From Candidatus Nanoarchaeia archaeon (GTDB lineage: Archaea; Nanobdellota; Nanobdellia; Woesearchaeales; DATDTY01): a stretch of 64,000 nucleotides of DNA. The stretch spans positions 20,482 to 84,481 of the forward strand of contig DATDTY010000033.1 of assembly GCA_035290625.1 (NCBI GenBank), read 5' to 3'. This document shows, piece by piece, positions 1 through 64,000 of this stretch; position 1 is the first letter of the stretch; every line of letters starts with the position of its first letter. The translations under genes were made by a program, and so were the position numbers. The notes under the pieces are model-generated. The model saw only the letters and a list, made by a program, of their open reading frames with translations, ran no database searches and was not told the origin of the DNA.

Positions 1-167
1 CAAGCATCAGGAAAATATTGGTCTTTCCCAAGCCCGTCGGCAGGACTATCAGCGTATTCCTGCGAGATGCAGAATCAAGGATGCTCTCCTGGTACAGCCT
101 GGGAGTAAAGTCCCGGATCACGCTTTGGAGGGAGCAGTGCGAGTTTAAATAGGTTGTTAGAACCAAA

Positions 168-323
168 GGCAGCGTTCAAAATCTCCCGGGTTGCCATCGG
201 CTCGCCTGAGCGTTCTAAGGAATAAAGCTGATATCCCCGAGGGGGCAAGTCCCCCTATCAGCTGTGCATCTGCCTGTAAAGAGGCTCGCAAGAATGGTGG
301 CAACCTTCATTTTGAACGCTGCC
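168..323. repeat. Diverged member of inverted-repeat element family 1 (156 bp). Perfect 15-bp terminal inverted repeats ggcagcgttcaaaat / attttgaacgctgcc. The inner second stem (ggttgccatc / ggtggcaacc) and the central ccccgaggggg hairpin are arranged as in the canonical copies.
   Basis: Inverted repeats, inner stems and a central gctgata-tccccgagggggcaagtccccc-tatcagc hairpin read directly. The architecture parallels the copies at 1636, 11286, 20934 and 50612 but uses different arm sequences. Flanked by tagaacca...tagaatca. Confidence 0.5.
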
Positions 324-328
324 TAGAA

Positions 329-661
329 TCAGATTTCTGTGCTTGACAAAATGCCTTTCTCATGGAGCCAGTAGGTTATCCAGGCTCCGGCAATAAAGAA
401 GACCACGATAAAATTCCGATTCGTGTACCAGCCTCCGATGATATAGCCGATCAGGAACCCAAGCAGGATGACAGACCAGGATACTTTAAATGTATCTTTC
501 TCCTGCCACCAGAGCCTTCCTCCTAATGCCCCAGCAATGAACACAATGATGTAGCTCACACCTTCTGTCGGAGCAGCAAGAGCGAGAACCAGACCGAGGA
601 CAAGGAAGAAGAATCCCACAATCTCCGGCCAATGATTGTGAAATTGCGCCTTTCTGTTCAT
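329..661 (-). CDS. Small integral membrane protein, about 110 aa with 3 predicted TM helices. Start taken at the internal Met MNRKAQF; the longer ORF overlaps the upstream gene out of frame.
   Basis: Hydrophobic helices in the translation. ATGA stop/start overlap with the upstream ORF at 658-661. Confidence 0.45.
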   Translation of the reverse strand: MNRKAQFHNHWPEIVGFFFLVLGLVLALAAPTEGVSYIIVFIAGALGGRLWWQEKDTFKVSWSVILLGFLIGYIIGGWYTNRNFIVVFFIAGAWITYWLHEKGILSSTEI

Positions 662-1407
662 ACCATCACCTTTGATTCCAAGAAGATGTAGTAGAGAAGC
701 CAGACGATTCCGCCAATCAGCAATGCCCAGAAGAACGAGAAGATACCTACGAAATAGATAAGGAGCCCGTATCCGACGATGCTGCCAACAGTAAAGGCGT
801 AGGTCAGGCGAGAATAATAGAAGAATCTGCTGCCATCCAGCGGAGGGATAGGCAGAAGGTTGCCGATACCATATGCCCAGCCGATGACAAACAGCTTTGA
901 TATCAACGCGCTCTGCCACCCGAACCAGATATCGAGCGTCTTAAAGAAGCTGACAAAAAGAATTGAAGCCAATGGCCCGGAGAAGGCAATTGTTCCGTAT
1001 GCTGTAATGTTTGTCCCAGGCCTGAACCACCCTAAGCGGTGCGCCGGAAGGAAGTGGAGAAAAACCCCTCCTGGTGCCAGGAGCCAGAACCTGCCTTTCG
1101 AGAGAAGCGCAATGATAAGCCCGATCCCAACCCCATACAGCCATAGTTTGTATTCCACCCTGAACCCCTGGTAGAATCCGTAGATCTTCTGGACTGAGAT
1201 GTGGACTAGAATGACTGCAGCAACAAGAACTAAGCTTTCTGTCATGTTCATGGCCCAATCAGTGATGTTGAAGGCCTCTCTCCTGTCATTGAATCCGATA
1301 ATGAATGCAGAAGCAATAATCGCTACCAACACCGCAATTGTCTCATTGTACTCAAAGCGGAAGTCTGTCTTCGTTTTGTAGATTACGTCTTGCACTTTCC
1401 AGGGCAT
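658..1407 (-). CDS. Polytopic membrane protein related to M50 / site-2 protease (NLLPIPPLDGSR motif). No HExxH found; the corresponding segment reads LVHISVQ.
   Basis: LLPIPPLDG motif characteristic of S2P/M50. Multiple TM segments. The zinc-binding HExxH is absent from the read translation. Confidence 0.5.
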   Translation of the reverse strand: MPWKVQDVIYKTKTDFRFEYNETIAVLVAIIASAFIIGFNDRREAFNITDWAMNMTESLVLVAAVILVHISVQKIYGFYQGFRVEYKLWLYGVGIGLIIALLSKGRFWLLAPGGVFLHFLPAHRLGWFRPGTNITAYGTIAFSGPLASILFVSFFKTLDIWFGWQSALISKLFVIGWAYGIGNLLPIPPLDGSRFFYYSRLTYAFTVGSIVGYGLLIYFVGIFSFFWALLIGGIVWLLYYIFLESKVMV

Positions 1408-1469
1408 GCAGCATTTCTAAGAAATTATGTATTTAAAGCTTTGGGCTCCTTAAGCTCTGTCCAGCTAAG

Positions 1470-1586
1470 GGTTGCCGCCCTTTCTGTGAGGTTTTGAACC
1501 AAGACATCAGCACCGACAAGGGAGTCGCCCCCATGGAGGAATGTCGGCTAGCAGCAGAAACAACGCAACCGAACTTGGCGGCAACC
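1470..1586. repeat. Structured repeat family 3, copy A (117 nt). Closed by the 10-bp stem GGUUGCCGCC ... GGCGGCAACC. Homologous to 46242..46359.
   Basis: Terminal 10-nt segments are exact reverse complements. Internal blocks (CUUUCUGUGAGG, AUCAGCAC, GAAACA) are shared with copy B. An outer 9-bp inverted repeat gctctgtcc/ggacagagc lies at 1453 and 1606. Confidence 0.45.
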
Positions 1587-1635
1587 CGATCCTCTATGAG
1601 ATTCAGGACAGAGCCTGTTGGCTTACCCTATGCTC

Positions 1636-1771
1636 GGCTCAGTAGAAAGTCAATCGGCATCGAGCTCGCTTGTGAGGGCATAGGCGATTGCTGACACCCC
1701 CGAGGGGGCATACCATCTGTCAGCAGTGCTGATGAAGCTCGCAAAAATGATGCCGGACTTTCTACTGAGCC
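1636..1771. mobile_element. MITE-like element family 1, copy 1 (136 bp). 16-bp perfect terminal inverted repeats GGCTCAGTAGAAAGTC / GACTTTCTACTGAGCC. 8-bp target-site duplication ctatgctc at 1628-1635 and 1773-1780.
   Basis: Inverted repeats and direct duplications read directly. Nested inner stems GGCATC/GATGCC and GCTGACA/TGTCAGC around a CCCCCGAGGGGG hairpin. The 3' end supplies the stop codon of the adjacent TraB-like gene. Confidence 0.75.
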
Positions 1772-2472
1772 TCTATGCTCACAGAATAGGATATATCAGA
1801 TTCACCTGGGCGATGCGATTTCAGCAGCAGGCTGATCCCTTCCTTATGCCCTGCTCCAACGACTGCAACAACTTTCTTATCCGGATGCTGGGCAAGGATT
1901 TTTTCGAGCTCTGATGCCATGTGCCGGTTCCTCTCTTCGATCAGCACCTTGTAGACATTCGGATACCTGTCCTTGACCTTAGTCATGAGTTTTTTGATAA
2001 GCTGCTCCTCAGGAACCTTCCTTATATCAAACTCGAACTCAGGCTTACGGATTACTGCCCTTCCTAACGCCTTTAGGATATCCAGCACAAACCGCCACTT
2101 TTCCTTCCAGCTTAATGTCTCAGAGAGCCTCTTCAATGTGATCTCGATATCCTGGTCTATCAATGCAATTGGAATGCCTTTCTTCCTTGCATGCATGATG
2201 GCTGTTCTCATCTCTTCTCCTGGGGATACTCCCACAAGGTCACCCAGCTTACGCTCTGCCCAGGCTCCTATCAAGGCAAAGAGATACCCTTTGATGCCTA
2301 TCCTCTTCCAGCTCGCTCTTTTTGCACTGGTTTTTTCAAACAGGCCACGAATGCGCTTTGCATCAATCTCAAGGCAGACAACCGCAGGGCTGTTGGCATC
2401 TATGGCTTCTGCCACTTCCCTTATGCTTTGGGCTGCAATATGGCTTGTTCCTATAAGGATGAGATGTTTCAT
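1762..2472 (-). CDS. TraB/PrgY (GumN) family protein
   Basis: N-terminal ILIGTSHIA ... VCLEID pattern typical of TraB-family proteins. The last 2 codons and the stop lie inside MITE copy 1. Confidence 0.6.
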   Translation of the reverse strand: MKHLILIGTSHIAAQSIREVAEAIDANSPAVVCLEIDAKRIRGLFEKTSAKRASWKRIGIKGYLFALIGAWAERKLGDLVGVSPGEEMRTAIMHARKKGIPIALIDQDIEITLKRLSETLSWKEKWRFVLDILKALGRAVIRKPEFEFDIRKVPEEQLIKKLMTKVKDRYPNVYKVLIEERNRHMASELEKILAQHPDKKVVAVVGAGHKEGISLLLKSHRPGESDISYSVSIEAQ

Positions 2473-2572
2473 TTTTTACTAGTGATTCCCAATGCTATAT
2501 AAGGTTGTCCACTTTACCACAGAAAATTATAAAAAGGATGAAGTTTTTATTCCAAAGTAAGAAAGGTGGTCC

Positions 2573-2858
2573 TATGCTAAAGCTGAAGAGAATATCAGAA
2601 ACATATGATATGAAGGTATTTACAGATACCGGAGAATATTTCGGAGATATTGAGGAGACAATGCTTACCCAGACAAAGGTATCCGGATGGCGCGTAAAAG
2701 CCACAAAAGGCTCCTACCTTGCCAAGGCCCTTGGATCTGCGAAAGGGGTTATTGTCCCCCACCAGCTTGTCAGGAGCATTGGGGATATTATGATTATCAG
2801 CAAGGCTGCTGTCCCTTCCTACAATCCTGAGGAAGAGGAAGGCGCTGCTCAGGCATGA
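2573..2858 (+). CDS. PRC-barrel domain protein (ORF-track span 2505..2858; start probably the internal Met MLKLKR)
   Basis: KVFTDTGEYFGDIEE ... GVIVPHQLVRSIGD pattern of archaeal PRC-barrel proteins. Confidence 0.5.
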
Positions 2859-3286
2859 ACCTCAGCAGCACTGCATTCTCTGATGGCGAAGCCATCCCCT
2901 CTCCCTTCACCTGCTCAGGCAGGGATATAGCACCGTCACTCTCCATCTCAGATGTTCCAGGACAAGCCAAGAGCCTCAGCCTGATCATGGATGATCCTGA
3001 CGCTCCTGTTGGAACCTTTGTCCATTGGGTCGTTTGGAATATACCTCCTGATGCGAAGGAACTTGGCCATGGGATAAACAAAGGTGTCCAAGGCATGACT
3101 GACTTCGGAAGGATAGGCTATGGAGGGCCTTGCCCGCCTTCAGGGAAGCATAGGTATTACTTCAAACTCTATGCACTTGACTGCATGCTCCAGCTGAGCG
3201 AACATGCAGGAAAAAGGGAACTTGAGCAGGCAATGAAGGGGCATATCCTGGCCCAGGCTCAGCTGATGGGCACGTATACACGTTAA
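2855..3286 (+). CDS. PEBP (YbhB/YbcL, Raf-kinase-inhibitor-like) family protein
   Basis: DPDAP ... HWVVWNIP ... GYGGPCPP ... HRYYFKLYALD motifs. Confidence 0.75.
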   Translation: MNLSSTAFSDGEAIPSPFTCSGRDIAPSLSISDVPGQAKSLSLIMDDPDAPVGTFVHWVVWNIPPDAKELGHGINKGVQGMTDFGRIGYGGPCPPSGKHRYYFKLYALDCMLQLSEHAGKRELEQAMKGHILAQAQLMGTYTR

Positions 3287-3321
3287 GTATTTAAAAAACG
3301 CAATTCTTCTTTCCTGTTTGC

Positions 3322-3392
3322 ACGGCTGTGATCTAATGGCATGATACCAGCTTCCCAAGCTGGTTATCCGGGTTCGAATCCCGGCAGCCGTA
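3322..3392 (+). tRNA. tRNA-Gly (anticodon CCC), 71 nt, no intron, CCA not encoded
   Basis: Manual fold. Acceptor ACGGCTG/CAGCCGT. Anticodon stem CCAGC/GCTGG with loop TTCCCAA. T arm CCGGG-TTCGAAT-CCCGG. Discriminator A. Confidence 0.8.
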
Positions 3393-3397
3393 TGAAC

Positions 3398-3754
3398 TCA
3401 GTGCTGGAAGAACCGATTATCCTCAAACTCTTCATCCTCAGAAAGGAGCTTTTCTGCAGCAGATTCCTCCTCAGAAACGTTTGCTGAGCCGCAATAGGGG
3501 CATTTGTTGATAGATTTTGAGCCGATGGTCTTTGCAAACATATAGCTGCAGGCATTGCACTTCATCTTGATTCTTGGTTGGCTTTTCTCCTGGCGTGCTT
3601 CCTCTGGCTCAGGACTTCGGATCCCCCTGCATGAGCTGCACACCAGTTCTCTTCCCCGTATATCGGCAGAACTCAACGTAACTTTTTTTCCGCACTTTAC
3701 ACACTTTACCATCGCCTCTTTGGCCATTTTAGCTTTGCACAGTCTTCCATACAT
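3398..3754 (-). CDS. Double zinc-ribbon protein (two CxxC...CxxC pairs)
   Basis: CVKCG ... CSSC and CNAC ... CPYCG motifs. Acidic C-terminal tail. Confidence 0.45.
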   Translation of the reverse strand: MYGRLCKAKMAKEAMVKCVKCGKKVTLSSADIRGRELVCSSCRGIRSPEPEEARQEKSQPRIKMKCNACSYMFAKTIGSKSINKCPYCGSANVSEEESAAEKLLSEDEEFEDNRFFQH

Positions 3755-3840
3755 TTAAATCTTTTGCTTTGGCAGAGTAACAACAGAACACCGTGAATGT
3801 ACTTCGGGCATTTCCCCTAGGCAAGGCACTCACTCGGCTG

Positions 3841-4344
3841 CTAGGGCATCTTCTTCTGCCTGAGCTTCTGGATATCTGCCTGGAGCCTGCTGATGGCACG
3901 TATATGGGGATCTATCGTCTCATTAGCCTTGATGCTGAGCTTGAGCAGCTCGACTTCCAGGATGAGCTGGATTTCCTTCTGATCAAGGCTGTTATGGATT
4001 GCCTGTATCTCAGCGACCTGATCTTCGCTCAATGCAGCAACAGCAAACCCTGTTGTGCGCGGATATCTGCTGAGCAAGTAGCTGTTTGTCAGGAACGCAG
4101 AAAGAAATATCAGGGCAATGATTGCTCCAATGATGACCACTGCCTTTTTGCTGCTGAGTGTGCTTTCCTCGAAGAGCGTGCCCTGTTCTGAGGCGTGCAT
4201 CACCTTGAGGTAGGAGGCGAAAGCGCCATCTACGTCATTCTTTGTATGGCCCTGGCCATAGAGGGCATTCCTGATTGAATGGCTTGTGAAGCCCCTCTTC
4301 TGGCACTGCGCAATATACTCGATTACTTTTGAATCTGCAGCCAT
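3841..4344 (-). CDS. Hypothetical membrane-anchored protein with one TM helix and a C-terminal coiled coil
   Basis: ORF with a central hydrophobic helix VVIIGAIIALIFLSAFL. The overlapping +-strand ORF 3793..4191 is treated as an antisense artefact. Confidence 0.4.
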   Translation of the reverse strand: MAADSKVIEYIAQCQKRGFTSHSIRNALYGQGHTKNDVDGAFASYLKVMHASEQGTLFEESTLSSKKAVVIIGAIIALIFLSAFLTNSYLLSRYPRTTGFAVAALSEDQVAEIQAIHNSLDQKEIQLILEVELLKLSIKANETIDPHIRAISRLQADIQKLRQKKMP

Positions 4345-4449
4345 GTTACCAGAAACATGACTGTTTTTGATTAATAAATGTTGCGGTTTTTGGGCTCGTT
4401 GGGTAGAATCCTCTATTCAAGCAACTATTGACTGCTCCTATCCCTTACC

Positions 4450-6228
4450 TTATTCCACCTTTTCCCTGACTATAACGCTTCTCGCTTTCCCAGCCAGAGC
4501 CTGCTCGAGAAGGTTCTTCCTTTCCGTGTAGCTGCTAATAACACTCTTCACTGGGTCAGTTTCCCTCTTCTTTGTTTCTTGTGTGACAATATGCATTGCC
4601 TCTCTTCTGTTAGAGCCTGGAATATACAGCTCTTCGGGAGCAATAGGCACAATCAAGACTTCTTTCACATGCCTGCATCCAGCCATATATTCAAGAGCTG
4701 AGTCTTCTATGAGATGCCCCACTGTTCCATCGGCATGTCCATCTGGTCCTGTCCCTTCCCTCGAAAAGAGTTTTCCACTTATCATCTCTTCGAGGCCCAC
4801 TACGGGAAACAGCTCATTTTCCTTTTGCGCTTCTTTCCACTTATCCATAGCAGCGCGATATACTGTTTTGCTGCTCAGTTCAAACCCTCTGTAGGGATCG
4901 TACTTGTAAATTCCATCAGTCCTCTTTATTAAAATGACTTTTTCAATTCCATAAAACTCAGCAAGCGCAATGGTGTGGGTGTCAGAGTCTTGGAGAGGGA
5001 TCTCGTCTCTTACAAGAATATAGTGAGGAGCCATTGCAATGAGGGGGGTCTTTTTGTTGCTGTTCGAGATAAAATAAAATGCCCCTGGACCGATAAGCGA
5101 AGACCTCTCAGGCGTAAATATTCCGTGAATCATTTTAAGATTTGTCATCAATACTTCCGCAATAAGTTCTGGATAGGAGGAGTTTACGTATCTTCTATTG
5201 ATAAATTCAGCCAGCCACGGATTCTCTTGCTTCAGCTTGGCTAAGTGCAGGGCTTTCCTCACAGTCTGTCTTTCCCTCTTTACCTTATCCTCTAATTCTG
5301 TAATTGGTGTGACACGCCCTGTCCATAGGGCCTCGCCCTCCTGATATCTTCTGGATAAATCTTCCTCTACATATCTTTCTACAGATTCTGCATACGTTTC
5401 TGCAGATATCTCCCATAATCTGAGGTCTTCTATCCCGCCTGTTTCTATCCCAGAAAGTATCTTTCTCAGAGCCGTTTTATGTTTGGTAAACATTTCGTCT
5501 AATTCATCTCCTACAAGATTGCCGCTAAGGAAACTGAGTTCCGGTGATTTGTTCCTCCACAACCCGTATTTCTTCTGGTAATCTTTTATCACCTCTCCGA
5601 GTTGCCCTGCTCCTACGGTGCAGATGATCCTATGCTCCTGCATTTTTTGCTTTTTGCTAAGTGGATTTGGAATTTGATTTTGAGCTAATTTGGAAATGAT
5701 GTGGCAGTACATTGCCAGTGAGGGGTCATACTCTCTCTGCCTGTCGTAATCCAATGCGCTTCCTCCGATTTTTATGATTTTCCCACGCTGAATCGGAGAC
5801 GGGACACGGAATAATTTTCCGGCCAGATCCTCAAATGCTTGGGCATTTTCAGAAATACCCTCCATACTGTATTTCACGCCTGTGTTCACTGCCTGAATCC
5901 GTAATTGTTCAGTGATGGCTTCTCCACCTTTACTTACCATAATCTGTGGCATAAACGGATCGGCCCTTCTTATTCTTGCAATATGGGACATATTCCCATT
6001 GAGCTGCTTGTTGTCATACACTACAGCTGCCCAATGAAGTGGTTGCTGTAGATCAGGTTCTCCTACGATTTTCTTTGCCTCTTCAACAGAATCCACCCTC
6101 TTAGTATCAAACGCATTCCATCTTGATCTCTGTTTCTGAGCCAGGATGTTGTTGATGCATTGTGTAAGGTCGTCTCCTTTCTCAACAACAAGAATTGGCA
6201 ATGCTTTTGAGAGATTTAGGCTGGCCAT
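4450..6228 (-). CDS. Large (592 aa) atypical amino-acid-kinase-fold protein. IKIGGSALDYD N-lobe motif and TDGIYKYDP C-lobe motif are separated by long insertions. About 150-aa N-terminal extension.
   Basis: KIGGSAL, TVGAGQ and KRTDGIYKYDPY motifs match the carbamate-kinase/UMP-kinase fold. The size and insertions are unlike characterised family members. Confidence 0.5.
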   Translation of the reverse strand: MASLNLSKALPILVVEKGDDLTQCINNILAQKQRSRWNAFDTKRVDSVEEAKKIVGEPDLQQPLHWAAVVYDNKQLNGNMSHIARIRRADPFMPQIMVSKGGEAITEQLRIQAVNTGVKYSMEGISENAQAFEDLAGKLFRVPSPIQRGKIIKIGGSALDYDRQREYDPSLAMYCHIISKLAQNQIPNPLSKKQKMQEHRIICTVGAGQLGEVIKDYQKKYGLWRNKSPELSFLSGNLVGDELDEMFTKHKTALRKILSGIETGGIEDLRLWEISAETYAESVERYVEEDLSRRYQEGEALWTGRVTPITELEDKVKRERQTVRKALHLAKLKQENPWLAEFINRRYVNSSYPELIAEVLMTNLKMIHGIFTPERSSLIGPGAFYFISNSNKKTPLIAMAPHYILVRDEIPLQDSDTHTIALAEFYGIEKVILIKRTDGIYKYDPYRGFELSSKTVYRAAMDKWKEAQKENELFPVVGLEEMISGKLFSREGTGPDGHADGTVGHLIEDSALEYMAGCRHVKEVLIVPIAPEELYIPGSNRREAMHIVTQETKKRETDPVKSVISSYTERKNLLEQALAGKARSVIVREKVE

Positions 6229-6562
6229 GCAGTCCAGGATATCAGCATTCCTTATAAATCTTTTTACTACTTATCAGTAAGATTAAAGAGAACAAAGAAG
6301 AAAAAAGAGGGCAAGGAGTGCCATTTCCTATAAAGATACTTTATACTTCTTGCTCAGCAGCGCTCCCTGCTCTTTTCTATGGATAACTTTTCTGTGCACT
6401 TCTATCCTATCTTTCTCTCCCCTCTGTCTTGTTTTTTTCATGGCTTATCACCTTCACCTTGGTTTTGATTCTTTTAGTATTATCCGGAACATATATATTC
6501 TTTTTGTATATTGAATATATTAAGAATATGTAGTAATATTTATCATATACTAAAACGATATA

Positions 6563-6570
6563 TTTATATA
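6563..6570 (+). promoter_or_regulatory. TATA-box-like element (tttatata) about 22 nt upstream of the 6588 start, inside a 360-bp AT-rich intergenic region
   Basis: Archaeal promoter consensus position. Short leader. Confidence 0.35.
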
Positions 6571-6587
6571 TTTCTCTTCTTTCCTGT

Positions 6588-7511
6588 ATGATTATGAAGA
6601 GGAAACTCGTGAAACAGGGCTTGAGTGCGCTCACCATCACTATCCCTTCTTCGTGGGTGCGAAAAAATAACCTTAAAGCAGGAGACGAGGTTGATGTGCT
6701 GGAGAGAGATACCTCTCTGACGATTTCGAAAGAAGGAAGGACAGAATTAAATGAAATCACTGTGGATCTTACTGGGCTTCTGCCGCGGCTTGCAGACCGC
6801 TTTATGGCACGCGCATACCAGAAGGGTTATGATCGTATTATCCTGAAATCAGAGGATCCTGATCTCCTTCAGGCAGTTAAGAACAAGGTTCCTGAACTCA
6901 TGGGGTATGAAATCATTAACAGCATGAAGAACCAAGTAGAGGTTCAAATCCTTTCAGCCCAGCTTGATTTGGATTTTGACACACTCTTGCGGCGGGCCCT
7001 CCTCATCCTCAAAGACATGCTCCAGACCTGCCATGATGCCTGGAAAGCGGGGGACAAAAAGTCTCTGGACGGGATTTTCTATCAGGACTATGATGTGAAT
7101 AAATTCATGTATTTCTGCCTTCGCCAGTTAAACACCAGCCAGAAACTTATGACATTTGGTCGCTCCATCCTTTATTATCTTATTGAAACCCTAGAAGACC
7201 TGGGTGATGAGCTCAAAGCACTTGGCAAGGTGTTGGCGCAATTACCCCCTCATAAGGCCGTTCTTGGCATATTGAACAAGCTTATTGAAATGTATCAGTT
7301 AAGCTATGAGTTCTTCTATACCCCCGACAGAAAAAAGGCAAAACAGGCATATATGCTCAGCAAAGAAATATCCGAGCTTATTGATGCCCAGCTTTCAAAC
7401 ACAAATCTTCTTATGGTTAAGGCGTTGATATCTCTGGAATTCTCGAACCGGATTATTTACCATTTAACCACTATGCGCCTGGATACTCTTAAGGGCCTAG
7501 GTGGCCAGTAA
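6588..7511 (+). CDS. Regulator with an N-terminal SpoVT/AbrB swapped-hairpin DNA-binding domain fused to a PhoU-like helical domain
   Basis: KRKLVKQGLSALTITIPSSWVRKNNLKAGDEV is an AbrB/MazE-type motif. The helical C-terminal region resembles archaeal PhoU homologs. Confidence 0.55.
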   Translation: MIMKRKLVKQGLSALTITIPSSWVRKNNLKAGDEVDVLERDTSLTISKEGRTELNEITVDLTGLLPRLADRFMARAYQKGYDRIILKSEDPDLLQAVKNKVPELMGYEIINSMKNQVEVQILSAQLDLDFDTLLRRALLILKDMLQTCHDAWKAGDKKSLDGIFYQDYDVNKFMYFCLRQLNTSQKLMTFGRSILYYLIETLEDLGDELKALGKVLAQLPPHKAVLGILNKLIEMYQLSYEFFYTPDRKKAKQAYMLSKEISELIDAQLSNTNLLMVKALISLEFSNRIIYHLTTMRLDTLKGLGGQ

Positions 7512-8276
7512 TCAGTCGTTCTCCACTCTTGGAGCAAGAATAAACGTAAGATTCAGCCTGTCGGTGACTGTGTAGGATACCTTGAGCGGATAGTCCTTGT
7601 TGAAGAGGATTTCCACCTCATCTGCAATCTTTGCCCCTCCCATCATCTTTTTGAGGTACTCTACGGAGTATTTTGCCTTGACCTTGTCTTCATTGTCAGC
7701 CTTGATGCGTGTTATCTCGTCAGCAGGGATCTCGATTGATACCTTGTTGAGGTCTCCCTCGGCAGTGATGTTGAGCTTTTTCTGGTCTCCTATCAGCGTA
7801 AGAGAGTCTGCAACAACATTGGCGTCTTCAATGGCATTATTCAGTATTTGGGAAGTTGTCATGACACTGATGGGGAATTGAAGCTCTGGAATCTTCTGCT
7901 TCCTCTCCTCAACCTCAATCAGCGGAAGATGGAACGTCCTTGATGTGCTTCCTTTCAGGTCTATCCTGAGCTTGTTGTCTGCAAGCTCAAGGCCTATCAT
8001 GTCGTTTGGGGAAACCCTCCGGAGAATCTGCTTGAGATTGCTGAGGTTTATTGCGAATTCAACATTTTTCGGGACATTGTACTCTGTAAACGCGCTTGAC
8101 ACCATCTTGAAGACGACCATAGCCACGTTTGCAGGATCCATTGCAATTAGGTTAAGGCCCTCTTTGGTTGCAGTGAATTTTGCTTCGTTCACAAGGTCTG
8201 ATATGACAGAAATGCTCTCCTTAAAGTATCGCGGCTCTGCTAAGATTGCTTTCATTGTACCCCCTGTTTGCAGCAA
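7512..8276 (-). CDS. pcn: DNA polymerase sliding clamp PCNA (alternative start at 8255, MKAIL)
   Basis: Length and sequence pattern match archaeal PCNA (FKMVSSAF ... LAPRVE). A TATA-like atttaaat sits at 8309-8316. Confidence 0.8.
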   Translation of the reverse strand: MLQTGGTMKAILAEPRYFKESISVISDLVNEAKFTATKEGLNLIAMDPANVAMVVFKMVSSAFTEYNVPKNVEFAINLSNLKQILRRVSPNDMIGLELADNKLRIDLKGSTSRTFHLPLIEVEERKQKIPELQFPISVMTTSQILNNAIEDANVVADSLTLIGDQKKLNITAEGDLNKVSIEIPADEITRIKADNEDKVKAKYSVEYLKKMMGGAKIADEVEILFNKDYPLKVSYTVTDRLNLTFILAPRVEND

Positions 8277-8309
8277 AGCTAGGGCACTATTTAAATCTTT
8301 TTACTTGGG

Positions 8310-9638
8310 TTACTTCAGCACCGCATGCTGGCCTTCAGCAAGGAGGTGGATATTCTTTTTCCAGCCCATCTCTTTACAGAGGCCTGCAAGGGACTTCCTC
8401 ATCTTTTCTTCCCCATGAGAAGGGATGATGTGCTCTGGCTTAAGCATCTCAAGAAGATCCTGAAGATCCTGCCTTGCCGCATGGCCTGACACATGGATGC
8501 CTTTAAAGATTCTGATGCGCCGGTGCTTCAGATCCCTTTCCAGATGTTCCCGGTTCTTCTCGTTTGTTGGCGTGGGGATGACATTACAAGAGAAAATCAC
8601 CTTATCCCGGTGGTCAAGCCGAAACTTGAAGACATCCCTTGCAATCTTTGCCAATGTTGCTTTTGGCTCGCCCTGATGGCCTGTGACTACGATCAGGTAT
8701 TTCTTCTTCCTAGGCTGCAGCTCATTGAGCCTCTTGCGGATATTATTACCATACTTGACAATCTCTATCTCCTTTGAGAAGTGGACAATCCCGACCTCTT
8801 CAGCAGCATTGACGTATTTTGCCAGCGATCTGCCTAAAAAGATAACCTTCCGGCCAAGCTTTTTCCCAAGCTCGATGATGGATTTGAGCCGTGCAATATG
8901 CGACGAGAATGTTGTCACGAGGATTGCCTGCACCTCTTTCTCGTCATCCAGGATGGCGTCCCTCAACATTTCCTTTGCCACAGACTCTGAGGGCATCTTG
9001 CGGTCATCATCAGCATAGGTTGACTCCACAACCAACGCATACACTCCCTTCTGGCCAAGCTGCCTTAGCCGCTTCAGATCAGGGGTTTTTCCAAGAGTCG
9101 GGCTCATATCGAACTTGAAATCGTTTGCATACACGATGATGCCGTGCTTTGTATGGAGCGCAACCATCGCTGTCTGCGGCGTGGAATGGGTTACTGTGAT
9201 AAACTCTGCGGTGATGTCTTTTGTTATCTTTATGGATGACCCCGTGTTCACGGTCTTTATCCGGTTCTTGAACGGTATTTTTTCATCCCTGATGATTGCG
9301 CGAAGCACTGCTGCTGTGAAGGGTGTGCAGATGATTGGGGCCTTATAGCGTCCTGCAAGAAAAGGGATGGCGCCGACATGGTCGAGATGAGCATGAGACG
9401 GTATGATTGCCCTTATTTTGTCCTTCCAATGCTCTATCACCGAAAGGTCAGGAATTGCCTTTACCTTGATAAGATCCTCAACTTCAAACTTCTTGATGTC
9501 CTCATCCTCTGTCAGCTGGATGTAACTCTCAAGATGAATCCCGATATCAAACACAATCACGTCATCGTCAATCTTTATCGCTGTGCAGTTTCTTCCGACA
9601 ACATCGTAACCGCCGACTGTTATAATCTCAACTGCCAT
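8310..9638 (-). CDS. rnj: Metallo-beta-lactamase / beta-CASP ribonuclease, archaeal RNase J-like (start at MAVEIITVGG)
   Basis: HAHLDHVGAIP (HxHxDH) motif. N-terminus matches archaeal RNase J (MAVEIIxVGG). About 440 aa. Confidence 0.7.
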   Translation of the reverse strand: MAVEIITVGGYDVVGRNCTAIKIDDDVIVFDIGIHLESYIQLTEDEDIKKFEVEDLIKVKAIPDLSVIEHWKDKIRAIIPSHAHLDHVGAIPFLAGRYKAPIICTPFTAAVLRAIIRDEKIPFKNRIKTVNTGSSIKITKDITAEFITVTHSTPQTAMVALHTKHGIIVYANDFKFDMSPTLGKTPDLKRLRQLGQKGVYALVVESTYADDDRKMPSESVAKEMLRDAILDDEKEVQAILVTTFSSHIARLKSIIELGKKLGRKVIFLGRSLAKYVNAAEEVGIVHFSKEIEIVKYGNNIRKRLNELQPRKKKYLIVVTGHQGEPKATLAKIARDVFKFRLDHRDKVIFSCNVIPTPTNEKNREHLERDLKHRRIRIFKGIHVSGHAARQDLQDLLEMLKPEHIIPSHGEEKMRKSLAGLCKEMGWKKNIHLLAEGQHAVLK

Positions 9639-9819
9639 AGGTTTCCTGCTTTTTGAGAAGTATAAAAACCTATTGTTCAAGCTCTTTTGGCAGAATAAAC
9701 TTTGTGCCTTCTTCACCTGTGTTCAGCAGTTCTACAGGGATCTCTTTACCACTTCGATTGCCCTTTCTACACCAGCGCAGTATCCTCTGGGGCTTGCAAG
9801 AATTATCTTTTGGACCATG

Positions 9820-10983
9820 TTAACAGATACCAGCCCTAGATTTCCTGATTATCTCCACTGCTTTGTCAATCTCTTGTCTTGAGATATCAAGGCTTGGGAA
9901 CAAAACTACTCTTCCATCGAATGCAGAAATGATCAATCTATCCTCCAAGCATCGCTGCTGAATTCCGGGATCCGGCTCATCGAAGCCAATGCACAGCCCC
10001 TTTCCTTCAGGCCTGAACTCTGACAGCCTTTTCATGAGATATGCTCCGCTTTCAGCAGCCTTCGCGACAAGGCCCTTCTGCTGAATATACTCGATGTTTG
10101 CAAGGCAAGCTTCTACAGAAAATGGGTGCCAGCCAAAGGTTGAATAATTGCTAAAATCAAAACGCATGGGCTCAGCGACTTCTGGTCTGGCTATTGTTGC
10201 ACCAATCGCGCCATAGCCTGAGCTCATTCCTTTTGCGATTGTGATGATGTCTGGCTCCAGACCGAAATGCTCGAAGCCGAACCATTTTCCTGTACGGCCG
10301 AATCCTGTTGCAACCTCATCGCAGATGAACAGGGTGTCTGTTTCGCTGCATGCTTCCATGATTCTGTTAAAGAACTCTTTTGGAGGCACTATGACTCCCA
10401 GATTACAGATGATTGGTTCTGAGATGAATGCAGAGATTTCTCTCTTCTTGATGAGTTTTACAGCCTCTTCTGTTGTTTTTTCCCAATCTTTTGCGTCGAT
10501 TTGGAGATAGTCTTCTGAGAACTTTCCAAAATGCAGCTCATGGGCCGGGATTTTGACAAGCGAGAGGCAGGCAATGGATTGGCCATGGTATGCACCTTTA
10601 AAGGCCAAAAACTTCCTCCTTTTATTGTATGCACGCGACATCTTTAATGCAATCTCAACTGCTTCTGTTCCTCCTGTTGCTCTAAAGCAGGCCGTCTGCC
10701 TGCCGATAAGCCTGCTGAGCTTTTTTGCGAGGTCTTCCCATCGCTCATAGATATAGGAAGGCGGAACGTACTCAGGCCCTTTAAATCTCTGAATGGCATT
10801 CCTGATCTGGCTTTTTCTCCAGCCTGCGTTGCCAACACACCACCCCATTGTGAAATCCAGGTATCTCTTTCCGTTTTTGTCAATGAGGTAACTTCCCTTA
10901 GAATCCGCAACCTCTATTGGGTAGGGAGGAGCATCCCTAAACAAGAATTCCCTTGTATCAGTTTTTTTGCGCATCAAGTCCAT
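9820..10983 (-). CDS. Class III PLP-dependent aminotransferase (start at MDLMRKK; the longer ORF would read through the tRNA-derived repeat)
   Basis: [14 protein letters not shown] and [11 protein letters not shown] motifs. Confidence 0.75.
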
Positions 10984-11007
10984 GTAGACAATTTTTAATA
11001 TTAAGAG

Positions 11008-11075
11008 TGCGGGGAGCAGGCAGCGCAACTCACTTCGTTCGTTGCTGGCCTGCTCTCCTCGTTCATTTCATTCAC
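11008..11075. repeat. tRNA minihelix-like element, 68 nt. Begins with a copy of the 13 3'-terminal nt of the adjacent tRNA (RC gcggggagcagg). Forms a hairpin with gcctgctctcc.
   Basis: Direct repeat of the tRNA 3' end 55 nt from the true tRNA end. About 90% identical to the units at 30357..30498, with compensatory differences. Confidence 0.55.
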
Positions 11076-11239
11076 TGCGGGGAGCAGGATTCGAACCTGC
11101 GTAGGCACTAAGCCAACAGATGGCCCGCCTGAGTAGTTCATCAGACCTGGGTGAGGACCTCAACACTCATGACTTGAGTATGGACGTTTTAGCGCCTGTC
11201 GCCAAACTCTGTCCCGTTTGGCCACTCCGGCATCCCCGC
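11076..11239 (-). tRNA. Intron-containing class II tRNA (Leu-like). Long variable arm UGGCUUAGUGCCUAC and discriminator A. 164 nt, implying an intron of about 80 nt. Anticodon unresolved.
   Basis: Acceptor GCGGGGA/UCCCCGC. D arm CCG-GAGUGGCCAAA-CGG. Anticodon stem ACAGA/UCUGU separated by 87 nt. T arm GCAGG-UUCGAAU-CCUGC. Near-identical scaffold to the tRNA-Leu at 30499..30582. Canonical 37/38 splicing would give the loop GUUUGGA. Confidence 0.6.
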
Positions 11240-11285
11240 ATTGTGCGGAGTAGAACGCCCCGTGTTTTAAATATGTTGCTTTTTG

Positions 11286-11525
11286 GGCTCAGTAGAAAGT
11301 CAGTCGGCAGTGGCTTGCAAGCGAGCAAGGCGAGCTTGCTCGCTAGCCACCGGCTCGCTTGTGCTTCCTTCACTGTTTGCTGACACCCCCGAAGGTGCTA
11401 AAAAGAGCCATGCTCTTTTGGCACATCAAAACGCCAGAGGGCGTTTTGATTGGGCCAACCCTCTGTCAGCGGTGCTATAAAAGTAAATAAGCTCGCAGAA
11501 AGGATGCCGGACTTTCTACTGAGCC
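11286..11525. mobile_element. MITE-like element family 1, copy 2 (240 bp; carries an extra internal palindromic insertion). Same 16-bp terminal inverted repeats. Flanked by tttttg.
   Basis: Terminal repeats identical to copy 1. The internal insert gcaagcgagcaaggcgagcttgctcgc is itself palindromic. Confidence 0.7.
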
Positions 11526-11560
11526 GTTTTTTGGAACTCTTCTTATCCAGAAATGCGGTC

Positions 11561-11941
11561 TTATGTCAAAATCCCAAGCTTGCTCTCAATCGCATTCAAC
11601 TCTTCTTCCAGGCGGTCTAACTCAGAAACCGGCTTTGGCCTTGGCATTTGAGGCCGCCTGGCTCTTGGCTGGTCATCGATCTTCTTCTTTAGCTCTGCCC
11701 TCTTTGTATCCACATTCTTTCTTATGTGATGAACTGGCAGCGCATCTTCGAGGCTCTTGCCAAGCTTGCTAATCTCTACCATCAAGTTTTTGAGGATGAA
11801 CACCTCTCTTATCTTCATCTCCTGCGTATACTGGAAAGCTTCGTAGCGCTGCAAAGCTGTGATAATCTCCTTAGAGCCCTGGAGCAGCGTCCTTCGTATC
11901 GCAATGGGATCCTCAATACTCACAAACATCGTATCTTCCAT
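11561..11941 (-). CDS. Hypothetical coiled-coil protein (126 aa)
   Basis: ORF. Third gene of a tandem set of small coiled-coil ORFs. Confidence 0.4.
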   Translation of the reverse strand: MEDTMFVSIEDPIAIRRTLLQGSKEIITALQRYEAFQYTQEMKIREVFILKNLMVEISKLGKSLEDALPVHHIRKNVDTKRAELKKKIDDQPRARRPQMPRPKPVSELDRLEEELNAIESKLGILT

Positions 11942-11943
11942 CG

Positions 11944-12171
11944 TTACATCTGCTCAGGCTCAAAGAGGCCGCTGTCTATGCCTTCAACCCTCCTTTCAAC
12001 ATCATTAACTGCATTGCTCCAGGCTGCCAGCTCCTGATCCTCCTTATCTTTAAGCTCGTTGATCTTTGCCAGAGTTTTCTTGGCCTGGCTGATCTTTGCC
12101 CTCAGGACCTCCATGATCTCAAGGACTTCTTTATATCTCTCAATCTTGATAAACACCGGCATACCCGTCAT
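11944..12171 (-). CDS. Hypothetical small coiled-coil protein (start at the internal Met MTGMPVF, giving a 4-nt overlap with the upstream gene)
   Basis: ORF. Heptad-like KTLAKINELKDKEDQEL. Confidence 0.35.
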   Translation of the reverse strand: MTGMPVFIKIERYKEVLEIMEVLRAKISQAKKTLAKINELKDKEDQELAAWSNAVNDVERRVEGIDSGLFEPEQM

Positions 12172-12815
12172 TGTTCCATCACCTTGTCGATTTTGTGCAG
12201 CCTCTTGTTGATATCCTCGAGCATGGAACGCCATTTCTGCGTTTCCTTATCCCTGACGAGCTTGATCTCATTCAGCCTTTTGGAGAGAGCCTCAACCTCT
12301 TCCACCTTCTCCTCAATACTCTGAATATTTCCTAACAAAGTCCTGTATTCATCGCTCCTGACAAATAATGGCCTTTGAGGCATTTTTCTCTCAAACTCCC
12401 TCTTCTTTGCCTCAATCTCTTTTTGTTCAATCTCAGGTTTCACGGGAGACATTTCCGGAAAATCTGGCTTTAATGGGTGCTTCACTATTGGCCTTTGCAA
12501 CTGGTCGAATCTTGGAGGCGCCATCGGCCGGTTCATTACCTGGATTTGTGGAAGGCTTGGCGGCTTTTCTGGATGAGGGGAAGGTCCCTGAATCGGAGCA
12601 GGTACAGGCTCTCTTGGCTGCTCCCTGTCTCTGATGCCCCCCATTGGCCTGAACTCTGTCCTGAATTCAGGAACGGAAATCGGCGGCATCCTCTGTTCAA
12701 ATGAGGGCATCCTTGGCTCTAAGAACGGAGGCGGTGGAGGTATGTCTCCTGCCTTTCTCTTCCTAAATACGTCTAATAAACCCATTGCACCAACCCCTGA
12801 TTTCCAAAGAATCAA
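12168..12815 (-). CDS. Hypothetical protein with a proline-rich N-terminal half and a C-terminal coiled coil (215 aa)
   Basis: ORF. PPPPPFLEPRMP ... PAPIQGPSPHPEKPP low-complexity region followed by a coiled-coil segment. Confidence 0.4.
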   Translation of the reverse strand: MILWKSGVGAMGLLDVFRKRKAGDIPPPPPFLEPRMPSFEQRMPPISVPEFRTEFRPMGGIRDREQPREPVPAPIQGPSPHPEKPPSLPQIQVMNRPMAPPRFDQLQRPIVKHPLKPDFPEMSPVKPEIEQKEIEAKKREFERKMPQRPLFVRSDEYRTLLGNIQSIEEKVEEVEALSKRLNEIKLVRDKETQKWRSMLEDINKRLHKIDKVMEQ

Positions 12816-12892
12816 TCTTATTAAATCTTTGTGGAGTATCCTGGAGGAGTGACAAGCGATAGGTTTTTAAGGAACGTGGCGTTTAGTCTTCC

Positions 12893-14371
12893 ATGACTGA
12901 GCTCCAGCACGGATGCGGCGTGTTTGGGATTTACGGGCATCCTGATGCTGCGGAATTAACCCGTTGGGGGCTTCATGCAGTCCAGCACCGGGGGCAAGAA
13001 AGCGCCGGAATCGTTTCTGCTTATGCTTCTGATGCCGGGCGCCGCCAGCCTAACCAAAAGCTCGGTATGGGTCTTGCATTTCAGGCTATCCAGGAAGCAG
13101 ACTTAGCCAACCTTTTAGGAGATTATGCAGTTGGCCATGTCCGCTATTCTACGGATGGAGGCTCTTGCTTAGCCAATGCCCAACCGATATTACAGCATAT
13201 TCGGGATGGCTGGGCTGCTTTGTGCCATAATGGAACTTTGTATAACGCGCATCTGGCCAAAGAACAACTTCCCCAGGCCCAATTTGAATATATCGGGGAT
13301 TCAGACTCAGAGGTTATCCTCCATAAGATCTCCCTTTCATCTCAACGTTCCTTGGAGGGCCGTATCCGGGATGGGTTTGCCGGATTGAAGGGATCAGCTT
13401 CTTTGGCCGGCATGCTGGATGGAAAACTGTGGGCTTTCCGGGACCCTTCAGGGAACAGGCCCCTGGTCCTTGGCAAATTTCCGGATAAAGGCTACCCCAC
13501 TGTCGTAGCATCTGAGACCGTTGCTTTTGATATTATCCAAGCTGAATATTCGAGAGAGGTTAATCCCGGCGAACTGGTTGTCATCGATGCAGAAGGGGTT
13601 CATAGCCATCAGCTTTTTCCTCCCTTTGCCCCTTTTTTCCCATGCATCTTTGAGCTTGTTTATTTCTCCCGCCCGGATTCTTTTGTTTTCCTAACCTCCC
13701 CAACCAAATACCGAAATGAGTGCGGCCATATTCTTGCAAGGAAAGACCCAGCAGATGCGGATGTTGTTGTTTCTGTTCCAGATTCCGGAACAGACGGGGC
13801 CATCGGCTATGCTGAAGAGTCCGGAATCCCTTATGAGCGTGGCATTATACGAAGCCATTATGTGGGGAGGGGATTTATTGAGCCCAGCCAATGCATGCGT
13901 GAATTTGCTGCCCGTTTAAAATATAATCCTAACCCTTCTATTATAAACAACCGCCGCGTCATTGTTGTTGATGACTCCCTTGTTCGCGGCACTACTATAA
14001 AGAAGATTGCGTCCATGCTATGGCGCGTCGGAGCTTCTGAGATTCATCTGCGAATCGCATCTCCTGTGTGGATTGACTCCTGTACTTACGGGATTGATGC
14101 CCCTGATCCGGAGAACCTCCTTGGTTATAAATATCGGAATCTTCCTTATCAGGAAATGAAAGAAAAGATTGCTGAACATCTGAAAATAACCTCTTTTGCT
14201 TGTTTGGAGCCTCTTGATTTGTTCCTTCCTGAGTCCCTTCCATCCCATATGCGATCCAACGGGGATTCCTTGGACACTCTTTGCGCCTGCACAAAATGCT
14301 TTACCGGTTATGCCGCTATCCATGAAGCATACGATAATCAATCCATTCTTCCGATACCACAAACCTTATAA
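12893..14371 (+). CDS. purF: Amidophosphoribosyltransferase (glutamine PRPP amidotransferase) with a short N-terminal propeptide before the catalytic Cys
   Basis: MTELQHGCGVFGIYG Ntn-type amidotransferase start. PRTase-domain motifs. C-terminal cysteines consistent with an Fe-S site. Confidence 0.85.
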   Translation: MTELQHGCGVFGIYGHPDAAELTRWGLHAVQHRGQESAGIVSAYASDAGRRQPNQKLGMGLAFQAIQEADLANLLGDYAVGHVRYSTDGGSCLANAQPILQHIRDGWAALCHNGTLYNAHLAKEQLPQAQFEYIGDSDSEVILHKISLSSQRSLEGRIRDGFAGLKGSASLAGMLDGKLWAFRDPSGNRPLVLGKFPDKGYPTVVASETVAFDIIQAEYSREVNPGELVVIDAEGVHSHQLFPPFAPFFPCIFELVYFSRPDSFVFLTSPTKYRNECGHILARKDPADADVVVSVPDSGTDGAIGYAEESGIPYERGIIRSHYVGRGFIEPSQCMREFAARLKYNPNPSIINNRRVIVVDDSLVRGTTIKKIASMLWRVGASEIHLRIASPVWIDSCTYGIDAPDPENLLGYKYRNLPYQEMKEKIAEHLKITSFACLEPLDLFLPESLPSHMRSNGDSLDTLCACTKCFTGYAAIHEAYDNQSILPIPQTL

Positions 14372-14398
14372 AACTCTGGGCGCTCCTTCTCTTTTTTA

Positions 14399-15487
14399 AT
14401 GAACGCGTCTTTGGTTCTTGAGGATGGGAGTGTCTACACCGGAGAGTCTTTTGGATTTGAGAAAAACGTTTCTGGCGAAGTCGTCTTTACCACAGGCATG
14501 GTGGGATATCCTGAGTCCATGACTGATCCTTCCTATGAAGGCCAGATTCTTGTATTCACCTATCCCCTGATCGGGAATTATGGCGTTCCTAACGGAGACC
14601 TTCAGGACAATATGCTTCGGCATTTTGAATCTGACATGATTCACACAAAAGCGATTGTTGTGGGAGATTATCCTCACAAGCATCACCATTGGGAGGCGTT
14701 CCATTCTTTAGGGGATTGGTTAAAGAAAGAGAAGATTCCAGGGATAAGCGGGATTGACACACGAGCGTTGACTAAGAAACTCAGGGAGCATGGAACTCTA
14801 CTTGGAAAGATTGTGTTTAATGATGATCTAGATCATCCTTTGGCTTTAGAGGATCCAAATAAAAAGAACCTTGTATCTGAGGTATCATGCAAAGACGTCA
14901 AGAGGTATGGATCAGGAGATATACACATAATCCTGCTTGATTGCGGCTGCAAAAACAACATCATCAGGAGTTTTGTCAGCAGAGGGGTTGAGGTTGCCCG
15001 CGTTCCTTATGACCATGATTTTTCTAATGAGAGATTTGACGGCTTGTTTATTTCGAATGGGCCAGGAGATCCCAGGATGTGCGTAACAACCATTGAACGC
15101 ATCAGGACTGCAATGGAAAGAAACATCCCTACATTCGGAATATGCCTCGGCAACCAGCTTCTTGCTCTGGCTGCAGGAGCTTCTACGTACAAACTCAAGT
15201 ATGGGCATCGCAGCCAGAACCAGCCTTGCCTGGAGGTTGGGACGAAGAGATGCTATATCACTTCACAGAACCACGGGTATGCTGTTGACGCAAAAACTCT
15301 CCCTCCGGAATGGGAAGAGTGGTTTGTCAATGCCAATGACGGCACGAATGAAGGCATCAGGCATAGAAGCAAGCCGTTTTTCTCTGTGCAATTTCATCCG
15401 GAAGCGATGCCTGGGCCAGTGGACACTGCCTGGCTTTTCGACAAGTTTATTGAGGGGGTTAAGAAGGCAAAGGCCGGAAGAATATGA
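14399..15487 (+). CDS. carA: Carbamoyl-phosphate synthase small (glutaminase) subunit
   Basis: LVLEDGSVYTGESFG N-terminus. GICLGNQ catalytic Cys. HPE triad. Confidence 0.9.
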   Translation: MNASLVLEDGSVYTGESFGFEKNVSGEVVFTTGMVGYPESMTDPSYEGQILVFTYPLIGNYGVPNGDLQDNMLRHFESDMIHTKAIVVGDYPHKHHHWEAFHSLGDWLKKEKIPGISGIDTRALTKKLREHGTLLGKIVFNDDLDHPLALEDPNKKNLVSEVSCKDVKRYGSGDIHIILLDCGCKNNIIRSFVSRGVEVARVPYDHDFSNERFDGLFISNGPGDPRMCVTTIERIRTAMERNIPTFGICLGNQLLALAAGASTYKLKYGHRSQNQPCLEVGTKRCYITSQNHGYAVDAKTLPPEWEEWFVNANDGTNEGIRHRSKPFFSVQFHPEAMPGPVDTAWLFDKFIEGVKKAKAGRI

Positions 15488-18400
15488 AGCCAAAAAAAGT
15501 CCTTCTGCTTGGAAGCGGCAGCCTGAAGATCGGAGAGGCTGGAGAATTTGATTACTCGGGATCACAGTGCATCAAGGCATTGAAGGAGGATGGGATTTTC
15601 GTTGTTTTAATCAACCCTAACATTGCGACCTATCAAACCTCTGAAGGTCTTGCTGATATTGTGTATTTCCTTCCTGTAACACCTTATTTTGTGGAGAAGA
15701 TCATTGAAAAGGAAAAGCCGGATTCTATCCTCCTGTCCTTCGGAGGCCAGACTGCGCTCAGCTGCGGGCTTAGCCTGGCAGCATCGGGTGTGCTGGAGAA
15801 GCACGGGCTTTGCGTCCTTGGAACTCCTGTTGAGGCGATTGAGCAGACCGAGGATCGTGAGAAGTTTGCAAAGCTGCTCGGCAGCATTGATGTGAAGACC
15901 CCAATGTCTTTTCCAGCCACGACAGTTGAAGACAGCCTGGCGGCAGCCGAAAAGATAGGATATCCTGTGATGATGCGGTCTGGTTTTTCTCTCGGAGGCC
16001 TTGGCTCAGGGAAAGCCAAGAATCCGGAGGAGCTTGCTGAGATGGCGCAGAAGGCGCTTGCCCAGGTCTCCCAAATCCTCATCGAAGAGTCTGTGCATGG
16101 GTGGAAGGAGATTGAATATGAGGTTGTCAGAGATGCATTTGACAATTGCATCACTGTCTGCAATATGGAGAATATGGATCCCATGGGAATCCACACCGGA
16201 GAGAGCATTGTTGTTGCGCCTTCGCAAACCCTGACAAATACCGAGTATCATTTCCTGAGGGAAATTTCCATCAAAGTAATCCGGGAGCTGAAGATTGTGG
16301 GAGAGTGCAATATCCAGTTTGCCCTTTCACCTGAATCACTGGACTACCGTGTGATTGAGGTCAATGCACGGCTGTCGCGCTCAAGCGCGCTTGCGTCAAA
16401 AGCGACAGGATACCCTCTGGCTTTTGTGGCTGCGAAGCTCGGCCTTGGGTATAGCCTTCCAGAAATCCCTAATTCGATCACACAGGTCACAAAGGCCTGT
16501 TTTGAACCCTCTCTCGATTATATTGTGGTGAAAATCCCCCGCTGGGACTTCCATAAGTTCCGGGAAGTCAGAAGGCAGATTGGCAGCGAAATGAAGTCTG
16601 TTGGAGAGGTGATGGCTATAGCCAGATCCTTTGAGGAGGCGCTGCAGAAAGCAGTCCGGATGCTGCATATCGGGATGAAGGGACTGAGCCAAAACGGCCT
16701 GGTGTTCTCTGACCTGGAGAGCGAGATTACCAATCCGACAGACATGAGGCTTTATGCAGTTGCAGAGGCGTTCAGGCAGGGATTTTCTGTTTCCAAGGTC
16801 CATTCGTTGAGCAGGATCGACCCCTGGTTCCTTCATAAGATACAGGGCATCGTTGAGTATGAGAAGAGGATCGTAGCAGAAGCGCTCACTGCTCCACTGC
16901 TCAGACGGGCAAAACAACTTGGATTTTCTGACAGCCAGATTGGGAATCTTAAGGGGATGCAGGAGCTTGAAGTCAGGAAGCTGAGGAAAGGGCTTGGGGT
17001 GATTCCCTTTGTCAAGCAGATTGACACCTTAGGGGCAGAATACCCAGCCAGAACCAACTATCTCTACCTTACCTACAATGGATCTGAGCATGACATCACT
17101 TTTGCATCCCCCGATGCTGCACCCTCTCACGCAGTTGTGGTTCTTGGATCAGGCACCTATTCCATCGGAAGTTCTGTGGAGTTCGACTGGTGCTGCGTGA
17201 ATGCAGTTTCCACAGCAAAAAAGCTCGGGTATGAGACAATCATGATCAATTATAATCCCGAGACAGTCTCCACTGACTATGACACCTGCGACAAGCTCTA
17301 TTTTGATGAGCTCAGCTTTGAGCGCGTCCTCGATATCTATGAGCTTGAGCAGCCTCACGGCCTTATTGTGTCAATGGGCGGGCAGGTGCCTAACAGCCTT
17401 GCATTGAAATGCATGAAGGCGCATGTATCTGTCCTCGGGACATCTCCTGAGATGATTGATATGGCTGAGGACAGGCATAAGTTTTCCAAGCTGCTGGATT
17501 CGCTCGGCATTGACCAGCCTGCGTGGAAAGAGCTTACTTCAGTGGAGGAAGCGCAGGCATTTGCCAAGAATGTTGGGTATCCTGTCCTGGTGCGGCCCAG
17601 CTATGTCCTGTCAGGAGCAGCCATGAGCCTTTCCTTTGATGACTCTTCTCTTGCAGAATATCTCCAGAGGGCGTCCTCTGTAACTCCTGAGCATCCTGTT
17701 GTCATCTCAAAGTTCATTGCCAATGCCAAGGAAATCGAATTTGATGCTGTCAGCCAGCATGGCGAAATCGTGGTGTACGCGATTACTGAGCATGTTGAGA
17801 ATGCGGGCGTGCATTCAGGCGACGCTACTATGGTTCTTCCGACGCAGAAAACGTACTCCGAAAGCCTGAGGCGGATCAAGCAGGCATCCCGATCAATAGC
17901 AAAAGCACTTGACATATCCGGACCGTTCAATATCCAGTTTCTGGCAAAGGGAAACCATCTGAAGGTCATCGAGTGCAACCTCCGGGCAAGCAGGAGCTTT
18001 CCTTTTGTATCTAAAGTCTTCAAAAAGAACTTCGCTGATATAGCCACTCGGGTGATTCTCGGTCAGCACGTGGCAGAGCATATTGCTGAACTTCCGTCGT
18101 ATGTTGGCGTAAAGGCTCCCCAATTCTCATTTTTCAGGCTCAAGGGAGCAGATCCCATCACTGGCGTGGAGATGGCGTCCACTGGAGAGGTTGCGTGCTT
18201 TGGGGAGGATGTTGAGGAGGCTTTCCTGAAGGCGATGATCTCAACAGGATTCAGGCTGCCCCGGAAATCGATCTTCGTTACTGTTGGAGGAGATGAGATG
18301 CGCTATGAGCTTCTGGATTCTGTGCTCACCTTCCATTACTTGGGGTTCGGCCTGTATGGCACTGAGCACACCTCACTTTTCTTTCAAAAGCATGGCATCC

Positions 18401-18669
18401 CGATGCAGAAGCTGTACAAAATTCACGAGCCTGAGGAGCCAAATATCCTAAGTGCAGTCAAGCAGGGGAAGATCGATCTGGTGATTTCGATACCAGACCC
18501 CCGAAAGCAGAGAGACAGCCAGGATAAGATATTCTCCCGGAGATTTGCTGTTGACTTCTCTGTTCCTTTGCTCAGCAACCTGCAGCTGGTGAAGCTTTTC
18601 TCCTCAGCGATTGCATCGAAGGGTATGGAGGATCTTGCCATCAAGCATTGGGGGGAGTATAGGATTTAA
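15484..18669 (+). CDS. carB: Carbamoyl-phosphate synthase large subunit (1061 aa)
   Basis: Duplicated ATP-grasp halves and an MGS-like C-terminal domain. Overlapping start with carA. Confidence 0.9.
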   Translation: MKPKKVLLLGSGSLKIGEAGEFDYSGSQCIKALKEDGIFVVLINPNIATYQTSEGLADIVYFLPVTPYFVEKIIEKEKPDSILLSFGGQTALSCGLSLAASGVLEKHGLCVLGTPVEAIEQTEDREKFAKLLGSIDVKTPMSFPATTVEDSLAAAEKIGYPVMMRSGFSLGGLGSGKAKNPEELAEMAQKALAQVSQILIEESVHGWKEIEYEVVRDAFDNCITVCNMENMDPMGIHTGESIVVAPSQTLTNTEYHFLREISIKVIRELKIVGECNIQFALSPESLDYRVIEVNARLSRSSALASKATGYPLAFVAAKLGLGYSLPEIPNSITQVTKACFEPSLDYIVVKIPRWDFHKFREVRRQIGSEMKSVGEVMAIARSFEEALQKAVRMLHIGMKGLSQNGLVFSDLESEITNPTDMRLYAVAEAFRQGFSVSKVHSLSRIDPWFLHKIQGIVEYEKRIVAEALTAPLLRRAKQLGFSDSQIGNLKGMQELEVRKLRKGLGVIPFVKQIDTLGAEYPARTNYLYLTYNGSEHDITFASPDAAPSHAVVVLGSGTYSIGSSVEFDWCCVNAVSTAKKLGYETIMINYNPETVSTDYDTCDKLYFDELSFERVLDIYELEQPHGLIVSMGGQVPNSLALKCMKAHVSVLGTSPEMIDMAEDRHKFSKLLDSLGIDQPAWKELTSVEEAQAFAKNVGYPVLVRPSYVLSGAAMSLSFDDSSLAEYLQRASSVTPEHPVVISKFIANAKEIEFDAVSQHGEIVVYAITEHVENAGVHSGDATMVLPTQKTYSESLRRIKQASRSIAKALDISGPFNIQFLAKGNHLKVIECNLRASRSFPFVSKVFKKNFADIATRVILGQHVAEHIAELPSYVGVKAPQFSFFRLKGADPITGVEMASTGEVACFGEDVEEAFLKAMISTGFRLPRKSIFVTVGGDEMRYELLDSVLTFHYLGFGLYGTEHTSLFFQKHGIPMQKLYKIHEPEEPNILSAVKQGKIDLVISIPDPRKQRDSQDKIFSRRFAVDFSVPLLSNLQLVKLFSSAIASKGMEDLAIKHWGEYRI

Positions 18670-18735
18670 CAGGATTTAACAGGATTAGCGGTATGTCTCA
18701 GTCATCTTTAAATAGTTTTTTAGACCCCCGTCCTC

Positions 18736-20907
18736 ATGAAAGTCCTTTTGTGGCTTTTTTTGGGGCAGCTTTGCCTTGTGATACTTCCAACTGCGTCTTC
18801 TTTGCGTTTTAATGAGATCATGTATGATCCTGCGGGCTCAGACTCAGGAAACGAGTGGATTGAGCTTTACAATGATGAGAATTCTTCCATTAACCTCTCT
18901 GATTGGACCTTTTTTGAGGGAGGAGTGCATCACCAGATCAACGCCTTCCAAGGCTCTTTTGTCCTTGAGCCGGGGGAGTTTGCCATCCTCGCTGATGATG
19001 CGGCTTCCTTTAACCAGAGCCATGGGTTTTTAGGAAGCATTTTGGATACAAGCTGGAGCTCTCTCAGCAATTCAGGCGAGAACCTCTCTCTGGAGGATCC
19101 ATCTCAGGCAGTTATTGCTGGCACTTTCTATGACTCCGGCTTTGGAGCAGCAGGCAATGGCAAGAGCCTGGAATATTATGATGGCTGGGTTGAGTCAGTT
19201 GTTTTTAATGGGACTCCGGGAGCAGCAAACTCTGTGCTTGCTTTTATCAACTTTACCTCTTATTTCAATGCAGTTACCATTACTGAAATCATGCCGGATC
19301 CTGATGGGGATGATAACGCCGCCAAGCCAGGAGGTGAATGGGTCGAGCTGTACAACCCAACCCCCTTCCTTCTTGAACTGGAGGGGTTTGTGCTTTATGA
19401 TTCAGATCCTTCCCATCTCCTCTATGTCACGGATATGAATACAGATGGGAACTCTTCCCTTGCGCCGTATTCGTACTTGGTCGTTTATCGGGATCTTGAT
19501 TCAGACTTCACACTCAACAATCTTGGATTTGAGCAGGTCCAGTTCGCGTTTCCCAATCTTACTGTTATTGACTCAGCCTCCTATAGCAGGACTGAGGGGA
19601 ACTTCTCCTGGAGCAAACTCGATTCCTGGGGGATCTCTGCGCCGACTCCCGGGAAGTCAAATTCGAATGTCTCTCTTGGCGACTGCGATTATTCTGTTGA
19701 TGTCAGCCTTGCAGCTCCGGCGTTCCTGAATGGCTCAGATGTCGAATTTTCCATTATTGTATCCAGGAGCTATGGTGATCCCTCAAATCTTACCTTGGAG
19801 CGATGGATTGAGGATTTATTCGGCCAGAGGATGCTTTCGTATGATGCCCTTAACTTCAGCATTGTCAATCGCAAGACCTCTACTCTCTCCCCTAATCTTG
19901 CTTCGGATGACTATAGAGTCTTTGCCAATATCACGTCAATCAGCTGCAATGATGCGTTGCCTGAAAACAACTTTGATTCTGAGCTGCTTGTAGTCAGAGA
20001 GGAGCCGCGTGTTAGCGCCAGTTCGCTCCGTATAGCTTCTGTGCTCGATCTTGGCTCTGACCAGAGGGCAAGATTCGGCCAGGTGATTAGGGCCAGGATC
20101 CAGTCTAATCGGGGAAATTCGAGCCAATCAACTGTGAAGGCCTGGGTTGGCAGAGGGGGCTTTCGGATAAGCAAGATCTCTACATTCTCCCTTCCAGAGT
20201 ACACAAGCCAGGATTTAACATTGCCAATCCAGATTGATGCGAATTGCGATGATGACACCAATGATGGCTCTTATTCTGTCTATGCAGAAGGATTTGGGCT
20301 GGAGCATTCTTTTCCTCTTGAGGTTCGGGGCATTACCGATGATCTCTGCCAGGAGGTTACTGTCCAAACAAAGCAGCAGCTTCCTGAACTGGAGATATCT
20401 TTTGATTCGTTTCCAGAAACCCTTACAGAGCCCGGAACATTTCCCATACCCCTTACAGTAAGGAATAATGATGATGAAGACCACGCTTTGGTCATTTGGA
20501 GCTATTTCTACAGAGGATCGAAGAGCTATTCTGGAGAGCGCCAGGCAAACCAGAAAGAGGTTCTTATCGATGCAGGCGACGAGAAGTCTATCGAGCTTGC
20601 AACTCCTTTTGAAGTCCAAGATCCCGGAGAGTACAGGCTTCGGGCAGTCTACCTCAAGGATGACTTCTCTACAGAAAACTCGCTGACGCGCATCATTACA
20701 TTCAAGCCGGAGATTAAGTCCAGCGCTACTACTGTGCCTGCTGCTGCTGTCCTTGCAGATATTCCTCCTCAACAGGCAAAGCCTTCTGTTGCTGCACGGC
20801 AGGAGATCGTCTATCTTTCTTCAACTGAGAAAGCCCGTGATGCTGCTGATCTGTTGCTGATTGGGGTTCTTACGCTGCTTGCCAGCGTACTGCTGTGGAG
20901 GCGGTGA
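18736..20907 (+). CDS. Secreted surface protein with two lamin-tail (LTD) domains, many N-glycosylation sequons and a C-terminal TM anchor
   Basis: Signal peptide. RFNEIMYDPAGSDSGNEWIELYN and ITEIMPDPDGDD ... EWVELYN LTD motifs. Numerous NxS/T sequons. C-terminal LLLIGVLTLLASVLLWRR. Confidence 0.6.
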   Translation: MKVLLWLFLGQLCLVILPTASSLRFNEIMYDPAGSDSGNEWIELYNDENSSINLSDWTFFEGGVHHQINAFQGSFVLEPGEFAILADDAASFNQSHGFLGSILDTSWSSLSNSGENLSLEDPSQAVIAGTFYDSGFGAAGNGKSLEYYDGWVESVVFNGTPGAANSVLAFINFTSYFNAVTITEIMPDPDGDDNAAKPGGEWVELYNPTPFLLELEGFVLYDSDPSHLLYVTDMNTDGNSSLAPYSYLVVYRDLDSDFTLNNLGFEQVQFAFPNLTVIDSASYSRTEGNFSWSKLDSWGISAPTPGKSNSNVSLGDCDYSVDVSLAAPAFLNGSDVEFSIIVSRSYGDPSNLTLERWIEDLFGQRMLSYDALNFSIVNRKTSTLSPNLASDDYRVFANITSISCNDALPENNFDSELLVVREEPRVSASSLRIASVLDLGSDQRARFGQVIRARIQSNRGNSSQSTVKAWVGRGGFRISKISTFSLPEYTSQDLTLPIQIDANCDDDTNDGSYSVYAEGFGLEHSFPLEVRGITDDLCQEVTVQTKQQLPELEISFDSFPETLTEPGTFPIPLTVRNNDDEDHALVIWSYFYRGSKSYSGERQANQKEVLIDAGDEKSIELATPFEVQDPGEYRLRAVYLKDDFSTENSLTRIITFKPEIKSSATTVPAAAVLADIPPQQAKPSVAARQEIVYLSSTEKARDAADLLLIGVLTLLASVLLWRR

Positions 20908-20933
20908 ACCCATTCCATGAATCCTGTGAATCA

Positions 20934-21078
20934 GGCTCTGTAGAAAGCCAATCGGCATCGGGCTCGCCTGTGGGGAGATAGGCGATTGCTGACACCCCCG
21001 AAGGGGTCTACCCCCTGTCAGCAGTGCTGATGAAGCTGAAGAAGCTCGCAAAAATGATGCCGGGCTTTCTACAGAGCC
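20934..21078. mobile_element. MITE-like element family 1, copy 3 (145 bp). Terminal repeats GGCTCTGTAGAAAGCC / GGCTTTCTACAGAGCC, with two compensatory base changes relative to the other copies. 7-bp flanking gtgaatc.
   Basis: A->T and T->C changes in the left arm are matched by T->A and A->G in the right arm. Internal 9-bp duplication gaagaagct. Confidence 0.7.
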
Positions 21079-21122
21079 CGTGAATCCTATAGTTTTATAA
21101 AATTCATGCCTCTTCTCTCTTT

Positions 21123-21980
21123 ATGGCCTATCTCTTTCGCTCTGTTGTTGGAAACGTCGTCTTTGATGAACACTTGAGCATCCTTGAGGGTTCTGCTGGA
21201 TCAGGCATTCAGGAGATTCCAGCACATCTCGTTCCAAAGGCGCTTAAGGCGCTCAAGGACCCCAGATTTTTCTCCTTGTTCAGGAAGGCGAACATTGAGC
21301 TGACGAAGGCAGACATCCGGACTGCTGTTACTGAAGACGTCCTGATCGTCCAGGCAGTCCATATGCTTGATGAACTCCATCGGGCGATGAATATGCTGAG
21401 CACCCAGTTCAGGGAATGGTATGGCTATTATAACCCTGAATTCTCATGGCAGCAGACAGACAACTCAAAATTTATTGACTGTGTTGCTTCCGGCGCTGCT
21501 CCAAAAGCCCTTGACAGCATGGGAGGCAATCTTTCCAAGAAAGATGCGGTTTTTCTGCAGGAGATGAGCATAAAGCTTGGCCAGCTCAACAGCCTGAAAG
21601 CTGATCTTGAGGAGTACCTTGACGGCCTGATGGGGCGAGTCTGCCCAAATGTGGCTGCAATCACCGGGTTTCTCATCGGAGCAAAGCTGCTCGAGAAGGC
21701 AGGATCTCTCCGCCGCCTCTCTGAACTTTCAAGCCAGACAGTCCAGGTATTGGGGGCAGAAAAGGCGTTGTTCAGGCATCTGCGGAATAAGAGGATGCTT
21801 CCGCCAAAATATGGCCTGCTCCATGAGCATCCCCTGATCATGAAAGCACCGAAGGCTGAGCACGGCAAGCGCGCCCGGTTTTTGGCAGACAAGATTGCGA
21901 TTGCATCGAAGGTCGATTATTTCAAGGGCCCTTTTATAGGAGACCGGATCACTAATGAACTGCATCAGAGGTTTCCATGA
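21123..21980 (+). CDS. nop5: C/D-box snoRNP protein Nop5 (Nop56/58 homolog), short form apparently lacking the coiled-coil domain
   Basis: NOP5 N-terminal domain. Nop domain AAITGFLIGAKLLEKAGSL ... GAEKALFRHL. Operon with fibrillarin. Confidence 0.8.
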   Translation: MAYLFRSVVGNVVFDEHLSILEGSAGSGIQEIPAHLVPKALKALKDPRFFSLFRKANIELTKADIRTAVTEDVLIVQAVHMLDELHRAMNMLSTQFREWYGYYNPEFSWQQTDNSKFIDCVASGAAPKALDSMGGNLSKKDAVFLQEMSIKLGQLNSLKADLEEYLDGLMGRVCPNVAAITGFLIGAKLLEKAGSLRRLSELSSQTVQVLGAEKALFRHLRNKRMLPPKYGLLHEHPLIMKAPKAEHGKRARFLADKIAIASKVDYFKGPFIGDRITNELHQRFP

Positions 21981-22633
21981 ACGAGACTTTTAAGGGCGTT
22001 TTTGCAAAAGGCAAGGACTTCTATACCAGGAATATTGTTCCTGGCACAAGCGTCTATGGAGAGGCCCTTGTCAAAGAGGGCAAGGCTGAGTTTCGGCAGT
22101 GGAATCCCAACAAATCCAAGCTGTGCGCCAGCCTCCATAAGAGGATATCGCAGATCGGAATCAAGCCCGGGATGGCAGTATTGTACTTAGGCAGCTCTAC
22201 AGGAACCACTGTCTCGCATGTTTCGGATATTGTTGACCCGGGGTTTGTGTTTGCGCTTGACAGCAGCCCGAGAGTGATGAGGGATCTTGTGCACCTCTGC
22301 GAACGCAGGAGCAATATCGCGCCTGTGCTTGCTGACGCTCGCCACCCTGAGCGCTATGCCCACCGCATATCCCGGGTTGATGCCCTCTACCAGGACGTCA
22401 GCCAGAAGAACCAGGTTGAAATCTTTAAAAAGAACGCAGATATGTTCCTGAAGCCCGGCGGGTTTGGGGTGCTGTGCATCAAGGCACGGAGCATTGATGT
22501 TACCAAATCTCCCAAAGCAATTTTTAGCCAGGTCCGCAAGGAATTAGAAATCTTTATAACCCTTGTTGATTACCGAGAGCTTGATCCCTTCCAGAAGGAT
22601 CATATCATCTTCGTTTGCAAGAAAAGTCCATAA
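21977..22633 (+). CDS. flpA: Fibrillarin-like rRNA/tRNA 2'-O-methyltransferase
   Basis: LYLGSSTGTTVSHVSDIV SAM-binding motif. Overlapping start with nop5. Confidence 0.9.
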   Translation: MNETFKGVFAKGKDFYTRNIVPGTSVYGEALVKEGKAEFRQWNPNKSKLCASLHKRISQIGIKPGMAVLYLGSSTGTTVSHVSDIVDPGFVFALDSSPRVMRDLVHLCERRSNIAPVLADARHPERYAHRISRVDALYQDVSQKNQVEIFKKNADMFLKPGGFGVLCIKARSIDVTKSPKAIFSQVRKELEIFITLVDYRELDPFQKDHIIFVCKKSP

Positions 22634-22666
22634 ACAAATCCATAAACCAACCAAACCAGAGGCACC

Positions 22667-22960
22667 ATGGGGCTGTTTTCATTCGGTAAATCTATCTTTG
22701 ACAAATACGGGATTGACGTGATTGAGAGGGTTACACAGATTCTTGAGCATGAGGACGAGATACTGAGGCTCAGGAGCCAGCTTTCCAGGCTTCGTGAAGA
22801 GGCGCAGGCAGCTGTTGAAAAACGGATTGAGGCAATCCAGGCTGACATGTCTAAAGCGGTCCAGGAGCTTTCGCTTACTCCAAAACAAGTGAGCGAGATC
22901 AAACGCTATCTTAGAAAACTCCAGGATGATTTTGAGAGGAGGGATTATGGGAAAAGGTGA
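22667..22960 (+). CDS. Hypothetical coiled-coil protein (97 aa)
   Basis: ORF only. Confidence 0.35.
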   Translation: MGLFSFGKSIFDKYGIDVIERVTQILEHEDEILRLRSQLSRLREEAQAAVEKRIEAIQADMSKAVQELSLTPKQVSEIKRYLRKLQDDFERRDYGKR

Positions 22961-23252
22961 TTATGAAGCAATCATGAGCATGGCAAAGCTCATTGCCAAG
23001 AGCCAAGAACAATCCCTTGCCCTTATGCGCGATGCCTTGGAGTATTACACTAAGGAACAAAAACTGTCCCAAGGGTTCAATGATGAACGCCGGGCAGCTG
23101 GAAATCTTGATCAGGCTGCAGGCTTTCGCAAACTGGAGCTTGGACGGAGCCAGCAGGACAGGAAAATCCTCTTAGCGAAGGCCAAGGCATTGCTCCAAAA
23201 CTCTGAGAAGCTCAATACCGACCAATTGAAGCTGCTTAACAAGCTTTTGTGA
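22947..23252 (+). CDS. Hypothetical helical protein (start at MGKGDYEAIM)
   Basis: ORF only. Confidence 0.3.
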   Translation: MGKGDYEAIMSMAKLIAKSQEQSLALMRDALEYYTKEQKLSQGFNDERRAAGNLDQAAGFRKLELGRSQQDRKILLAKAKALLQNSEKLNTDQLKLLNKLL

Positions 23253-23281
23253 CAATCTTTATATAGGCTTCTTGCTCTTTT

Positions 23282-24685
23282 TTGCGTATGGCCTTTATGC
23301 TTTATAATACCCTCTCTAGGAAGCGAGAGGCATTCAAGCCATTGAAGAAAAAGGTCGGATTGTACACCTGCGGCCCGACGATCTATGACTTCGCGCACAT
23401 CGGAAATTTCCGGGCGTATATCTGCAGCGATCTCCTTAAGCGTTATCTCATCTATTCAAAATACAAGGTTAAGCACGTCATGAACTTAACTGACGTTGAT
23501 GATAAGACGATTAAGGGCTCTGTTCAGGCAGGCATGCCTTTGAAACAGTTTACCCAGAACTTTGAAAAGGCTTTCTTTGAGGATTTGGAGACCCTGAATA
23601 TCGAAAAGGCAGATATCTTTCCAAAAGCTACTGAGCATATCCGGGAGATGGTGGCTCTTGTTAAGAAACTGCTGCAGAAGAAGATTGCATACCGGGGAGA
23701 GGACGGTTCTGTGTATTATGCCATCTCTGCATTTAAATCCTACGGAAGGCTGTCGCATACAAAGATTGCATCATTGAAAGCTGGGGCGCGAGTAAAGCAG
23801 GATCAGTATGATAAAGAGGAGGCGCAGGATTTTGCATTGTGGAAGGCGCATTCAACCGAGGACGGGGATGTTTTTTGGGAGACCTCACTCGGCAAGGGGC
23901 GGCCTGGATGGCATATTGAATGCTCTGCAATGTCAACCAAGTACCTGGGGCAGCCTTTTGATATCCATGCTGGCGGGATTGACCTTGTTTTTCCGCACCA
24001 TGAGAATGAGATTGCGCAAAGCGAAGGAGCTGTTGGGAAGAAACTTGCCAGATTTTGGTTTCATAACGAGCATCTCCTTGTTGATGGAAGGAAGATGTCA
24101 AAATCCCTTGAAAATTTCTTTACACTCAGGGACTTATTGAAGAAAGGCTATGATGCAAGGGCAATCCGATACCTTCTTTTGTCTGTCCATTACAGGCAAC
24201 AATTGAATTTTACTGAAGAAGGGCTGAAAGCTGCCGGAAATGCTGTTGAGCGATTGCAGACATTTGCTGACAAGCTTCAGACGTTTAATGCTTCGCATAC
24301 AAGGGATTCCAAACTAAAGAAGATTATTGAAAAAGCTGAGAAGGATTTTGCAAAAAGGATGGACGATGATCTGAATATCTCTGAGGCGTTGGCTGTTATC
24401 TTCGATTTTGTTAAAAAGATCAATAAGAAGATGGAAGCGGGGATTGATACTAAGGACGCTTCCGAGATTCTCGATTTTATGAAAAGGATTGACTCAGTCT
24501 TGGGCGTTCTGGAATTCGGAAGAGAAGAGATTCCAGCTGCTATACAGAAGCTTGCTTGCGAGAGGGAGAAGGCGAGGAAAGAGAAGGATTTCGCAAGGGC
24601 GGACAGGATCAGAAATGAGATACGAGAAAAAGGATATGCTATTGAAGATACGACTCGCGGAGCAGATCTACGAAAGAACTCTTAA
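23282..24685 (+). CDS. cysS: Cysteinyl-tRNA synthetase
   Basis: CGPTIYDFAHIGN (HIGH-motif variant HIGN) and KMSKSLEN. Zinc-binding Cys. Confidence 0.85.
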   Translation: MRMAFMLYNTLSRKREAFKPLKKKVGLYTCGPTIYDFAHIGNFRAYICSDLLKRYLIYSKYKVKHVMNLTDVDDKTIKGSVQAGMPLKQFTQNFEKAFFEDLETLNIEKADIFPKATEHIREMVALVKKLLQKKIAYRGEDGSVYYAISAFKSYGRLSHTKIASLKAGARVKQDQYDKEEAQDFALWKAHSTEDGDVFWETSLGKGRPGWHIECSAMSTKYLGQPFDIHAGGIDLVFPHHENEIAQSEGAVGKKLARFWFHNEHLLVDGRKMSKSLENFFTLRDLLKKGYDARAIRYLLLSVHYRQQLNFTEEGLKAAGNAVERLQTFADKLQTFNASHTRDSKLKKIIEKAEKDFAKRMDDDLNISEALAVIFDFVKKINKKMEAGIDTKDASEILDFMKRIDSVLGVLEFGREEIPAAIQKLACEREKARKEKDFARADRIRNEIREKGYAIEDTTRGADLRKNS

Positions 24686-25569
24686 ATCCTGTCTGAGCTT
24701 AATCTTGTTGTATCCATGTGCTCATATATATGAGGATCTGTATCCGGCTCTTGGTTATTCATAGGTTCCAGATTTGATATGTTCCTTGCATACTTGACTA
24801 ACTTCTCGGTTAACTCTTCCAGTTCAACTTCCGGTTGCCAGAAGTCGTCATTTACAAAATAAATTTCCGATTTCGTGTCGGGTATTCTTGTGCAGTTCAG
24901 AGAGTTTTTCTTCAATGCAACCTGTATTTTTGCAATAAGCCCCCCTCTTGGCTCATTGCTTATATTCGGGGTTACAAACCATTTCCCACCTTCTGCAAAA
25001 GTGACAAATCGTATATCCTCCCCTGGTTTTTGGTAGGGGCCGTCCCATTTGCTTGACCCTATTATCTCTGAAGCTACTTCTCCAAAGTTCAACGCTGTCT
25101 TGTACGCCTCATTTTCGCTTAAACAATACTCTCTGACCAGTTGATTCATAATAGCACCTATCCTTTTCGCTGTTTCACTTGTATATCCCTGCTCAACAAA
25201 TTCTTTTGCCCGCTCGAACCCGATTCCTAAACGCTGCAGCATTTCGCTAATCTTCACTGCAGTTCCGTACACGTCAGATTTCTTGCTGTGGTTCATCTCT
25301 ACAACTTCTATAGCTTGCTGTATCGCCCACCCATACGTGGTAGACAGCACCATGATCTGGTATACATCCTCGCCGCCTTTTTTTGTAATGAAACTCTTTA
25401 ATTGATTTTCCCCTGCCATGTCTAGCTTATGATTGAACGCCCTTGCTTCTTGAATTATGCTTGCCGTAGCTTCAACCGGTAGAACTCTTTCTGCATCCCT
25501 TCCCGCAACCTCTGCCCGAGCCTCCTTGTCTAAAACCGTCTCTTCTATTTGTCTTATTGATCTCCTCAT
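24682..25569 (-). CDS. Hypothetical protein (295 aa)
   Basis: ORF. Convergent 4-nt overlap with the cysS stop. Confidence 0.4.
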   Translation of the reverse strand: MRRSIRQIEETVLDKEARAEVAGRDAERVLPVEATASIIQEARAFNHKLDMAGENQLKSFITKKGGEDVYQIMVLSTTYGWAIQQAIEVVEMNHSKKSDVYGTAVKISEMLQRLGIGFERAKEFVEQGYTSETAKRIGAIMNQLVREYCLSENEAYKTALNFGEVASEIIGSSKWDGPYQKPGEDIRFVTFAEGGKWFVTPNISNEPRGGLIAKIQVALKKNSLNCTRIPDTKSEIYFVNDDFWQPEVELEELTEKLVKYARNISNLEPMNNQEPDTDPHIYEHMDTTRLSSDRI

Positions 25570-25578
25570 CGTAACCTC

Positions 25579-27966
25579 CTATATCTCCACTGAGATTTCG
25601 CCCTCGTTTATATCCTTTACGTTGTGCATCACTTTGAGGTCTTCCTTAATGCTTTCCAGAGATTTCGGAATGGTAAGCCTTGCGACCTCTGCTTTGAGGC
25701 TGACTCCTGCATCCTTCTTCGCTTTCCAAACCATGCTGTTCACTCTTGTGATGTCCTCTGTCTTGAGCTCGGTTTGGGTCTCCTTTGCTATTTCCGGAAA
25801 TGCTTCTTTATGGATGTCTTTTCCCTCAAGAACCTCATAGATTTTGGCAGTGACCATAGGGATCACAGGGGCCCAAAGCTTCAGGAGTATGCCCAGGCAG
25901 GTGTGAAGTGCGGACAAAGCTCCGTTCTGCTCCTCTCCGGAATAGCCGCCTTCCTGGTTATAGGCCCGGTTCTTCACCATCTCAAGATAATGGGATGCGA
26001 ATGTCTCCCAGAGAAAGTGTTTGATCTTTATTGAAGGGTTGTGGAAATCATAATCTTCATAGCTCTTTCTTGTTTCTTTTGCAAGCAGCTGAATCTCCTG
26101 CAGAATCCATCTGTCCACCTCTCTCAGATTTACCCTGCCTTCAGGCTTTGGGAACATCGAGATAAATCGCGCCACATTCCAAAGCTTTGTTACTGTCTTT
26201 CCTGCCCCTTCAATGCGGTCAAAGCTGCAGCGGAAGTCTGTCTGCTCAAGGTTTCCTTCAATCGTTGCCCACATCCTGAATGCCTCTGCGCCATACCTGT
26301 CAAGGACGTCTTTTGGGTCGATAACATTTCCCTTGCTCTTGCTCATCTTATATCCTTTCTCATCAACAATGTGGTAGTTGATCCACACCTCCTTGAAAAT
26401 ACAGGTTCCTGTCAAGAGGTAATCTTTCAGCAGGGTATAGTAGAGCCATGTCCGTACAATCTCCTTGCCCTGCGGCCTGAGCGAGCAGGGATGGTGTTCT
26501 GAAAAAAACTTCTGGTTCCGTCCGTATCCCAAGATGTAGAGGGGCGTTATCGAGGAATCAAACCAGGTATCAAACACCCGTGTTTCACCTACGAATTCTT
26601 TATTGCCGCATTGGGGGCATTCCTTTACTGGAGGCTTTTGCTTCCACGGCGTGTAGTATCTGCCTTTGGGAGGAACAAACGGCATGCTGCACTTTTTGCA
26701 ATACCACAAAGGAACTTCAGTTGCATAGAACCTTCTCCGGGAGATCGGCCAGTCAATCGAGACAGTGTTAATCCAGTCAATGAGGATCTGCCTGCTTTGG
26801 GGGCTGTAGAACTTGAGTTTTGCTGCAAGCTTCAGCATCTCTTTCTTATACGAAACCTGCTTCAGATACAGCTCAGACATCGCTATGAACTCTATAGGAT
26901 CTTTCGAACGCTCGCAGATAGGAGTTCTATGCTCCTGGGTTGGAACAGCTCTCACAAGCAGGCCTTCCTCCCTGAGTCTTTCCACTATTCTTTTCCTGGC
27001 CTCTTTTACAGGAATTCCGCTCAGGAATCCTGCATGCTCGTTCATCTTCCCGCTCCTGTCAATCGCAATCGTGGGTGTGAGCTGGTTGTCCCTGAAAAAT
27101 CTAATATCCGTGAGGTCGCCAAAGGAGCACATCATGACCAGGCCAGTTCCCTTTCCCATTTGCGCTGACGGGTCAGCTTTAATAGGAACCTCTTTGTCAT
27201 AGAATGGGGCAACTGCAGTCTTCCCTTCGAGTTTTTTGTACCCCTTGTCCTGGGGATTGAAGACTACCATGCCGACCGAGCAGATCAGCTCAGGCCGCGT
27301 TGTCCCGATGATGAGGTCTTCTCCTGTCTCTTTGCAACGGAACTTGATCTCATAGAAGTTTCCCGGAATGTTCTCATATATCACCTCTGCGTCTGCAAGC
27401 GTTGTCTGGCAGCCTGGGCAATAGTTATTGACGCGCTCAGCCTCATAGACTAGGCCCTTATTCCAGAGATCAATGAAAGTCTCCTGGGTCAGCTGGCGGT
27501 ACTCCGGAGAGTCTGTTTCATAGACCTCTCCGATTTCTGCTCCTTTCTTCCAGGAATTGAAACTTATGCCGCAGCGAAGGAAGGATTCAACAGAAGCAAG
27601 AGAGGCTTCTTCAAGGATTTTTTCACAGTACTGGATTGCCTTCTCACGGGAAAGGTCTGTTAGTTTTACCTTAAAGCGCTTCTCGGCAGCCATCTCGATC
27701 GGGAGGCCGTTTCTGTCAAGGCCAAGAGGAAAAAGGACGCTCGAGCCAGCCATCCTTTTGAAGCGGGCAAACATGTCCATCAGCACATAGGTAGTTACCT
27801 GGCCGATGTGGACCGGAGTGTTTACATAGGGAGGGGGTGTATCAATCGAGAAGACGTTTTTTCCTTTGGTTTCCTTAAACACATAAGCATTTTCCCTTTT
27901 CCATCGCTCATAGATCGGCTTCTCGAGTTCCTTGGACCAGGTTTTCTCTTTGAGCTTTGGCTCCAT
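25579..27966 (-). CDS. valS: Valyl-tRNA synthetase (795 aa)
   Basis: SIDTPPPYVNTPVHIGQ (ValRS-type N-terminus; the HIGH motif reads HIGQ). FPLGLDRNGLP. KMSKSKGN. TGLVMMC editing-domain signature. Confidence 0.75.
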   Translation of the reverse strand: MEPKLKEKTWSKELEKPIYERWKRENAYVFKETKGKNVFSIDTPPPYVNTPVHIGQVTTYVLMDMFARFKRMAGSSVLFPLGLDRNGLPIEMAAEKRFKVKLTDLSREKAIQYCEKILEEASLASVESFLRCGISFNSWKKGAEIGEVYETDSPEYRQLTQETFIDLWNKGLVYEAERVNNYCPGCQTTLADAEVIYENIPGNFYEIKFRCKETGEDLIIGTTRPELICSVGMVVFNPQDKGYKKLEGKTAVAPFYDKEVPIKADPSAQMGKGTGLVMMCSFGDLTDIRFFRDNQLTPTIAIDRSGKMNEHAGFLSGIPVKEARKRIVERLREEGLLVRAVPTQEHRTPICERSKDPIEFIAMSELYLKQVSYKKEMLKLAAKLKFYSPQSRQILIDWINTVSIDWPISRRRFYATEVPLWYCKKCSMPFVPPKGRYYTPWKQKPPVKECPQCGNKEFVGETRVFDTWFDSSITPLYILGYGRNQKFFSEHHPCSLRPQGKEIVRTWLYYTLLKDYLLTGTCIFKEVWINYHIVDEKGYKMSKSKGNVIDPKDVLDRYGAEAFRMWATIEGNLEQTDFRCSFDRIEGAGKTVTKLWNVARFISMFPKPEGRVNLREVDRWILQEIQLLAKETRKSYEDYDFHNPSIKIKHFLWETFASHYLEMVKNRAYNQEGGYSGEEQNGALSALHTCLGILLKLWAPVIPMVTAKIYEVLEGKDIHKEAFPEIAKETQTELKTEDITRVNSMVWKAKKDAGVSLKAEVARLTIPKSLESIKEDLKVMHNVKDINEGEISVEI

Positions 27967-28107
27967 TTAAGAGATTATTAGGGGGGATTTTTTAAATGTA
28001 TGGGCTTGTGAGATTGCAGAACCCGGATAGACGAATGAAGGAATACAGCGTACATACTAGTCTTATCTCTTCTAACCTCTCTGGATTTACATACTCCTCT
28101 ATCCCAC

Positions 28108-28938
28108 TCAATTCAACTTTGCCCCACAAAGCAGCAGGTAATCGGACAGTATTGCACCTATCATTGTCCCTTCATTTCCTTTTACTAAGCTCTGCGAATA
28201 TAGCCCCGCGATGTGTTTGCAAAAGAGCCTATCAAGATATTCTGCTGGGCTTAACTGGCTTAACCGCCTTTCGATTTCTCTCTTACTGGTACAACGGAAT
28301 TCAGCTGCCCTTGATAGAACCTCATTGGTGCGTAAAATGTCAAATAAACCATCTTCTAGAGTCTGGTGTCCCATGCCCCAGGCAATAGGAAGGTCATATC
28401 TGCCAAAGTCCTCTCCCACCCAGCACCAGTACTCCAGCCGAGTGCCATCCTTAAATCTATCTAACTCGGCTGATATCAGATTAAATGCCCTGTAAGATTC
28501 CGGATTTTGTTGCTGTTTCTGCGTAAATGAAACTATACACCTATTAAAAGATAAGGCTATTCTAGATAGAGGAGATTTGATTTCCTGTTTCCAACCATCT
28601 TCTGCGTAATAAGCGCCCTTTTCGCCCAGCTTCTCCACCAAATTGTTGCATCGCTTTATTTCGGTTTCCGTTATTGTATGCGTTTTTTTGTTGCTTACAT
28701 CGCCATCTCTACTAAAATCAAGAACGCTAATCAAATTAACTTCGTCATATCCCTCACGGTCTAATTGGATGTTGTTGTTTTCATGAGAATAATTAAACAC
28801 CAAGTCAGAGCATGGAACTCCAATCTCTCTCAACTTTGCGTGTGCATATTTTATCCAATGGGTGCTGTCCATACTTAGAAGCGAATCCCTTTTTGGATTT
28901 AAACCTATCCTCTGGACTGCGCCCCCATTAGTTCTCAA
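28108..28938 (-). CDS. Hypothetical protein in a low-GC patch. Possible PD-(D/E)xK nuclease fold (ISVLDFSRDGD ... ITETEIK).
   Basis: ORF. Local GC is lower than that of the flanking valS and rpoN. hhhD ... ExK pattern noted but weak. Confidence 0.35.
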   Translation of the reverse strand: MRTNGGAVQRIGLNPKRDSLLSMDSTHWIKYAHAKLREIGVPCSDLVFNYSHENNNIQLDREGYDEVNLISVLDFSRDGDVSNKKTHTITETEIKRCNNLVEKLGEKGAYYAEDGWKQEIKSPLSRIALSFNRCIVSFTQKQQQNPESYRAFNLISAELDRFKDGTRLEYWCWVGEDFGRYDLPIAWGMGHQTLEDGLFDILRTNEVLSRAAEFRCTSKREIERRLSQLSPAEYLDRLFCKHIAGLYSQSLVKGNEGTMIGAILSDYLLLCGAKLN

Positions 28939-28974
28939 ATAGTTAAGTTTTAGAATTGATGCGTGCCAAACCTC

Positions 28975-29172
28975 TTAAAACTTCTTAAACTGCCCCGTCA
29001 CATCAATCAGGTCAACGTGGCCGAGGAACATTGCACGGCAGCAGTAGCGCTCAAGCCCGAGGTCGTCGAGAATCTTCTTCCTGTTGTCTCCCTTATTGGT
29101 TCGCTCCCTAAACTCCTCATAGAGGTGAGCGATGGGTTTTCCGCAACTAAAGCATCGTATCGGGATTATCAT
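28975..29172 (-). CDS. rpoN: DNA-directed RNA polymerase subunit N (Rpb10 homolog), 65 aa. The ORF-track entry 28975..29349 over-extends the N-terminus.
   Basis: MIIPIRCFSCGKPI ... LGLERYCCRAMFLGHVDLID is a classic RpoN sequence. Confidence 0.85.
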   Translation of the reverse strand: MIIPIRCFSCGKPIAHLYEEFRERTNKGDNRKKILDDLGLERYCCRAMFLGHVDLIDVTGQFKKF

Positions 29173-29206
29173 TCTTCCACCTTTGCCATTCTCTTTCTTT
29201 TCATCT

Positions 29207-29602
29207 TTAACGATATGATTTCTGCCGCTTTGCCCTTGCCTGGCCATGCCTGTTTGGCTTTGACATCTCTCTTCTTCGGACATCTGCAACAAGCAAGTGC
29301 CTGTCGTAGTCGAGGAAGGTCTTCTCAAGCTTCTTGTCCACCTGGACAAGAATGCGGGCGATTGCGAGGCGGGATGCCTCTGCCTGCCCCATAAACCCCC
29401 CTCCTCTCACAGAAACCTCAATGTTCACTTTCTTTGCAGAATCGCCTGCAAGCATGAGCGGCTCCTGGATCTTCAGGCGAAGCATCTCGGGCTCTACAGA
29501 CTGAACCAGCCTCTTGTTGATCATCACCAGGCCCTTGCCTGGCCATGCGGTTGCCCGGGCAATCGCAGACTTCCGCTTTCCTGATGACTGTATGGTTTTC
29601 AT
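29207..29602 (-). CDS. rps9: 30S ribosomal protein S9 (uS9); start at MKTIQSSGKRK
   Basis: GKRKSAIARA ... GGGFMGQAEA ... PNRHGQARAKRQKSYR. Confidence 0.85.
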   Translation of the reverse strand: MKTIQSSGKRKSAIARATAWPGKGLVMINKRLVQSVEPEMLRLKIQEPLMLAGDSAKKVNIEVSVRGGGFMGQAEASRLAIARILVQVDKKLEKTFLDYDRHLLVADVRRREMSKPNRHGQARAKRQKSYR

Positions 29603-30009
29603 CGTTCCTTTAACCTGCTGCATACTTCCTGTATCGTGATATACTTCAAGCTTCCTGTTTTTGAGACGTGGGCTTCCTTGACAGATTCCGGCTTGCCCTT
29701 CAGTTCTGCCGGGATACCCTGGTAGCACGTAATCCTCTCCAAGACAGCCTTCCCCTTATCCTGCTTATACGGGAGCATGCCCCGGATCGTCTTCTTAAAG
29801 AGCATCTCAGGCCTTGTTTTGAGGAATGGGCCTTTCCTGCTGACTCCCATCTTCATCTTTCTGAAGTAGCGCGATAGGACGTCTTCCCTGCTTCCGGTAA
29901 TGACTGCTTTTTCGCAGTTTACAATCTCGATCTTTTCTCCCCTCTTTGCTTGATGTGCTGCAAATGCAGCAATCCTTCCAAGAACCCCATCTGTTGCGTC
30001 GATAATCAT
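29599..30009 (-). CDS. rpl13: 50S ribosomal protein L13 (uL13)
   Basis: MIIDATDGVLGRIA ... N-terminus typical of uL13. Confidence 0.85.
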   Translation of the reverse strand: MIIDATDGVLGRIAAFAAHQAKRGEKIEIVNCEKAVITGSREDVLSRYFRKMKMGVSRKGPFLKTRPEMLFKKTIRGMLPYKQDKGKAVLERITCYQGIPAELKGKPESVKEAHVSKTGSLKYITIQEVCSRLKER

Positions 30010-30013
30010 GGAA

Positions 30014-30361
30014 TCACCCTATAATCCGTATGCGCCTCCCTTTGATTGGCTCCTTCATCAAGGCCTGGATTGAGATGGCCTTCGCGTTTGCTTCGGATAT
30101 CTTTCTCAGCGCGCCTTCTGAGAACCTCCATGCAGCTATGGTCATCTTATGATTCAGCGGGCCTGTCCCAAGGACTTTTCCCGGAACAACGACCGTATCA
30201 TCCTCGGCAGTGTACTTATTTAGACGAGACAGATTCACGATCCTCCCCCTTCTCGTTGATTTGTCCAGGTCTTCGGCAATTCTTCTCCAGAGAGGGGCTT
30301 CCCTGCCCAGCTTCCTGAGTTCACTTATCAGGCTTTCGAGATTTGGGTTTGTTTTAGCCAT
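30014..30361 (-). CDS. rpl18e: 50S ribosomal protein L18e (eL18); start at MAKTNPNL
   Basis: Archaeal L18e pattern. Position in the conserved cluster. Confidence 0.75.
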   Translation of the reverse strand: MAKTNPNLESLISELRKLGREAPLWRRIAEDLDKSTRRGRIVNLSRLNKYTAEDDTVVVPGKVLGTGPLNHKMTIAAWRFSEGALRKISEANAKAISIQALMKEPIKGRRIRIIG

Positions 30362-30498
30362 GATGTATGCGGGAGACAGGCAGCGCAACTCACTTCGCTC
30401 GTTGCTGGTCTGTCTTCCTCGCTCATTTCATTCACTGCGGGAGACAGGCAGCGGAATTCGCTGCGCTCATTCCTGGTCTGTCTCCCTTGTCTTTTGAC
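30357..30498. repeat. Two tandem tRNA minihelix-like units (about 70 nt each). Each ends, in tRNA sense, with the 13-nt tRNA-Leu 3' end CCUGUCUCCCGCA. The first overlaps the L18e start codon.
   Basis: tgcgggagacagg occurs three times in direct orientation (30357, 30431, 30499). Units are about 90% identical to 11008..11075. Hairpin arms gggagacaggc / gtctgtcttcc. Confidence 0.55.
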
Positions 30499-30582
30499 TG
30501 CGGGAGACAGGATTCGAACCTGCGTAGGCACTAAGCCACATGGTCCTTAGCCATGCCCGTTTGACCGCTCCGGCACTCCCGC
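30499..30582 (-). tRNA. tRNA-Leu, class II, anticodon read as AAG (loop CUAAGGA), 84 nt, no intron
   Basis: Acceptor GCGGGAG/CUCCCGC. D arm CCG-GAGCGGUCAAA-CGG. Anticodon stem CAUGG/CCAUG. Variable arm UGGCUUAGUGCCUAC. T arm GCAGG-UUCGAAU-CCUGU. Discriminator A. Confidence 0.75.
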
Positions 30583-30593
30583 AAACCGGACTG

Positions 30594-31367
30594 TCACTTT
30601 TTTAGGAGATCTTTCACTTCCTCTGCATTTTTCTGTATGATGCCGAGCGCGGCGTCAACCATTTCCTGAATCGTCAGCTGCCCGAATGGCTCTATAATCA
30701 TCACAATCTCGTTCTTATCTTCTCCGAAAACGATGTGCTTGTCGCTGTAGCTCGGATTGCAGGCATGGCACATGACGAGTTTTTCTTTGTTGACCGTCGC
30801 AGAGCTCTCTTTGATGTCAAAAATATCAAGCGGGAAACTCTTTGCGTATTCTGCATCTATCTTTCCGTTGACCTCTACTGTGGGCCGATACCTGTAGGTC
30901 ACATGCCCGGGAGACCACTTCGCGTGGATTTTTCCAGAGCCGAGCGTTGCAGTTCCCTCAACCTCAATCTCCTGGCCCTTGAGAAGCTTCACGATCGGGG
31001 TGTTTGGGAAGACTGGCCTGATTTTTGGATCTTTGAATTTCATCTCGCTCGCCATCACTACGCTCGGGCCTTTTCCAGACAGCGCCATCTTGACCTCGCA
31101 TCTGGCGCACCCTTTGCCGCCGCATTTGCACTCTTCCCTCTTGTTGTAGGTCTTCAGGTCGGATTTCAGCACAACCAATCCCAGTCGGTGGGCAATCATC
31201 TCGTCGAACAGTATGGAGCTGTTTTTTCTGAATTCAACGTCTTCCACTGCAAGTGTCGGCACTTCCATCATAGTATACCTTCGAATCATATTTGCAACTG
31301 CTGGAGTGATCCCATGCAGCAGCAGGACTGCCTTATCTTTCTCGCTCTTGAATACTTTGGCATCCAT
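30594..31367 (-). CDS. rpoD: DNA-directed RNA polymerase subunit D (Rpb3 homolog); start at MDAKVFK
   Basis: Archaeal RpoD pattern including the Cys-rich insert CKCGGKGCARC. Confidence 0.8.
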   Translation of the reverse strand: MDAKVFKSEKDKAVLLLHGITPAVANMIRRYTMMEVPTLAVEDVEFRKNSSILFDEMIAHRLGLVVLKSDLKTYNKREECKCGGKGCARCEVKMALSGKGPSVVMASEMKFKDPKIRPVFPNTPIVKLLKGQEIEVEGTATLGSGKIHAKWSPGHVTYRYRPTVEVNGKIDAEYAKSFPLDIFDIKESSATVNKEKLVMCHACNPSYSDKHIVFGEDKNEIVMIIEPFGQLTIQEMVDAALGIIQKNAEEVKDLLKK

Positions 31368-31369
31368 GG

Positions 31370-31768
31370 TTACACCCGCCTTCCGCGTTTTCCTCCTTTC
31401 TTCCTGCACCCATCATGAGGGATTGGCGTGACATCTTCTATAACTCCTATCCTCAGCCCCATGCGTGACAATGCGCGAACCGCAGCCTGCGCACCCGGGC
31501 CTGGATTTGTAGGCCCATTGTGGCCTCCTGGCGCCCTGATCTTCACATGGATCCCCGTTATGCCCTTTTCAATTGCAGTCTCTGCAGCCTTCTTCGCAGC
31601 AATCATCGCTGCTGTTGGCGAGCTTTCCAGGCGGTCAGACTTCACAACCATACCTCCTGATGTTCGGGCAATGGTTTCTGTTCCAGTAATGTCCGTAATA
31701 TGGATAATCGTATTGTTATAGGAGGAATAAATGTGCACCACACCCCACCGCGTCTTTTCGTCCCTCAT
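31370..31768 (-). CDS. rps11: 30S ribosomal protein S11 (uS11)
   Basis: [18 protein letters not shown] ... pattern. Confidence 0.85.
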
Positions 31769-32319
31769 TTCTTCTCAACCTGGCTTTCAACAGCTTTCTT
31801 TTTTTCAGCAACTTGCCTTTCTGGGTGATCCTCTTTTGCCAGAGCTGAGTTCCCATAAAAGCCAATGTGCGGCTCCTCTTCTAATGGCACAAGATACGAA
31901 GGCGAGGTTACCCTCTTCCCATTCACCAACACGTGCCTGTGCACTATGAACTGGCGAGCCTGGTCAATTGTCCTTGCCAGACCTTTTCTGACAAGCAGGG
32001 TTTGGACCCTTCGTTCCATCACATCCTTCAATGACAATCCCAGAATATCATCAACCTGACCCCCTTTTTTCAGCAGCCCATACCGCTGCAACCGATTTAT
32101 CATAGCAGTCCTTTCCTTTACCTGCTGCTTTTTCTCTCCGGAAGAGACACGCTTTGCATTATGCTTGAACCTCTGCAGAAAGGCAGCCATCCTCCAGAGC
32201 TCTTTCTTGTTCTTGAGCCCATATTCCCTCTTGATTGCGTGTTCTTCCTCTATCCGCTCTGCCTGCCATGGCCTTAACGGCCTCTGGTACTTCTTGCGTG
32301 ATTTTTTTGTATCGCCCAT
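31765..32319 (-). CDS. rps4: 30S ribosomal protein S4 (uS4)
   Basis: [11 protein letters not shown] ... S4 domain [16 protein letters not shown]. Confidence 0.85.
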
Positions 32320-32793
32320 CTACTTCCCTTCCTTGGCTCCCTGCCGCCTCTTGACGCCCAGACCGGCCTTTCCTTTGTTCTTTCTGAAATTTGCTTTGGT
32401 GCGCTGGCCCCGTGTAGGAAGACCGTAGATATGACGGACACCCCTGTACGCCTTAATCTTTTTCAGGCGCTTGATGTCATTATCTTTTGCGAAGTCCAGC
32501 TCTGACAGGACGAGATGCCTATCTGCCCCTGTCTCATAATCTTTTCTTCTGTTAAAAAGCCAGCTTGGAAGCTTTACTGCTGCAGGATCCTTCACTGCAG
32601 CCTCCAGTTTTTTAACCTGCTCTTCAGTCAGGTCCACCCCCTTTGTTCGGTGGTCAATCTTCAGGCAGTTGCAGATTGCATTCGCAGCCATAAACCCTAT
32701 ACCTTTTATCTCCCTCAGGGCATAGACTACCTGTTTCTCACCGTCAAGATCGGTGTTGGCAATACGGATAATCTGCTGGAACTCTTTCTTCAT
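32320..32793 (-). CDS. rps13: 30S ribosomal protein S13 (uS13); start at MKKEFQQI
   Basis: IRIANTDLDGEK ... GVRHIYGLPTRGQRTK. Confidence 0.85.
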   Translation of the reverse strand: MKKEFQQIIRIANTDLDGEKQVVYALREIKGIGFMAANAICNCLKIDHRTKGVDLTEEQVKKLEAAVKDPAAVKLPSWLFNRRKDYETGADRHLVLSELDFAKDNDIKRLKKIKAYRGVRHIYGLPTRGQRTKANFRKNKGKAGLGVKRRQGAKEGK

Positions 32794-33190
32794 AGTATTG
32801 CCCAAGAAAACGTTGTCAGTTAGCCCTGACATCGCTCATTCGAACTCGGGCTTTACGAGTAGGAATAGGGAGCGATTTATAAAGGTTGTGGAGCGGATTT
32901 GATATTTTTGATTGGAGAATTAACCCAACGCTTTCCGCAAGCTTCGCAAAACCATCTTTGCTTATCACAAAGCAAGGTTTTTCTCACACTGTCTTTTCTT
33001 ATTCTGTTGCTATTGCAAACTGGACAGTTTGGTCGTTGTTCGTCTTGATTTTCCATCGTTATTACCTTAGCTCTTACTCATATAAGTATAACTTTAGAAA
33101 GGCTATTTTATATATAAATCTTGTCGTTTCTTACTTTACAAAGTATATTATTAAGACACTTTAAATATCAGTTATGATTAATAGGTTTTT

Positions 33191-33358
33191 ATGGGGGAAA
33201 TAAAGATAGTTGTTGACGGATACAAGTGTGAACGTTGTAAACATGAATGGATACCTCGTTCAAGAAAGAAACTTAATCCCATAATCTGTCCTTCTTGCAA
33301 AAGCCCATATTGGAATATTCCTAAGAAGCGGAAAACAAAAAAAGCATCTAAAGGTTGA
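33191..33358 (+). CDS. Small zinc-ribbon protein (55 aa; CERC ... x17 ... CPSC) immediately upstream of the RM gene. Not in the ORF track.
   Basis: ATG..TGA ORF read manually: MGEIKIVVDGYKCERCKHEWIPRSRKKLNPIICPSCKSPYWNIPKKRKTKKASKG. Confidence 0.45.
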   Translation: MGEIKIVVDGYKCERCKHEWIPRSRKKLNPIICPSCKSPYWNIPKKRKTKKASKG

Positions 33359-33361
33359 AAA

Positions 33362-36064
33362 ATGGTTTTAAGAAAATTAACTAAAGAACAGGCGAAAGAA
33401 GAAGTTAAGAAATTAGTAGACAAATATGTCAGGATAGTTGAATCCGGCTCTATTAAAAGATACAAAGAAGAGGATACAAAAGCGGAGTTTATCGAGCCGT
33501 TATTTGAAGCGTTAGGTTGGGATGTCAGAAATACAGAAAATGATGATGAGGTAGTAAGAGAAGAAAAAATCTCAAAGGGCAGAGTAGATTACTCTTTTAG
33601 GATTAATGGAATACCTAAATTTTTCTTGGAAGCAAAAGCACTAAAAGAGGATTTAGACAATATCAAATTCGTGGAACAGGCAGTAAATTATTCCTGGCAC
33701 AAAGGCTGTACCTGGGCAGTCCTTACCGATTTTGAAGCTATCAAGATTTTTAATGCTGAATGGAAAAGCGCAAACCCTTTACAGGCACAATTCGGGCAAA
33801 CCTTGCCTTGTCAATTATTCTTAGAAAAATTTGATACTTTGTGGCTTTTATCAAGAGAAAGCTTTGAGAAGAAACTTCTTGATATTGAAGCAGAAAAATG
33901 GGGTAAAAAAATAAAAAAAACAGCTGTTGATAAACAGCTTTTAAGTGATTTGACAAGATTCAGGGATTTGCTAAACAAGAATATTCTAAAAAATAATTCT
34001 TCAAAGAATATTTCTGGCGATGAATTAGACGAAGCCGTCCAGCGCATAATTGACAGATTAATCTTCATCAGAACTCTTGAAGATAAAGAATTAGAAGCCC
34101 CCATGTTGCAGTCAGTCATCAGGGAGGATTTAAACAAAAGAATCTACAAAAAATTAAACCTCATTTTCAGAAAAATCGATGACATTTACAACAGCAAACT
34201 ATTTACTCCTCACTTATGCGAAGATTTGGACGTAGATGATGAGGTTTTATCAAAGATAATTGGTGGATTGTTTGCTACAACCGATAATACTGTGCGTTAT
34301 GACTTTTCTGCTATTGACGCTGATGTTTTAGGCAACATTTACGAGCAATATTTAGGGCATATTCTAAAGAAAACTGATAAAAGAGCCAAATTAGCAGAGG
34401 GGAAAGCACACAGAAAAGAACAGGGAATATATTATACTCCCACTTATGTAGTAGACTACATTGTTAAAAATACAGTTGGTGAATTAGCTAAAGACAAAAA
34501 ATTTGATTTAAAGAATGTCAAGATTTTAGACCCTGCCTGCGGCTCTGGCTCATTCTTAATGAAAGCATTTGATTATCTTGTCACTCTTGACAAAAAGAAG
34601 AATGGGGAAGTCGACCAGACAAAGCTTGATTTAACTGGGGCTGGCGCTTCATACGGGAGGAAAGTGGAGATATTGAAAAATAATATTTTTGGCGTCGATT
34701 TAGACCCTAAGGCTGTAGAGATAGCTCAGTTGAACTTACTATTGAAAGCAGCAGAGAAAAAACACAGACTGCCAACACTACAAGAGAATATTAAGGTAGG
34801 AAATTCATTAATTGATGATTCTGCTATTGCAGGGAATAGGGCTTTCAAATGGGAAGAACAATTTAAGGATATTATAGCTGATGGTGGGTTTGATGTGGTG
34901 ATTGGGAATCCGCCTTATGTCGAAGCAAGGCAAATAGGACAAAAGTATGTTGATTTTTATAGGGGAAATTTTAAAACCGCCGGTAATAGAATTAATACAT
35001 TCTCTCTATTTATTGAAAAATCAATTAGTTTGTTAAGTGAACATGGCTTATTCGGGATGATAGTGCATAAAAATAGCATACGTTCAAATGATTACATAAA
35101 ATTAAGACAATTTGTTTTGGATAATTGTAAAATATTAAAGATACTTCCAATAGGCGCAGGTGTTTTTGAAGGAGTAACTGGAGAAATGGTTATTCTAATA
35201 TTTCAGAAAGATAGCAATATGAAAGAAAGATTGAAGAATATTGTTTTTCACGGTGGAAAAGATTCAATGTCAAACAAGACTTCTTACCAAAAATTATCTC
35301 AAAGAATCTTTTATGAAATTCCTGGTAATAGATTTAATGTTTATCTAAATGAAACGAAAATAAAAATATTAGAAAAAATAAAAAGCGAGAGTATTGAGCT
35401 TAAAGAAATTGCTTATACTAAACAAGGGATAATTGTTGGAGACGAAGAAAAATATGTCAAAAAAACGAAAGAATCTGAAAAATATAAACCTGTTTTGCGT
35501 GGTAGGAATATATCTAGATATAATATAACCTTTGGCAATGAATATTTATTTTACGTACCAGGTACAGCAGTACTAAAAAGAGGAAAAACACCAGACTTAT
35601 TTGAGAAACCAGAGAAAATTTTGACACAACATGTTTCCGGGAGAATTATAGCCGCTCTGGATTGTGATGAGTATTATGCTTTGCAAACAATTAATCTTAT
35701 TTTCTCAAAGGGTAAAATTTCAAATAAATATCTCTTGGCACTACTCAACAGCAAATTAATTAATTTTTATTACGATAGCTATTTTAATATGGGTTCTGAG
35801 TTTACTACGGCAGTTGCAACAGAAAATTTAGATTTATTACCTATAAAACAAATTCCGGAAAAACAACAGCCCATTATTAAACTAGCAGATAAAATGATTT
35901 CTCTTAACAAAAATCTTAATGGATTAAAAGACAAGCAAACCGACGAAAAAGCCCGTCTTGAGAAAGAAATCCAGAAACTAGATTCTGAAATTGACGAAGA
36001 AGTTTACAAATTGTACGGCATAACAGAAGAAGAAAAGAAGATAATTGAGGAGAGCTTGAAATGA
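33362..36064 (+). CDS. Type IIG (MmeI/Eco57I-like) single-chain restriction-modification enzyme. N-terminal PD-(D/E)xK nuclease, central gamma-class N6-adenine methyltransferase, C-terminal target-recognition region.
   Basis: GRVDYSF ... FFLEAKAL nuclease motif. DPACGSGSFLM (motif I). VIGNPPYV (motif IV). 900 aa. About 33% GC, against roughly 50% in flanking genes. Confidence 0.75.
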   Translation: MVLRKLTKEQAKEEVKKLVDKYVRIVESGSIKRYKEEDTKAEFIEPLFEALGWDVRNTENDDEVVREEKISKGRVDYSFRINGIPKFFLEAKALKEDLDNIKFVEQAVNYSWHKGCTWAVLTDFEAIKIFNAEWKSANPLQAQFGQTLPCQLFLEKFDTLWLLSRESFEKKLLDIEAEKWGKKIKKTAVDKQLLSDLTRFRDLLNKNILKNNSSKNISGDELDEAVQRIIDRLIFIRTLEDKELEAPMLQSVIREDLNKRIYKKLNLIFRKIDDIYNSKLFTPHLCEDLDVDDEVLSKIIGGLFATTDNTVRYDFSAIDADVLGNIYEQYLGHILKKTDKRAKLAEGKAHRKEQGIYYTPTYVVDYIVKNTVGELAKDKKFDLKNVKILDPACGSGSFLMKAFDYLVTLDKKKNGEVDQTKLDLTGAGASYGRKVEILKNNIFGVDLDPKAVEIAQLNLLLKAAEKKHRLPTLQENIKVGNSLIDDSAIAGNRAFKWEEQFKDIIADGGFDVVIGNPPYVEARQIGQKYVDFYRGNFKTAGNRINTFSLFIEKSISLLSEHGLFGMIVHKNSIRSNDYIKLRQFVLDNCKILKILPIGAGVFEGVTGEMVILIFQKDSNMKERLKNIVFHGGKDSMSNKTSYQKLSQRIFYEIPGNRFNVYLNETKIKILEKIKSESIELKEIAYTKQGIIVGDEEKYVKKTKESEKYKPVLRGRNISRYNITFGNEYLFYVPGTAVLKRGKTPDLFEKPEKILTQHVSGRIIAALDCDEYYALQTINLIFSKGKISNKYLLALLNSKLINFYYDSYFNMGSEFTTAVATENLDLLPIKQIPEKQQPIIKLADKMISLNKNLNGLKDKQTDEKARLEKEIQKLDSEIDEEVYKLYGITEEEKKIIEESLK

Positions 36065-36921
36065 CTGAAAAAGATAAAGCTCTCGTTGTCTTCCAAGACA
36101 GGAAAATAAGGAGAGTATGGCATCAAAACCTGTGGTTTTTTTCAGTAATTGATATTGTAGCTATTTTGACGGAACAAGAAGACCCGTATACTGCAAGAAA
36201 ATACTGGAATAAGCTGAGCCAACGGCTAAGAGAAGAGGGAAGCGAAGTGGTGACAAATTGTCACCGGTTGAAACTTCCGGCAGAAGATGGAAAGCTAAGA
36301 GAAACCGATTGCGCTAATACTGAAAGCATATTTAGGATTATCCAATCAATTCCATCAAGGAACGCAGAACCATTCAAAAGATGGCTTGCTAAAGTTGGGT
36401 ATGAGCGTGTGCAGGAAATAGAAAACCCTGAACTAGCGCAGGAGCGCATGAAAGAGCTTTATGAGCAGAAAGGATATTCAAAATCATGGATTGACAAACG
36501 GCTGAGAGGAGTAGCAGTAAGACAAGATCTCACTGATGAATGGAAGAAGAGAGGAATTGAAAGCCAAGACGATTTTTCAATACTCACTGCGGAAATATCA
36601 AAAGCCACTTTCGGCATGACTCCAAGTGAATACAAAAAATTCAAAGGGCTTACAAAGGAAAACCTAAGAGACCATATGAGGGATTTAGAACTCATATTTA
36701 CCATGCTAGGAGAAGCATCAACTGCGGAGATTGAACGCATAAAAGACCCTGTTAAGTTCGCTGAGCACAAAAAAGCATCTAAGGAAGGTGGGAATGTAGC
36801 GAAAAAAGCAAGACTCGAGCTAGAAAAAAAGACGAAAAGCCCGGTTGCGAGCAGAGAAAATTACCTTGAAGAGCCTGAAAAAGAAAAGCGAAAAAGGCTA
36901 CCTGAACCTGAAAAGGATTGA
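36061..36921 (+). CDS. Bro-N-like N-terminal domain plus DinD-like (DNA-damage-inducible protein D family) C-terminal domain; paralog 1
   Basis: ALVVFQDRKIRRVWHQNLWFFSVIDIVAIL (Bro-N / KilA-N-like). KGLTKENLRDHMRDLELIFTMLGE resembles E. coli DinD KGLKKNQKILDHMGSTEL. ATGA overlap with the RM stop. Confidence 0.5.
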   Translation: MTEKDKALVVFQDRKIRRVWHQNLWFFSVIDIVAILTEQEDPYTARKYWNKLSQRLREEGSEVVTNCHRLKLPAEDGKLRETDCANTESIFRIIQSIPSRNAEPFKRWLAKVGYERVQEIENPELAQERMKELYEQKGYSKSWIDKRLRGVAVRQDLTDEWKKRGIESQDDFSILTAEISKATFGMTPSEYKKFKGLTKENLRDHMRDLELIFTMLGEASTAEIERIKDPVKFAEHKKASKEGGNVAKKARLELEKKTKSPVASRENYLEEPEKEKRKRLPEPEKD

Positions 36922-36931
36922 TGATAAGATA

Positions 36932-37003
36932 GGTGAGAAAGTCCACAAGCTCTACGGCATAACTGATGAAGAAAAGAAGCTTATTGAGGATTCATTAAAA
37001 TGA
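36932..37003 (+). pseudogene. Relic 3' fragment (24 codons, GEKVHKLYGITDEEKKLIEDSLK*) of a second RM gene. About 75% nt identity to 35992..36063. Preceded by in-frame stops.
   Basis: Direct comparison: gtccacaagctctacggcataactgatgaagaaaagaagcttattgaggattcattaaaatga versus gtttacaaattgtacggcataacagaagaagaaaagaagataattgaggagagcttgaaatga. The same ATGA stop/start overlap with the downstream gene is present. Confidence 0.6.
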
Positions 37004-37245
37004 CTCAAAAAACACTTGACGGAAAAGACGTTGAAGAGCCAAGTATTTGGTCAGATGGCTCTTTTGCTGAAACTCTTGGTCCGTCAGATATGAAAGTAAA
37101 GATGCGTACTTTTCATATGAAACACGATGAGGAAATGGATTTCAACTGCTCAAATTGCAAGGTTAAAATTTCAGCTCATAACAAGGACTGGCACAATGGA
37201 ATGTGTGATAAGTGTTTCAATAAGGAGTTTTTCCCAGAGGATTAA
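37000..37245 (+). CDS. Small Cys-rich (zinc-ribbon-like) protein, 81 aa
   Basis: CSNCKV ... CDKC motif. Confidence 0.4.
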   Translation: MTQKTLDGKDVEEPSIWSDGSFAETLGPSDMKVKMRTFHMKHDEEMDFNCSNCKVKISAHNKDWHNGMCDKCFNKEFFPED

Positions 37246-37247
37246 AA

Positions 37248-38099
37248 ATGGACAAAGACAAGGCTCTCGTAGCATTTCAGGATAAGAAAATCAGGAGGAT
37301 TTGGTACAATCAGGAATGGTTTTACTCGGTTATTGGCATCGTTGAAGTTCTTACAGACAGCCCAACTCCTAGGCAGTATTGGGGAAAAGTCAAAGACAGA
37401 GAATTCATAGCTCTTGAACTGTCCCCAATTTGGGTACAGTTGAAATTGGCAGCAGAAGATGGCAAATTGCGGTTTACGGACTGTGTTAACACCAAAAATG
37501 CCTTTAGGCTAATTCAATCCATTCCTTCAAAGAAAGCAGAGCCTTTCAAACAATGGCTTGCGCAATTGGCTCAAGAGCGCATTGAGGAGATAGAAAATCC
37601 TGAATTAGCCCAAGATAGGGTGAAAGAATACTATGAACTCAAAGGTTATCCGAAGGATTGGATAGACAAGCGTCTGAGAGGCATTGCCATACGGCAGGAA
37701 TTGACTGATGAATGGAAAGATCGAGGCGTCACAGAAGAAACAAATTTTGCAATCCTCACAAACGAGATAAGCAAAGCAACTTTTGGAAAGACTGTTCAGG
37801 AATACAAGGAACTCAAAGGCCTTAAGAAAAAGAATCAAAACCTCAGAGACCACATGACAGATTGGGAACTCATATTCAATATGCTGGGAGAAAAGGCCAC
37901 AACCGACATCACAAGGACAAGAGACGCACAAGGATTTGAGGAAAATAAGCAAGCTGCGAGAAGAGGAGGCCAAATAGCCCATAATGCGAGAAAAGAACTG
38001 GAACAAGAAACAGGCAAATCCGTGATCTCAAAAGATAATTTTCTAAGCCTTACTGAACAGAAAAAGCTCGAAAACAAGAAGAAAAACGACAAGAAATAG
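37248..38099 (+). CDS. Bro-N-like plus DinD-like protein; paralog 2
   Basis: ALVAFQDKKIRRIWYNQEWFYSVIGIVEVL. KGLKKKNQNLRDHMTDWELIFNMLGE. Roughly 55% identical to paralog 1 over the aligned regions I compared by eye. Confidence 0.5.
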   Translation: MDKDKALVAFQDKKIRRIWYNQEWFYSVIGIVEVLTDSPTPRQYWGKVKDREFIALELSPIWVQLKLAAEDGKLRFTDCVNTKNAFRLIQSIPSKKAEPFKQWLAQLAQERIEEIENPELAQDRVKEYYELKGYPKDWIDKRLRGIAIRQELTDEWKDRGVTEETNFAILTNEISKATFGKTVQEYKELKGLKKKNQNLRDHMTDWELIFNMLGEKATTDITRTRDAQGFEENKQAARRGGQIAHNARKELEQETGKSVISKDNFLSLTEQKKLENKKKNDKK

Positions 38100-38197
38100 T
38101 ATTTATAAAGAAAACCGCCGATTTTTTAACATCCGCTACTTCACATCTACAGGTTGAACAATAGATTTTTCCCACAATCTTTATAAATACTTAACAA

Positions 38198-38593
38198 TTG
38201 TTAACCTTTATGAAACAACGCCTCCTGATGCCGGAAGATATTGAAGTGTTTTACATTATTCCAACCCTAAAAAAGCAGCTCGCAGTCTGCTGGAAATCGC
38301 AGGGAAAGAGCCAGGCAGAGATTGCAAGGCTCCTTGGGCTGAAAAGCGCAGCAGTCTCGCAGTACATCAACAACAAGAGAGGGAACCAGATCGTCTTTGA
38401 AGAAGGCCTGCTGGAGGAGATCCGTAAATCCTCAGCCCTGATCAAGGACAGAATCACCCTATTTCGGGAGATGCAGAGACTCCTCAATACAATCCGCACC
38501 TCAAAATATCTCTGCCAGATCCACAGGCAGTTCTCTGACATACCGGAGCACTGCAATCCAAAAGACGCAGGATGTGCACTTTACCTCAGGTAA
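38198..38593 (+). CDS. HTH transcriptional regulator with a C-terminal Cys/His cluster (CQIHRQ ... HCNPKDAGC), upstream of the suf operon. Possible metal- or Fe-S-sensing regulator.
   Basis: SQAEIARLLGLKSAAVSQYINNKRG is an HTH motif. Position and overlap with sufB. Confidence 0.45.
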   Translation: MLTFMKQRLLMPEDIEVFYIIPTLKKQLAVCWKSQGKSQAEIARLLGLKSAAVSQYINNKRGNQIVFEEGLLEEIRKSSALIKDRITLFREMQRLLNTIRTSKYLCQIHRQFSDIPEHCNPKDAGCALYLR

Positions 38594-40017
38594 CCATGGA
38601 AGCAACTATCCCTCCGGAGCCGATGCAGACATTTGCCATAGATCGATCCCTGTATGACAATGCGAATGAAGGCACGACAGAGTTCCAGGCAGAGCCTGGG
38701 CTTTCGGAATCGGTTGTCCGGAAGATATCGAAGGAAAAAAATGAGCCGGAATGGATGCTCAAGCTGCGGTTGCAGGCTTTAAAGTCCTTCAATGCCACTC
38801 CTATCCCGGCCTGGGGGCCTGATCTCAGCAAACTTGACCTGAGCAAGATCATCTACTATGTTAAGCCTGGAGCCAAAAAGAATTCAAGGTCATGGGAAGA
38901 GGTTCCTGAGAAGATTAGGAGAACATTTGAGAAGATCGGAATTCCAGAGGCTGAGCGCAGGGCGCTTTCGGGAGCAGGAGCGCAATATGATTCAGAGATC
39001 ATCTATCACAACCTCAAGAAGGAGTGGGAGGAGAAGGGCGTTATTTTCGAGAATATGGATGTTGCTGTGCATACACACCCTGACCTTGTGAGGAAGTACT
39101 TCATGAAATGCATCCCTCCGGATGACCATAAGTTCATTATGCTCCATGCAGCGGTATGGAGCGGAGGCACATTCATCTATGTTCCCCCTCATGTCAAGGT
39201 AGATGTTCCGCTCCAGGCGTATTTCCGGATGAATGCAGAGGCCGGCGGGCAGTTTGAGCATACGCTGATCATCGCTGATACCGGGGCTGAGGTCCATTAT
39301 ATCGAGGGCTGCAGTGCACCTCAATTTGATGCGAAAGCACTTCATGCAGGCTGCGTTGAGCTCTTTGTGATGGAAGGGGCCAGAATCAGGTATTCCAGCG
39401 TTGAGAATTGGAGCAAGAATACCTATAACCTCAATACCAAACGCGCGATTGTTGAGAGCAACGGCATTGTTGAATGGATCAATGGGAATTTAGGATCGGG
39501 GTGTACGATGCTCTATCCCTGTTCTATCCTGAAGGGCGATGGAGCGGCCTCAGACTCCCTTGGCATAGCGTTTGCAGGCCCGGGGCAGAACCAGGATACC
39601 GGGTCGAAGGTGATTCATCTCGGAAGGAACACCCATTCCACCATTAGGGCAAAATCAATCTCCAAAGGCGGCGGCATTTCAAGCTACAGGGGATATCTGA
39701 GGGTTGCAAAGACAGCCGAGAATTCAAAGTCCAGTGTTGTGTGTGATGCTCTGCTGATTGACAAGGAATCAACTTCAAATACCTACCCTTTCATGAAAAT
39801 TGATACCAACAAGGTAGACATCGCCCATGAGGCAACTGTTGGGAAGATTGGAGAGGACGAGATCTTCTACCTCATGAGCAGAGGGTTGTCTGAAGAGCAG
39901 GCAATGCAGATGATAGTTTCCGGATTTATCGAGCCAATTGTCAAGCAGCTGCCTCTTGAATACGCAGTTGAGCTGAACAAGCTGATTGCATTGGAGATGG
40001 AAGGGTCTGTAGGGTAG
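38572..40017 (+). CDS. sufB: Fe-S cluster assembly protein SufB
   Basis: Length and conserved SufB core (GGTFIYVPP, HYIEGCSAPQ). Confidence 0.85.
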   Translation: MCTLPQVTMEATIPPEPMQTFAIDRSLYDNANEGTTEFQAEPGLSESVVRKISKEKNEPEWMLKLRLQALKSFNATPIPAWGPDLSKLDLSKIIYYVKPGAKKNSRSWEEVPEKIRRTFEKIGIPEAERRALSGAGAQYDSEIIYHNLKKEWEEKGVIFENMDVAVHTHPDLVRKYFMKCIPPDDHKFIMLHAAVWSGGTFIYVPPHVKVDVPLQAYFRMNAEAGGQFEHTLIIADTGAEVHYIEGCSAPQFDAKALHAGCVELFVMEGARIRYSSVENWSKNTYNLNTKRAIVESNGIVEWINGNLGSGCTMLYPCSILKGDGAASDSLGIAFAGPGQNQDTGSKVIHLGRNTHSTIRAKSISKGGGISSYRGYLRVAKTAENSKSSVVCDALLIDKESTSNTYPFMKIDTNKVDIAHEATVGKIGEDEIFYLMSRGLSEEQAMQMIVSGFIEPIVKQLPLEYAVELNKLIALEMEGSVG

Positions 40018-41184
40018 ATGGGGGTCTTGGCTGGCATGAAAGATATAGTGAGAAACATCGCAAAAAATGAACCTGAATGGCTTGTTGCAAAGAGGCTCCA
40101 GGCTCTTGAACTCTATCAAAAGCAGGAGATGCCTCGCTTCGTCTACGGCATCGGGATTTTTGCTTCTGCGATTGATTTCTCCTCAGCCCTCAGCAGTATC
40201 CACCCTGCTCCCGATGACGAGATCATGCATGATCCTTCCATCAAGGTCCTGTCTCTTGCTGAGGCTTCACGAACGTATCCTGAGGCCAAGGGCATGCTTG
40301 CAGATCCAACAACTGGCAAGTTCGCAAGCCTTCACCAGGCATTCTTCAATAACTCTTTGGTCATTATTGCTCCAAAACATGTATGCGGGACGGTCAAGAT
40401 ACACACCATCTTACGCCAGACCCGGGTTGATAATATCCTTGTCATTGCTGAAGAAGGGAGCACACTTGTTATCACGATGACAGAAACTGCGGACTCGATT
40501 CAAGGGAAGATGTTCCAGTCGCAGCAAGTCCAGATTTTGGCAAAAGAAAAATCAACAGTCACCTTTATCTCAAGCCAGGACCACAACGAGGAGACCTATC
40601 ATTTCTCCAACCGATACGCATCTCTTGGCAAAGATGCAGCCCTGACCTGGGTTGACCTTACCCTTGGATCACGCTTTTCCCAAGTGAATACCACAACGAC
40701 TCTCGATGCAGAGGGCGCTTCCTGCAAGAACTGGGGGGCTTGCTTTGGCTCCAATATGCAGCAATTTGATATTCATGCTTCGGCAATCCATAACGCTTCG
40801 CATTCTTCCTCAGACATGCTCCTCAAGGCGGTACTGGACAAGCAAGCAAAGACAATCTATCGGGGCCTGATCAGGATTCCTCTTGGCTCTTCTGGCTGCA
40901 ACGGTTATCAGAAAGATGATACCTTGCTCCTCTCGGACAAGGCAGAAGCGGACACTCTACCCGACCTTGAGATCAGCAACAATGAAGTGAGATGCTCTCA
41001 TGGAGCAACAATCAGCAATCTCAACCCTGAGCAGCTTTTCTACATGACCAGCAGAGGCATGGATGAGGCAGCAGCAAAACAGATGCTGATCGAGGGCTTT
41101 CTTGAGCCCATCATCTCCAAGCTTAAGGATGAGCGAATGGAGAATCAGCTGAGGCAGGCAATTATCCAGAAGATGGCAACATAA
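40018..41184 (+). CDS. sufD: Fe-S cluster assembly protein SufD
   Basis: SufBD-fold paralog directly downstream of sufB. Confidence 0.75.
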   Translation: MGVLAGMKDIVRNIAKNEPEWLVAKRLQALELYQKQEMPRFVYGIGIFASAIDFSSALSSIHPAPDDEIMHDPSIKVLSLAEASRTYPEAKGMLADPTTGKFASLHQAFFNNSLVIIAPKHVCGTVKIHTILRQTRVDNILVIAEEGSTLVITMTETADSIQGKMFQSQQVQILAKEKSTVTFISSQDHNEETYHFSNRYASLGKDAALTWVDLTLGSRFSQVNTTTTLDAEGASCKNWGACFGSNMQQFDIHASAIHNASHSSSDMLLKAVLDKQAKTIYRGLIRIPLGSSGCNGYQKDDTLLLSDKAEADTLPDLEISNNEVRCSHGATISNLNPEQLFYMTSRGMDEAAAKQMLIEGFLEPIISKLKDERMENQLRQAIIQKMAT

Positions 41185-41215
41185 CCCCAAAACATACTCA
41201 AAACATACATCAACT

Positions 41216-42439
41216 ATGGAAGCATTCAATGCAGAAAAAATAAGGAAGGATTTCCCGCTTCTTCGCAAGGGAATTGTCTATTTAGACAATGCCGCAACCA
41301 CACAAAAGCCCCTTCAGGTGATCAATGCGATCAGCGAGTACTATACCGAGTATAATGCGAACATCCACAGGGGCGTCTATGCAATCAGCGTGAGGAGCAC
41401 TACAGCTTACGAAGAAGCACATCAAAAAGCTGCAAACTTCATCAATGCTTCTATCGAGGAGGTTATCTTCACACCGGGAACAACCGGATCCTTAAACATG
41501 CTTGCATATACTCTAGTTCCGACCCTGAAGCCTGGGGATGAGATCGTTTTGACAGAGATGGAGCACCACAGCAATCTTGTCCCTTGGCAGCAGCTTGCAA
41601 AAGAAAGAGGGCTTGCTGTCAGATTTATCCCTCTTGCAAAGGATATGACCCTTGACATGGCCAAGGCAGAGAAGCTCATCACCGATAAAACAAGGATTGT
41701 TTCTGTGACGCATATGTCCAATGCTCTTGGAACCATTACGCCTATTCAGGAAATTGCAGAGCTCTGCCGCCGGCATGGCGCATTGCTTGTTGTAGACGGA
41801 GCCCAGAGCATCCCTCACATGAAGATTGATGTGAAAGCACTCAACTGCGATTTTTTTGCTTTTTCAGCCCATAAGCTCTTTGGGCCAACAGGCCTTGGCG
41901 TGCTCTATGGAAAGAAAGAGCATCTCAAGAACATGAAGCCGTTCCTGTATGGAGGGGATATGATCCGGGAAGTGAGATTTGAGGATTCCACATGGAATGA
42001 TCTGCCCTGGAAGTTTGAGGCCGGAACTCCGGATATTTCCGGAGCAATCGGGTTTGCTGCTAGCCTGGACTACATCTCCAGAATAGGGATGGAGCACATT
42101 CATTCCTATGAAAGCGAACTGCTGGACTACTGCCTTACTGAGCTTCGGAAGATTGAGGGAATCACCCTCTATGGCCCAGGATCTTATGGCCCAGGATCTG
42201 GAAAGCAGGGCCCCATTATCTCCTTCAACCTTGACGGCATTCATGCCCATGATGTTGCGACAATCCTTGATCGGGAACATATTGCAATCCGGGGCGGCCA
42301 CCACTGCGCGATGCCACTGATGAAAAAGCTTGGAATTTCCGGAACTTCCAGGATAAGCCTTGCGTTCTACAACACCAAGGAAGACATCGATAGGGCAGTT
42401 CGTGCATTGCGAAGAGCGAGAGAGGTCTTTTCCCGATGA
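41216..42439 (+). CDS. sufS: Cysteine desulfurase, SufS type (class V aminotransferase)
   Basis: HRGVYAIS ... SAHKLFGPTGLGVLYGK ... RGGHHCA motifs. Confidence 0.85.
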   Translation: MEAFNAEKIRKDFPLLRKGIVYLDNAATTQKPLQVINAISEYYTEYNANIHRGVYAISVRSTTAYEEAHQKAANFINASIEEVIFTPGTTGSLNMLAYTLVPTLKPGDEIVLTEMEHHSNLVPWQQLAKERGLAVRFIPLAKDMTLDMAKAEKLITDKTRIVSVTHMSNALGTITPIQEIAELCRRHGALLVVDGAQSIPHMKIDVKALNCDFFAFSAHKLFGPTGLGVLYGKKEHLKNMKPFLYGGDMIREVRFEDSTWNDLPWKFEAGTPDISGAIGFAASLDYISRIGMEHIHSYESELLDYCLTELRKIEGITLYGPGSYGPGSGKQGPIISFNLDGIHAHDVATILDREHIAIRGGHHCAMPLMKKLGISGTSRISLAFYNTKEDIDRAVRALRRAREVFSR

Positions 42440-42858
42440 ACCGCCAGCTTGAAGATACTCGAGAAGACGAAATTAAGCAAGAAGACGAGATCTACCGGGA
42501 GAACATCCTTGATCACTACCGGAATCCCCATAACAGCAGGATCTTGAAGGATCCGGACATCAGCCGCATTGAATTCAATCCCTTATGCGGAGACCAGATC
42601 CACTTATTCCTGAAGATCCAAAACGGCTCTATCCGTGATGCAGCGTTCCAGGGTATTGGCTGTGCGATAAGCCAGGCATCAGCGTCGATGCTTACTGACA
42701 GAGTCAAGGGCATGCCTTTGGACCAGGCAAAACGCATGGGAAGGGAGGATATTGTGAGTATGCTGGCGATACCCATCAGCGCTGTCAGGATGAAGTGCGC
42801 ATCGCTCTCGTTAAAGGCGCTTCACAACGGGATTGAGGAATGGGAGAACAAGAAATAG
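42436..42858 (+). CDS. sufU: SufU / NifU-like Fe-S scaffold or sulfur-transfer protein
   Basis: NPLCGDQIHLFLKI ... GIGCAISQAS motifs. Confidence 0.75.
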   Translation: MNRQLEDTREDEIKQEDEIYRENILDHYRNPHNSRILKDPDISRIEFNPLCGDQIHLFLKIQNGSIRDAAFQGIGCAISQASASMLTDRVKGMPLDQAKRMGREDIVSMLAIPISAVRMKCASLSLKALHNGIEEWENKK

Positions 42859-42932
42859 AAGATTAAGAAATTGGATAATAAACAACGGGAGAATAACCAT
42901 GGAGCTTGAAATTAAACAACGGGAGAATCATC

Positions 42933-43652
42933 ATGGAACTTGAAATCAAAGACCTTTATGTAAGCATCGGCGGGAAGGATATTGTGAAGGGGCTCAGCCT
43001 CACCCTCGCTCAAGGAGAGGTCATTGCACTCATGGGTCCGAATGGGTCTGGAAAGTCAACTCTTGCTTCAGCGATTATGGGAGACCCCCACTGCGATGTG
43101 CAGTCAGGAAAGATACTCGTGAACGGAGAAGATATCACTGGCCTCTCTCCAGATAAACGCGCACAGAAAGGGATTTTCCTCAGCTTCCAGTACCCAAAAG
43201 AGATCACTGGGGTGACGCTTGCCAACTTCCTCAGGACAAGCTACAACTCGCTGCGAGAGAACCCTCTCGGAGTGATGGACTTTCAGAAACTGCTCAAGGA
43301 AAAGATGCACGATCTCCAGATGGACTCACAGTTTACGAAGAGGTATCTCAATGAAGGATTCTCAGGAGGAGAGAAGAAGAGGACTGAGATCCTGCAGATG
43401 ATGGTGCTTGAGCCTACGTTCGCTATTCTGGACGAGACTGACTCTGGATTAGATGTTGACGCACTGCGAATTGTCGCCCATGGGATTAATGCCATGAAGG
43501 GGCCTAAGCGAGGCATCCTGATCATCACTCATTACCACAGAATCCTTGATTACATCTCTCCAGACAAGGTCTTCATTATGAAGGACGGGAAGATTGTGAA
43601 GTCCGGGGGGCATGACCTGGCCATTGAGGTCGAAAAGAAGGGGTATCAATGA
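42933..43652 (+). CDS. sufC: Fe-S cluster assembly ATPase SufC (ABC-type). Start at ATG 42933; the track's TTG start at 42906 lies inside a duplicated leader.
   Basis: Walker A GPNGSGKST. ABC signature LSGGEKKR. Walker B ILDETDSGLD. Confidence 0.85.
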   Translation: MELEIKDLYVSIGGKDIVKGLSLTLAQGEVIALMGPNGSGKSTLASAIMGDPHCDVQSGKILVNGEDITGLSPDKRAQKGIFLSFQYPKEITGVTLANFLRTSYNSLRENPLGVMDFQKLLKEKMHDLQMDSQFTKRYLNEGFSGGEKKRTEILQMMVLEPTFAILDETDSGLDVDALRIVAHGINAMKGPKRGILIITHYHRILDYISPDKVFIMKDGKIVKSGGHDLAIEVEKKGYQ

Positions 43653-44074
43653 TGGGATTTATAGGAGTTTTTGGCAAGAGCAAAAGCGACAAGGAACCCG
43701 CTCTTTCAGAGCCCGCTCTTTCAGCAAAGGGGCATGAGAAGGAGCAGCCATACGCAGGCCTGGCGGTTAAAGATCAGGAAACGTTGCAGAAGGACGCCAG
43801 GAATCTGGAGATCATTGAACAGATAAAACAGGTTGTTGATCCAGAAATCAATATGGACATCTGGACCCTGGGTCTGATTTATGATATCCAGCAGACTGGG
43901 GATATCGTGAAGATAATTCTCACCCTGACAAGCCCGATGTGCCCGTTTGGCCCCCAGATCATGGAAGAGCTGAAATCAAGGATAGAAAAGCTTGGGAAAA
44001 AACCTGAACTGGAGCTTGTCTTCTCACCTGCATGGAAACCTTCTGAAGATCTGCGGGAACTGCTGGGGGTGTAA
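43649..44074 (+). CDS. sufT: DUF59 / SufT-like (MIP18 family) Fe-S assembly protein
   Basis: VVDPEINMDIWTLGLIYDI ... LTLTSPMCPFG. Confidence 0.65.
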   Translation: MMGFIGVFGKSKSDKEPALSEPALSAKGHEKEQPYAGLAVKDQETLQKDARNLEIIEQIKQVVDPEINMDIWTLGLIYDIQQTGDIVKIILTLTSPMCPFGPQIMEELKSRIEKLGKKPELELVFSPAWKPSEDLRELLGV

Positions 44075-44179
44075 AGTGCTCTGAGTTGGTTGCCCCAAAA
44101 ACAGCCGCAATCTTTCAACTGCCGTGCTCACCAAACTCCAACAACAAACCTTATAAACTTAAACTTCTTCAAGGATGTC

Positions 44180-44596
44180 ATGCCGTTGTATGCTATAACG
44201 CAGGTCTTGGCTCTGATAGGGTTTGCTATAAGCCTTTATTTCATTATGGTTTATAGGGGCATACTCAGCCAGAACACACGAATGCTTCCAAAAGACATCT
44301 GTTCTCCGCACACCTGCGGGAATATCATTGCTACGCAATACTCCTATTTGTTTGGCGTCCCAAATTTTGTGTGGGGGCTGCTTTTCTATACATCGATCTT
44401 TCTGGCAGGATTTTTTCAGTTTGAGCATCCCTATCTTTTGCTCATTATGCTGGCGACATGGGTGTCAGTTGCCTATGCGGCATACCTGCTCCATGCAATG
44501 GTGTATAGAATCCATATCATCTGCAAACTCTGCGTAGCAACCCATATCATAAACCTGCTCATTGCAATCCTCTACACGAGCCTTGCTTTAACTTAG
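44180..44596 (+). CDS. VKOR-family (vitamin K epoxide reductase-like) membrane thiol-disulfide oxidoreductase; start at MPLYAITQ
   Basis: 4 TM helices. Loop cysteine pair CSPHTC and CKLC (CxxC) in the last TM. Confidence 0.5.
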   Translation: MPLYAITQVLALIGFAISLYFIMVYRGILSQNTRMLPKDICSPHTCGNIIATQYSYLFGVPNFVWGLLFYTSIFLAGFFQFEHPYLLLIMLATWVSVAYAAYLLHAMVYRIHIICKLCVATHIINLLIAILYTSLALT

Positions 44597-44998
44597 GACT
44601 TTCCTCATCATCTTTACCCTGGACTGCACTTTCTTGAGAAGCTGGGTCTTTGAGTAGGCTTTCTTAATATCCCGGGCAAGGGTCTTATCTTCAATGACCT
44701 CCTGGATCCATTTTGCGAAGTCGTTCTTCTTTCTATTGACGTGGTAGATGAACGTGTGGTTGCTCATGATCTTTAGCTCTCTGACCAGCTCGCTCAAATT
44801 CTTGATGATTGGTCCTTCCATGATCCAGAAGCTTTTTTCAGGACTTACGTTCCGAAGGTATTTCCGCGCAGTATCCCTTGTTACCTTTGGCTTCTTTCGC
44901 CTCGTAGCCTTTGCTGCGCTCTTTCCTTGCTCTTTTTTGACCTTATGGCCTGTTTTAGAATGAGACCTGAGATTTCCTCTTTTACCTCTTTTTGGCAT
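44588..44998 (-). CDS. Hypothetical protein with a highly basic N-terminal tail; start at MPKRGKRG
   Basis: ORF. K/R-rich N-terminus. Confidence 0.35.
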   Translation of the reverse strand: MPKRGKRGNLRSHSKTGHKVKKEQGKSAAKATRRKKPKVTRDTARKYLRNVSPEKSFWIMEGPIIKNLSELVRELKIMSNHTFIYHVNRKKNDFAKWIQEVIEDKTLARDIKKAYSKTQLLKKVQSRVKMMRKVLS

Positions 44999-45089
44999 TT
45001 CCACCCCTCCAATCAGCATTCCAGAGAACACTTCCTTTTAAATCTTTTGGTACAAACTTACTACTACTCTAGAAAAGTGAGATAGGCAG

Positions 45090-45163
45090 AGTGGCCATCG
45101 GGATTTGAACCCGAGCCGAGAGATCCACAGTCTCTAATGCTGCCAGACTACACCATGGCCACC
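45090..45163 (-). tRNA. tRNA-His (anticodon GUG) with genome-encoded G-1; discriminator U
   Basis: Acceptor GUGGCCA/UGGCCAC preceded by G. Anticodon stem AGAGA/UCUCU with loop CUGUGGA. T arm UCGGG-UUCAAAU-CCCGA. Confidence 0.8.
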
Positions 45164-45207
45164 ACTTTACGAAGAAACTGCTTCAGAGTTTATAAGTTTT
45201 TGTAGCC

Positions 45208-45660
45208 TTACTTGGAGACAAAGCCCCGAACATAAGCGAGGTATTCCTTCGCTTTCTCATAATACTGGGTGACCACGTCAATGTTAATCTCAACTGGCTT
45301 CCCATCAACCTTGGCCAGCATCGCAACATGCCGTCGGTATTCCCGCGTCTTTGTGTATTCAACCAACATGAGCTTCCTCAGGTCGCTGTAAAGGGAGATA
45401 AACTCTATCAGCTTGCTGTCCTTGCTATACAGCTTGCGTATCAGCTCTGCCCGGGTCCCTGGATTTGAAGGGATCTCATCGATCTTCTTCCTGCTTTTTG
45501 CGTATTTGAGGAGGGATTCTATCAGAAAGTCAAAGCAGGCGATACATCTCTCTATTCCGTGGCGGATCATGTCAACTGTCCGCGTATACTTGAGGCTCAC
45601 AAAAATCAGGTGATCCACACGCTTTAGCTCTTCTGCTGCTTCGTCTAACGCTTCCTGCAT
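45208..45660 (-). CDS. Hypothetical protein (150 aa)
   Basis: ORF only. Confidence 0.35.
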   Translation of the reverse strand: MQEALDEAAEELKRVDHLIFVSLKYTRTVDMIRHGIERCIACFDFLIESLLKYAKSRKKIDEIPSNPGTRAELIRKLYSKDSKLIEFISLYSDLRKLMLVEYTKTREYRRHVAMLAKVDGKPVEINIDVVTQYYEKAKEYLAYVRGFVSK

Positions 45661-45670
45661 TCTAGAATAC

Positions 45671-45997
45671 TCAACTCCTTAAGCTCAGGATCGCCTCTGC
45701 GAGATCTCCGGATGATTCTTTCAAAGCTCTCTCGGCCTCTGCTTTCGTTACTTTTGCCTGTTCCATAACTGTCTCTATATCCTCTTCTGAAACCTCAGAA
45801 TCCCGTTCCACCGCATGGCCAACCACTTGGTAGGTCTCCTGGCCGCCAATATCTATCTTTGAAACACTCGGGTTCTGAATAACGATCTCTTTCTCGGGAG
45901 TCCGGATGATTACTTCCCGGGCCTCTATCTCAGTCTGCTGGAGGCCCATCCTCTTCATCATCATCTTTACCTGCCTGCTGTTGATTCCGGGGATCAT
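45671..45997 (-). CDS. nac: Nascent polypeptide-associated complex alpha subunit (NAC domain plus C-terminal UBA-like region)
   Basis: MMKRMGLQ ... EIVIQNPSVSKI ... C-terminal AEAERALKESSGDLAEAI. Confidence 0.75.
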   Translation of the reverse strand: MIPGINSRQVKMMMKRMGLQQTEIEAREVIIRTPEKEIVIQNPSVSKIDIGGQETYQVVGHAVERDSEVSEEDIETVMEQAKVTKAEAERALKESSGDLAEAILSLRS

Positions 45998-46000
45998 CAG

Positions 46001-46177
46001 CTCACCCAATTCCAAGAAGCGCGTTTCCCTGAATGTGCAGGGAGATTATTATAAGGATGATAATCACTGCAATAATGATAATGTGGCCGGGCTTAAGCGT
46101 GATCTTTGATTTATACTCATCGAAATACCTTGTCAAGCCACCCATGCCTGAGGGAAGATGGATCCTGTCCTGCGCCA
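46001..46177 (-). CDS. secG: Preprotein translocase Sec61 beta subunit (archaeal SecG/Sbh homolog), 58 aa. Missed by the ORF track, which lists an out-of-frame ORF 46117..46371 instead.
   Basis: Manual translation MAQDRIHLPSGMGGLTRYFDEYKSKITLKPGHIIIIAVIIILIIISLHIQGNALLGIG carries the GL(T/I)RYF motif followed by a single TM helix. Confidence 0.7.
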
Positions 46178-46241
46178 TACCCCTTATAAGTCTGTGTTTG
46201 TTTAAATAGTTTTGCTATCGTTTTGACCTGGCCCGATTGGA

Positions 46242-46359
46242 GGTTGCCGCCTCTTTCGCGAGGCACAATAACTCCTATCAGCACAAGCGGAGGGGGTCGT
46301 CCCATACGGGGCGGTGCCGCTCTTCGCTGGAAACAGCAAGAGCCGAGCTGGCGGCAACC
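46242..46359. repeat. Structured repeat family 3, copy B (118 nt). Same GGUUGCCGCC ... GGCGGCAACC closing stem as copy A. Contains a GAAA tetraloop hairpin CUGGAAACAG. Flanked by an 18-bp direct repeat ctatcgttttgacctggc (46215-46232 and 46388-46405).
   Basis: Terminal complementarity and flanking duplication read directly. Shares the AUCAGCAC and GAAACA blocks with copy A. Confidence 0.45.
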
Positions 46360-46915
46360 CGAACCATGCAAGATTTGGGGTAGTGCCCTATCGTTTTGAC
46401 CTGGCTGGTTCTGAAGAAGTCCTTATAATCTCATCCGGAAATCCGTACTCGAACGGAAATCCGTACTCGAAGTATACCTTACTAGAAGTATAGAATTATG
46501 GGCAGAAATAAGCCGCCTTTTGTGGGGCCCTCCCCTTTTGGAAAGGTTCATCGAAGGCCCTGCCAGCATTTGACTTAGCGTTCTGTGAACTTGCACAAGC
46601 CGGGGCTCGCCTTTCATCCATTCACAGGAAAATCCATTGGATTTTCCTGTCCCGGAAAATCTCTGATTTTCTCGGGCCTCAAAATCGTCTGCAGGTTATC
46701 TCAGTTTTGTCGCCAAAACCTTCTCATGCGTCTTCCTCTTTGAGGGGGGTCTTGTTTCTGCGCGGTTGCCATCCCTTTCGAGATGTGCCTCTCGGCACCG
46801 GCTGCTCCATCCTAAATAAGGGAATTTAACCCTTATCTTCGGACTTCAGTGGGCGGACTTTCCTCAGTTTCCCGAAAGCCAGCTTTCTGCCCGCTTTCTG
46901 AAAAGCTCCGCTCAT

Positions 46916-48046
46916 TTATAAACCTTTATCCTCCATTTTCTGCTCTTTTCTGAACAGCAGGATCCTAAACTCTTTTTTCCCCTGCCAGATAGATCTCCTC
47001 TCTTTGATGATGAACTGGCGCTTTTTTGCGGCCTCTTCAACCTTCTCCGGCTTGGGGGTCAGCAGTGCGATAACTCCCTCTTTTCTTAAGATGTATTCTG
47101 CAGCGTAAAAGAATTCATTGAGCAGCTTTTCTCCTCCCTTGTCATCCAAACCTTCCGGCAGCCTTGTGATAATCTTGTCTACGCTTTCTTTCTCAAAGCG
47201 CGTATCCAGCCATTCTGTCTCAATCTTTGAGAAGCGAATTGCTGAGCAGCCTGCAATCTTTGCGTTCTTCTCAGCAGCACGAACATTCCTCATCTCGGGG
47301 TCGGCGGCGGTGATGCCGAGTTGCGGCTTCTTGTACTCTCTATCGATATTCTCAAACCATTTTAGGATTCTTGGCTGGCTTGTTAGCTTTTGCTTCTCGA
47401 AAAAACGAACAGGCCGCTCTCTTGCGAGGCATGCCTCAATGGCGATTTCTCCGCTTCTGCAAAATGGATCAAGGATGGTTTCGTCCTTTTTTATCTCTGC
47501 TATCCTGCAGAGGGCAAATGCTGTTGTGCCGGTAATGCCTTGAGGGTGTGTGAAAATCCTGTAGGTGCGTTTTCCCAGATCCAGCTTTGTTATGTCCCTG
47601 CTTATGCTGATACCCTTGTTGGTGGCTGAAACGAGGATGGTCTGCTCTGGGTTCTCAAGATCCACTTCCAGGATATTCCTGCTTTTGGCCTTGATGCATT
47701 CCCCACAACCAGCCTCTATCTCTTTAGCAGTATGCTCAGGATCCTCTCTGGTTAGCGATTCCACCTTAAAGCTTCCCTTGAGCCAGCCCCACCTGCATTT
47801 GTTGATCATGCCTCTGGCTTGGTCCAGGATATCGTCGCTCTTTTCTTCCCTAATCAGAAGTTCTCCAATCCGGTGAATACTCTGGGCGCAGTACGCGACC
47901 TTCCACACGGCATCTTCGGAGGCGTCAAACACCACCTCTTTCTCATTGATTGTTGCGTGCGCAGAGATTAATTCGCTGATCTCTTTCTCTGCAGCCTCTT
48001 CAGCTCCCCTTTGGGTATAGGCAACCGCCTTCAGAACCTTCCTCAT
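46916..48046 (-). CDS. THUMP-domain RNA methyltransferase (Trm14 / tRNA m2G6-like)
   Basis: N-terminal THUMP-like region. [15 protein letters not shown] (motif I). Class I MTase fold. Confidence 0.65.
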
Positions 48047-50487
48047 TCTGCCTTGACAAGAGCAGCGGAAACCACTTTGTCGCCCTCCTCCAGCTTCATG
48101 ATCCTGACGCCCTGGGTGTTCCTCCCGATTACTCCTACTCCTGAAATCGGTATGCGGATGATCGATCCTTGCTGCGAGACCACCATCACTTCTTCTTTAT
48201 CGGATACGCATTTGATGGCTACAACTGCGCCGTTCCTCTCATTTGAAACGATGTCTATAACCCCCGAACCCCCCCGGGAAATGAGCCGATACTCAGAGAC
48301 AGGCGTCCTCTTTCCGTATCCCTTCTCTGTTATCGTGAGCAGAAACTTGTCGGGGTCTGCCTTGACCATACCAATAACACGATCTTTTGCCTTCAACCTT
48401 ATGCCTCTGACCCCTTTTCCTGACCTTCCGACAGTCCTAATATCCTCCTCATGAAACCGCACTGCTTTGCCTGCTGCAGTTGCCAGGATCAGCTCAGATT
48501 CCTGATCCGTAAGCTGAACGTTCTCGAGCTCATCCTCACTTTCAAGTGTGATTCCGATGATGCCTCCCTGGCGCGGCCTGCTGTACTCTTCAAGCCTCGT
48601 CTTTTTTATGATGCCCTTCATTGTTGCCATGACCAGGCAATGCCTGTCGTCGAATTCCTTCACAGGGATGCATGCCGAGAGCCGTTCTCCTTCCTGCAGC
48701 TTCAAGAGGTTCGTTATGGCTTTTCCCCGCGCTTGCCTCCCCTCTTCAGGTATTTCCCATACTTTCAGCCAATGCACCCTCCCTTTATTTGTAAAGAACA
48801 GGAGATAGCTCCTGCTTGAGCCTACAAAGAGATCTTCAATGAAGTCCTCTTCTCGTGCTGTCGCAGCTATGACTCCCTTACCCCCCCGCTTTTGCTGCCT
48901 GTACGCCTCCAACCCCAACCTTTTGATATAGCCTGCGTGAGTAATCGTGATCACATTCTCTTTATCCTCGATGAGGTCCTCTTCGTCAACATCCTTCGCT
49001 TCCTCGATAATCTGCGTCCGTCTTGCGTCGCCATACTTTTCCTGGATGTCCCTCAGCTCTTCCTTTATGATTTCGAGGATTCTCTGCTCGCTTGCCAAGA
49101 TATCTTTCAGATTCTTAATCAGGGTCGTCACCTCTTCCTGCTCCTGCACGACCTTGCCGCTCTCTAGGCTTGTGAGGCGAGACAGGCGCATGTCAAGAAT
49201 TGCCTGGGCCTGCTTTTCAGAAAGCACAAATCTTTCCATAAGGGTTGCTCTTGCATGATCGGCGTCTTCAGACTTCCTTATTGCCTCAACTACATCATCG
49301 ATGTTCTGCAGGGCAATGATCAGGCCTGCGAGGATATGGCTTCGCTCTTCGGCTTGCCTGAGATCATACTCTGTGCGCTTCCGCACAATCTCTCTCCGGT
49401 GCGCCGCATACTGCTGCATCATCTCTTTGAGGTTCAGGATTTTCGGCTGGTTGCCGACAAGCGCGAGCATAATCACCCCAAATGCAACCTGCAGCCTGCT
49501 CCTTGCATAAAGCTGATTCAGCAGGATTTCCGGATCTACCCCCGCCTTCAGCTGAAGAACAATGCGGATACCCTCCCGATCGGATTCGTCGCGTATATCC
49601 GAGATTCCCTGGACTCGTTTGTCTTTTACGAGCTCAGCAATCTCCTCAACGAGCTGGGATTTGTTTACCATGTACGGTATCTCCTTTATGACTATTGCGT
49701 CCCTGTTCTTGGCTTGCCCGATCTCGGCCTTTGCACGGATGACAATCTTGCCTTTTCCGGTCTGGAACGTCTGATGGATGCCTCGCCTGCCACGAATCAA
49801 TCCCGCTGTTGGAAAGTCCGGCCCTTTTACGAATTGCATCAGCCCTTCAATGCTAATCTCCGGGTTGTCAATGAGCGCAATCACGCCCTGGCAGATCTCC
49901 CTGAGATTGTGGGGGGGAATGTTTGTTGCCATCCCAACAGCAATTCCGCTGCTTCCGTTGATGAGCAGGTTTGGGAGCTTTGCAGGAAGCACTGCAGGCT
50001 CAGTCATGGAATCGTCAAAATTTGGGACAAACTCAACCGTCTCCTTTTCGATGTCTGCCAGCATCTCTTCTGCAATGCGGTTCAGCCTGGCTTCTGTATA
50101 GCGCATCGCAGCAGGGCGGTCTCCATCAACTGATCCAAAATTTCCCTGGCCATCAATGAGCGGATAGCGCAATGAAAAGGTCTGGACCATCCGGACCATG
50201 GCATCATACACCGCAGTATCGCCATGCGGATGGTATTTACCCAATGTTTCCCCGACAATCCTCGCAGACTTCTTATAGGGCCTGTTATGGAGCATCCCCA
50301 TACTGTGCATTGCAACGAGAATCCTGCGGTGCACGGGCTTTAATCCGTCACGGGCATCTGGCAGCGCCCTTCCCACAATCACTGACATAGAATATGCGAG
50401 GTAGGACTTTTTCATCTCCTCTTCAATCAATGTGCTTACGATTCGCTGCTTGGTTGATGCGGATTTTTCTTCAGATTTTTCTTCCAT
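48043..50487 (-). CDS. gyrA: DNA gyrase subunit A
   Basis: [18 protein letters not shown] ... [16 protein letters not shown] ... [11 protein letters not shown] with catalytic Tyr in AAMRYTE. C-terminal beta-pinwheel repeats. Confidence 0.9.
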
Positions 50488-50611
50488 TGTCCTGAGAATT
50501 CTCCCTGAATTTCAGTATCAAAGAATGGACAGCCGTATATAAGCCTTTTGGTGGAAAATTGCCTTTATAGGCCGTATATCAAAGAAATTTACGTATTGAG
50601 TTGCGTATTGA

Positions 50612-50753
50612 GGGCTCAGTAGAAAGTCAATTGGCATCAGACTCGCTTGCGCTCGTATTCGTGTATGCTGCCCCCCGAAGTTGGCAACTCTGTCAGCAGT
50701 GGTTATGACTGCAAAGAAGCTCGCAAAAATGATGCCGGACTTTCTACTGAGCC
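50612..50753. mobile_element. MITE-like element family 1, copy 4 (142 bp). 16-bp terminal repeats identical to copy 1. Perfect 8-bp target-site duplication gtattgag (50604-50611 and 50754-50761).
   Basis: Terminal repeats and abutting direct duplications read directly. Lies upstream of gyrA. Confidence 0.8.
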
Positions 50754-50895
50754 GTATTGAGGCTGCTATGCGGCGGGTCCCGGATCAAGGCGCTGCGGCA
50801 ATCAAAGATCTTCCCGCAATACACACATGCCTTCTTTTTTGGCGCAACTCTTGGCTCGTAGAGCATGGAATTGCTGCATTTCGGGCATCTTACCT

Positions 50896-51813
50896 TCATT
50901 TGCCTTCTCCCCGTGCTGCTTCAAGAATATCTTCTGGCTCCTCGTCTGTCTGCTTTTTGACCTCTTTCCCCTTTCCAACAAGATTCGCCGCACCATCCTC
51001 TTCATCCTCGGCTTCAGCATCCTCTTTGCCTGGCTGCTCACCACCTCCAAGCATGTCCTCCACTTTCTTATCGACCTCGTTGCTATCCTCTGCCAGACCT
51101 GGCGTTGCGGCCTCAGAATCTTCGTATACTTCCAATCCGCCCAAAGCCTTCTCTGAAAAAATCTCAACTTTCTGGTCCGCTTTCTGATCCGGAGGCGTTG
51201 CATCCACAACCTCAACCTTAGGCTGTTCGGGCTGTTCCTGTTTCAGCCTCTGGCTGTGCTCTTTCTTGATATCTTCAATCTCTTTTTCCTTGATCTCAAT
51301 AAGCCTTGCAAGAGACTCCTGGCTCTTGAATGCCTCCTGCATGTTCTTTTCAGGAATATCAAAGTATTCGTAAAACTTCTCTGAAAGCCTAATCAGTTTT
51401 GTCCTGCCGAGCTTCTGCCTGCCGATATATCCGAGCTTCTCCAGTTCATCAAGATGGTTATAGGCCTTGTTCGTCCGCAGACCGATTACCTCTGATTGCT
51501 TTACCGGAGCGCGCCAGGCAATCACTGCTAATGTCTCAATTACCGATTTTGGAAGCTCAGTCTCAACACCGAGCTTTCTGGCAATATCGAGAAACTTGTC
51601 TTTTACGGTAAGCTTCCAGAATCTCCCCTCCTGGAAAAAGGCGAGCGAGGATTCTTTTTTCCTATACTCTTCCTGAAGCTCCTTCAGCAACGCTTCTGCT
51701 TCTTCCGGGCTGAGTTTGCAGATCTTTGCTATCTGTTCAAGCCCCATCCTTTTGCCTGCAGTGAAGAGCGCAGCTTCCAACTCTTTCTTCAGGTCCTCTT
51801 TCCTGTCGCTCAT
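50896..51813 (-). CDS. scpB: Segregation and condensation protein B (ScpB) with an acidic C-terminal tail
   Basis: LEAALFTAGKRMGLEQIAKI ... VIETLAVIAWRAPVKQSEVIGLR ... tandem winged-helix pattern. Confidence 0.7.
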   Translation of the reverse strand: MSDRKEDLKKELEAALFTAGKRMGLEQIAKICKLSPEEAEALLKELQEEYRKKESSLAFFQEGRFWKLTVKDKFLDIARKLGVETELPKSVIETLAVIAWRAPVKQSEVIGLRTNKAYNHLDELEKLGYIGRQKLGRTKLIRLSEKFYEYFDIPEKNMQEAFKSQESLARLIEIKEKEIEDIKKEHSQRLKQEQPEQPKVEVVDATPPDQKADQKVEIFSEKALGGLEVYEDSEAATPGLAEDSNEVDKKVEDMLGGGEQPGKEDAEAEDEEDGAANLVGKGKEVKKQTDEEPEDILEAARGEGK

Positions 51814-52448
51814 ACCCCTGCCTCTTTCCTGATTTGCTCTACTTGCATATGATCCTTCTTTATTCTGATTTTGTCTCCTGTACTCTCGAAAAAGCCGGTC
51901 TTGACGAGCTTGGCTACGAAGGGGCTGAGCTGATTTTCCGGAATTCCCACTATCTTTGATATCTCCGCCAGTGAGCGCTCTTTTCCCCCAACTGCTATGA
52001 TAAGGAGGTTCCTCAGCATCGCAAGCCCATTCTCCCTCACCAGGCGGTTTTCAGCGCTGAGGTTTTTCAGCACCATATCCATCTGGTGGATCCTCTCAAG
52101 GAGGCTTGCCATAATCTCATTGTAATCCCGTATCTTAAATGAAAGATTTTCCGGCCTGAGCACATCCAATGATGCAGGCATATAATCAAAGCAGAAATGC
52201 GTAAGCGCTGCCTTGTCAGAGAAAAGAATTTCGAGCTCGGCAAACGTGCTCCATAGCTGCTCCTGCTGCACTGGCTTGAACAGATCTCCCTTGAATACCT
52301 TCATTTTCGGGTCGTCCTTGATCTGCTTGATAACCTGCTTCATGGTATCTATGATATGTTCCTTCGGCTTTCCGACAATCTGGAGGGTAGCCCTGGCAAG
52401 GATGCAGCCTTTTTCGAGCTGCTCGTTGAGAATCTGTTTGTTCTCCAT
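51810..52448 (-). CDS. Hypothetical protein with a C-terminal winged helix, in an operon with scpB. Possible kleisin-like ScpA partner (weak).
   Basis: 4-nt overlap with scpB. C-terminal wHTH-like SLAEISKIVGIPENQLSPFVAKLVKTGFF. No canonical ScpA N-terminal motif seen. Confidence 0.35.
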   Translation of the reverse strand: MENKQILNEQLEKGCILARATLQIVGKPKEHIIDTMKQVIKQIKDDPKMKVFKGDLFKPVQQEQLWSTFAELEILFSDKAALTHFCFDYMPASLDVLRPENLSFKIRDYNEIMASLLERIHQMDMVLKNLSAENRLVRENGLAMLRNLLIIAVGGKERSLAEISKIVGIPENQLSPFVAKLVKTGFFESTGDKIRIKKDHMQVEQIRKEAGV

Positions 52449-52496
52449 GACCTTTTGGTATACCCTTGCTTATAAAAATCTTTCCAGCCAATGGTG

Positions 52497-52896
52497 GCAT
52501 TGAAAAGTCATGCAATGCCCTTTGTGAGCCTTCTATTCAAAGTACAGAACAGCGACAAAGGGGTTGCTCCATACGGAAAATGTCGATTCCCATGAGAGTA
52601 TGCGCAAGGCGAAGTCGGCATTGCCGAACGAAGTGAGCAACTTTTCAATGCGACCCAGCCAACGGCTCTACTGAAACCCCCGGCAGTGCCCATTTGCGAG
52701 GCTTCTCCATGACTAACGGCGCATCGACAAGAAGGCTGTCTCATCCGGAGAATGTCGATTTAAATCCAAGGCATTCCGAGCCGAGCCTGGCACTGCCTGC
52801 GAAGCGTTTCAGCAGAGCCCAGCCCAGAGCGCTATTGAAAAGCCATGCAACGCCAACTTGCGAGGCTTAAGAGCAACCGCTTCCCTCGAGCAACGA
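52497..52896. repeat. Repeat family 2: about 2.3 degenerate tandem copies of a roughly 170-bp unit bounded by cattgaaaagt ... acttttcaatg
   Basis: Unit 1 (52497..52655) has a 12-bp terminal inverted repeat gcattgaaaagt/acttttcaatgc. Shared blocks ttgcgaggcttct, aatgtcgatt, ggcattgcc recur in units 2 and 3. Confidence 0.55.
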
Positions 52897-52923
52897 ATTA
52901 CTCAACCCAGCATCACACAGAAA

Positions 52924-53250
52924 TTATCTCTTTTTCTTTCTTCGTATCTTTCTTTGCCTGCGTTTTGGCTTTCTCCGAGCCTCAGCCAATGCGCGTTTCC
53001 AAACAGCTTTCGCAGCCGGAACAGCACGCGATGCCATCTGTCTTGCTTTTTTCCGAAGAACACGCTTTGCAAGCTTGCCTTCTTTCCTTGCGACACTCTT
53101 TACAATGCTTATTGCTCTCCTTTCCTTTTTGCCGATTCCTGTGAAGCGCAATGTTTGCCCTATCCCTTTAGCCACCTTGTGCTTTGCTGCTGCGGCAAGC
53201 CGCCTGCCAAATCTGATTCCCCTTCGAATATGCTTGAGCACGGCATTCAC
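52924..53250 (-). CDS. Hypothetical highly basic (Lys/Arg-rich) protein, 108 aa
   Basis: ORF. Extreme basic composition. Could be a nucleic-acid-binding protein or spurious. Confidence 0.3.
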   Translation of the reverse strand: MNAVLKHIRRGIRFGRRLAAAAKHKVAKGIGQTLRFTGIGKKERRAISIVKSVARKEGKLAKRVLRKKARQMASRAVPAAKAVWKRALAEARRKPKRRQRKIRRKKKR

Positions 53251-53288
53251 CTCTTTTTTACTCTTTTTTGGAATTATCTTTTATAAAC

Positions 53289-54944
53289 CTATCGATTTTC
53301 CCTCAAGATTGATGTGATCAGCATGAAGCCGAGTATTCCCGCGGCTGAAAAGCTCACGAAGGAAATTGCAGAAATTCCTGCAATCTGCACCTGATCAAAG
53401 CTGAAGGTCAGCGCCCCTGTAATCAGGAACCCCGTTATCAGCAGTCCATAGCTCACCCGGTTGCTCGAGCGATCAATCTCCACAGTCAGTGTTCTGAGGT
53501 CCTTGTCAATTGTCTGGAGCCTTACATCAGCTTCTCTGAAGTTTCTTACGAATTCACTTGCCCGCTCTGGAATATTCACAATGAATTCCCTGAAGTTGTA
53601 GGCCTGCCGGCGGATGTTCTTTATGATTGCCTGCGGGCTTGTTCTCCTCTCAATTGCCTTTTTGACATAGGGCCTTGCCTCTTTCACAAGGTTGAACTTT
53701 TTGTCCAGGGTGAGGGCGACTCCTTCGAGCGTAATAATGGCTTTGCCCAGGAGCACAAAATCCTTTGGCAGCCGGACATTGTCCTTTCTTGTAAGATCGA
53801 CCAGCTTGTGGAATACTTCCCCTAATCTTATCTTGGACAATTCTGTGTTATAGTATTCGCCCAATGAATCAAAAAGATCCTGTTTCACAACCTCTTTGTC
53901 AATGGACCCTTCCATCATATTCAGGTCCATAATCGCATCAGCGATTCCATCCAGGTCTCCCTCAATCACGTTAATGAACAGCCAGGACATTTTTTCACGC
54001 ATTTTTGGATGCATGACTCCAACGATCCCAAAATCCAGAAACGCAATCCTGCAGCTGTCGATGACAAATATATTGCCAGGATGCGGGTCTCCATGGAAGA
54101 ATCCATACTCAAATATCTGCCTGAAAACGGCATTGACCAGGTTCCGCAGAACCTTCTTGCGGATATCCGGGTCAGCCCTCTTTATGAGTGCGCTGAGGCG
54201 CGTGCCTTCGATGCGCTCCATCATGATGACGTCTGCCGTCGTTCCGCTCCAATAGACCCGGGGGATTTTTACATTCGGATCGTGCAGGAAATTGGTGTAG
54301 AACCTCTGGATGTTGTGCGCCTCTCTGGCATAGTCCAGCTCTTCTTCAGTGTACCGCTCAAATTCTTTGACTATCCCGGCCATCTCTATAGTCCCAACCG
54401 GATAATGCTTGTCGATAAGCTCGGCAAAGTGGAACATGATATCGATATCGGTACGGAACGTCTTTTCGATTCCGGGTCTCTTTACCTTTACCACCACCTT
54501 CTCGCCTGTCTTCAATGTAGCCTCGTGCACCTGGCCGATGGATGCTGCTGCAACAGGCTCCTGCGAAATGCTCCTGAAGACCTGCGAAAGCGGCTTTTTG
54601 TACTCTCTCTCAATAATCTCCTGCACCTTTTTGAACGGGAACGGCCGGACATTGTCCTGAAGATTCCTGAACTCGTCGCAGAACTCCTTTGGGATCAAAT
54701 CCTGGCGAATGCTGAGCAGCTGGCCAAGCTTGATGAATGCCCCCCCGAGGTCTTCGAACACCATTCGAATCCGCTCTGGTTGCGTGTCTTTTTCTATGAA
54801 TCTCTCAGCCTGGAACCTCCGGGATGCAGGAAGGTACTCCTTTAACCGCAGCCTTTCAAGAAGGTAGCCGAATTCATGCTTAAAGAGGACATTAAGAATC
54901 TCTTCAAACCGAGCCAAATCCCTGATATCCTGCGTTACACCCAT
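53289..54944 (-). CDS. ABC1 / UbiB (aarF domain) family atypical protein kinase
   Basis: AAASIGQVHEATL ... KVKRPGI ... HGDPHPGNIFV motifs. C-terminal TM helices. Confidence 0.8.
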   Translation of the reverse strand: MGVTQDIRDLARFEEILNVLFKHEFGYLLERLRLKEYLPASRRFQAERFIEKDTQPERIRMVFEDLGGAFIKLGQLLSIRQDLIPKEFCDEFRNLQDNVRPFPFKKVQEIIEREYKKPLSQVFRSISQEPVAAASIGQVHEATLKTGEKVVVKVKRPGIEKTFRTDIDIMFHFAELIDKHYPVGTIEMAGIVKEFERYTEEELDYAREAHNIQRFYTNFLHDPNVKIPRVYWSGTTADVIMMERIEGTRLSALIKRADPDIRKKVLRNLVNAVFRQIFEYGFFHGDPHPGNIFVIDSCRIAFLDFGIVGVMHPKMREKMSWLFINVIEGDLDGIADAIMDLNMMEGSIDKEVVKQDLFDSLGEYYNTELSKIRLGEVFHKLVDLTRKDNVRLPKDFVLLGKAIITLEGVALTLDKKFNLVKEARPYVKKAIERRTSPQAIIKNIRRQAYNFREFIVNIPERASEFVRNFREADVRLQTIDKDLRTLTVEIDRSSNRVSYGLLITGFLITGALTFSFDQVQIAGISAISFVSFSAAGILGFMLITSILRENR

Positions 54945-55170
54945 GATGTTTTTGCAGGGGAAGATTGTTTATAAAGATTGTTATTACCCTTTCGGTTCCC
55001 TCACTGACACTTTTCTGCGAGCTGTTGGGACAAAAGAAACCCCCTAATCCAAAAATTCTTATTGAAAATTCGCCGGGTGGAAAACCCAGCCCTTCAGGGC
55101 GAATTTTCAATCCCGAAAACCGCACGATCAAAAACCCCGACCTTTAGGCCGGGGATTAGTGCGGTTTTCG

Positions 55171-55884
55171 TTATTCTATCACGGTTCCTTTGAACGGCGC
55201 GCCTTTGAGGTAATCCTTCAGGTTTTCAAGATCCGTTCCATTCATGATCACTACCCGGATATTTGCTGCCTGGGCCTCCTTGCATGCTTCGGGATCAAAG
55301 GGCAGGTTCATGCCAGCAACCCATTTATCCCCAACAATCTTCCTCATCTGATCCCAGCTCAGGCGTTCAAGCTTTTTTGCATCGTGGTATCTCTTGGGGT
55401 CTTTGTCATATACATACTCTATGTCAGAGAGATTCACTACTGCGCCAGCCCCAAGATTCTTTGCAAGCAGCACTGCATCCTTATCTGTGCTTGATCCTGG
55501 AAGCCAACCTCCTGCTATGATGATCTTTCTGTCGGTGTCGATAGGCTTTGTTGGATTGTAGATGACCCTTTCATACGCCTTATCCCCGAAGATTGCCCTG
55601 AGCATCTCTGCATTCAGCCAGGTCGAGACAATCCCCACCCAGTCGAGATCAACCTGTTTAGCTTTTGCAACCCTTTTTGTTGCATTGATGTAGTCCCTGC
55701 AGGTTTTGCCGCCGCCGCAGACGATTGCAACTTTGGATTCCTGGCTAAGCTCCAGAACAAGATTTCCGAAACCTCTCAGGAAGGCAACATTCACTCTCTC
55801 GGGAACAATGATAGACCCTCCAAGCGAAAACACCATCACTCTTTTCTCATTCCCATTCTCTGCCATGTTACTTCCCCATACCAA
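55171..55884 (-). CDS. pyrH: Uridylate (UMP) kinase, archaeal type
   Basis: SLGGSIIVPE ... VCGGGKTCRDYI ... GSSTDKDAVLLA ... VYDKDPKRY ... GTVIE parallels archaeal UMPK. Confidence 0.7.
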   Translation of the reverse strand: MVWGSNMAENGNEKRVMVFSLGGSIIVPERVNVAFLRGFGNLVLELSQESKVAIVCGGGKTCRDYINATKRVAKAKQVDLDWVGIVSTWLNAEMLRAIFGDKAYERVIYNPTKPIDTDRKIIIAGGWLPGSSTDKDAVLLAKNLGAGAVVNLSDIEYVYDKDPKRYHDAKKLERLSWDQMRKIVGDKWVAGMNLPFDPEACKEAQAANIRVVIMNGTDLENLKDYLKGAPFKGTVIE

Positions 55885-56218
55885 TCAGTGCAACTCCAAC
55901 CACAATCAAGCCCACTCCAATCCATTTTCTCCGGTTCATCGATTCATTTAAATATTTAATGGAGAAGAGCTCAACCCACACATAGGTTGTCGCAACAAGC
56001 GGATACAACACTGAAAGCTCGCCGTATTTCAGGCTCGCAATAAATACGACGGTCGTGAGGACGTAGATCGTTCCCCCCATAAGCAAGGGGATATTCGCCA
56101 CCTGGTCAGCGATCCTGAAATTAAACTTTGCTGATCCTTTCTTGATCAGCAGCGCAGCCAGGGCTCCGAAGACTGATGCAACCAGCACCGCAATGACTGA
56201 CCCGATTGACGTTGTCAT
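55868..56218 (-). CDS. EamA-like 4-TM half-transporter (DMT superfamily), paralog 1
   Basis: Four hydrophobic helices. Tandem paralog pair suggests a heterodimeric small transporter. Confidence 0.5.
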   Translation of the reverse strand: MTTSIGSVIAVLVASVFGALAALLIKKGSAKFNFRIADQVANIPLLMGGTIYVLTTVVFIASLKYGELSVLYPLVATTYVWVELFSIKYLNESMNRRKWIGVGLIVVGVALIGMGK

Positions 56219-56568
56219 GCTCTCCCAAGGCTTATAAGCGTAATCCCGGCGATGATGGAAGCCACTCCTCCTATCTTGAAGATGCCCAGGGTCTCGTTAA
56301 AAAAAACGACCGAGAACAGGCTCACCCAAACAAATCCTGTTGCAATAATAGGGTATATCACGCTGAGCTCCCCCCTCTGAAGGCTGAGCAGCAGCAGCAG
56401 GGATGCAAGGAGATACACTGCAAGCCCGGATATAAGAGTTCCATTGCCAATGGTCCCTGCGACGGAAAATCCGAATTTCTCAGACGCCATCTTGAATAAT
56501 ATCTGGCCCGTAGAGGTGAGGGCTGTAGCCAGCACAATCAACACGATAGCAATTGGTTCTGTCTTCAT
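56215..56568 (-). CDS. EamA-like 4-TM half-transporter (DMT superfamily), paralog 2
   Basis: Paralog of the preceding gene. 4-nt overlap. Confidence 0.5.
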   Translation of the reverse strand: MKTEPIAIVLIVLATALTSTGQILFKMASEKFGFSVAGTIGNGTLISGLAVYLLASLLLLLSLQRGELSVIYPIIATGFVWVSLFSVVFFNETLGIFKIGGVASIIAGITLISLGRA

Positions 56569-56605
56569 CCTTTGTGCTCTTTTTTAACTCCTTAATCCGT
56601 TCCTC

Positions 56606-58330
56606 TCACTCCCTGAGAAGAATCTCCAACACCTTAGCATACGCTGGCCGGGAGATAAAGACACCGATGCTTACCCCGATAATCGTGGTGATCGCAAATC
56701 CCCTCAGGAGGCCGGCGCCAGCGAACATCAATGGGACCATGGCAACGACCACTGTAAAGTACGCTCCCATAATGATGAAGAACGCGTTCTTGAGGCGGCG
56801 CTTCCAGTCGTAGATCTCCTGGGATTCCCCAAGCAATATCTCATCTGCTATCATGATAAGCTGATCGACTCCGGTTCCCACAGAGACGATAATCCCGGCT
56901 ATTGAAGCCAAATCGATATTCCAGCCAATCAAGGCAGCGACTCCCAGCATAATCACGACCTCAACAATGATATTCACCGCCATCGGAATCAGGAGCGACA
57001 TCCTCCGGTATCTTGCATAGATGACTGCGCTCACTGCCAGCAGGGCGGCAATTCCCATCCAGAGGGTGCTCTTCAGGAACTCTTCACCAAGCAAGGGGCT
57101 GATAGTATCGGCTTTTACAACATTCAGCTTTACAGGAAGGCTTCCTGTGATGAGGAGCGTCTGGAGCTTCTTCATGCCCTGCAGAGCATTCGTCGTTGCT
57201 TCCTGCTTGGATGCTCCGCCAGCAGAGCCGCTGATCTGGATGTCTGTCACTTCCCTTCCCTTAAGGTCTGCAGCGATGCTCAATGAGTCAACCTGGCTGT
57301 TGTCAAGGAAGAGAAGCAATTCTTCGCTCAGGTATCTCTGGCTTCCTTCAGTCACAATGCTGAGTTTTTCTGTAGCCTGGGCCTGCTTCTTTGCAGCATC
57401 AGGGCTCAGGGTTATCGAGAACCGATAGCTGCACGCCCACAGGCCGCTTTCTGTAATCCCGCAGCCCCTGGCTGGGTCTATGCCTGCGCATTCTGCGCTC
57501 CTGCATACATACGTAATGTCCTCTCCTCCTTTGAAGACGGTCTCATTGCTGATCTTTGCCTCAAATTTCCCCTGCTTTCCAATAAGATCCCTTACCTCCT
57601 CTTCGTTTGCTCCGGGGATTTCCACTATTGCAAGCAGATTTCCATCAAGATCGCTTGCTGAGCGGAGCACCACGTCACTCAGCCCGAAAACATTGAGGCG
57701 CTGCTCCATTGTTGCGATGACATCAAGCATATACGCTTCGCTCACGGCCTCTTCAGGCTGGAGTATGACGCGAACGCCTCCCTGAAGATCAAGGCCTTTC
57801 CTAATGTTCGTGACCGGCGCATCAAATATCCTCAATCCAATATCTTCTGCGCCAAGGACCTCCCGTTTTATCTTTGGAACTCTGATCACTCTTTTGATGG
57901 TCCTATTAATCTCCTGCACTGTTCCGTCTATTGTCTCATTTACTGCGATGCTCTCTTCAATCACCCGATCCTCGCTTTCGTTCAGCTCTGTGGTGTTCAC
58001 CTTTTCCTTGACCCTGAGCTTGTACAGCTTTTTGCCTGTCTTGATGTTAAGGGTCTGGTTTGGCTCTAATCCACTGATGAGGCTATAGTACTCAGCTTCC
58101 GATCTTATGGGATTATTGTCTATTGACACAATCCGCTCCCTTCCCATCGGCCAGATACTGCTGGGTGGGTTTTCGATACCAGCAATTGCGGCTGAGCTGT
58201 TCGGGGTTACGCTTCGTATGGCAACGCCCTGGCTGAAGGGATTCGGAGATATAGCTACGATCGCGAGGATCAAAACAATCCCCATGATAATAACGCGTAT
58301 ATTCTGGAAGATCTGCTTTATCTTTCCCAT
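56606..58330 (-). CDS. secD: Protein-export membrane protein SecD
   Basis: N-terminal TM, large extracytoplasmic domain, C-terminal 5-TM bundle. Follows secF. Confidence 0.75.
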   Translation of the reverse strand: MGKIKQIFQNIRVIIMGIVLILAIVAISPNPFSQGVAIRSVTPNSSAAIAGIENPPSSIWPMGRERIVSIDNNPIRSEAEYYSLISGLEPNQTLNIKTGKKLYKLRVKEKVNTTELNESEDRVIEESIAVNETIDGTVQEINRTIKRVIRVPKIKREVLGAEDIGLRIFDAPVTNIRKGLDLQGGVRVILQPEEAVSEAYMLDVIATMEQRLNVFGLSDVVLRSASDLDGNLLAIVEIPGANEEEVRDLIGKQGKFEAKISNETVFKGGEDITYVCRSAECAGIDPARGCGITESGLWACSYRFSITLSPDAAKKQAQATEKLSIVTEGSQRYLSEELLLFLDNSQVDSLSIAADLKGREVTDIQISGSAGGASKQEATTNALQGMKKLQTLLITGSLPVKLNVVKADTISPLLGEEFLKSTLWMGIAALLAVSAVIYARYRRMSLLIPMAVNIIVEVVIMLGVAALIGWNIDLASIAGIIVSVGTGVDQLIMIADEILLGESQEIYDWKRRLKNAFFIIMGAYFTVVVAMVPLMFAGAGLLRGFAITTIIGVSIGVFISRPAYAKVLEILLRE

Positions 58331-59235
58331 TAGGCCCTCTTTTTCATATACATGCTGATGATTGCCGCATTTTGCAGCCAGGTGGCAATAAAATCGACAA
58401 CAAGACCAATGATGATAATCACCATGATCTGGCGAATGACCTCAGATTGCGAGAAGGCAAGGCCTGCAATGGCGGCAGCCAGTGTTGTGAGGCTGAGCGT
58501 CGAGCCGGTCTTCATAGCTCCCAGTATCCTGTCCATGACGCTTCCCTGCTGCCTCCGCATGACGCGCGTTGTAAGGAGAATATCTGTGTCTACGCTGTAT
58601 CCTATGAGCATGAGAAATGCCGCAATTCCGGCTGTTCCGATCTTCATGCCGAGGATGTTGGTTATTGACATGGTGATGACAATGTCGGAAAACGCCGCGA
58701 GAATAACAGCAAGGCTGGGAACAAATGTTCTGAAATAGATGGCAACCACAATGGACATGAGGACAAAGGCGATGAGCATCGCCTTGAGGGCCTGCTTAAA
58801 GAATGCAGAACCTAACGAACTTCCGATGATTTCAACAGAGAATGCATCCCTGTTCATATTCAGATTCCGTTCTATCGCGGCGAGCAGGAGTTCCAGATTC
58901 CCCTCCTTTTCCGGGTCCACAGAGCTCTCGATGATATATCCAAGCTGCGCTCCTGCAGCAGAGAGCCTCCGCACTGAAACCTCATAGGCAATGGCTCTGC
59001 TGATTGAATCTTGAATCTCGTCAATGCTAAATTCCTGATTTGTGGGAACAGTGACTGTAAACCCACCGCGCAAGGAAACCCCCCTGTGCAGAATCTCTCC
59101 GGTCTGGCTGAACTGGAGCCCTATCTGGATCAATGCAATAAGAAGAAGGATGTTCGGGATGAGCCACAGGATATGGAGCTTTTCCTCGTATACTCTCCTC
59201 AGCTTCTGCAGCATCCCTTTCTGCCCTTCTGCCAT
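58330..59235 (-). CDS. secF: Protein-export membrane protein SecF
   Basis: About 300 aa, N-terminal TM plus C-terminal TM bundle. Start/stop overlap with secD. Confidence 0.75.
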   Translation of the reverse strand: MAEGQKGMLQKLRRVYEEKLHILWLIPNILLLIALIQIGLQFSQTGEILHRGVSLRGGFTVTVPTNQEFSIDEIQDSISRAIAYEVSVRRLSAAGAQLGYIIESSVDPEKEGNLELLLAAIERNLNMNRDAFSVEIIGSSLGSAFFKQALKAMLIAFVLMSIVVAIYFRTFVPSLAVILAAFSDIVITMSITNILGMKIGTAGIAAFLMLIGYSVDTDILLTTRVMRRQQGSVMDRILGAMKTGSTLSLTTLAAAIAGLAFSQSEVIRQIMVIIIIGLVVDFIATWLQNAAIISMYMKKRA

Positions 59236-59278
59236 GCAAGAGTCAAGAAAAAAGGTGTGTTTAAAAAGTTATTGGGCT

Positions 59279-59441
59279 GGTGCCATTGAAAAGTTGCTAG
59301 CTTCGCTCGGCAGCGCCAAGTTCGCCATGCGCAGATGCTAAGGAAAAACGACATTCTCCGAAGGCGCCAACCCTCTTGTCGTTGCACAGTCTTTTGTTCC
59401 AATGGCTCACAGGAGGGCGCTGCATAACTTTTCAATGGCGC
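59279..59441. repeat. Repeat family 2, single inverted copy (163 bp) with terminal inverted repeats around ccattgaaaagtt / aacttttcaatgg. Flanked by a 7-bp direct repeat ttgggct (59272-59278 and 59442-59448).
   Basis: The reverse complement aligns along the whole length with unit 1 at 52497..52655 (shared cattgaaaagt, tgtgagcc, ggagaatgtcg, tgcgca, agcaacttttcaatg). Confidence 0.55.
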
Positions 59442-59456
59442 TTGGGCTTGGAAATG

Positions 59457-61154
59457 CTATCCTGGCTTATACTTTGCTGCAGCCTCTACAAAGCCCACAA
59501 ATAATGGATGGGGGCTCAGAGGCTTTGATGACAGCTCAGGATGGAACTGGACTCCTATGTGGAAGGTATTTTTTGGGAGTTCGAGAATCTGCATAATAGG
59601 GTATTTGGGGGATTTTCCTGAGAATACCATCCCATGCTTTTCCAGAGTCTTGATGTATTCGGGATTGCATTCATAGCGATGGCGAAAGCGCTCCCTTGCA
59701 GTATCCTTTTTGTAAATCCTGTATGCCTGAGTCCCTTTTTTGATGCTGACATCCTGGCCACCCAAGCGCATGTTGCCTCCTAAGCCTTCGATCTTCTTTT
59801 GTTCAGGCAGGACATCAATGACTGGATCTTTGCATTTTGGGTCAATCTCTGTGGAATTGGCATCCAGCTTGCATACATTCCTGGCGAACTCGACCACTGC
59901 CATCTGGAAGCCGTAGCAGAGCCCGAGATAGGGAAGATTGTGCTCTCTGGCGTATTGTATGCATGCGATCTTCCCTTCTGTGCCCCTTTTCCCAAACCCT
60001 CCCGGCACAATGATGCCGGAAACCCCTTTGAGGGAGCCTGGAATGTCTTTAATGCCGGATGATTCGACCCATTTCACAATCGGCTTGATCCTGAGCTTTG
60101 ACCCGCAATGCTCCAATGCCTTGAGGATGCTTAGGTAAGAGTCCTGCACAGTTGTATATTTGCCGATAATCCCAATGGTGACCTCTTTCTTTGCACCGGC
60201 AAGACCCTCTGCTATCTCTCTCCAGTTTTCAGATGTCAGCTCCTTGTCCCCATTTGTTCGCGGTTTGAGGCCAAGTATTTTGAATATCTCTTTGTGCAGA
60301 CCTTTTGTCTCAAGATCAATAGGAACTTGGTAGATATTGCTTACGTTTGGGACGCTGAAAACATGGGACACAGGAACGTTGGCGTAGATCGATATCTTTT
60401 CCCTGATCTTCTCTGTCACCTCATTCCTTGCCCTGCAGAGGATGATATGGGGCTGGATTCCAAGGGAAAGCAAAATCCTCAAGCCAAGCTGGGCAGGCTT
60501 TGATTTCTGTTCCTGAAGGGAGCTCGGATCTATGATATAGGTCACGTTTACGAAGCAGACATTCTCCCTGCCTTCCTCATAGGAAAGCTCCCGCATTGCC
60601 TCCAGAAAGTAGGAGTTCTCCAAATCTCCTGCGGTTCCTCCGACTTCTACAAGGACCACATCAGCGCTTGTTCTCACTGCCAATGTCCTTACAAAGTTCT
60701 TAATCTCTCCGGTAACATGGGGGATAAACTGGACGTCCCTGCCAAGGTAATCCCCTTTTCGCTCCTTGTCAATGATCGTCTTGAAAATCTTGCCGGCAGT
60801 GAGGTAATTATCCTTGCTCAGGTTCTGGTTGAGGAAGCGCTCATAGGTTCCTAAGTCCAGGTCGCATTCTGTTCCGTCATCCAGGACAAAGACCTCTCCA
60901 TGGCGAAAGGGATTGAGCGTGCCTGCATCGTAATTGAGGTAGCCGTCAAATTTAATCGGAGCAACTGCAAGGCCATGGCATTTCAGGAGATTGCCAATCG
61001 AAGAGCTCAGGGTTCCTTTTCCTACGCCAGACATGACTGAGCCTGTTATGATGACATACTTTGCCTTTCCTGCCTTGTAGCCTTTTGGAAAAGGAGTGTA
61101 AAACTCATGCTCATCTGATCTTTCTGCAAGGCTGTCAAGGATATCGCTGCTCAT
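59457..61154 (-). CDS. pyrG: CTP synthase with an approximately 40-aa N-terminal extension
   Basis: ITGSVMSGVGKGTLSSSIGNLLK synthase-domain N-terminus. C-terminal glutamine amidotransferase GLCYGFQ ... HPE. Confidence 0.9.
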   Translation of the reverse strand: MSSDILDSLAERSDEHEFYTPFPKGYKAGKAKYVIITGSVMSGVGKGTLSSSIGNLLKCHGLAVAPIKFDGYLNYDAGTLNPFRHGEVFVLDDGTECDLDLGTYERFLNQNLSKDNYLTAGKIFKTIIDKERKGDYLGRDVQFIPHVTGEIKNFVRTLAVRTSADVVLVEVGGTAGDLENSYFLEAMRELSYEEGRENVCFVNVTYIIDPSSLQEQKSKPAQLGLRILLSLGIQPHIILCRARNEVTEKIREKISIYANVPVSHVFSVPNVSNIYQVPIDLETKGLHKEIFKILGLKPRTNGDKELTSENWREIAEGLAGAKKEVTIGIIGKYTTVQDSYLSILKALEHCGSKLRIKPIVKWVESSGIKDIPGSLKGVSGIIVPGGFGKRGTEGKIACIQYAREHNLPYLGLCYGFQMAVVEFARNVCKLDANSTEIDPKCKDPVIDVLPEQKKIEGLGGNMRLGGQDVSIKKGTQAYRIYKKDTARERFRHRYECNPEYIKTLEKHGMVFSGKSPKYPIMQILELPKNTFHIGVQFHPELSSKPLSPHPLFVGFVEAAAKYKPG

Positions 61155-61421
61155 GTGAACTCCCTGCTTACTGGTTTGTTAAATACTTTGCTGTTCTGCA
61201 ATAGCTTTATTGGAGTATCCTTAGACTTCTTAGACTTCGATTGAGATGGGTATGAAAGGATTTCAGAACCTGGATGTCTTGGCGAGTGCATTTCTAAAGG
61301 GGTTTTATATAGTTTATAAAGGTAACGAAAAACGTCTTTGAGTCCCGAAAGTGTGGCATTACCACGAAAACGGGGGCTGCTGCATTGGTGGGACGCACGT
61401 AAGGGTGCCGCATGAGGCACT

Positions 61422-62687
61422 TTAGGTTGGTAAGGTCTGTTGAGAATCTTCTTTAAGCAATAACCACTTTATCTTAGGGTCAGCTTTCCAAAATTTATCT
61501 TTTCCATTCTTTCTTCTTAAAAATACGCAACCTGAATTTTCCAAGTCCTTAATATAATTCGAAATATTAGAGCGAGGAATCTTTAGTTTATCAGATAATG
61601 CTTTATTGGTTATCTCTTTGTGCTTTATAATTTCACCTAAAACTTCTCGTTCTCTTGGAGTTAATCTATTAAGGTATCTTTTTTCTAAGACTTCATTCAA
61701 AACTCTTGCTAACTTATTTTTATCCAGCTTAACCGGACTTTCCGTCGTAGCATGAAATACAGCTGTTGATAAACTATTTAATATATCCCTAATATTCCCA
61801 TCCATTAATTCATAAAGAATTTTCAAACAATGTTCATTATAGGGGTAAATCAAATTGAGTTTTTCTGAAATGCGTAAACCTTCAAATCTTTTTCTTATTA
61901 CCTCAATAACCTCATTATAAATCAATGTTTCAATATGAAACGGGGTATCTGACAGTATTGACGAGAATCTTGGGACACTCTGAAGTATGGAAAAAGCAGT
62001 GAGATTTCCGATAAAAATAAAATGAACCCCTTTTGTTTGGAAATAATCCCTTAATGTGCCAAATAAACTTCTGATTTTCTTTTCAGACATTAATTCCAAA
62101 TTATTGTAGTGGATGATAACCTCTTTTTTTGTATTATTGTTTATCTCCTCTATTAACTCAGCAAAAAAACTTTGCAGACTGACAGAGGGCAATACATCGG
62201 GTGATTTTTTCTGCGATGCATAATTCCCGCCAAAACCAGCGACCGAAATTCCTGCACTAATACTTGTCTTGCCAATTTCGAATAGACTTTCTAATCTATC
62301 ATATGTATCCTTACTCACAGGTTTTTCTTTAAGAAGTTTTAAAGTCGAATAAATGGCGGATAATGTATTTAAAACAAATTCATCGGGCGTCCATTTATCT
62401 TGCGTTGTTATCTCTTTAAAATGCGTGAAAAATCCCTTTTGAACAGCAGAACTCCTTACCACATTCACAAATGATGTCTTTCCAATTCCGATATCTCCAT
62501 AAACAAAGACCCTTGACCCACCTTTTGAACCAATTATCCGACTTAACCTTTTTATGAATTCTCCTCTCCCAACAAAGGAATCAATAGGTATTGCGCCACC
62601 CATAACCATAATGGGAGAAATGGAGAAAGGATTTTCTTTAACCCCATATAACTCCCAAATGTCTTGTATATCATTATTCTCCTGCAT
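61422..62687 (-). CDS. P-loop ATPase (archaeal-ATPase/STAND-like) with a C-terminal winged helix-turn-helix, in an AT-rich patch
   Basis: Walker A VYGDIGIGKTSFV. C-terminal TPREREVLGEIIKHKEITNKALSDKLKIPRSNISNYIKDLENSG wHTH. Local GC is low. Confidence 0.55.
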   Translation of the reverse strand: MQENNDIQDIWELYGVKENPFSISPIMVMGGAIPIDSFVGRGEFIKRLSRIIGSKGGSRVFVYGDIGIGKTSFVNVVRSSAVQKGFFTHFKEITTQDKWTPDEFVLNTLSAIYSTLKLLKEKPVSKDTYDRLESLFEIGKTSISAGISVAGFGGNYASQKKSPDVLPSVSLQSFFAELIEEINNNTKKEVIIHYNNLELMSEKKIRSLFGTLRDYFQTKGVHFIFIGNLTAFSILQSVPRFSSILSDTPFHIETLIYNEVIEVIRKRFEGLRISEKLNLIYPYNEHCLKILYELMDGNIRDILNSLSTAVFHATTESPVKLDKNKLARVLNEVLEKRYLNRLTPREREVLGEIIKHKEITNKALSDKLKIPRSNISNYIKDLENSGCVFLRRKNGKDKFWKADPKIKWLLLKEDSQQTLPT

Positions 62688-62914
62688 ACGAGTTAGTTAT
62701 AACTTTATATTTATAAATCTTTCTATAATTATGATAATTCATATATCAACCGAAAGATGTATATAGTTATAGATATTTCAATAACTATCGCATTATAACT
62801 ATGCGGAGATGTTCAAACGAACCCGACGGAGGGAGCAAAAAGGGGGGAGTTCCGTAGATTAGACCGTCCCCGTTTCAATAACCTTTTTAACTCTTGGAAG
62901 GCTCTGTTTTTACT

Positions 62915-64000
62915 ATGCTGCCAAAGCCTTCAAAACATCCTCTGTTCAACTGCGGGAAGCTGGACTGCCCTGTGTGCATGAAGGCGTATTCTGTCATACA
63001 ACTGAAGAAGCGGTTCAGCAAAGAGCATTATTCCACGCAAGGGGTTGCGCCTTTCATCGGAAGGTTTGGGTATCCGGCTGTGCAGGCAGGCGTGTTTGCG
63101 CCTCCTGAGAGTTTTGATGAAAGCTGGAAGCTGGATGCTCCGAGGCAGTGGGCTGCTGACAGCCTGGCTTTAGGGAAGATTGTTGAGTATCGAAGCTCTC
63201 TTATGAATTCCAGGAGCGCTGTCCACGTCAGGGAGACGGGCGCCCGAGCAAGGTCTATCATGGATCTGCAGGAGATCTCTATGGCCAGCAAGCCTGTTGA
63301 TGTGGAGATCGAGCTGAAGAAGAGGCCTTTCTTTCGAATCAATACTGATTCGTATATCGCCCCTTCAGGTCCAGTGGCGCAGCTGAAGGAGATGGATATA
63401 ACTTCCAACCCTAAGATTCCGGTTCATATTGAGAAGGTATACAACGATATTGACCTGAAGGCTGCTGATGCTTTAGGGTATCTGCAAAAGCACGGCTATG
63501 ATGAGACTTACCTTATGAGGGTGTTTTCTACTGGAGTTATGGGCATGAAGAAGGATAGGAAGATGGTGCCTACCCGATGGTCTATTACAGCAACAGACAG
63601 CACTCTTGGCAATCATATTGTCAAGCAGATCAAGGATTGTCCTGTTGGGGGCTACCAGGCGTATTTTGGGGGGTATCTGGGGAATTATTTCTTGGTGTTG
63701 GTGTTTCCTGATGTGTGGCAGTATGAGCTGTTTGAGATGCTTGCGGGGTCTTCTCACTATACTACTGACTTTGAGCCTTATGATGGAAGGAAGAGCTATG
63801 TTGAGGAAACTGCTGGCGGATTCTATGCTTCGCGTTTGGCTGTGCTGGAGAAGCTGAAGGATATGAAGAGGCAGGGAAGCTGCCTTGTTTTAAGATTTAT
63901 CACAGGAGACTACCTTGTCCCTTTAGGGGTATGGGTTGTGAGGGAGGCGGTCCGGAAGACGATGATGGGGGGGCCGCTCACGTTTTCAAGCAAGGAGCTT
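62915..64000 (+). CDS. Conserved hypothetical protein, 3'-truncated by the window edge (over 361 aa). N-terminal CGKLDCPVC cysteine cluster.
   Basis: Uninterrupted reading frame from ATG 62915 to the window end (not listed in the ORF track because no stop is reached). The antisense ORFs 63028..63408 and 63473..63757 lie inside it. Confidence 0.5.
   Translation, partial: MLPKPSKHPLFNCGKLDCPVCMKAYSVIQLKKRFSKEHYSTQGVAPFIGRFGYPAVQAGVFAPPESFDESWKLDAPRQWAADSLALGKIVEYRSSLMNSRSAVHVRETGARARSIMDLQEISMASKPVDVEIELKKRPFFRINTDSYIAPSGPVAQLKEMDITSNPKIPVHIEKVYNDIDLKAADALGYLQKHGYDETYLMRVFSTGVMGMKKDRKMVPTRWSITATDSTLGNHIVKQIKDCPVGGYQAYFGGYLGNYFLVLVFPDVWQYELFEMLAGSSHYTTDFEPYDGRKSYVEETAGGFYASRLAVLEKLKDMKRQGSCLVLRFITGDYLVPLGVWVVREAVRKTMMGGPLTFSSKEL

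Follow-up and report, generated by a model that had tools for sequence, protein, structure and literature searches.

Three kinds of structure already known, namely direct repeats of tRNA 3′ ends, minisatellites with a hairpin and processing elements resembling tRNAs, have likenesses to the units described here, which follow both tRNA-Leu genes of the window (the whole 64,000-nt stretch of DNA that was analysed). As with att repeats at tRNA 3′ ends, the units form a direct duplication that ends at the tRNA end, stand in tandem order and are lost precisely. Unlike att-integrated elements, they enclose an insert of only 50–55 bp that is gene-less, no integrase is nearby among the genes checked, the internal arm is private to the respective tRNA, and no attP was found in the viral collection scanned. 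Archaeal elements, casposons included, target the 3′ ends of tRNA-Leu genes and integrate in tandem (PMC4779613). The casposons of Methanosarcina resemble the present case in their tRNA-Leu 3′-end target, a duplication of 13–14 bp, tandem insertions and small remnants in the form of solo TIRs; however, the casposon duplication starts at CGCA and runs downstream (PMC4779613), whereas the repeat of the units lies inside the tRNA and ends at CGCA. A casposon or mini-casposon was rejected as the identity of the units: they have no inverted ends, neither Cas1 nor PolB is encoded among the genes scanned, and the repeat is on the wrong side of CGCA.

Integron attC sites share with the units an imperfect hairpin of 60–70 nt, in which an unpaired spacer separates the outer stem from the inner one and the loop varies, as well as a structure that is more conserved than the sequence and the gain and loss of cassettes. 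This identity was also rejected, since the units have no GTTRRRY/RYYYAAC core and no ORF cassettes, the genes scanned include no IntI, and the arms are tRNA-derived (CCTGYYYCCCGC). Hairpin minisatellites and palindromes subject to excision agree with the units in their head-to-tail order, in variation by whole units and in a hairpin flanked by short direct repeats. By contrast, the units are anchored on a functional tRNA end and occur at two tRNA-Leu genes with locus-specific arms. In the precise excision known from Tn5 and Tn10, palindromic inserts are removed by slippage between the direct repeats on either side; in such systems, and with quasi-palindrome correction, the arms can stay complementary without selection on RNA. 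Processing signals that resemble tRNAs include the mascRNA of MALAT1 and, in haloarchaea, a tRNA-like structure upstream of 5S rRNA. The t-elements of plant mitochondria are a further precedent (PMC1920247). In both t-elements and the units, an acceptor-mimicking helix would stand beside an mRNA end in a polycistronic transcript, placed for cuts by RNase P and RNase Z. The units differ from t-elements in having no T-loop, imperfect acceptor pairs, no conservation and a variable copy number. In our searches, no precedent was found for a gene-less cassette of 63–68 nt at two tRNA-Leu genes, with tRNA-matched arms and whole-unit copy variation.

Two tRNA-Leu loci and the anatomy of their units

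All features of the two loci are on the minus strand.

11239..11076, minus: tRNA-Leu1 gene (direct reading; ARAGORN with introns allowed)
11075..11008, minus: unit 1, 68 nt, one copy directly after the discriminator base of tRNA-Leu1
11075..11061, minus: tail of unit 1
11060..11048, minus: 5′ arm of unit 1
11045..11025, minus: apical hairpin of unit 1
11021..11009, minus: 3′ arm of unit 1
11020..11008, minus: 13-nt copy of the tRNA end in unit 1, CCTGCTCCCCGCA
9820..10983, minus: class III aminotransferase gene (PF00202)
30582..30499, minus: tRNA-Leu2 gene (anticodon AAG)
30498..30436, minus: unit A, 63 nt
30488..30476, minus: 5′ arm of unit A, containing GGGAGACAG
30448..30436, minus: 13-nt copy of the tRNA end in unit A, CCTGTCTCCCGCA
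30435..30368, minus: unit B, 68 nt
30420..30408, minus: 5′ arm of unit B
30380..30368, minus: 13-nt copy of the tRNA end in unit B, CCTGTCTCCCGCA
30014..30367, minus: 6-nt spacer tacatc (30367..30362) and L18e gene (Pfam; ATG at 30361)

The tRNA-Leu1 gene consists of a class II body with about 80 extra nucleotides inside the anticodon arm, because of which it is missed by ARAGORN at default settings and by Rfam. A TATA-like box is located upstream of the gene. Its last 13 nucleotides (11088..11076) read CCTGCTCCCCGCA and are matched by positions 56–68 of unit 1 (BLAST). The aminotransferase gene starts 24 nt past unit 1, and the spacer between them contains an A/T-rich, TATA-like stretch (ttaatattaaaaa). 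The aminotransferase gene is adjoined by a gene for an RNase J-like beta-CASP nuclease.

tRNA-Leu2, the last 13 nucleotides of which (30511..30499) read CCTGTCTCCCGCA, begins 11 nt past the rpoD stop codon, where the S13-S4-S11-RpoD gene group ends. Downstream of units A and B, L18e is the first gene of the L18e-L13-S9-RpoN group (PF00828, PF00572, PF00380, PF01194). Neither a TATA box nor a Shine-Dalgarno sequence was seen between unit B and the L18e ATG; by contrast, the gene following tRNA-His has both. Judged from the gene layout, a co-transcript of tRNA-Leu2 and the L18e mRNA is likely, because there is no room for a promoter, no Shine-Dalgarno sequence, and the rpoD stop codon lies only 11 nt before the tRNA. 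The preliminary description, made from the same DNA, had placed a single element at 11008..11075, and direct reading gives exactly these coordinates. It also listed two copies at 30357..30498, the last of them overlapping the L18e start codon. There are indeed two units, but the array ends at 30368 and unit B stops 6 nt before the ATG; only an over-long ORF with a TTG start (30388) extends into it.

The three units are homologous along their full extent, with 90% identity over 59 nt between units 1 and B and 87.5% over 48 nt between A and B. Each ends with an exact (13/13) copy of the 3′ end of its own tRNA, and the repeat stops at position 73, the discriminator base. This copy had been described as opening the element; counted from the tRNA end it closes the unit, which is a choice of phase only. 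The reverse complement of the 13-nt end forms the 5′ arm in every unit, about 28 nt upstream of the copy; in unit A, 9 nt of the tRNA end are matched exactly, in reverse complement, by GGGAGACAG. The insert between the 13-nt repeats measures 50–55 nt and has neither an ORF nor terminal inverted repeats. Its 5′ tail is unpaired and not complementary to the 3′ end, and, compared with the bodies of both tRNA-Leu genes, the insert shows no similarity beyond the complementary arm.

Folding analysis bears out the proposed hairpin, with z-scores of −3.5 to −5.1 and none of 200 shuffles as stable. Unit 1 reaches a minimum free energy of −28.5 kcal/mol (z = −5.1) and a covariance-model score of 93 bits; the corresponding z-scores and model scores are −4.5 and 73 bits for unit A and −3.5 and 94 bits for unit B. 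Both DNA strands of the window copies fold equally well, which would indicate no strand-specific RNA signal. The structure comprises an outer helix of 12–13 positions, a 2x3 internal loop, a 5-bp apical stem, tandem G.A/A.G pairs, 2 bp and a triloop, and RNAalifold independently predicts the same structure as our own pair count. Its equivalence to the acceptor plus T-stem minihelix of a tRNA, as put forward in the preliminary description, is partial. There is a helix, and the discriminator A and the 3′ strand of the units are identical to those of the tRNA. However, faithful mimicry is contradicted by mismatches at positions equivalent to acceptor-stem pairs in units 1 and B (A.G at 2:71, A.C at 5:68), by missing pairs in unit A (1:72 and 2:71) and by the absence from the units of the T-loop TTCGAAT, in place of which stands the hairpin of 2x3 internal loop, 5-bp stem, tandem G.A pairs and 2-bp triloop. 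Near unit 1, Rfam matches a tRNA at a single place, the genuine T-arm of tRNA-Leu1.

The ends of the two tRNAs differ at three positions (CTC versus TCT), and these differences are mirrored by the 5′ arms (GAG versus AGA), so that the compensatory changes between loci noted earlier are genuine. Changes on both sides are found in 5 of 17 pairs, against 0.8 expected, and none of 500 shuffles reaches 5. Three of the five double-changed pairs are in the outer helix (CTC/TCT) and two in the apical stem, which is GCAAC/GTTGC in unit B and GGAAT/ATTCC in unit A. In the apical hairpin, compensatory changes at 3–4 pairs, the conserved tandem G.A pairs and one G.U pair possible only on the sense strand hint at a constraint on a folded single strand, possibly RNA. 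That each element evolves in concert with its own tRNA holds as an observation, but not as to its cause. A MITE family in the window provides a useful comparison. This transposon-derived, palindromic family has four copies, one of them just upstream of the tRNA-Leu1 promoter; their inverted ends measure 20 bp and their target duplications 8 bp. In the copy at 20934–21078, two positions are changed in each of the inverted ends, and the changes are complementary. Therefore, co-variation of the arms in the units is not by itself evidence for selection on RNA. The units themselves are not a MITE or another DNA transposon, having no terminal inverted repeats and copies only at tRNA-Leu genes.

Several RNA identities were also discarded. 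The gathering-threshold Rfam scan of the window and permissive scans of 10900–11350 and 11230–11600 returned nothing relevant (in the unit region, noise only at E ≤10). A decayed tRNA copy was rejected, as the insert is unlike either tRNA-Leu beyond the complementary arm. A BHB intron or split tRNA does not fit on inspection: the repeat junctions show no two 3-nt bulges with a 4-bp helix, and the first copy already completes the tRNA. C/D box, H/ACA and k-turn RNAs were likewise discarded on inspection, since a CUGA box, a pocket and a 3-nt bulge beside the G.A pairs are all missing. A remnant of a group II intron, suggested by the GUGAA start and an EBS-like arm, would be far too short and would not duplicate its target.

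Distribution and strain variation

The core pattern of the units does not occur elsewhere in the 64 kb, where 0 matches are expected by chance, and the covariance model with filters off detects no further copy in the window. Homologous copies excepted, the pattern is also absent from about 109 kb of fetched loci (numbered with the letter L below). Units stand behind both tRNA-Leu genes (2/2) and behind 0/3 other tRNA genes. A survey of other tRNA loci had been proposed in the preliminary description; the three on the same contig, tRNA-Gly, tRNA-His and tRNA-Val, have no units, and neither a copy of the 3′ end nor its complement is found downstream of them.

The host is a DPANN archaeon of the Woesearchaeota/Pacearchaeota type, according to the labels of the nearest named homologues of L18e and the aminotransferase, and the window sequence recurs in many groundwater metagenome assemblies. 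In the nearest relatives (L005, L012, L013; L18e 62–64% identical), tRNA-Leu is directly upstream of L18e and there is no unit, the spacer being A/T-rich or 37 nt long. At the Leu1 locus of L035, the aminotransferase of which is 72% identical, no tRNA-Leu is found upstream, so that its synteny has no bearing on the units. A pattern scan of species-representative genome contigs yielded 0 matches, and the L18e scan of genome contigs recovered one distant Methanosarcinales locus only. The JGI metagenome scan gave 2 chance matches in unrelated coding DNA. Exact-pattern scans of one viral collection, IMG/VR, matched neither the unit core nor its 3′ part; four matches to the tRNA end in the same collection are unrelated tRNAs or fragments without a unit. 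Across the collections scanned, the units are restricted to one species-level DPANN lineage.

The Pfam scan of the larger ORFs of the window identified no integrase, transposase, Cas1 or reverse transcriptase, and none is listed in the annotation precomputed for about 20 kb of the contig on either flank of the window taken together; the integrase whose presence had been considered is missing from the genes checked there. In a low-GC island at 33.3–38.1 kb there are genes for two Bro-N proteins and a type IIG restriction-modification enzyme, but not for a recombinase. Genes for Nop5 and fibrillarin are also present in the window.

Contigs of the lineage carry the following alleles.

Leu2, tRNA-A-B: window, L004, L023, L025–L030, L036, L038–L043 (contigs L023, L025, L030 and L042 are cut within tRNA-Leu2)
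Leu2, tRNA-A-B′ or tRNA-A-B″, with 6–7 substitutions in B: L002, L001
Leu2, tRNA-B′ only: L024
Leu2, tRNA-A only: L037
Leu2, strongly diverged unit: L003 (contig starts inside the unit)
Leu1, one unit: window, L014–L018
Leu1, at least two identical tandem units: L032 (contig starts inside the first)

At both loci, gains and losses always concern whole units and are exact at the 13-nt repeats. Copy number differs between close genomes at Leu1 as well as Leu2, the property by which minisatellites are recognised. The junction ‘...CCCGCA tacatcATG’ is kept in every Leu2 allele, with at least one unit directly before tacatcATG. Among about 25 contigs, none showed an allele devoid of units, so at least one unit may be needed.

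The substitutions of the B variants sit in the tail, 5′ arm and loop and are uncompensated. In L001 the hairpin of unit B has decayed to z = −1.6, and in L003 (z = +1.8) it has disappeared; judged by these strains, purifying selection does not maintain the outer hairpin. In B-type units, the 3′ half (alignment columns 45–68) is invariant between strains and the 5′ half varies, and a GA...GA motif is kept in all units but that of L003. Unit A is invariant wherever present (63/63 nt). We rejected this invariance as evidence of selection, because recombination has made the strains mosaic, with breakpoints at the tRNA or close to it (L004, L029, L041), which makes the strain comparison unusable as a test of conservation. 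Dating the transfer of the units relative to the divergence of the tRNAs was also abandoned: with co-varying positions excluded, the units are about 95% identical and so are the tRNA bodies, from which no order can be inferred.

Origin and possible roles of the units

What the data show is a young, modular unit specific to tRNA-Leu, whose borders are direct copies of the tRNA end and whose number varies. In our judgement there is an even chance that they represent a young, lineage-restricted, cassette-like palindromic DNA repeat residing at tRNA-Leu 3′ ends. The cassette, with a period of 63–68 bp, would be bounded by a direct duplication of the last 13 bp of the tRNA, comparable to an att site or a target-site duplication. 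Recombination or replication slippage between two of the 13-bp repeats would lengthen and shorten the arrays, whose variation is observed; slippage is favoured where direct repeats enclose a hairpin. A hypothetical trans-acting, site-specific recombinase could act in place of slippage. The 3′ arm would match the local tRNA because it was copied from it, and the 5′ arm may be kept complementary at the level of DNA or the hairpin, either because quasi-palindromes undergo templated correction or because propagation of the cassette depends on the hairpin. Such cassettes may be tolerated inside tRNA-mRNA co-transcripts because each rebuilds the original ‘...CCCGCA | downstream gene’ junction. A host function is not required by the data. 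Counting against the DNA-repeat reading, it does not account for the origin of the first cassette or for the enzyme of the insertion step. On the same side stand the signs of constraint in the apical hairpin, the lack of a zero-unit allele and the invariance of unit A, the last confounded by mosaic recombination between strains.

Alternatively, the units could be tRNA-like processing signals, the counterpart of t-elements, which we regard as unlikely. RNase P would cut 5′ of the hairpin and RNase Z after the GCA tail, and the L18e mRNA would be released with a 6-nt leader, nearly leaderless. The layout at Leu2, from the rpoD stop 11 nt before the tRNA to the ATG 6 nt past unit B with neither TATA box nor Shine-Dalgarno sequence, would force co-transcription, the 3′ arm and tail are identical to the RNase Z site of the tRNA, the arms co-vary with the tRNA, and at least one unit precedes tacatcATG in every allele seen. 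The t-elements provide a precedent (PMC1920247), and archaeal RNase Z, which needs the acceptor stem and relies mainly on it, tolerates loss of the T-arm and accepts non-tRNA substrates (PMC7479834). However, the enzyme also requires a mature 5′ end (PMC7479834), which would presuppose that RNase P takes the hairpin as a substrate, and this hairpin has no T-loop and an imperfect acceptor-like end (2:71 and 5:68 in units 1 and B; 1:72 and 2:71 in A). Moreover, the hairpin of unit B is degraded in L001 and lost in L003, either unit is dispensable (L024, L037), relatives with the same gene order have none, and the gene behind unit 1 appears to have a TATA-like promoter of its own. Cleavage of the units by RNase P or RNase Z could nevertheless occur. 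The processing signal offered in the preliminary description is thus compatible with the gene layout, but is opposed by the absence from relatives, the dispensable units, the decay of the hairpin and the missing T-loop.

The readings are not mutually exclusive, and a selfish cassette excised at the RNA level combines the DNA repeat with the processing signal. Such a cassette would insert at the tRNA-Leu 3′ end, copy its last 13 nt and be rendered harmless by mimicry of the acceptor helix, cuts by RNase P and RNase Z restoring a near-leaderless L18e mRNA; we consider this combination rather improbable. Equally doubtful is its corollary, an intron-like, ‘self-cleaning’ insertion that uses tRNA end-processing, not splicing, and would be an archaeal analogue of t-elements at birth.

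It is quite unlikely that the units are scars of integration, left by a virus or plasmid that integrated, partly serially, through an attP that matched the tRNA-Leu 3′ end and then lost nearly all of its DNA, its fused ends remaining between attL and attR. The source element would be expected to carry GTGAATGAAATGA... and ...GTTGCGCTG at its two ends. This corresponds to the serial att duplications that the preliminary description named as the second option, and part of it is borne out: the repeats are exact, their identity block stops precisely where the tRNA gene ends, which is also seen in integrative elements that target tRNAs, the arrays are tandem, whole units are gained and lost precisely, as in att x att excision, and archaeal elements are known to target tRNA-Leu ends (PMC4779613). 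The remainder speaks against it. The same remnant of 50–55 nt at two loci and in three places, in tandem, would call for repeated identical deletions, and no integrase or other element gene is found in the genes checked in the window and about 20 kb of flanks. Exact-pattern scans of the one viral collection, IMG/VR, revealed no match to the unit core, the 3′ part or attP. A 13-nt identity block that falls short of the T-loop is short for the core of a tyrosine integrase, and an arm brought in by an element would not fit the private sequence of each tRNA.

Very improbable is a 5′-UTR module that does not mimic tRNA, namely a hairpin guarding the mRNA from a 5′–3′ exonuclease after the tRNA cut, or a protein-binding hairpin: the co-varying apical stem, the GA...GA motif conserved in all units except that of L003, the invariant 3′ half of B-type units (columns 45–68) and the RNase J-like beta-CASP gene by the aminotransferase (adjacency only) are consistent with it, but why the 3′ arm should be equal to the tRNA end is left without a reason; moreover, the number of copies varies, some strains have lost the hairpin, no Rfam family, k-turn geometry or C/D or H/ACA boxes were found, and the aminotransferase and L18e are functionally unrelated.

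Meaning for the lineage

The structure is real and unusual; taken together, the evidence speaks for a young, unstable repeat and against a conserved mechanism. If the units are merely unstable repeats, they would be a natural example of a tRNA 3′ end seeding a hairpin minisatellite, in which co-variation of the arms can arise without a conserved function. Such arrays would also break metagenome assemblies; contigs with the exact 124-aa L18e ORF are all shorter than 2 kb. If the RNA-level reading is true, the units would show how the ends of mRNAs can come to be set by tRNA-processing enzymes in an archaeon whose operons fuse tRNA and mRNA, and also a route by which a new insertion becomes harmless. 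Either way, the 3′ ends of tRNA-Leu genes are a specific target of recombination in this DPANN lineage, echoing the casposons of Methanosarcina.

Gene order and strain mosaicism at tRNA-Leu2

Two ribosomal protein gene groups meet at tRNA-Leu2. The rpoD stop codon is separated from the tRNA by only 11 nt (30583-30593 (-)), and neither a TATA box nor a Shine-Dalgarno sequence is visible for the L18e ATG (spacer 30362-30367 (-)). Thus, judged from sequence, S13-S4-S11-RpoD, tRNA-Leu and L18e-L13-S9-RpoN appear to be fused into one transcription unit, with the tRNA serving as punctuation. By contrast, a TATA-like box and a Shine-Dalgarno sequence (GGAGGGGTGG) are both present at the gene following tRNA-His (about 44996).

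Three strains of the same lineage (L004, L029 and L041) were compared with window positions 30360-30660. Between L004 and the window, identity is 100% across the stretch running from rpoD to the end of unit B, the second hairpin unit after the tRNA, but falls to 88% in L18e. In L029 and L041, the units and L18e are identical to those of the window, although the rpoD end has diverged and the D-loop of the tRNA carries two changes. All three are recombination mosaics, and their breakpoints are concentrated at tRNA-Leu2 and the unit array. Every contig in which the exact 124-aa L18e ORF was found is shorter than 2 kb (9/9), suggesting that assemblies often break at this same tRNA and array.

Mobile and probably acquired sequences

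Four copies of a MITE family lie in the window; the terminal inverted repeats (GGCTCAGTAGAAAGTC...) are 20 bp long and the target-site duplications 8 bp. The family has no match in Rfam, and no transposase is present in the window.

MITE copies (all intergenic, and 136-145 bp long except for the 240-bp copy):
1636-1771, intergenic
20934-21078, intergenic, with complementary changes in both inverted ends
50613-50753, intergenic
11286-11525, 240 bp with two internal insertions, directly upstream of the tRNA-Leu1 promoter

The stretch holding the 240-bp copy (11276-11560) has a fold z of -5.9.

A separate low-GC island (33362-38099 (+); GC 0.37 versus about 0.48) is probably a horizontally gained defence island. 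No recombinase was found within it.

Genes of the island, 33362-38099 (+):
Type IIG restriction-modification enzyme, 900 aa, with Eco57I/MmeI-like methylase, TaqI_C and HSDR_N domains
A pair of Bro-N domain paralogues with duplicated upstream regions (35981-36072 and 36920-37011)

Anticodons of the tRNA-Leu genes and a neighbouring nuclease

ARAGORN reads the anticodon of tRNA-Leu2 (30499-30582 (-)) as AAG. A34 is unusual in archaeal tRNA-Leu, GAG being normally used by archaea, and GAG is found at the equivalent locus of L012, a relative with 62-64% identical L18e. The tRNA-Leu1 gene (11076-11239 (-)), missed by both default ARAGORN and Rfam, carries ~80 extra nt within its anticodon arm. A single canonical intron would produce a UUG (Gln) anticodon, which conflicts with the class II Leu-like body. 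Two introns, at 31/32 and 37/38, would yield CAA or GAG; no BHB motif could be defined in this gene.

Directly downstream of the aminotransferase gene that follows tRNA-Leu1, with PCNA coming after it, lies:
8310-9716 (-), RNase J-like/aCPSF-type beta-CASP nuclease gene

Purely by gene adjacency, this nuclease may be relevant to the fate of 5'-monophosphate mRNAs released by tRNA excision.

Follow-up and report, generated by a model that had tools for sequence, protein, structure and literature searches.

The locus described here raises three questions: which amino acid is served by a class II tRNA gene in which the two strands of the anticodon stem, ACAGA and UCUGU, lie 87 nt apart; how the intervening nucleotides are removed; and what a C-box-like motif among them is for. 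The window, i.e. the whole stretch of DNA that was analyzed, has a length of 64,000 nt and carries the gene on its minus strand. Read from 11239 to 11076, the 5' part is GCGGGGA UG CCG GAGUGGCCAAA CGG G ACAGA, followed by the 87 nt, and the 3' part is UCUGU UGGCUUAGUGCCUAC GCAGG UUCGAAU CCUGC UCCCCGC A. The acceptor stem, D arm, variable arm, T arm and discriminator A are those of the neighboring tRNA-Leu gene (30498-30583); the variable arm is identical, and one base differs in the T stem. The first-pass annotation had described a 164-nt class II gene of the leucine type with these arms and with this separation of the anticodon-stem strands, and the minus-strand sequence agrees with it apart from the one base of the T stem.

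Gene layout, identity and relatives

The 87 nt consist of two introns and a 7-nt exon, which gives the following layout:

11076..11239, minus strand: whole predicted tRNA-Leu(CAA) gene; precursor body of 164 nt, 84 nt after both introns are out
11209..11239, minus strand: exon 1, tRNA positions 1-30 (acceptor 5' strand, D arm, G26, ACAG of the anticodon stem)
11180..11208, minus strand: intron 1, 29 nt, at the non-canonical position 30/31; A GUUUGGCGACAGGCGCUAAAAC GUCC AU
11173..11179, minus strand: exon 2, 7 nt, ACUCAAG, tRNA positions 31-37, with the anticodon CAA inside
11122..11172, minus strand: intron 2, 51 nt, at the canonical position 37/38
11076..11121, minus strand: exon 3 (A38, UCUGU, variable arm, T arm, acceptor 3' strand, discriminator A)

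Once the two introns are taken out in silico, the sequence folds into a cloverleaf with a long variable arm, a 3-bp D stem with a large D loop and a 7-nt anticodon loop. It has the leucine anticodon and U33 in the loop CUCAAGA, and the discriminator A73, of a class II tRNA-Leu. Default ARAGORN reports this spliced sequence as tRNA-Leu(caa), 84 nt, with the same loop. With intron 2 alone removed the program gives Leu(caa), i(33,29), and with intron 1 alone removed Leu(caa), i(39,51). The unspliced sequence is treated differently: ARAGORN without intron mode makes no call at the locus, and with introns allowed it reports tRNA-Gln(ttg), i(40,80), i.e. with an 80-nt intron, which is a mis-parse. 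No call was obtained from Rfam at its gathering and E-value thresholds; the top match covers the T arm only (14.5 bits), and the rest is noise. Because there are two introns in one gene, standard tRNA finders miss or mislabel it. Odd anticodons are also given by ARAGORN to many intron-bearing genes of related loci, most of which are probably two-intron Leu genes.

A genome scan for similar genes returned at least 120 stretches, and 69 of the matches listed are single genes with a long insert. The CAA architecture is common to 28 of these 69, each on its own contig and nearly all in separate MAGs. Together with 25 Leu-UAG genes, at least 53 genes among the matches listed have the same two-intron architecture; they come from Woesearchaeota, Pacearchaeota and Nanoarchaeota MAGs. 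One Leu(UAA) gene (L001) was judged by eye to be built in the same way. The 24 genes that were aligned over exon 2 all have ACUCAA, and 22 of them have G at position 37. Against a covariance model built on the intron-2 region, the window copy scores 65 bits (E ~1e-14). Two other parses were tried and dropped, since the conserved exon of the relatives is ACUCAAG: a Leu-CAG reading, with the loop CUCAGG+A generated via introns of 74 nt and 6 nt, and an anticodon arm GGUCC/GGGCC.

The locus is very probably a functional tRNA-Leu(CAA) gene of a Woesearchaeota-like DPANN archaeon, with two protein-spliced bulge-helix-bulge (BHB) introns; architecture and splice motifs are established at the level of sequence. 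The other possibility for its status, a tRNA-Leu gene broken by insertion and no longer processed, is very improbable. Such a pseudogene would agree with the silence of the default tRNA finders, with slightly weakened helices in the window copy (A.C in the second central helix, H2, and U.U in the C-stem, see below) and with the 3' trailer, which lacks the T-run found in most relatives and has a 13-nt repeat of the tRNA 3' end. The trailer element complementary to the tRNA 3' end occurs in the window copy only and, by comparison with the relatives, is not a family feature. Against loss of function, every Leu-defining exon position is intact, at least 28 CAA-type genes are built alike, show compensatory changes and retain intact splice motifs, and the tRNA has PCNA and RNase J genes nearby in the window as in several relatives. 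A TATA-like box is also correctly placed:

11265..11274, minus strand: A/T-rich TATA-like box ATATTTAAAA, 26-35 nt upstream of the mature 5' end

This box is a probable archaeal promoter element; a sigma-70 promoter scan is not applicable to archaeal promoters.

Splice motifs of the two introns

The elements assigned to the excision of the introns are as follows, BHB-1 belonging to intron 1 and BHB-2 to intron 2:

11211..11214, minus strand: BHB-1 central helix, exon strand GGAC (tRNA 25-28), then 5' bulge AG|A
11182..11185, minus strand: BHB-1 central helix, intron strand GUCC, pairs with GGAC; then 3' bulge AU|A
11186..11207, minus strand: intron-1 hairpin (h' of BHB-1), GUUUGGCG-ACAGG-CGCUAAAAC
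11175..11178, minus strand: BHB-2 central helix, exon strand CUCA (tRNA 32-35), then bulge AG|U
11124..11127, minus strand: BHB-2 central helix, intron strand CGGG, then 3' bulge CC|A
11164..11171, minus strand: intron-2 helix h', 5' strand, CAUGAGUG
11128..11135, minus strand: intron-2 helix h', 3' strand, UACUCAGG

For the excision of intron 1, GGAC (positions 25-28) would be released from the D and anticodon stems to pair with GUCC near the 3' end of the intron; the 5' bulge AG|A would lie between this 4-bp helix and the intron-1 hairpin, and the 3' bulge AU|A would follow the helix. Formation of BHB-1 requires the opening of one D-stem pair and of part of the anticodon stem. In the 53 genes among the matches listed, 211 of the 212 cells of the central helix are paired, against 9-55% when the partner strand is slid, and 0 of 2000 shuffles reached the observed value. 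Compensatory changes are seen at position 27 (A-U, G-C, C-G, G.U) and at position 28 (U-A, C-G, A-U, U.G). The closing pairs of the intron-1 hairpin are formed in 51, 46 and 51 of the 53 genes, again among the matches listed. The boundary is placed at 30/31 because the first intron base and tRNA position 31 differ in the bases permitted: A, C or U for the former in the relatives, and only A or G for the latter. The UAG family, with G31 as opposed to A as the intron base, pins the site. Intron 1 has the 4-bp H, the 3-nt 5' bulge and the intron hairpin h' of the HBh' type; the outer helix of a strict hBHBh' motif is limited to G25-C62, the next position being C24.U63. As BHB-1 has no proper outer helix at its 3' bulge, it is of the relaxed HBh' form. 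The hairpin segment also contains a conserved antisense to the variable arm.

Intron 2 carries a predicted canonical BHB motif, slightly weakened in the window copy. It would be composed of the anticodon stem, the central helix CUCA:CGGG, the bulges AG|U and CC|A and the intron helix. The annotation had found the canonical pairing of positions 32-35 with the intron to be absent; CUCA:CGGG provides it, with 3 bp and an A.C mismatch. Among the matches listed, the central helix has 4 bp in 20 of 28 relatives, the intron strand being UGAG or UGGG, and 92.9% of its cells are paired in the 28 genes. The outer helix h is ACAGA:UCUGU, which is contiguous only once intron 1 is out, and h' is formed by positions 69-76 and 105-112 of the precursor (p69-76:p105-112) with one A.G mismatch. 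BHB-1 and BHB-2 compete for positions 27-28, so they cannot exist together and splicing must be stepwise. Ligation of the three exons would yield the 84-nt tRNA with the loop CUCAAGA. A gene for the splicing endonuclease (EndA) was not found among the about 50 ORFs of the window that were scanned.

A single intron of about 80 nt, excised at 37/38 or at a relaxed motif to leave GUUUGGA (Gln-like) or another loop, has next to no likelihood: the ARAGORN call on the unspliced sequence and the ability of UGGC (p36-39) to pair with GCCA (p116-119) speak for it, but it offers no 4-bp helix with two 3-nt bulges in BHB geometry (on each strand the helix, then the bulge), its product would combine G32 and a Gln anticodon with a Leu class II body, UGGC:GCCA is missing in three relatives (L014, L074 and L104), and both the invariant ACUCAA and the 211/212-paired helix two bases before it are left unexplained. 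The annotation had favored a single relaxed intron with a GUU bulge and the UGGC:GCCA pairing, which can be drawn, and had overlooked the anticodon CAA in the 7-nt exon. It was right that a lone splice at the canonical position gives a nonsensical Gln loop, and its fallback of more than one intron is the arrangement now found.

The kink-turn in intron 2

The C-box-like motif noticed in the first-pass annotation, GUCUGAUGA, is located at 11146..11138 and belongs to the bulged strand of a conserved kink-turn:

11160..11163, minus strand: kink-turn non-bulged strand UUGA (D'-like NNGA)
11143..11159, minus strand: kink-turn C-stem hairpin GGUCCU-CACCC-AGGUCU, one U.U mismatch in the window copy
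11138..11142, minus strand: kink-turn bulged strand, 3-nt bulge GAU and sheared GA, the 3' part of GUCUGAUGA

The C-stem, the 3-nt bulge, the tandem G.A/A.G and the non-canonical stem of a kink-turn are all found in the sequences. Among the matches listed, GA is present on the non-bulged strand in 23 of 25 genes (it is absent in L044 and L104) and on the bulged strand in 25 of 25; in the bulge, L2 is A in all 25 and L3 is U in 23. In the alignment G79 is invariant and A80 is conserved in at least 90%. All six pairs of the C-stem show changes on both sides, with 97.8% of the cells paired (matches listed), and the stem was found independently by RNAalifold prediction; in the window copy it has a G.U closing pair in addition to the U.U mismatch. 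Shuffles give 0.193 and slid partners no more than 0.115, compared with an overall covariation score of 0.396. In the CAA family the non-canonical stem is continuous with the intron helix that abuts BHB-2.

The arrangement is that of L7Ae-binding K-turns in box C/D and H/ACA sRNAs, rRNA Kt-7 and archaeal RNase P RNA: a canonical stem closed by G-C, G.U or A-U, a 3-nt bulge with L3 = U, tandem sheared G.A/A.G and then a non-canonical stem, in which 3b.3n is U-A or U.U and 4b.4n mainly A.A or A.G, mostly non-Watson-Crick. It differs from them in its location in a tRNA-Leu intron and in that protein binding is predicted. Its apical placement, with a loop-capped C-stem, is nearer to the upper-stem arrangement of H/ACA RNAs than to the terminal C/D motif. 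The module (NNGA, C-stem hairpin, NAU-GA) would be expected to bind L7Ae. To our knowledge, L7Ae is universal in Archaea; its gene was not found among the about 50 ORFs scanned in the window.

A second GA/GA motif was sought in introns and exons and was not found, and terminal C and D boxes are absent. Since the GA/GA motif is single, a full box C/D sRNA in intron 2 is ruled out. An H/ACA-like reading is ruled out as well, as there is neither an ACA box nor a pocket, and Rfam gives no sRNA family at the locus. The candidate boxes of intron 2 are the D'-like UUGA and a C'-like AUGAACU with 4 of 7 matches; the bulged strand keeps just RUGA of the C-box consensus. Of the C/D-box-like intron that had been suspected, the UGAUGA stands, in a kink-turn of the box C/D sort, and the complete C/D guide RNA does not. 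No clean kink-turn of a comparable kind was seen in the tRNA-Met intron of L042.

Antisense to the anticodon loop and possible functions

The stretch that directly precedes the D'-like NNGA on its 5' side could base-pair with positions 31-36 of the anticodon loop, a relation which, like the kink-turn signature, is read from the sequences themselves. UGAGU within the 5' strand of h' (CAUGAGUG) is antisense to A31-A35, and C34 pairs with G72 (11168), which holds position -5 relative to the D'-like box. Among the matches listed, position -5 pairs with C34 in 22 of 25 two-intron genes, positions -2 to -4 pair in 24-25, and the spacing GAGU-N3-GA is retained in 20 of 25. UU at -6/-7 pairs with A35 and A36 in 16 and 20 of the 25 and is mostly unpaired in the intron helix. 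In the window the duplex is 5 bp long, or 7 bp with two bases of intron 1 included; in relatives its length is 4-7 bp. The ACUCA:UGAGU hairpin is favored by thermodynamic folding. Complementarity to C34 is lost in L085 and L091, in which the intron helix is kept by compensatory change, and there is no pairing with C34 in L058 either. A C/D guide requires Nop5 and fibrillarin, and both are encoded in the window, 10 kb from the tRNA gene:

21123-21980, plus strand: Nop5 gene (Pfam Nop, E = 3e-43)
21977-22633, plus strand: fibrillarin gene (Pfam Fibrillarin, E = 1e-77)

The complementarity to C34 and the presence of Nop5 and fibrillarin in the window make a cis guide for Cm34 in intron 2 plausible but unproven. 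In an alternative fold of the precursor, UGAGU just 5' of the D'-like box would pair with A31-A35, so that C34 would face the nucleotide at -5 from that box. C34 would then receive a 2'-O-methyl group from L7Ae, Nop5 and fibrillarin, in cis or, once the intron is excised, in trans, before or during splicing, as with the Haloferax tRNA-Trp intron. The most likely role of the kink-turn, put forward tentatively, would be that of a single C'/D'-type module guiding 2'-O-methylation of C34. Weighing against a guide are the single kink-turn without terminal C and D boxes, the short antisense element, the bulged strand with little of the C-box consensus, the three genes that do not pair with C34 (L058, L085 and L091), the two without GA on the non-bulged strand (L044 and L104), the lack of an Rfam sRNA family at the locus, and the negative outcome for EndA and L7Ae genes among the about 50 ORFs scanned.

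Alternatively, the kink-turn may be purely architectural, a reading that has to be taken seriously while being itself short of probable. L7Ae would clamp the apical part of intron 2 for the folding of the helix and BHB-2, or would stabilize or mark the excised circular intron; there would be no methylation, and UGAGU:ACUCA would be a mere alternative fold of the precursor that, for example, frees positions 25-28 for BHB-1. The direct passage of the non-canonical stem into the intron helix in the CAA family agrees with this, as do L085 and L091, in which the helix is held in spite of the lost C34 pairing, the single kink-turn, and the shortness of the antisense element (5-7 nt vs. the ~10 nt usual in archaeal guides). 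It is opposed by the conservation of UU at -6/-7 and of GAGU beyond the needs of the helix, while the C-stem varies freely. In L110 UUUGAG is kept with only one of the seven positions -8 to -2 paired in the intron helix, by count, and in L036, L043, L054, L020 and L031 it is kept mostly outside the helix, as judged by eye. Two observations on the UAG family point in the same direction. Its kink-turn strand seems, by eye only, to compete with the splicing helix, and it has the same BHB-1 and no anticodon-loop hairpin; BHB-1 is therefore independent of the hairpin.

In its wider form, the guide reading would make intron 2 a minimal single-kink-turn cis guide acting on C34 before splicing, and the UAG sister introns would use GGUGU for C39 across the 3' splice junction. 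Woesearchaeota and their kin would then carry a half-size family of intron-borne guides with one site per tRNA, matching the tRNA-Trp sites 34 and 39, and the intron-1 antisense to the variable arm may join the same system of precursor remodeling. This extension is possible, and is offered with slightly more reserve than the guiding of C34 itself.

Multi-intron tRNAs and introns at position 30/31 are already known (PMC4090602). Canonical and non-canonical BHB/HBh' introns in one pre-tRNA are described for Thermoproteales, Nanoarchaeota and ARMAN (Marck & Grosjean 2003; Sugahara 2007/2008; reviewed in PMC4090602), and DPANN EndA enzymes with the L3 loop accompany more disrupted tRNA genes (PMC5829648). 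The locus joins this known kind: its introns would be protein-spliced, with 4-bp helices flanked by 3-nt bulges, 30/31 figures on the list of non-canonical sites, an intron of each kind is present in one gene, and the splice motifs are mutually exclusive, implying stepwise processing. It departs from the known cases in that the hosts are Woesearchaeota and Pacearchaeota, the pair at 30/31 and 37/38 leaves the anticodon loop itself as a 7-nt micro-exon, this pair is found in Leu(CAA) and again in Leu(UAG), and the canonical intron bears a kink-turn. What is new is the variant of an intron-borne guide-like module.

The nearest model for such a module is the tRNA-Trp intron, which guides Cm34 and Um39 (PMC11408192). 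Both introns are located at 37/38, contain a kink-turn-forming GA/GA motif, follow with their antisense the rule of the fifth nucleotide upstream of box D for C34, and have guide and splicing folds that are alternatives; applied to the UAG family, the rule gives position 39, the guided sites of tRNA-Trp being C34 and U39. The tRNA-Trp introns have about 100 nt, the full C, D', C', D set and two guides of ~10 nt, whereas here there is one kink-turn (D'-like NNGA and RUGA) without terminal C/D, a C-stem hairpin replaces the K-loop, the antisense has 5-7 nt, the tRNA is Leu and the function is a prediction. For a Pyrococcus C/D sRNA, the predicted target is C34 of tRNA-Leu(CAA) (Lowe snoRNAdb, cited in PMC7668247), i.e. 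the same nucleotide of the same tRNA species; that guide is a stand-alone sRNA of full size, whereas the candidate described here is embedded in the intron of its own target. Cm34 has been seen in some tRNAs, tRNA-Leu(CAA) not being named among them (PMC7668247). In the literature consulted, nothing relevant was found on kink-turns or C/D motifs within tRNA-Leu introns or introns of DPANN archaea.

The sole tRNA-Leu(CAA) candidate of the window is invisible to default ARAGORN and to Rfam, and becomes Gln when introns are allowed. DPANN genomes have been reported with 'incomplete tRNA sets' (PMC5829648), which mislabeled two-intron Leu genes would partly explain. The analysis documents a recurrent combination of introns at 30/31 and 37/38, between which the anticodon loop stands as a 7-nt micro-exon, and a canonical intron with a conserved kink-turn beside an antisense element aimed at the wobble base. 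If the module does guide, intron-encoded methylation reaches beyond tRNA-Trp, a single kink-turn 'half' guide can act in cis, and there would be a concrete selective reason for the retention of these introns.

Structure of the tRNA-Leu gene

The tRNA gene on the minus strand at 11239..11076 (164 nt, read directly from the sequence) has the order GCGGGGA UG CCG GAGUGGCCAAA CGG G ACAGA (87 nt) UCUGU UGGCUUAGUGCCUAC GCAGG UUCGAAU CCUGC UCCCCGC A. The first-pass annotation had described a class II leucine scaffold with ACAGA and UCUGU 87 nt apart, and this description is accurate. Apart from the insert, the gene and the tRNA-Leu at 30498-30583 are nearly colinear: they have identical variable arms, D arms of one type and discriminator A, there is a one-base difference between their T stems, and the anticodon stem (ACAGA/UCUGU here, CAUGG/CCAUG in the neighbor) is fully compensated. 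The gene was called neither by ARAGORN in default mode nor by Rfam. Intron-enabled ARAGORN returns, for the unspliced gene, a tRNA-Gln(ttg) with an 80-nt intron, exactly the product that the first-pass annotation had derived from a single splice at 37/38 and considered implausible.

Related loci (numbered with an L below) were collected from a set with a single genome for each species, by searching for the D-arm motif with a T loop 95-125 nt further on. At least 120 stretches were found, mostly in MAGs of Woesearchaeota, Pacearchaeota or Nanoarchaeota. Among the 120 matches listed, about half are two adjacent tRNAs and 69 are lone genes that carry a long insert; in 28 of these genes an invariant ACUCAA(G/A) stands in the insert after CC(A/U)(A/U), and in 26 others the insert has (G)CUUAGG. 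The window gene is accordingly divided as follows (p, position in the 164-nt precursor; window coordinate = 11240 - p).

Parts of the tRNA-Leu(CAA) precursor
p1-31, minus strand: exon 1, tRNA 1-30
p32-60, minus strand: intron 1, 29 nt
p61-67, minus strand: exon 2 (ACUCAAG), tRNA 31-37
p68-118, minus strand: intron 2, 51 nt
p119-164, minus strand: exon 3, first base A38

The product spliced in silico (84 nt, loop CUCAAGA) is called tRNA-Leu(caa) by ARAGORN with no options, and a cloverleaf is predicted for this mature sequence. With one intron removed, Leu(caa) is returned together with the remaining intron, i(39,51) or i(33,29). The locus is very probably a two-intron tRNA-Leu(CAA) gene with a kink-turn. 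Of the earlier alternatives, a relaxed motif or more than one intron, the relatives favor two introns; a single relaxed intron has no fitting motif geometry, would give a Leu body with a Gln anticodon, and ignores the conserved micro-exon. A pseudogene is contradicted by compensated helices kept in 28 CAA-type genes, each on its own contig (among the matches listed), by the TATA-like box 26-35 nt upstream of the gene, and by PCNA and RNase J genes near the tRNA in several relatives and in the window. Parses with a Leu-CAG loop or a GGUCC/GGGCC arm were dropped once the relatives were aligned.

Splice motifs and order of processing

In a motif of the bulge-helix-bulge (BHB) kind each strand consists, 5' to 3', of an outer helix, a 4-nt central-helix strand, a 3-nt bulge and the other outer helix, and cleavage occurs after the second of the three bulged bases (slash below). 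The motif of intron 2 (BHB-2) fits the canonical case. Its central helix joins C32-A35 (CUCA) to CGGG by three pairs and an A.C in the window (UGAG or UGGG replaces CGGG in relatives), its bulges are AG/U and CC/A, and its outer helices are the anticodon stem and the intron helix p69-76 with p105-112. The motif of intron 1 (BHB-1) is a relaxed HBh' in the usual nomenclature. Here GGAC (tRNA 25-28) pairs with GUCC (p55-58), the 5' bulge A29 G30/A lies between the central helix and the intron-1 hairpin (p33-54), and the 3' bulge is AU/A31; on its 3' side no real outer helix was found, only the pair G25-C62. Judged from these sequence motifs, both introns would be cleaved out.

In 53 genes of the CAA and UAG families (two-intron tRNA-Leu genes sorted by anticodon, among the matches listed), the BHB-1 helix has standard pairs in 211 of 212 cells, that is, pair positions counted across the aligned genes. 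Position 27 is paired as A-U, G-C, C-G or G.U and position 28 as U-A, C-G, A-U or U.G; slid partners pair in 9-55%, and none of 2000 shuffles matched the observed value. The intron-1 site is placed at 30/31 and not at 31/32, because position 31 is G in the UAG family (first intron base A or U) and must be A in the CAA family (first intron base A, C or U). Since positions 27-28 are needed by both motifs, in BHB-2 for the anticodon stem, BHB-1 and BHB-2 are mutually exclusive and processing must be stepwise. In Methanopyrus kandleri pre-tRNA-Glu, the canonical intron was found to be the first to go (PMC5829648). In Archaea it is established that introns occur at 30/31 and that canonical and non-canonical ones are found together (PMC4090602), and the two-intron architecture of tRNA-Leu(CAA) belongs to this already known type. 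A Woesearchaeote and a Pacearchaeote are among the DPANN lineages reported to have L3-loop EndA alongside more disrupted tRNA genes and apparently incomplete tRNA sets (PMC5829648).

Intron 1 also contains, at 11186-11207, a conserved antisense to the variable arm (11103-11111), AGGCGCUAA:UUAGUGCCU in the window, with 9 of 9 positions paired. The longest contiguous run averages 8.1 nt in 28 genes versus 5.7 for shuffled introns; a weaker antisense to the D loop (11216-11222; GUUUGGC:GCCAAAC) reaches 6.6 versus 5.0. Both pairings occur in the unconstrained MFE fold. The hairpin-loop AGG takes part; its conservation is not accounted for by the splicing hairpin on its own. No box follows the intron-1 antisense.

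Kink-turn and guide-like complementarity of intron 2

In a MAFFT alignment of 24 genes, intron 2 is invariant or almost so at G74, U75, G79, A80, A99, U100, G101 and A102, with variable positions between them. The pattern in 25 genes is GAGU NNN GA (stem-loop) NAU GA NNN (A/G)CUC, with the first GA in 23 genes and the second in all 25; in the bulge, L2 is A in 25/25 and L3 is U in 23/25. The C-stem closes with G-C, G.U or A-U; U-A and U.U predominate at 3n.3b, A.A and A.G at 4n.4b, and regular pairs lie beyond. As C-stem, 3-nt bulge, tandem sheared G.A and non-canonical stem are all present, the element is a kink-turn, and its sequence suggests a binding site for L7Ae. In the window this element is a little degenerate, with U.U mismatched in the C-stem and G.U as its closing pair. 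A covariance model of the region (R1, 11 seeds) matched 28 copies. In its alignment the C-stem has changes on both sides in 6/6 pairs and 97.8% of cells paired, and the overall covariation score is 0.396, compared with 0.193 in shuffles and no more than 0.115 once partners are slid. These figures are biased towards the model to which the alignment was fitted, and all covariation counts here take related sequences as independent. RNAalifold, applied independently to the same alignment, found the same two helices around an asymmetric loop. The C-box-like motif of the first-pass annotation, GUCUGAUGA (11146..11138), is made up of the C-stem's 3' strand together with bulge and sheared GA; it survives as half of a conserved kink-turn and not as part of a box C/D sRNA, for which the second motif is absent, the b-strand retains only RUGA of RUGAUGA, and Rfam gave no match.

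In box C/D RNPs the fifth nucleotide upstream of the box sets the methylated nucleotide. In tRNA-Leu(CAA) the place of a D' box is taken by the four nucleotides just 5' of the C-stem, which are UUGA in the window and AUGA, GUGA, ACGA or CUGA among relatives. Directly 5' of them is (U)UGAGU-N, the complement of A31-C32-U33-C34-A35(-A36), in which G72 (window 11168), the fifth nucleotide upstream, pairs with C34. This pair is present in 22 of 25 two-intron genes, positions -2 to -4 are paired in 24-25, and UU at -6/-7, mostly unpaired in the intron helix, pairs with A35/A36 in 16 and 20 of the 25. UUUGAG at unchanged spacing is found in the single-intron loci L036, L043, L054, L020 and L031 and in the two-intron locus L110, mostly outside the intron helix (1 of 7 positions paired in L110; the others by eye), and several of the six have near-consensus CUGA and AUGAAGA boxes. 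An ACUCA:UGAGU hairpin is favored by the nearest-neighbor model in the full precursor and in the form lacking intron 1; the fold that combines the BHB-1 helix with this guide hairpin evaluates to -46.2 kcal/mol, the BHB-2 fold to -40.1. C34 of tRNA-Leu(CAA) is the predicted target of a stand-alone Pyrococcus C/D sRNA (PMC7668247). The window also encodes Nop5 (21123-21980, 285 aa) and fibrillarin (21977-22633, 218 aa), an operon with overlapping stop and start (21123-22633) 10 kb from the tRNA.

The kink-turn intron could thus be a cis guide for tRNA methylation, with C34 as the putative methylated nucleotide. Against this, the duplex has only 5-7 bp, there is only one kink-turn, L085 and L091 lack the C34 pairing while compensatory changes keep their intron helix, L058 also lacks it, and in L044 and L104 the non-bulged strand has no GA. 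For these reasons the cis guide is regarded as possible but somewhat doubtful; a kink-turn serving purely as an architectural L7Ae site is about equally likely.

Among the matches listed, about 26 tRNA-Leu(UAG) genes have the same 30/31 and 37/38 intron pair (e.g., L016, L019, L023, L050; also L062, L088, L089, L100 and others). In about 16 of the 26, intron 2 has a like kink-turn preceded by GGUGU, which complements the last two intron bases and A38-C39-C40, across the 3' splice junction. Its -5 position lies opposite C39 (10 introns by script, 5 mis-parsed ones by eye), and L101, with GGUGC, shows the C39 pairing too. By eye, the bulged strand (GCUGUGAUU) can instead form the splicing helix with the intron's 5' portion (UGACCACAGC), so kink-turn and splicing folds look mutually exclusive in this family. 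The tRNA-Trp intron, which in Haloferax guides C34 and position 39, is the sole example of an intron-embedded guide given in a 2024 review (PMC11408192). A literature search of incomplete coverage turned up neither a kink-turn nor a C/D-like module described for introns of tRNA-Leu or of DPANN tRNAs.

Genomic surroundings and annotation of related genes

Copies of a MITE-like repeat, whose terminal inverted repeats are 16 nt long (GGCTCAGTAGAAAGTC; 8 matches to the arm versus 0.6 expected), occur at 1636-1771, 11286-11525, 20934-21078 and 50613-50753. The 240-nt copy at 11286-11525 lies directly upstream of the TATA-like box, and its fold is very stable (z = -7.9); the remaining copies are about 136-145 nt long. 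The 3'-terminal 13 nt of the tRNA (CCUGCUCCCCGCA; 11076-11088) recur 55 nt downstream (11008-11020), with a hairpin between the copies (arms 11011-11021 / 11048-11058), and unlike most relatives the gene has no T-run right after the discriminator. This arrangement resembles what an element leaves behind after integrating at the 3' end of a tRNA gene. In L015, L067 and L109 the tRNA 3' end is likewise directly repeated downstream, and in L069, L071, L073 and L114 the tRNA-Leu 3' half is partially duplicated downstream of the intact gene, at a distance of a few tens of nt. These att-site-like duplications suggest frequent integration into tRNA-Leu genes in these lineages. A low-GC island at 33362-38099 (33-41% versus about 48%) encodes a 900-aa restriction-modification fusion enzyme of Eco57I/MmeI-like type, together with two proteins that have Bro-N domains, and is probably a mobile or defence island.

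tRNA-Leu with the anticodon AAG (loops CUAAGGA or UUAAGGC) is common in these DPANN MAGs, in the window at 30498-30583 and at many loci such as L022, L028, L039, L045, L093 and L105. Such A34 tRNAs would, to our knowledge, be unexpected in Archaea, where G34 is normal and the A34 deaminase is absent. At the 120 loci listed, intron-enabled ARAGORN assigns many odd anticodons to intron-bearing genes (Gly-tcc, Val-gac, Gln-ttg, Ile-aat). Most of these are probably two-intron Leu genes, which would amount to a systematic annotation error for these genomes.

Follow-up and report, generated by a model that had tools for sequence, protein, structure and literature searches.

Genes of the DinD family are already known from inside restriction-modification (RM) operons. 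Within Type I RM operons, both a fusion of dinD with hsdS and a dinD/RhuM gene have been described (PMC4996451, PMC9881135), and the RhuM-like genes of RM operons were earlier read as one component of multi-level defence (PMC3710099). The Escherichia coli DinD protein dismantles RecA filaments, according to the work cited in PMC4786428 (Uranga 2011). DinD-like proteins also have a place in current defence catalogues, since E. coli DinD matches a model of the PADLOC candidate family PDC-S13 at 2.4e-121 (PDLC04919).

Here we analyse a 64,000-nucleotide stretch of DNA from the genome of a very small groundwater archaeon (Nanoarchaeia, DPANN), called the window below, in which two DinD-family genes lie behind a Type IIG RM enzyme rather than inside a Type I operon. 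The original prediction held that such coupling is not a described RM architecture. Given the Type I precedents this claim is not supported, and the Type IIG context is the only part that falls outside the published DinD/RM screens. The explanation we favour, to which we assign a probability of roughly 0.55 as a whole, is that the window carries a mosaic island acquired by horizontal transfer. Its core would be the RM enzyme, and its DinD-family proteins, BroA and BroB, would be captured passengers, encoded by free-standing and highly mobile cellular genes, and would be neither RM subunits nor RM-specific controllers.

Location and composition of the island

The island sits between rps13 and the suf operon, in their divergent promoter region, and its proteins correspond to HLD42914-HLD42917 from the MAG of 'Candidatus Nanoarchaeia archaeon'. 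The predicted open reading frames are all present at their expected positions (Table 1), and the low-GC block that contains them is real, with a GC fraction of 0.36 across the island versus 0.49 in both flanks. The RM gene reaches 0.33 and the two Bro genes 0.41. However, the left edge lies further left than was proposed. L186 holds another copy of the island in a different genomic setting; homology to it begins near 32902 and ends at the right edge, at about 38163. A divergent 59-aa ORF marks the left end. At least 10 groundwater metagenome contigs carry the same island at the same site.

Table 1. Coordinates of island features in the window
Feature	Position	Strand	Remarks
59-aa zinc-ribbon ORF	32877..33056	-	divergent partner of Zn55; marks left island end
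Mosaic defence island	32905-38163		~5.3 kb; GC 0.36
AT-rich divergent intergenic region	33057..33190	.	read from sequence
Zn55, 55-aa zinc-ribbon ORF	33191..33358	+	CxxC...CxxC; stops 3 nt 5' of RM start
Type IIG RM enzyme	33362..36064	+	single chain, 900 aa; Pfam, PADLOC, motifs
RM conserved 5' arm	33362-34921	+
RM TRD	~34922-35924	+	non-alignable
RM conserved 3' arm ('tail')	35925-36064	+	~140 nt
BroA	36061..36921	+	286 aa; Bro-N DNA-binding domain and helical C-terminal domain
Relic	36920..37003	+	orphan copy of a Type IIG RM gene's final 28 codons
Cys81	37000..37245	+	81 aa, Cys-rich; CxxC-x17-CxxC
BroB	37248..38099	+	283 aa; second DinD-family (PDC-S13) protein
Right island end	38100..38163	+	T6 run at 38122-38127; L186 homology stops at 38163

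The 59-aa ORF, which was absent from the original prediction, is hit by the NCBIfam model of an IS1/IS1595-type N-terminal Zn-binding domain with an E-value (5.4e-6) that falls just short of the cut-off. Zn55 gives a weak match to Pfam Zn_ribbon_8 (7e-4) and falls in a 12-member cluster (at least 90% identity) from Woesearchaeota and other archaea. Directly 5' of the RM homolog, L186/L187 carry a Zn55 homolog (98% over 44 aa) and L097 a less similar one (54% identity), and another adjoins the RM homolog in L123. Homologs of the 59-aa ORF likewise adjoin RM-gene homologs in L097 and L123, and a 61-aa ORF at the matching position in L187 is its likely counterpart. In other loci, too, the divergent zinc-ribbon pair accompanies this RM family.

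The intergenic region between the pair presumably holds the promoters of both zinc-ribbon genes and of the operon, and it contains TATA-like motifs near 33108 (TTTATATATAAAT) and 33161 (TTTAAATA). A sigma-70 scan of this region remained at chance level, although the sigma-70 model is not applicable to an archaeal host. We infer that the RM gene, BroA and Cys81-BroB are co-transcribed. The T6 run at the right end is a possible archaeal terminator, and T runs also occur within the island genes, which speaks against co-transcription.

A mosaic Type IIG enzyme

The predicted fusion of nuclease, methyltransferase and target recognition domain (TRD) is supported by profile searches. An N-terminal PD-(D/E)xK nuclease is followed by a gamma-class N6-adenine methyltransferase and a TaqI_C TRD (Pfam HSDR_N 5.7e-8, Eco57I 2e-38, N6_Mtase 3e-27 and TaqI_C 9.4e-21), and the protein matches the PADLOC model REase_MTase_IIG at 2.5e-120. 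The motifs D...ExK, DPACGSGSF and GNPP(Y) are invariant across 48 homologs (the tyrosine nearly so), and the enzyme looks intact. It would serve as the self-sufficient core of the island, methylating host sites and cutting unmethylated incoming DNA. Compared by blastn with five other alleles, the gene is a mosaic in which a 5' arm with 82-91% identity and a tail with 77-82% identity enclose a TRD that gives no match.

BroA, BroB and Cys81

Both paralogs exceed the Pfam Bro-N cut-off (BroA 7.5e-9, BroB 1.4e-7) and match PADLOC model PDLC04920 over their full length (9e-119 and 2.5e-114), in agreement with their prediction as Bro-N and DinD-like proteins. They are 58% identical by BLASTP. BroB also matches PDLC04919 at 1.2e-9, and its C-terminal half matches the NCBIfam DinD model PRK11525 at 2.3e-7, far under the cut-off of that model. 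E. coli DinD is likewise detected by PDLC04920 (2.2e-16) and by Pfam Bro-N. On these profile matches, BroA and BroB can be assigned to the DinD family, which is equivalent to PDC-S13 and thus to a class of defence candidates already catalogued, although profiles other than those of PADLOC and NCBIfam tie the BroA subfamily only weakly to DinD.

Between the two paralogs lies Cys81, which falls in a 17-member cluster and matched no family in profile searches of Pfam, NCBIfam and PADLOC. Together with BroB it forms a two-gene module with a 2-nt gap, and the same pair of 81-aa and 283-aa proteins recurs in L186/L187 in another genomic context, with amino-acid identities of 87% for Cys81 and 98% for BroB. 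In P0132 and P0139 the Cys81 domain carries a fused extension of 155 aa.

The AlphaFold2 model of BroA (pLDDT 85.4) has a sole significant match among solved structures, found by two methods, which is the DNA-break sensor DdrC that clamps pairs of DNA breaks (PMC11347143). The likeness is at the level of the fold only, with 10-14% identity and TM scores of 0.4-0.5, and the helical C-domain is of a kind that finds matches easily. The Bro-N / Dachshund-like N-domain and helical C-domain would form a DdrC-like DNA binder, and a DinD-family protein might then act on broken DNA or recombination intermediates. It would therefore provide a second layer beside DNA-cutting immune systems, for example by hindering the recombinational rescue of restricted phage DNA or by marking cut DNA. 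The DNA-end-binding role of BroA and BroB is a putative one, as is any anti-phage effect.

Alternatively, the DinD-family proteins might be abortive-infection or toxin effectors that kill the cell, or halt its growth, once restriction has failed, with Cys81 as the small cognate regulator or antitoxin. An earlier prediction cast the RhuM-like proteins of RM operons as toxins within multi-level defence (PMC3710099), and one PDC-S05 (RhuM) PADLOC model has the DinD N-domain in common. Moreover, the Cys81-BroB pair is conserved, and the slots behind related RM genes hold other cargo that resembles toxin-antitoxin systems (M78 peptidase with DUF4411; DUF4258; DUF3368/UPF0175). However, profile searches of the C-domain of BroA and BroB returned no enzymatic motif or family, its invariant residues are mostly Arg and Lys, and the fold matches a DNA binder and no known toxin. 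In E. coli, DinD is encoded by an SOS gene of the chromosome and is not known to be toxic; BroA lacks a small partner; and in the strain variant L180 Cys81 is a pseudogene with an internal stop while BroB is intact. We therefore consider an effector role unlikely.

Linkage of DinD-family genes to RM genes

The stop codon of the RM gene (TGA, 36062-36064) overlaps the BroA start codon at 36061, as predicted, and other genomes show such coupling as well. Of the nine loci in the closest RM clade, eight have a gene that overlaps the RM stop by 4 nt, and five have a DinD-family gene behind the RM gene, four of them with an ATGA overlap. The same RM-ATGA-Bro junction is present in L082, the P0157 locus and L188. 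The linkage recurs in the closest clade and is not general.

These data bear on the proposal that BroA and BroB are dedicated partners of the Type IIG enzyme, whether as a controller, as a factor for anti-restriction or self-protection, or as a modulator linked to DNA damage. In such a partnership they would be translated with the RM enzyme, and their target would be the enzyme itself or the products of its cleavage. The junctions just described favour the idea, as does the true DinD ortholog that occupies the slot behind the RM gene in L082, and a functional partnership specific to the clade is possible. A more distant RM homolog is ATGA-coupled to RhuM, and DinD-HsdS fusions exist and stay active (PMC4996451; PADLOC Specificity_I model). 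Nevertheless, an RM gene neighbour or RM tail was found in none of the 80 closest BroA-homolog loci, where the RM900 query also finds no homolog, and a DinD-family gene was found in none of 82 more distant RM-homolog loci, in a search whose positive control worked. Among the 148 flanking proteins of those 80 BroA loci the top families are Cas1 (6), Cas4 (4) and Cas6e (3), and no RM family is counted more than twice; four BroA homologs are embedded in cas operons, between cas6e and cas1. In L082, BroA is frameshifted while the visible RM frame is open (the contig cuts off the RM 5' end). Unrelated genes fill the slot in sister loci, including a 105-aa ORF, a 79-aa and 264-aa pair, a 109-aa membrane protein and a 210-aa ORF. 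A dedicated controller or anti-restriction partner is thus a poor fit, and we regard this reading as improbable.

Free-standing mobility of BroA and BroB, as in the explanation we favour, can be viewed against the size of their family, which spans the domains of life with more than 8000 matches, more than 595 GTDB loci and 13,714 cluster representatives, and for which no conserved neighbour was found across its loci. The description of such proteins as phage-associated is also unfit for this subfamily, as only 4 of 50,697 phage records contain a BroA-subfamily match.

Orphan RM tails and a proposed assembly of the slot

The predicted relic of a second RM gene, with its ATGA junction, withstands closer analysis. 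A profile of the RM C-terminal tail matches it at E = 7e-11 and matched nothing else in a 1.06 Mb control that included the whole window, and a repeat search aligned 35981-36072 with 36920-37011 (92 nt, 74% identity). Its TGA (37001-37003) overlaps the Cys81 ATG at 37000. The relic is 83% identical to the L186-type tail versus 73% to the resident tail, and thus derives from another RM allele. Its differences, 7/3/13 by codon position, are concentrated at third positions.

Comparable orphan tails occur in at least six independent loci besides the window, namely in L082 (two), L155, L156, L161, L163 (three) and L166. All are on the same strand as, and downstream of, the RM gene, and they range from 14 to 55 codons. 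These duplicates of roughly the final 80 bases of the RM gene suggest how passenger genes stack behind restriction genes. Under the explanation we favour, a variable accessory slot lies behind the RM gene and in the window would hold BroA and the Cys81-BroB module. Recombination at the conserved 3' arm, which would double as a homology arm for TRD swaps, would capture unrelated passenger genes, and each capture would leave a second tail copy on the far side of the passenger, in the order tail-cargo-tail. In the window, [RM-tail-BroA] would have been joined to [tail of an L186-like allele - Cys81-BroB]. L186 itself has the same Zn55, RM 5' arm and Cys81-BroB together with another TRD and no BroA. 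The strain variants L081 and L180, which break at either edge of the relic, are in keeping with this route. We infer assembly of the slot in this way from the sequence arrangement; against it stand the varied relic lengths and the fact that neither a recombinase nor a circular intermediate or empty site turned up. Tandem RM loci followed by deletion would be another route to tail duplication.

Indeed, a complete L186-like RM gene might once have stood between BroA and Cys81, and chance deletion might have left 28 codons. The relic would then be junk that calls for no special capture mechanism. Its closer match to a foreign allele and the third-position bias, which indicates that it once was coding, fit this history, as do the microhomology AAAATGACTNAAAAA common to the relic junction and the RM-BroA junction and the degraded relic in L082. 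However, random deletions are expected to leave varied remnants, whereas at least 11 orphan tails, from the window and six loci, keep only pieces of the 3' arm, mostly its very end, and none retains a remnant of the nuclease, methyltransferase or TRD. Nor is it easy to see how three whole RM genes could have given the three relics within 1.6 kb in L163. We hold this history to be possible, if rather doubtful.

It seems very unlikely that the relics are functional, either as upstream ORFs that drive the next gene through ATGA or as mini-proteins that mimic the RM C-terminal helix. Their frames are open, those of the window, L082 (relic 2) and L163 (relic 2) overlap the next gene at their ends, through ATGA or by 4 nt, and several have their own start codons; the third-position bias would also fit, and in L182 and L184 gene-calling programs place a 45-aa ORF on the relic. 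Yet the relic in the window has no ATG or GTG start, and its frame opens at a TTG inside BroA. Several others are truncated or have no coupled gene (L081, L155, L156, L166), and relic 2 of L082 is degraded, with codon-position differences of 12/8/12.

Reading of the island

The island consists of an RM system to which defence candidates have been appended. As first described, it would be one more RM system with catalogued candidate passengers. What makes it notable beyond an ordinary RM island is a tail-cargo-tail pattern behind the RM gene, a link in fold between DinD and DdrC, and the embedding of PDC-S13 genes between cas6e and cas1. Taken together, these features might mean that the 3' arm of the Type IIG gene docks and stacks defence cassettes, and that DinD-family proteins are DdrC-like break binders recruited beside DNA-cutting immunity. 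We give this joint reading a probability of about one in four. In its first part, the 3' arm would capture, stack and exchange single-gene cassettes as tail-cargo-tail arrays. In its second, DinD-family genes would have been recruited repeatedly beside Type IIG enzymes, Type I RM systems and the cas6e-cas1 genes of type I-E CRISPR-Cas, and their products would control the fate of cut DNA, for example by blocking recombinational rescue or by feeding spacer acquisition. If true, tail-cargo-tail arrays would be an integrase-free counterpart of the integron and a concrete mechanism for the embedding of defence genes.

Content and boundaries of the island

The five ORFs, the ATGA junctions, the relic and the low-GC block of the original prediction were all recovered when coordinates, the direct repeat and base composition were checked, with a GC content of 0.36 in 32905-38163 vs 0.49 on each flank. 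The island proteins are in GenBank as HLD42914-HLD42917 (Candidatus Nanoarchaeia archaeon MAG), and at least 10 groundwater metagenome contigs carry the same island at the same site, between rps13 and HTH-sufBD. Along the island the genes are spaced by 3, -4, 78 and 2 nt, which suggests one operon. The RM stop codon overlaps the start of BroA as ATGA, and the relic overlaps the 81-aa ORF (Cys81) by the same ATGA. The 55-aa (Zn55) and 81-aa ORFs are conserved and zinc-ribbon-like, with no family assigned. The Cys81 domain also forms the N-terminus of two 236-aa proteins (P0132 and P0139) that have an unrelated 155-aa extension.

The divergent zinc-ribbon gene ORF59 should be placed inside the island limits. 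ORF59 and Zn55 are found as a pair with RM homologs in the comparison loci L097, L123 and L186/L187, and they may form a regulatory module. The pair lies downstream in L123, with its order inverted. ORF59 resembles a transposase-type Zn-binding domain weakly, below the profile cut-off. A C-protein controller would be a small HTH protein encoded upstream together with a C-box. Neither of the two small upstream ORFs, both zinc ribbons, matches an HTH profile, and BroA and BroB do not fit this type either, since they lie downstream and are not confined to RM loci.

A 17-nt inverted repeat is present 10-20 nt beyond each island end. We rejected the idea that it represents the terminal repeats of a mobile unit, as the segment in common with L186 ends short of it and the L186 copy does not have it. 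The repeat probably corresponds to the BRE/TATA elements of the divergent host genes rps13 and the HTH gene, and on this reading the island was probably inserted in the promoter region of these two genes. A transposon would carry terminal inverted repeats of its own and a transposase, and the island has no transposase. A scan with sigma-70 promoter and terminator models, which are not applicable to an archaeal host, gave results at chance level. A search for an empty site found none among the contigs with the exact flanking HTH gene. All of these also have the island, so the case for insertion draws on GC content and on L186 rather than on an empty site. The HTH gene is a host gene outside the island and may regulate suf.

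Features of the island and of the comparison loci with RM or BroA homologs
Feature	Location	Remarks
Zn55 gene	window:33191-33358 (+)	55-aa zinc ribbon
RM gene	window:33362-36064 (+)	900 aa; conserved 3' arm (tail) 35925-36064
BroA gene	window:36061-36921 (+)	286 aa
Relic	window:36920-37003 (+)	last 28 codons of an RM gene
Cys81 gene	window:37000-37245 (+)	81 aa
BroB gene	window:37248-38099 (+)	283 aa
Divergent zinc-ribbon pair (59 aa + 55 aa)	window:32877-33358 (ORF59 32877-33056, -); L097:715-1412; L123:8628-9089; L186:~876-1300	accompanies RM homologs
17-nt inverted repeat	window:32875-32891 and 38172-38188	16/17 bases complementary; contains TTTATAAA
Small HTH gene	window:38198-38593	before sufB, overlapping annotated sufB start; Pfam HTH_3 1.9e-4
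Strain variants	L081:5240-5467; L180:1-300	correspond to window 36921-37000, the relic edges
Relics	L082:1397-3369	two: one before DinD gene; one degraded, ATGA into 79-aa gene
Relics	L163:4736-6416	three, between 55-aa zinc ribbon, 167-aa ORF and 154-aa ORF
Tail copy	L161:3544-5631	55 codons, beyond inverted M78-peptidase/DUF4411 pair
Relics	L155:4068-5249; L156:2599-3683	right after first downstream gene
Relic	L166:8893-13565	4.4 kb downstream; brackets toxin-antitoxin genes
RhuM gene	L160:9102-10139	overlaps stop of distant RM homolog by ATGA; Pfam PF13310 1.6e-118; PADLOC PDC-S05
cas6e / close BroA homolog / cas1-cas2	L053:7133-10054; L064:7164-10031; L031:7347-10037; L075:2725-5326	type I-E

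The Type IIG enzyme and its orphan tails

Both family assignments of the original prediction, a Type IIG fusion followed by Bro-N/DinD-like paralogs, hold up against Pfam and PADLOC profiles. On its domain content, we regard the 900-aa protein as a predicted single-chain Type IIG enzyme (REase-MTase-TRD). Its PD-(D/E)xK nuclease domain matches Pfam HSDR_N (5.7e-8, 33.3 bits, cut-off 25.1), and the residues D76, E90 and K92 (D...ExK) are invariant in 48 homologs. Its gamma-class N6-adenine methyltransferase domain matches Eco57I (2e-38), N6_Mtase (3e-27) and MmeI_Mtase (4e-13); motif I (DPACGSG; DPACGSGSF) and GNPP are invariant in the same 48 homologs, and the Y of motif IV (NPPY) nearly so. 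The TRD is in the same polypeptide (TaqI_C 9.4e-21, residues 709-828), and the protein matches the PADLOC model REase_MTase_IIG at 2.5e-120. BREX PglX/BrxX, CamA, BseCI and TaqI are the closest solved relatives by sequence. MmeI/Eco57I-type and PglX enzymes have the same nuclease-methylase-TRD fusion, with conserved arms around a hypervariable TRD, and exchange or inversion of the TRD is a known feature of such systems. Alleles of the RM gene are likewise mosaic: a non-alignable TRD separates a 5' arm of ~1560 nt (82-91% nucleotide identity) from a 3' arm of ~140 nt (77-82%).

It is the 3' arm that has been duplicated. The relic and the resident RM tail form a direct repeat of 92 nt with 74% identity (35981-36072 vs 36920-37011). 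A profile of the RM C-terminal tail recovers the relic at E = 7e-11 and has no other match in 1.06 Mb of control sequence, the whole window included. The relic was originally attributed to a second RM gene, and it does derive from another allele, being 83% identical to the L186 tail and 73% to the resident one. In L186/L187 the shared segment lies in a different genomic context (Zn55 98%, RM 5' arm 91% at the nucleotide level, Cys81 87% and BroB 98% at the amino acid level), the RM gene has another TRD, and a 109-aa gene replaces BroA and the relic. Cys81 and BroB are kept there as a pair with the same 2-nt gap.

Orphan tails also occur at other RM loci, including those of distant RM homologs, where they bracket passenger genes unrelated to one another (see table). 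All of those outside the window are on the same strand as the RM gene and downstream of it, and the tail-profile search of the RM loci, from which the P0157 locus was left out, found none upstream or on the opposite strand. Differences between tail and relic at the first, second and third codon positions number 7/3/13 in the window, 0/1/6 in L082 and 6/3/11 in L161, and this third-position excess means that the relics diverged as coding sequence. An HTH/M78-peptidase and DUF4411 gene pair stands behind RM genes in L094:7077-8725 and L161:3632-5364, whose RM proteins share only ~28% identity. The L161 pair is in inverted orientation, with an RM tail copy alongside.

Alignments with strain variants place the recombination breakpoints of the window population at the two edges of the relic. 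One variant (L081) keeps 99.6% identity as far as the relic, diverges after it and has no Cys81-BroB downstream. In another (L180), identity is 98% from the start of Cys81 onward; its upstream gene is a different one, and Cys81 is interrupted by a stop codon. From these sequences we infer that passengers would be captured by recombination at the conserved RM 3' arm, leaving a tail copy behind. A single crossover of a circular molecule carrying tail and cargo would be one possible route; alternatively, two RM-plus-cargo modules might have been joined and one RM body lost.

Integron arrays resemble the tail arrays in that single, unrelated, promoter-less genes are added serially downstream of an anchoring gene, each bounded by one short repeat. 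Integrons, in contrast, employ a tyrosine-recombinase integrase together with attC/attI sites, and the tail arrays have neither an integrase nor an attC hairpin. The repeated element in these arrays is coding sequence, namely the 3' end of the anchoring gene itself; an array has only 1-3 cassettes, which would be acquired by homologous or microhomology recombination. No recombinase of any kind was found among the island proteins or among the cargo proteins sampled from tail-bearing loci. The duplicated RM tails would be a physical footprint of an insertion mechanism, and the first that we found for passenger insertion beside an immune gene. The embedding literature that we consulted explicitly leaves insertion open, and the study that defined the PADLOC phage defence candidates by their embedding in RM and BREX systems offers no insertion mechanism (Payne et al., bioRxiv 10.1101/2024.01.29.577857). 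In our limited literature search, no account came up of directly oriented orphan 3' tails on either side of unrelated passengers.

DinD-family passengers and their possible function

BroA and BroB are 58% identical to each other, and both carry Bro-N (PF02498; 36.5 and 32.5 bits, cut-off 25.6), as does E. coli DinD (32.4 bits). Both are full-length members of the PADLOC candidate family PDC-S13 in an operon-like block with the RM gene, matching model PDLC04920 at 9e-119 (BroA, residues 4-278 of 286) and 2.5e-114 (BroB). For E. coli DinD the values are 2.4e-121 against PDLC04919 and 2.2e-16 against PDLC04920, and on these profiles PDC-S13 is the DinD family. Unlike the PADLOC embedded candidates, which are nested within their host systems, the passengers here are appended, because a Type IIG enzyme encoded by one gene serves as the host system. 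We placed PDC-S13 among the 145 PADLOC candidates according to the database version; the name is absent from the literature searched and from the supplements of the embedding paper.

E. coli DinD has the same arrangement of a Bro-N N-terminal domain and a helical C-terminal domain in ~275-285 aa, and it belongs to the same PADLOC family but to a separate subfamily. Two further models also pick it up: one for a Type I specificity subunit, which represents a DinD-HsdS fusion, and one for RhuM, at the N-terminus. Against the NCBIfam DinD equivalog PRK11525, BroB scores 30.5 bits (cut-off 242) in its C-terminal half only, and BroA has no match. By hhalign, BroA and E. coli DinD align over 64 columns at E = 0.0027, and alignments of BroA with single DinD and RhuM sequences are weak or non-significant, so the link to DinD draws on the PADLOC and NCBIfam profiles. 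By these profiles BroA and BroB are a sister subfamily of DinD, not orthologs. The settings differ as well: dinD is a chromosomal SOS gene, whereas BroA and BroB are in a mobile defence island of an archaeon that lacks LexA and SOS and has RadA in place of RecA.

An AlphaFold2 model of BroA (101-sequence alignment) has a pLDDT of 85.4 and a pTM of 0.57. When this model was compared with known structures by Foldseek, chains of DdrC (PDB 7qvb, 7udi and 8u0g) were the only significant matches (E 8e-6 to 6e-4, ~250 aligned columns). The match is at fold level, with TM-scores of only 0.4-0.5 and 10-14% identity. A phmmer search of PDB sequences for homology to DdrC returned nothing at E <= 1, and we consider the predicted likeness to be only a functional analogy, not family membership. 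DdrC of Deinococcus radiodurans works as a homodimer, sensing pairs of single- or double-strand breaks and clamping them, and it has been described as lacking homologs beyond Deinococcus (PMC11347143). Unlike BroA, it has no link to defence islands. E. coli DinD is SOS-induced and takes apart RecA filaments, according to Uranga 2011 as cited in PMC4786428.

By analogy with these proteins, DinD-family members might bind broken DNA or recombination intermediates beside DNA-cutting immune systems. The main rival explanation, proposed for RhuM, is that they are abortive-infection or toxin effectors. RhuM (PDC-S05) holds the same position behind a distant RM homolog, and one PDC-S05 model has the DinD N-domain in common. 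Pfam, NCBIfam and PADLOC profiles detect no enzymatic family or motif in BroA or BroB, and most residues that are invariant across the BroA family are Arg or Lys. The fold link offers a nick- or break-binding hypothesis for a very large cross-domain family lacking a known defence mechanism, and also for the long-obscure E. coli SOS gene dinD.

Extent of the linkage

The linkage between RM and DinD-family genes is recurrent in the closest RM clade, is not general, and is not new in kind. Within this clade (at least 64% amino acid identity), a gene overlaps the RM stop by 4 nt in 8 of 9 loci, and a DinD-family gene is located behind RM in 5 of the 9 (the window, L082, the P0157 locus, L188 and L186/L187). 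L082 has a frameshifted BroA ortholog and also, in the equivalent slot, a true DinD ortholog (37% identity to E. coli DinD). Sister loci have other, unrelated genes in this slot: a 105-aa ORF with an M78-peptidase/DUF4411 pair after it, a Cys-rich ORF of 79 aa together with a 264-aa ORF, a 109-aa membrane protein, or a 210-aa ORF.

Outside the clade, no DinD-family gene was found at 82 loci with RM homologs (27-82% identity), a search whose positive control worked. Conversely, the 80 closest BroA homologs among GTDB species genomes (59-74% identity, from archaea and many bacterial phyla) have no RM protein homolog and, by regular expression and profile, no RM tail at their loci. All-against-all clustering of the 532 neighbouring proteins at these 80 loci gave no conserved partner, the largest cluster covering 5 loci. 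These results speak against BroA as a dedicated RM partner. The proposed novelty of the coupling is weak too. In addition to the PADLOC candidates, precedents include a functional dinD-hsdS fusion that is still a working specificity subunit (PMC4996451), a dinD/RhuM gene placed among the core genes of a Type I system (PMC9881135) and RhuM-like genes in RM operons, which have been proposed to be part of multi-level defence (PMC3710099). The expected phage association also finds little support, with the BroA subfamily present in 4 of 50,697 phage records.

Among the 148 immediate neighbours at the 80 BroA loci, the commonest families are Cas1 (6), Cas4 (4) and Cas6e (3). In four bacterial MAGs of different lineages (Marinifilum, Syntrophaceae, Bacteriovoracaceae and Fibrobacterota), a close BroA homolog is positioned between cas6e and cas1 inside a type I-E operon, in the same orientation and with short gaps or overlaps. 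The cas6e-cas1 arrangement may reflect one spreading I-E lineage or repeated capture. Because the same gene occurs in operons of both kinds, RM and CRISPR adaptation, it may have a role in the handling of cut DNA. Cas4 adjoins the BroA homolog in four more loci.
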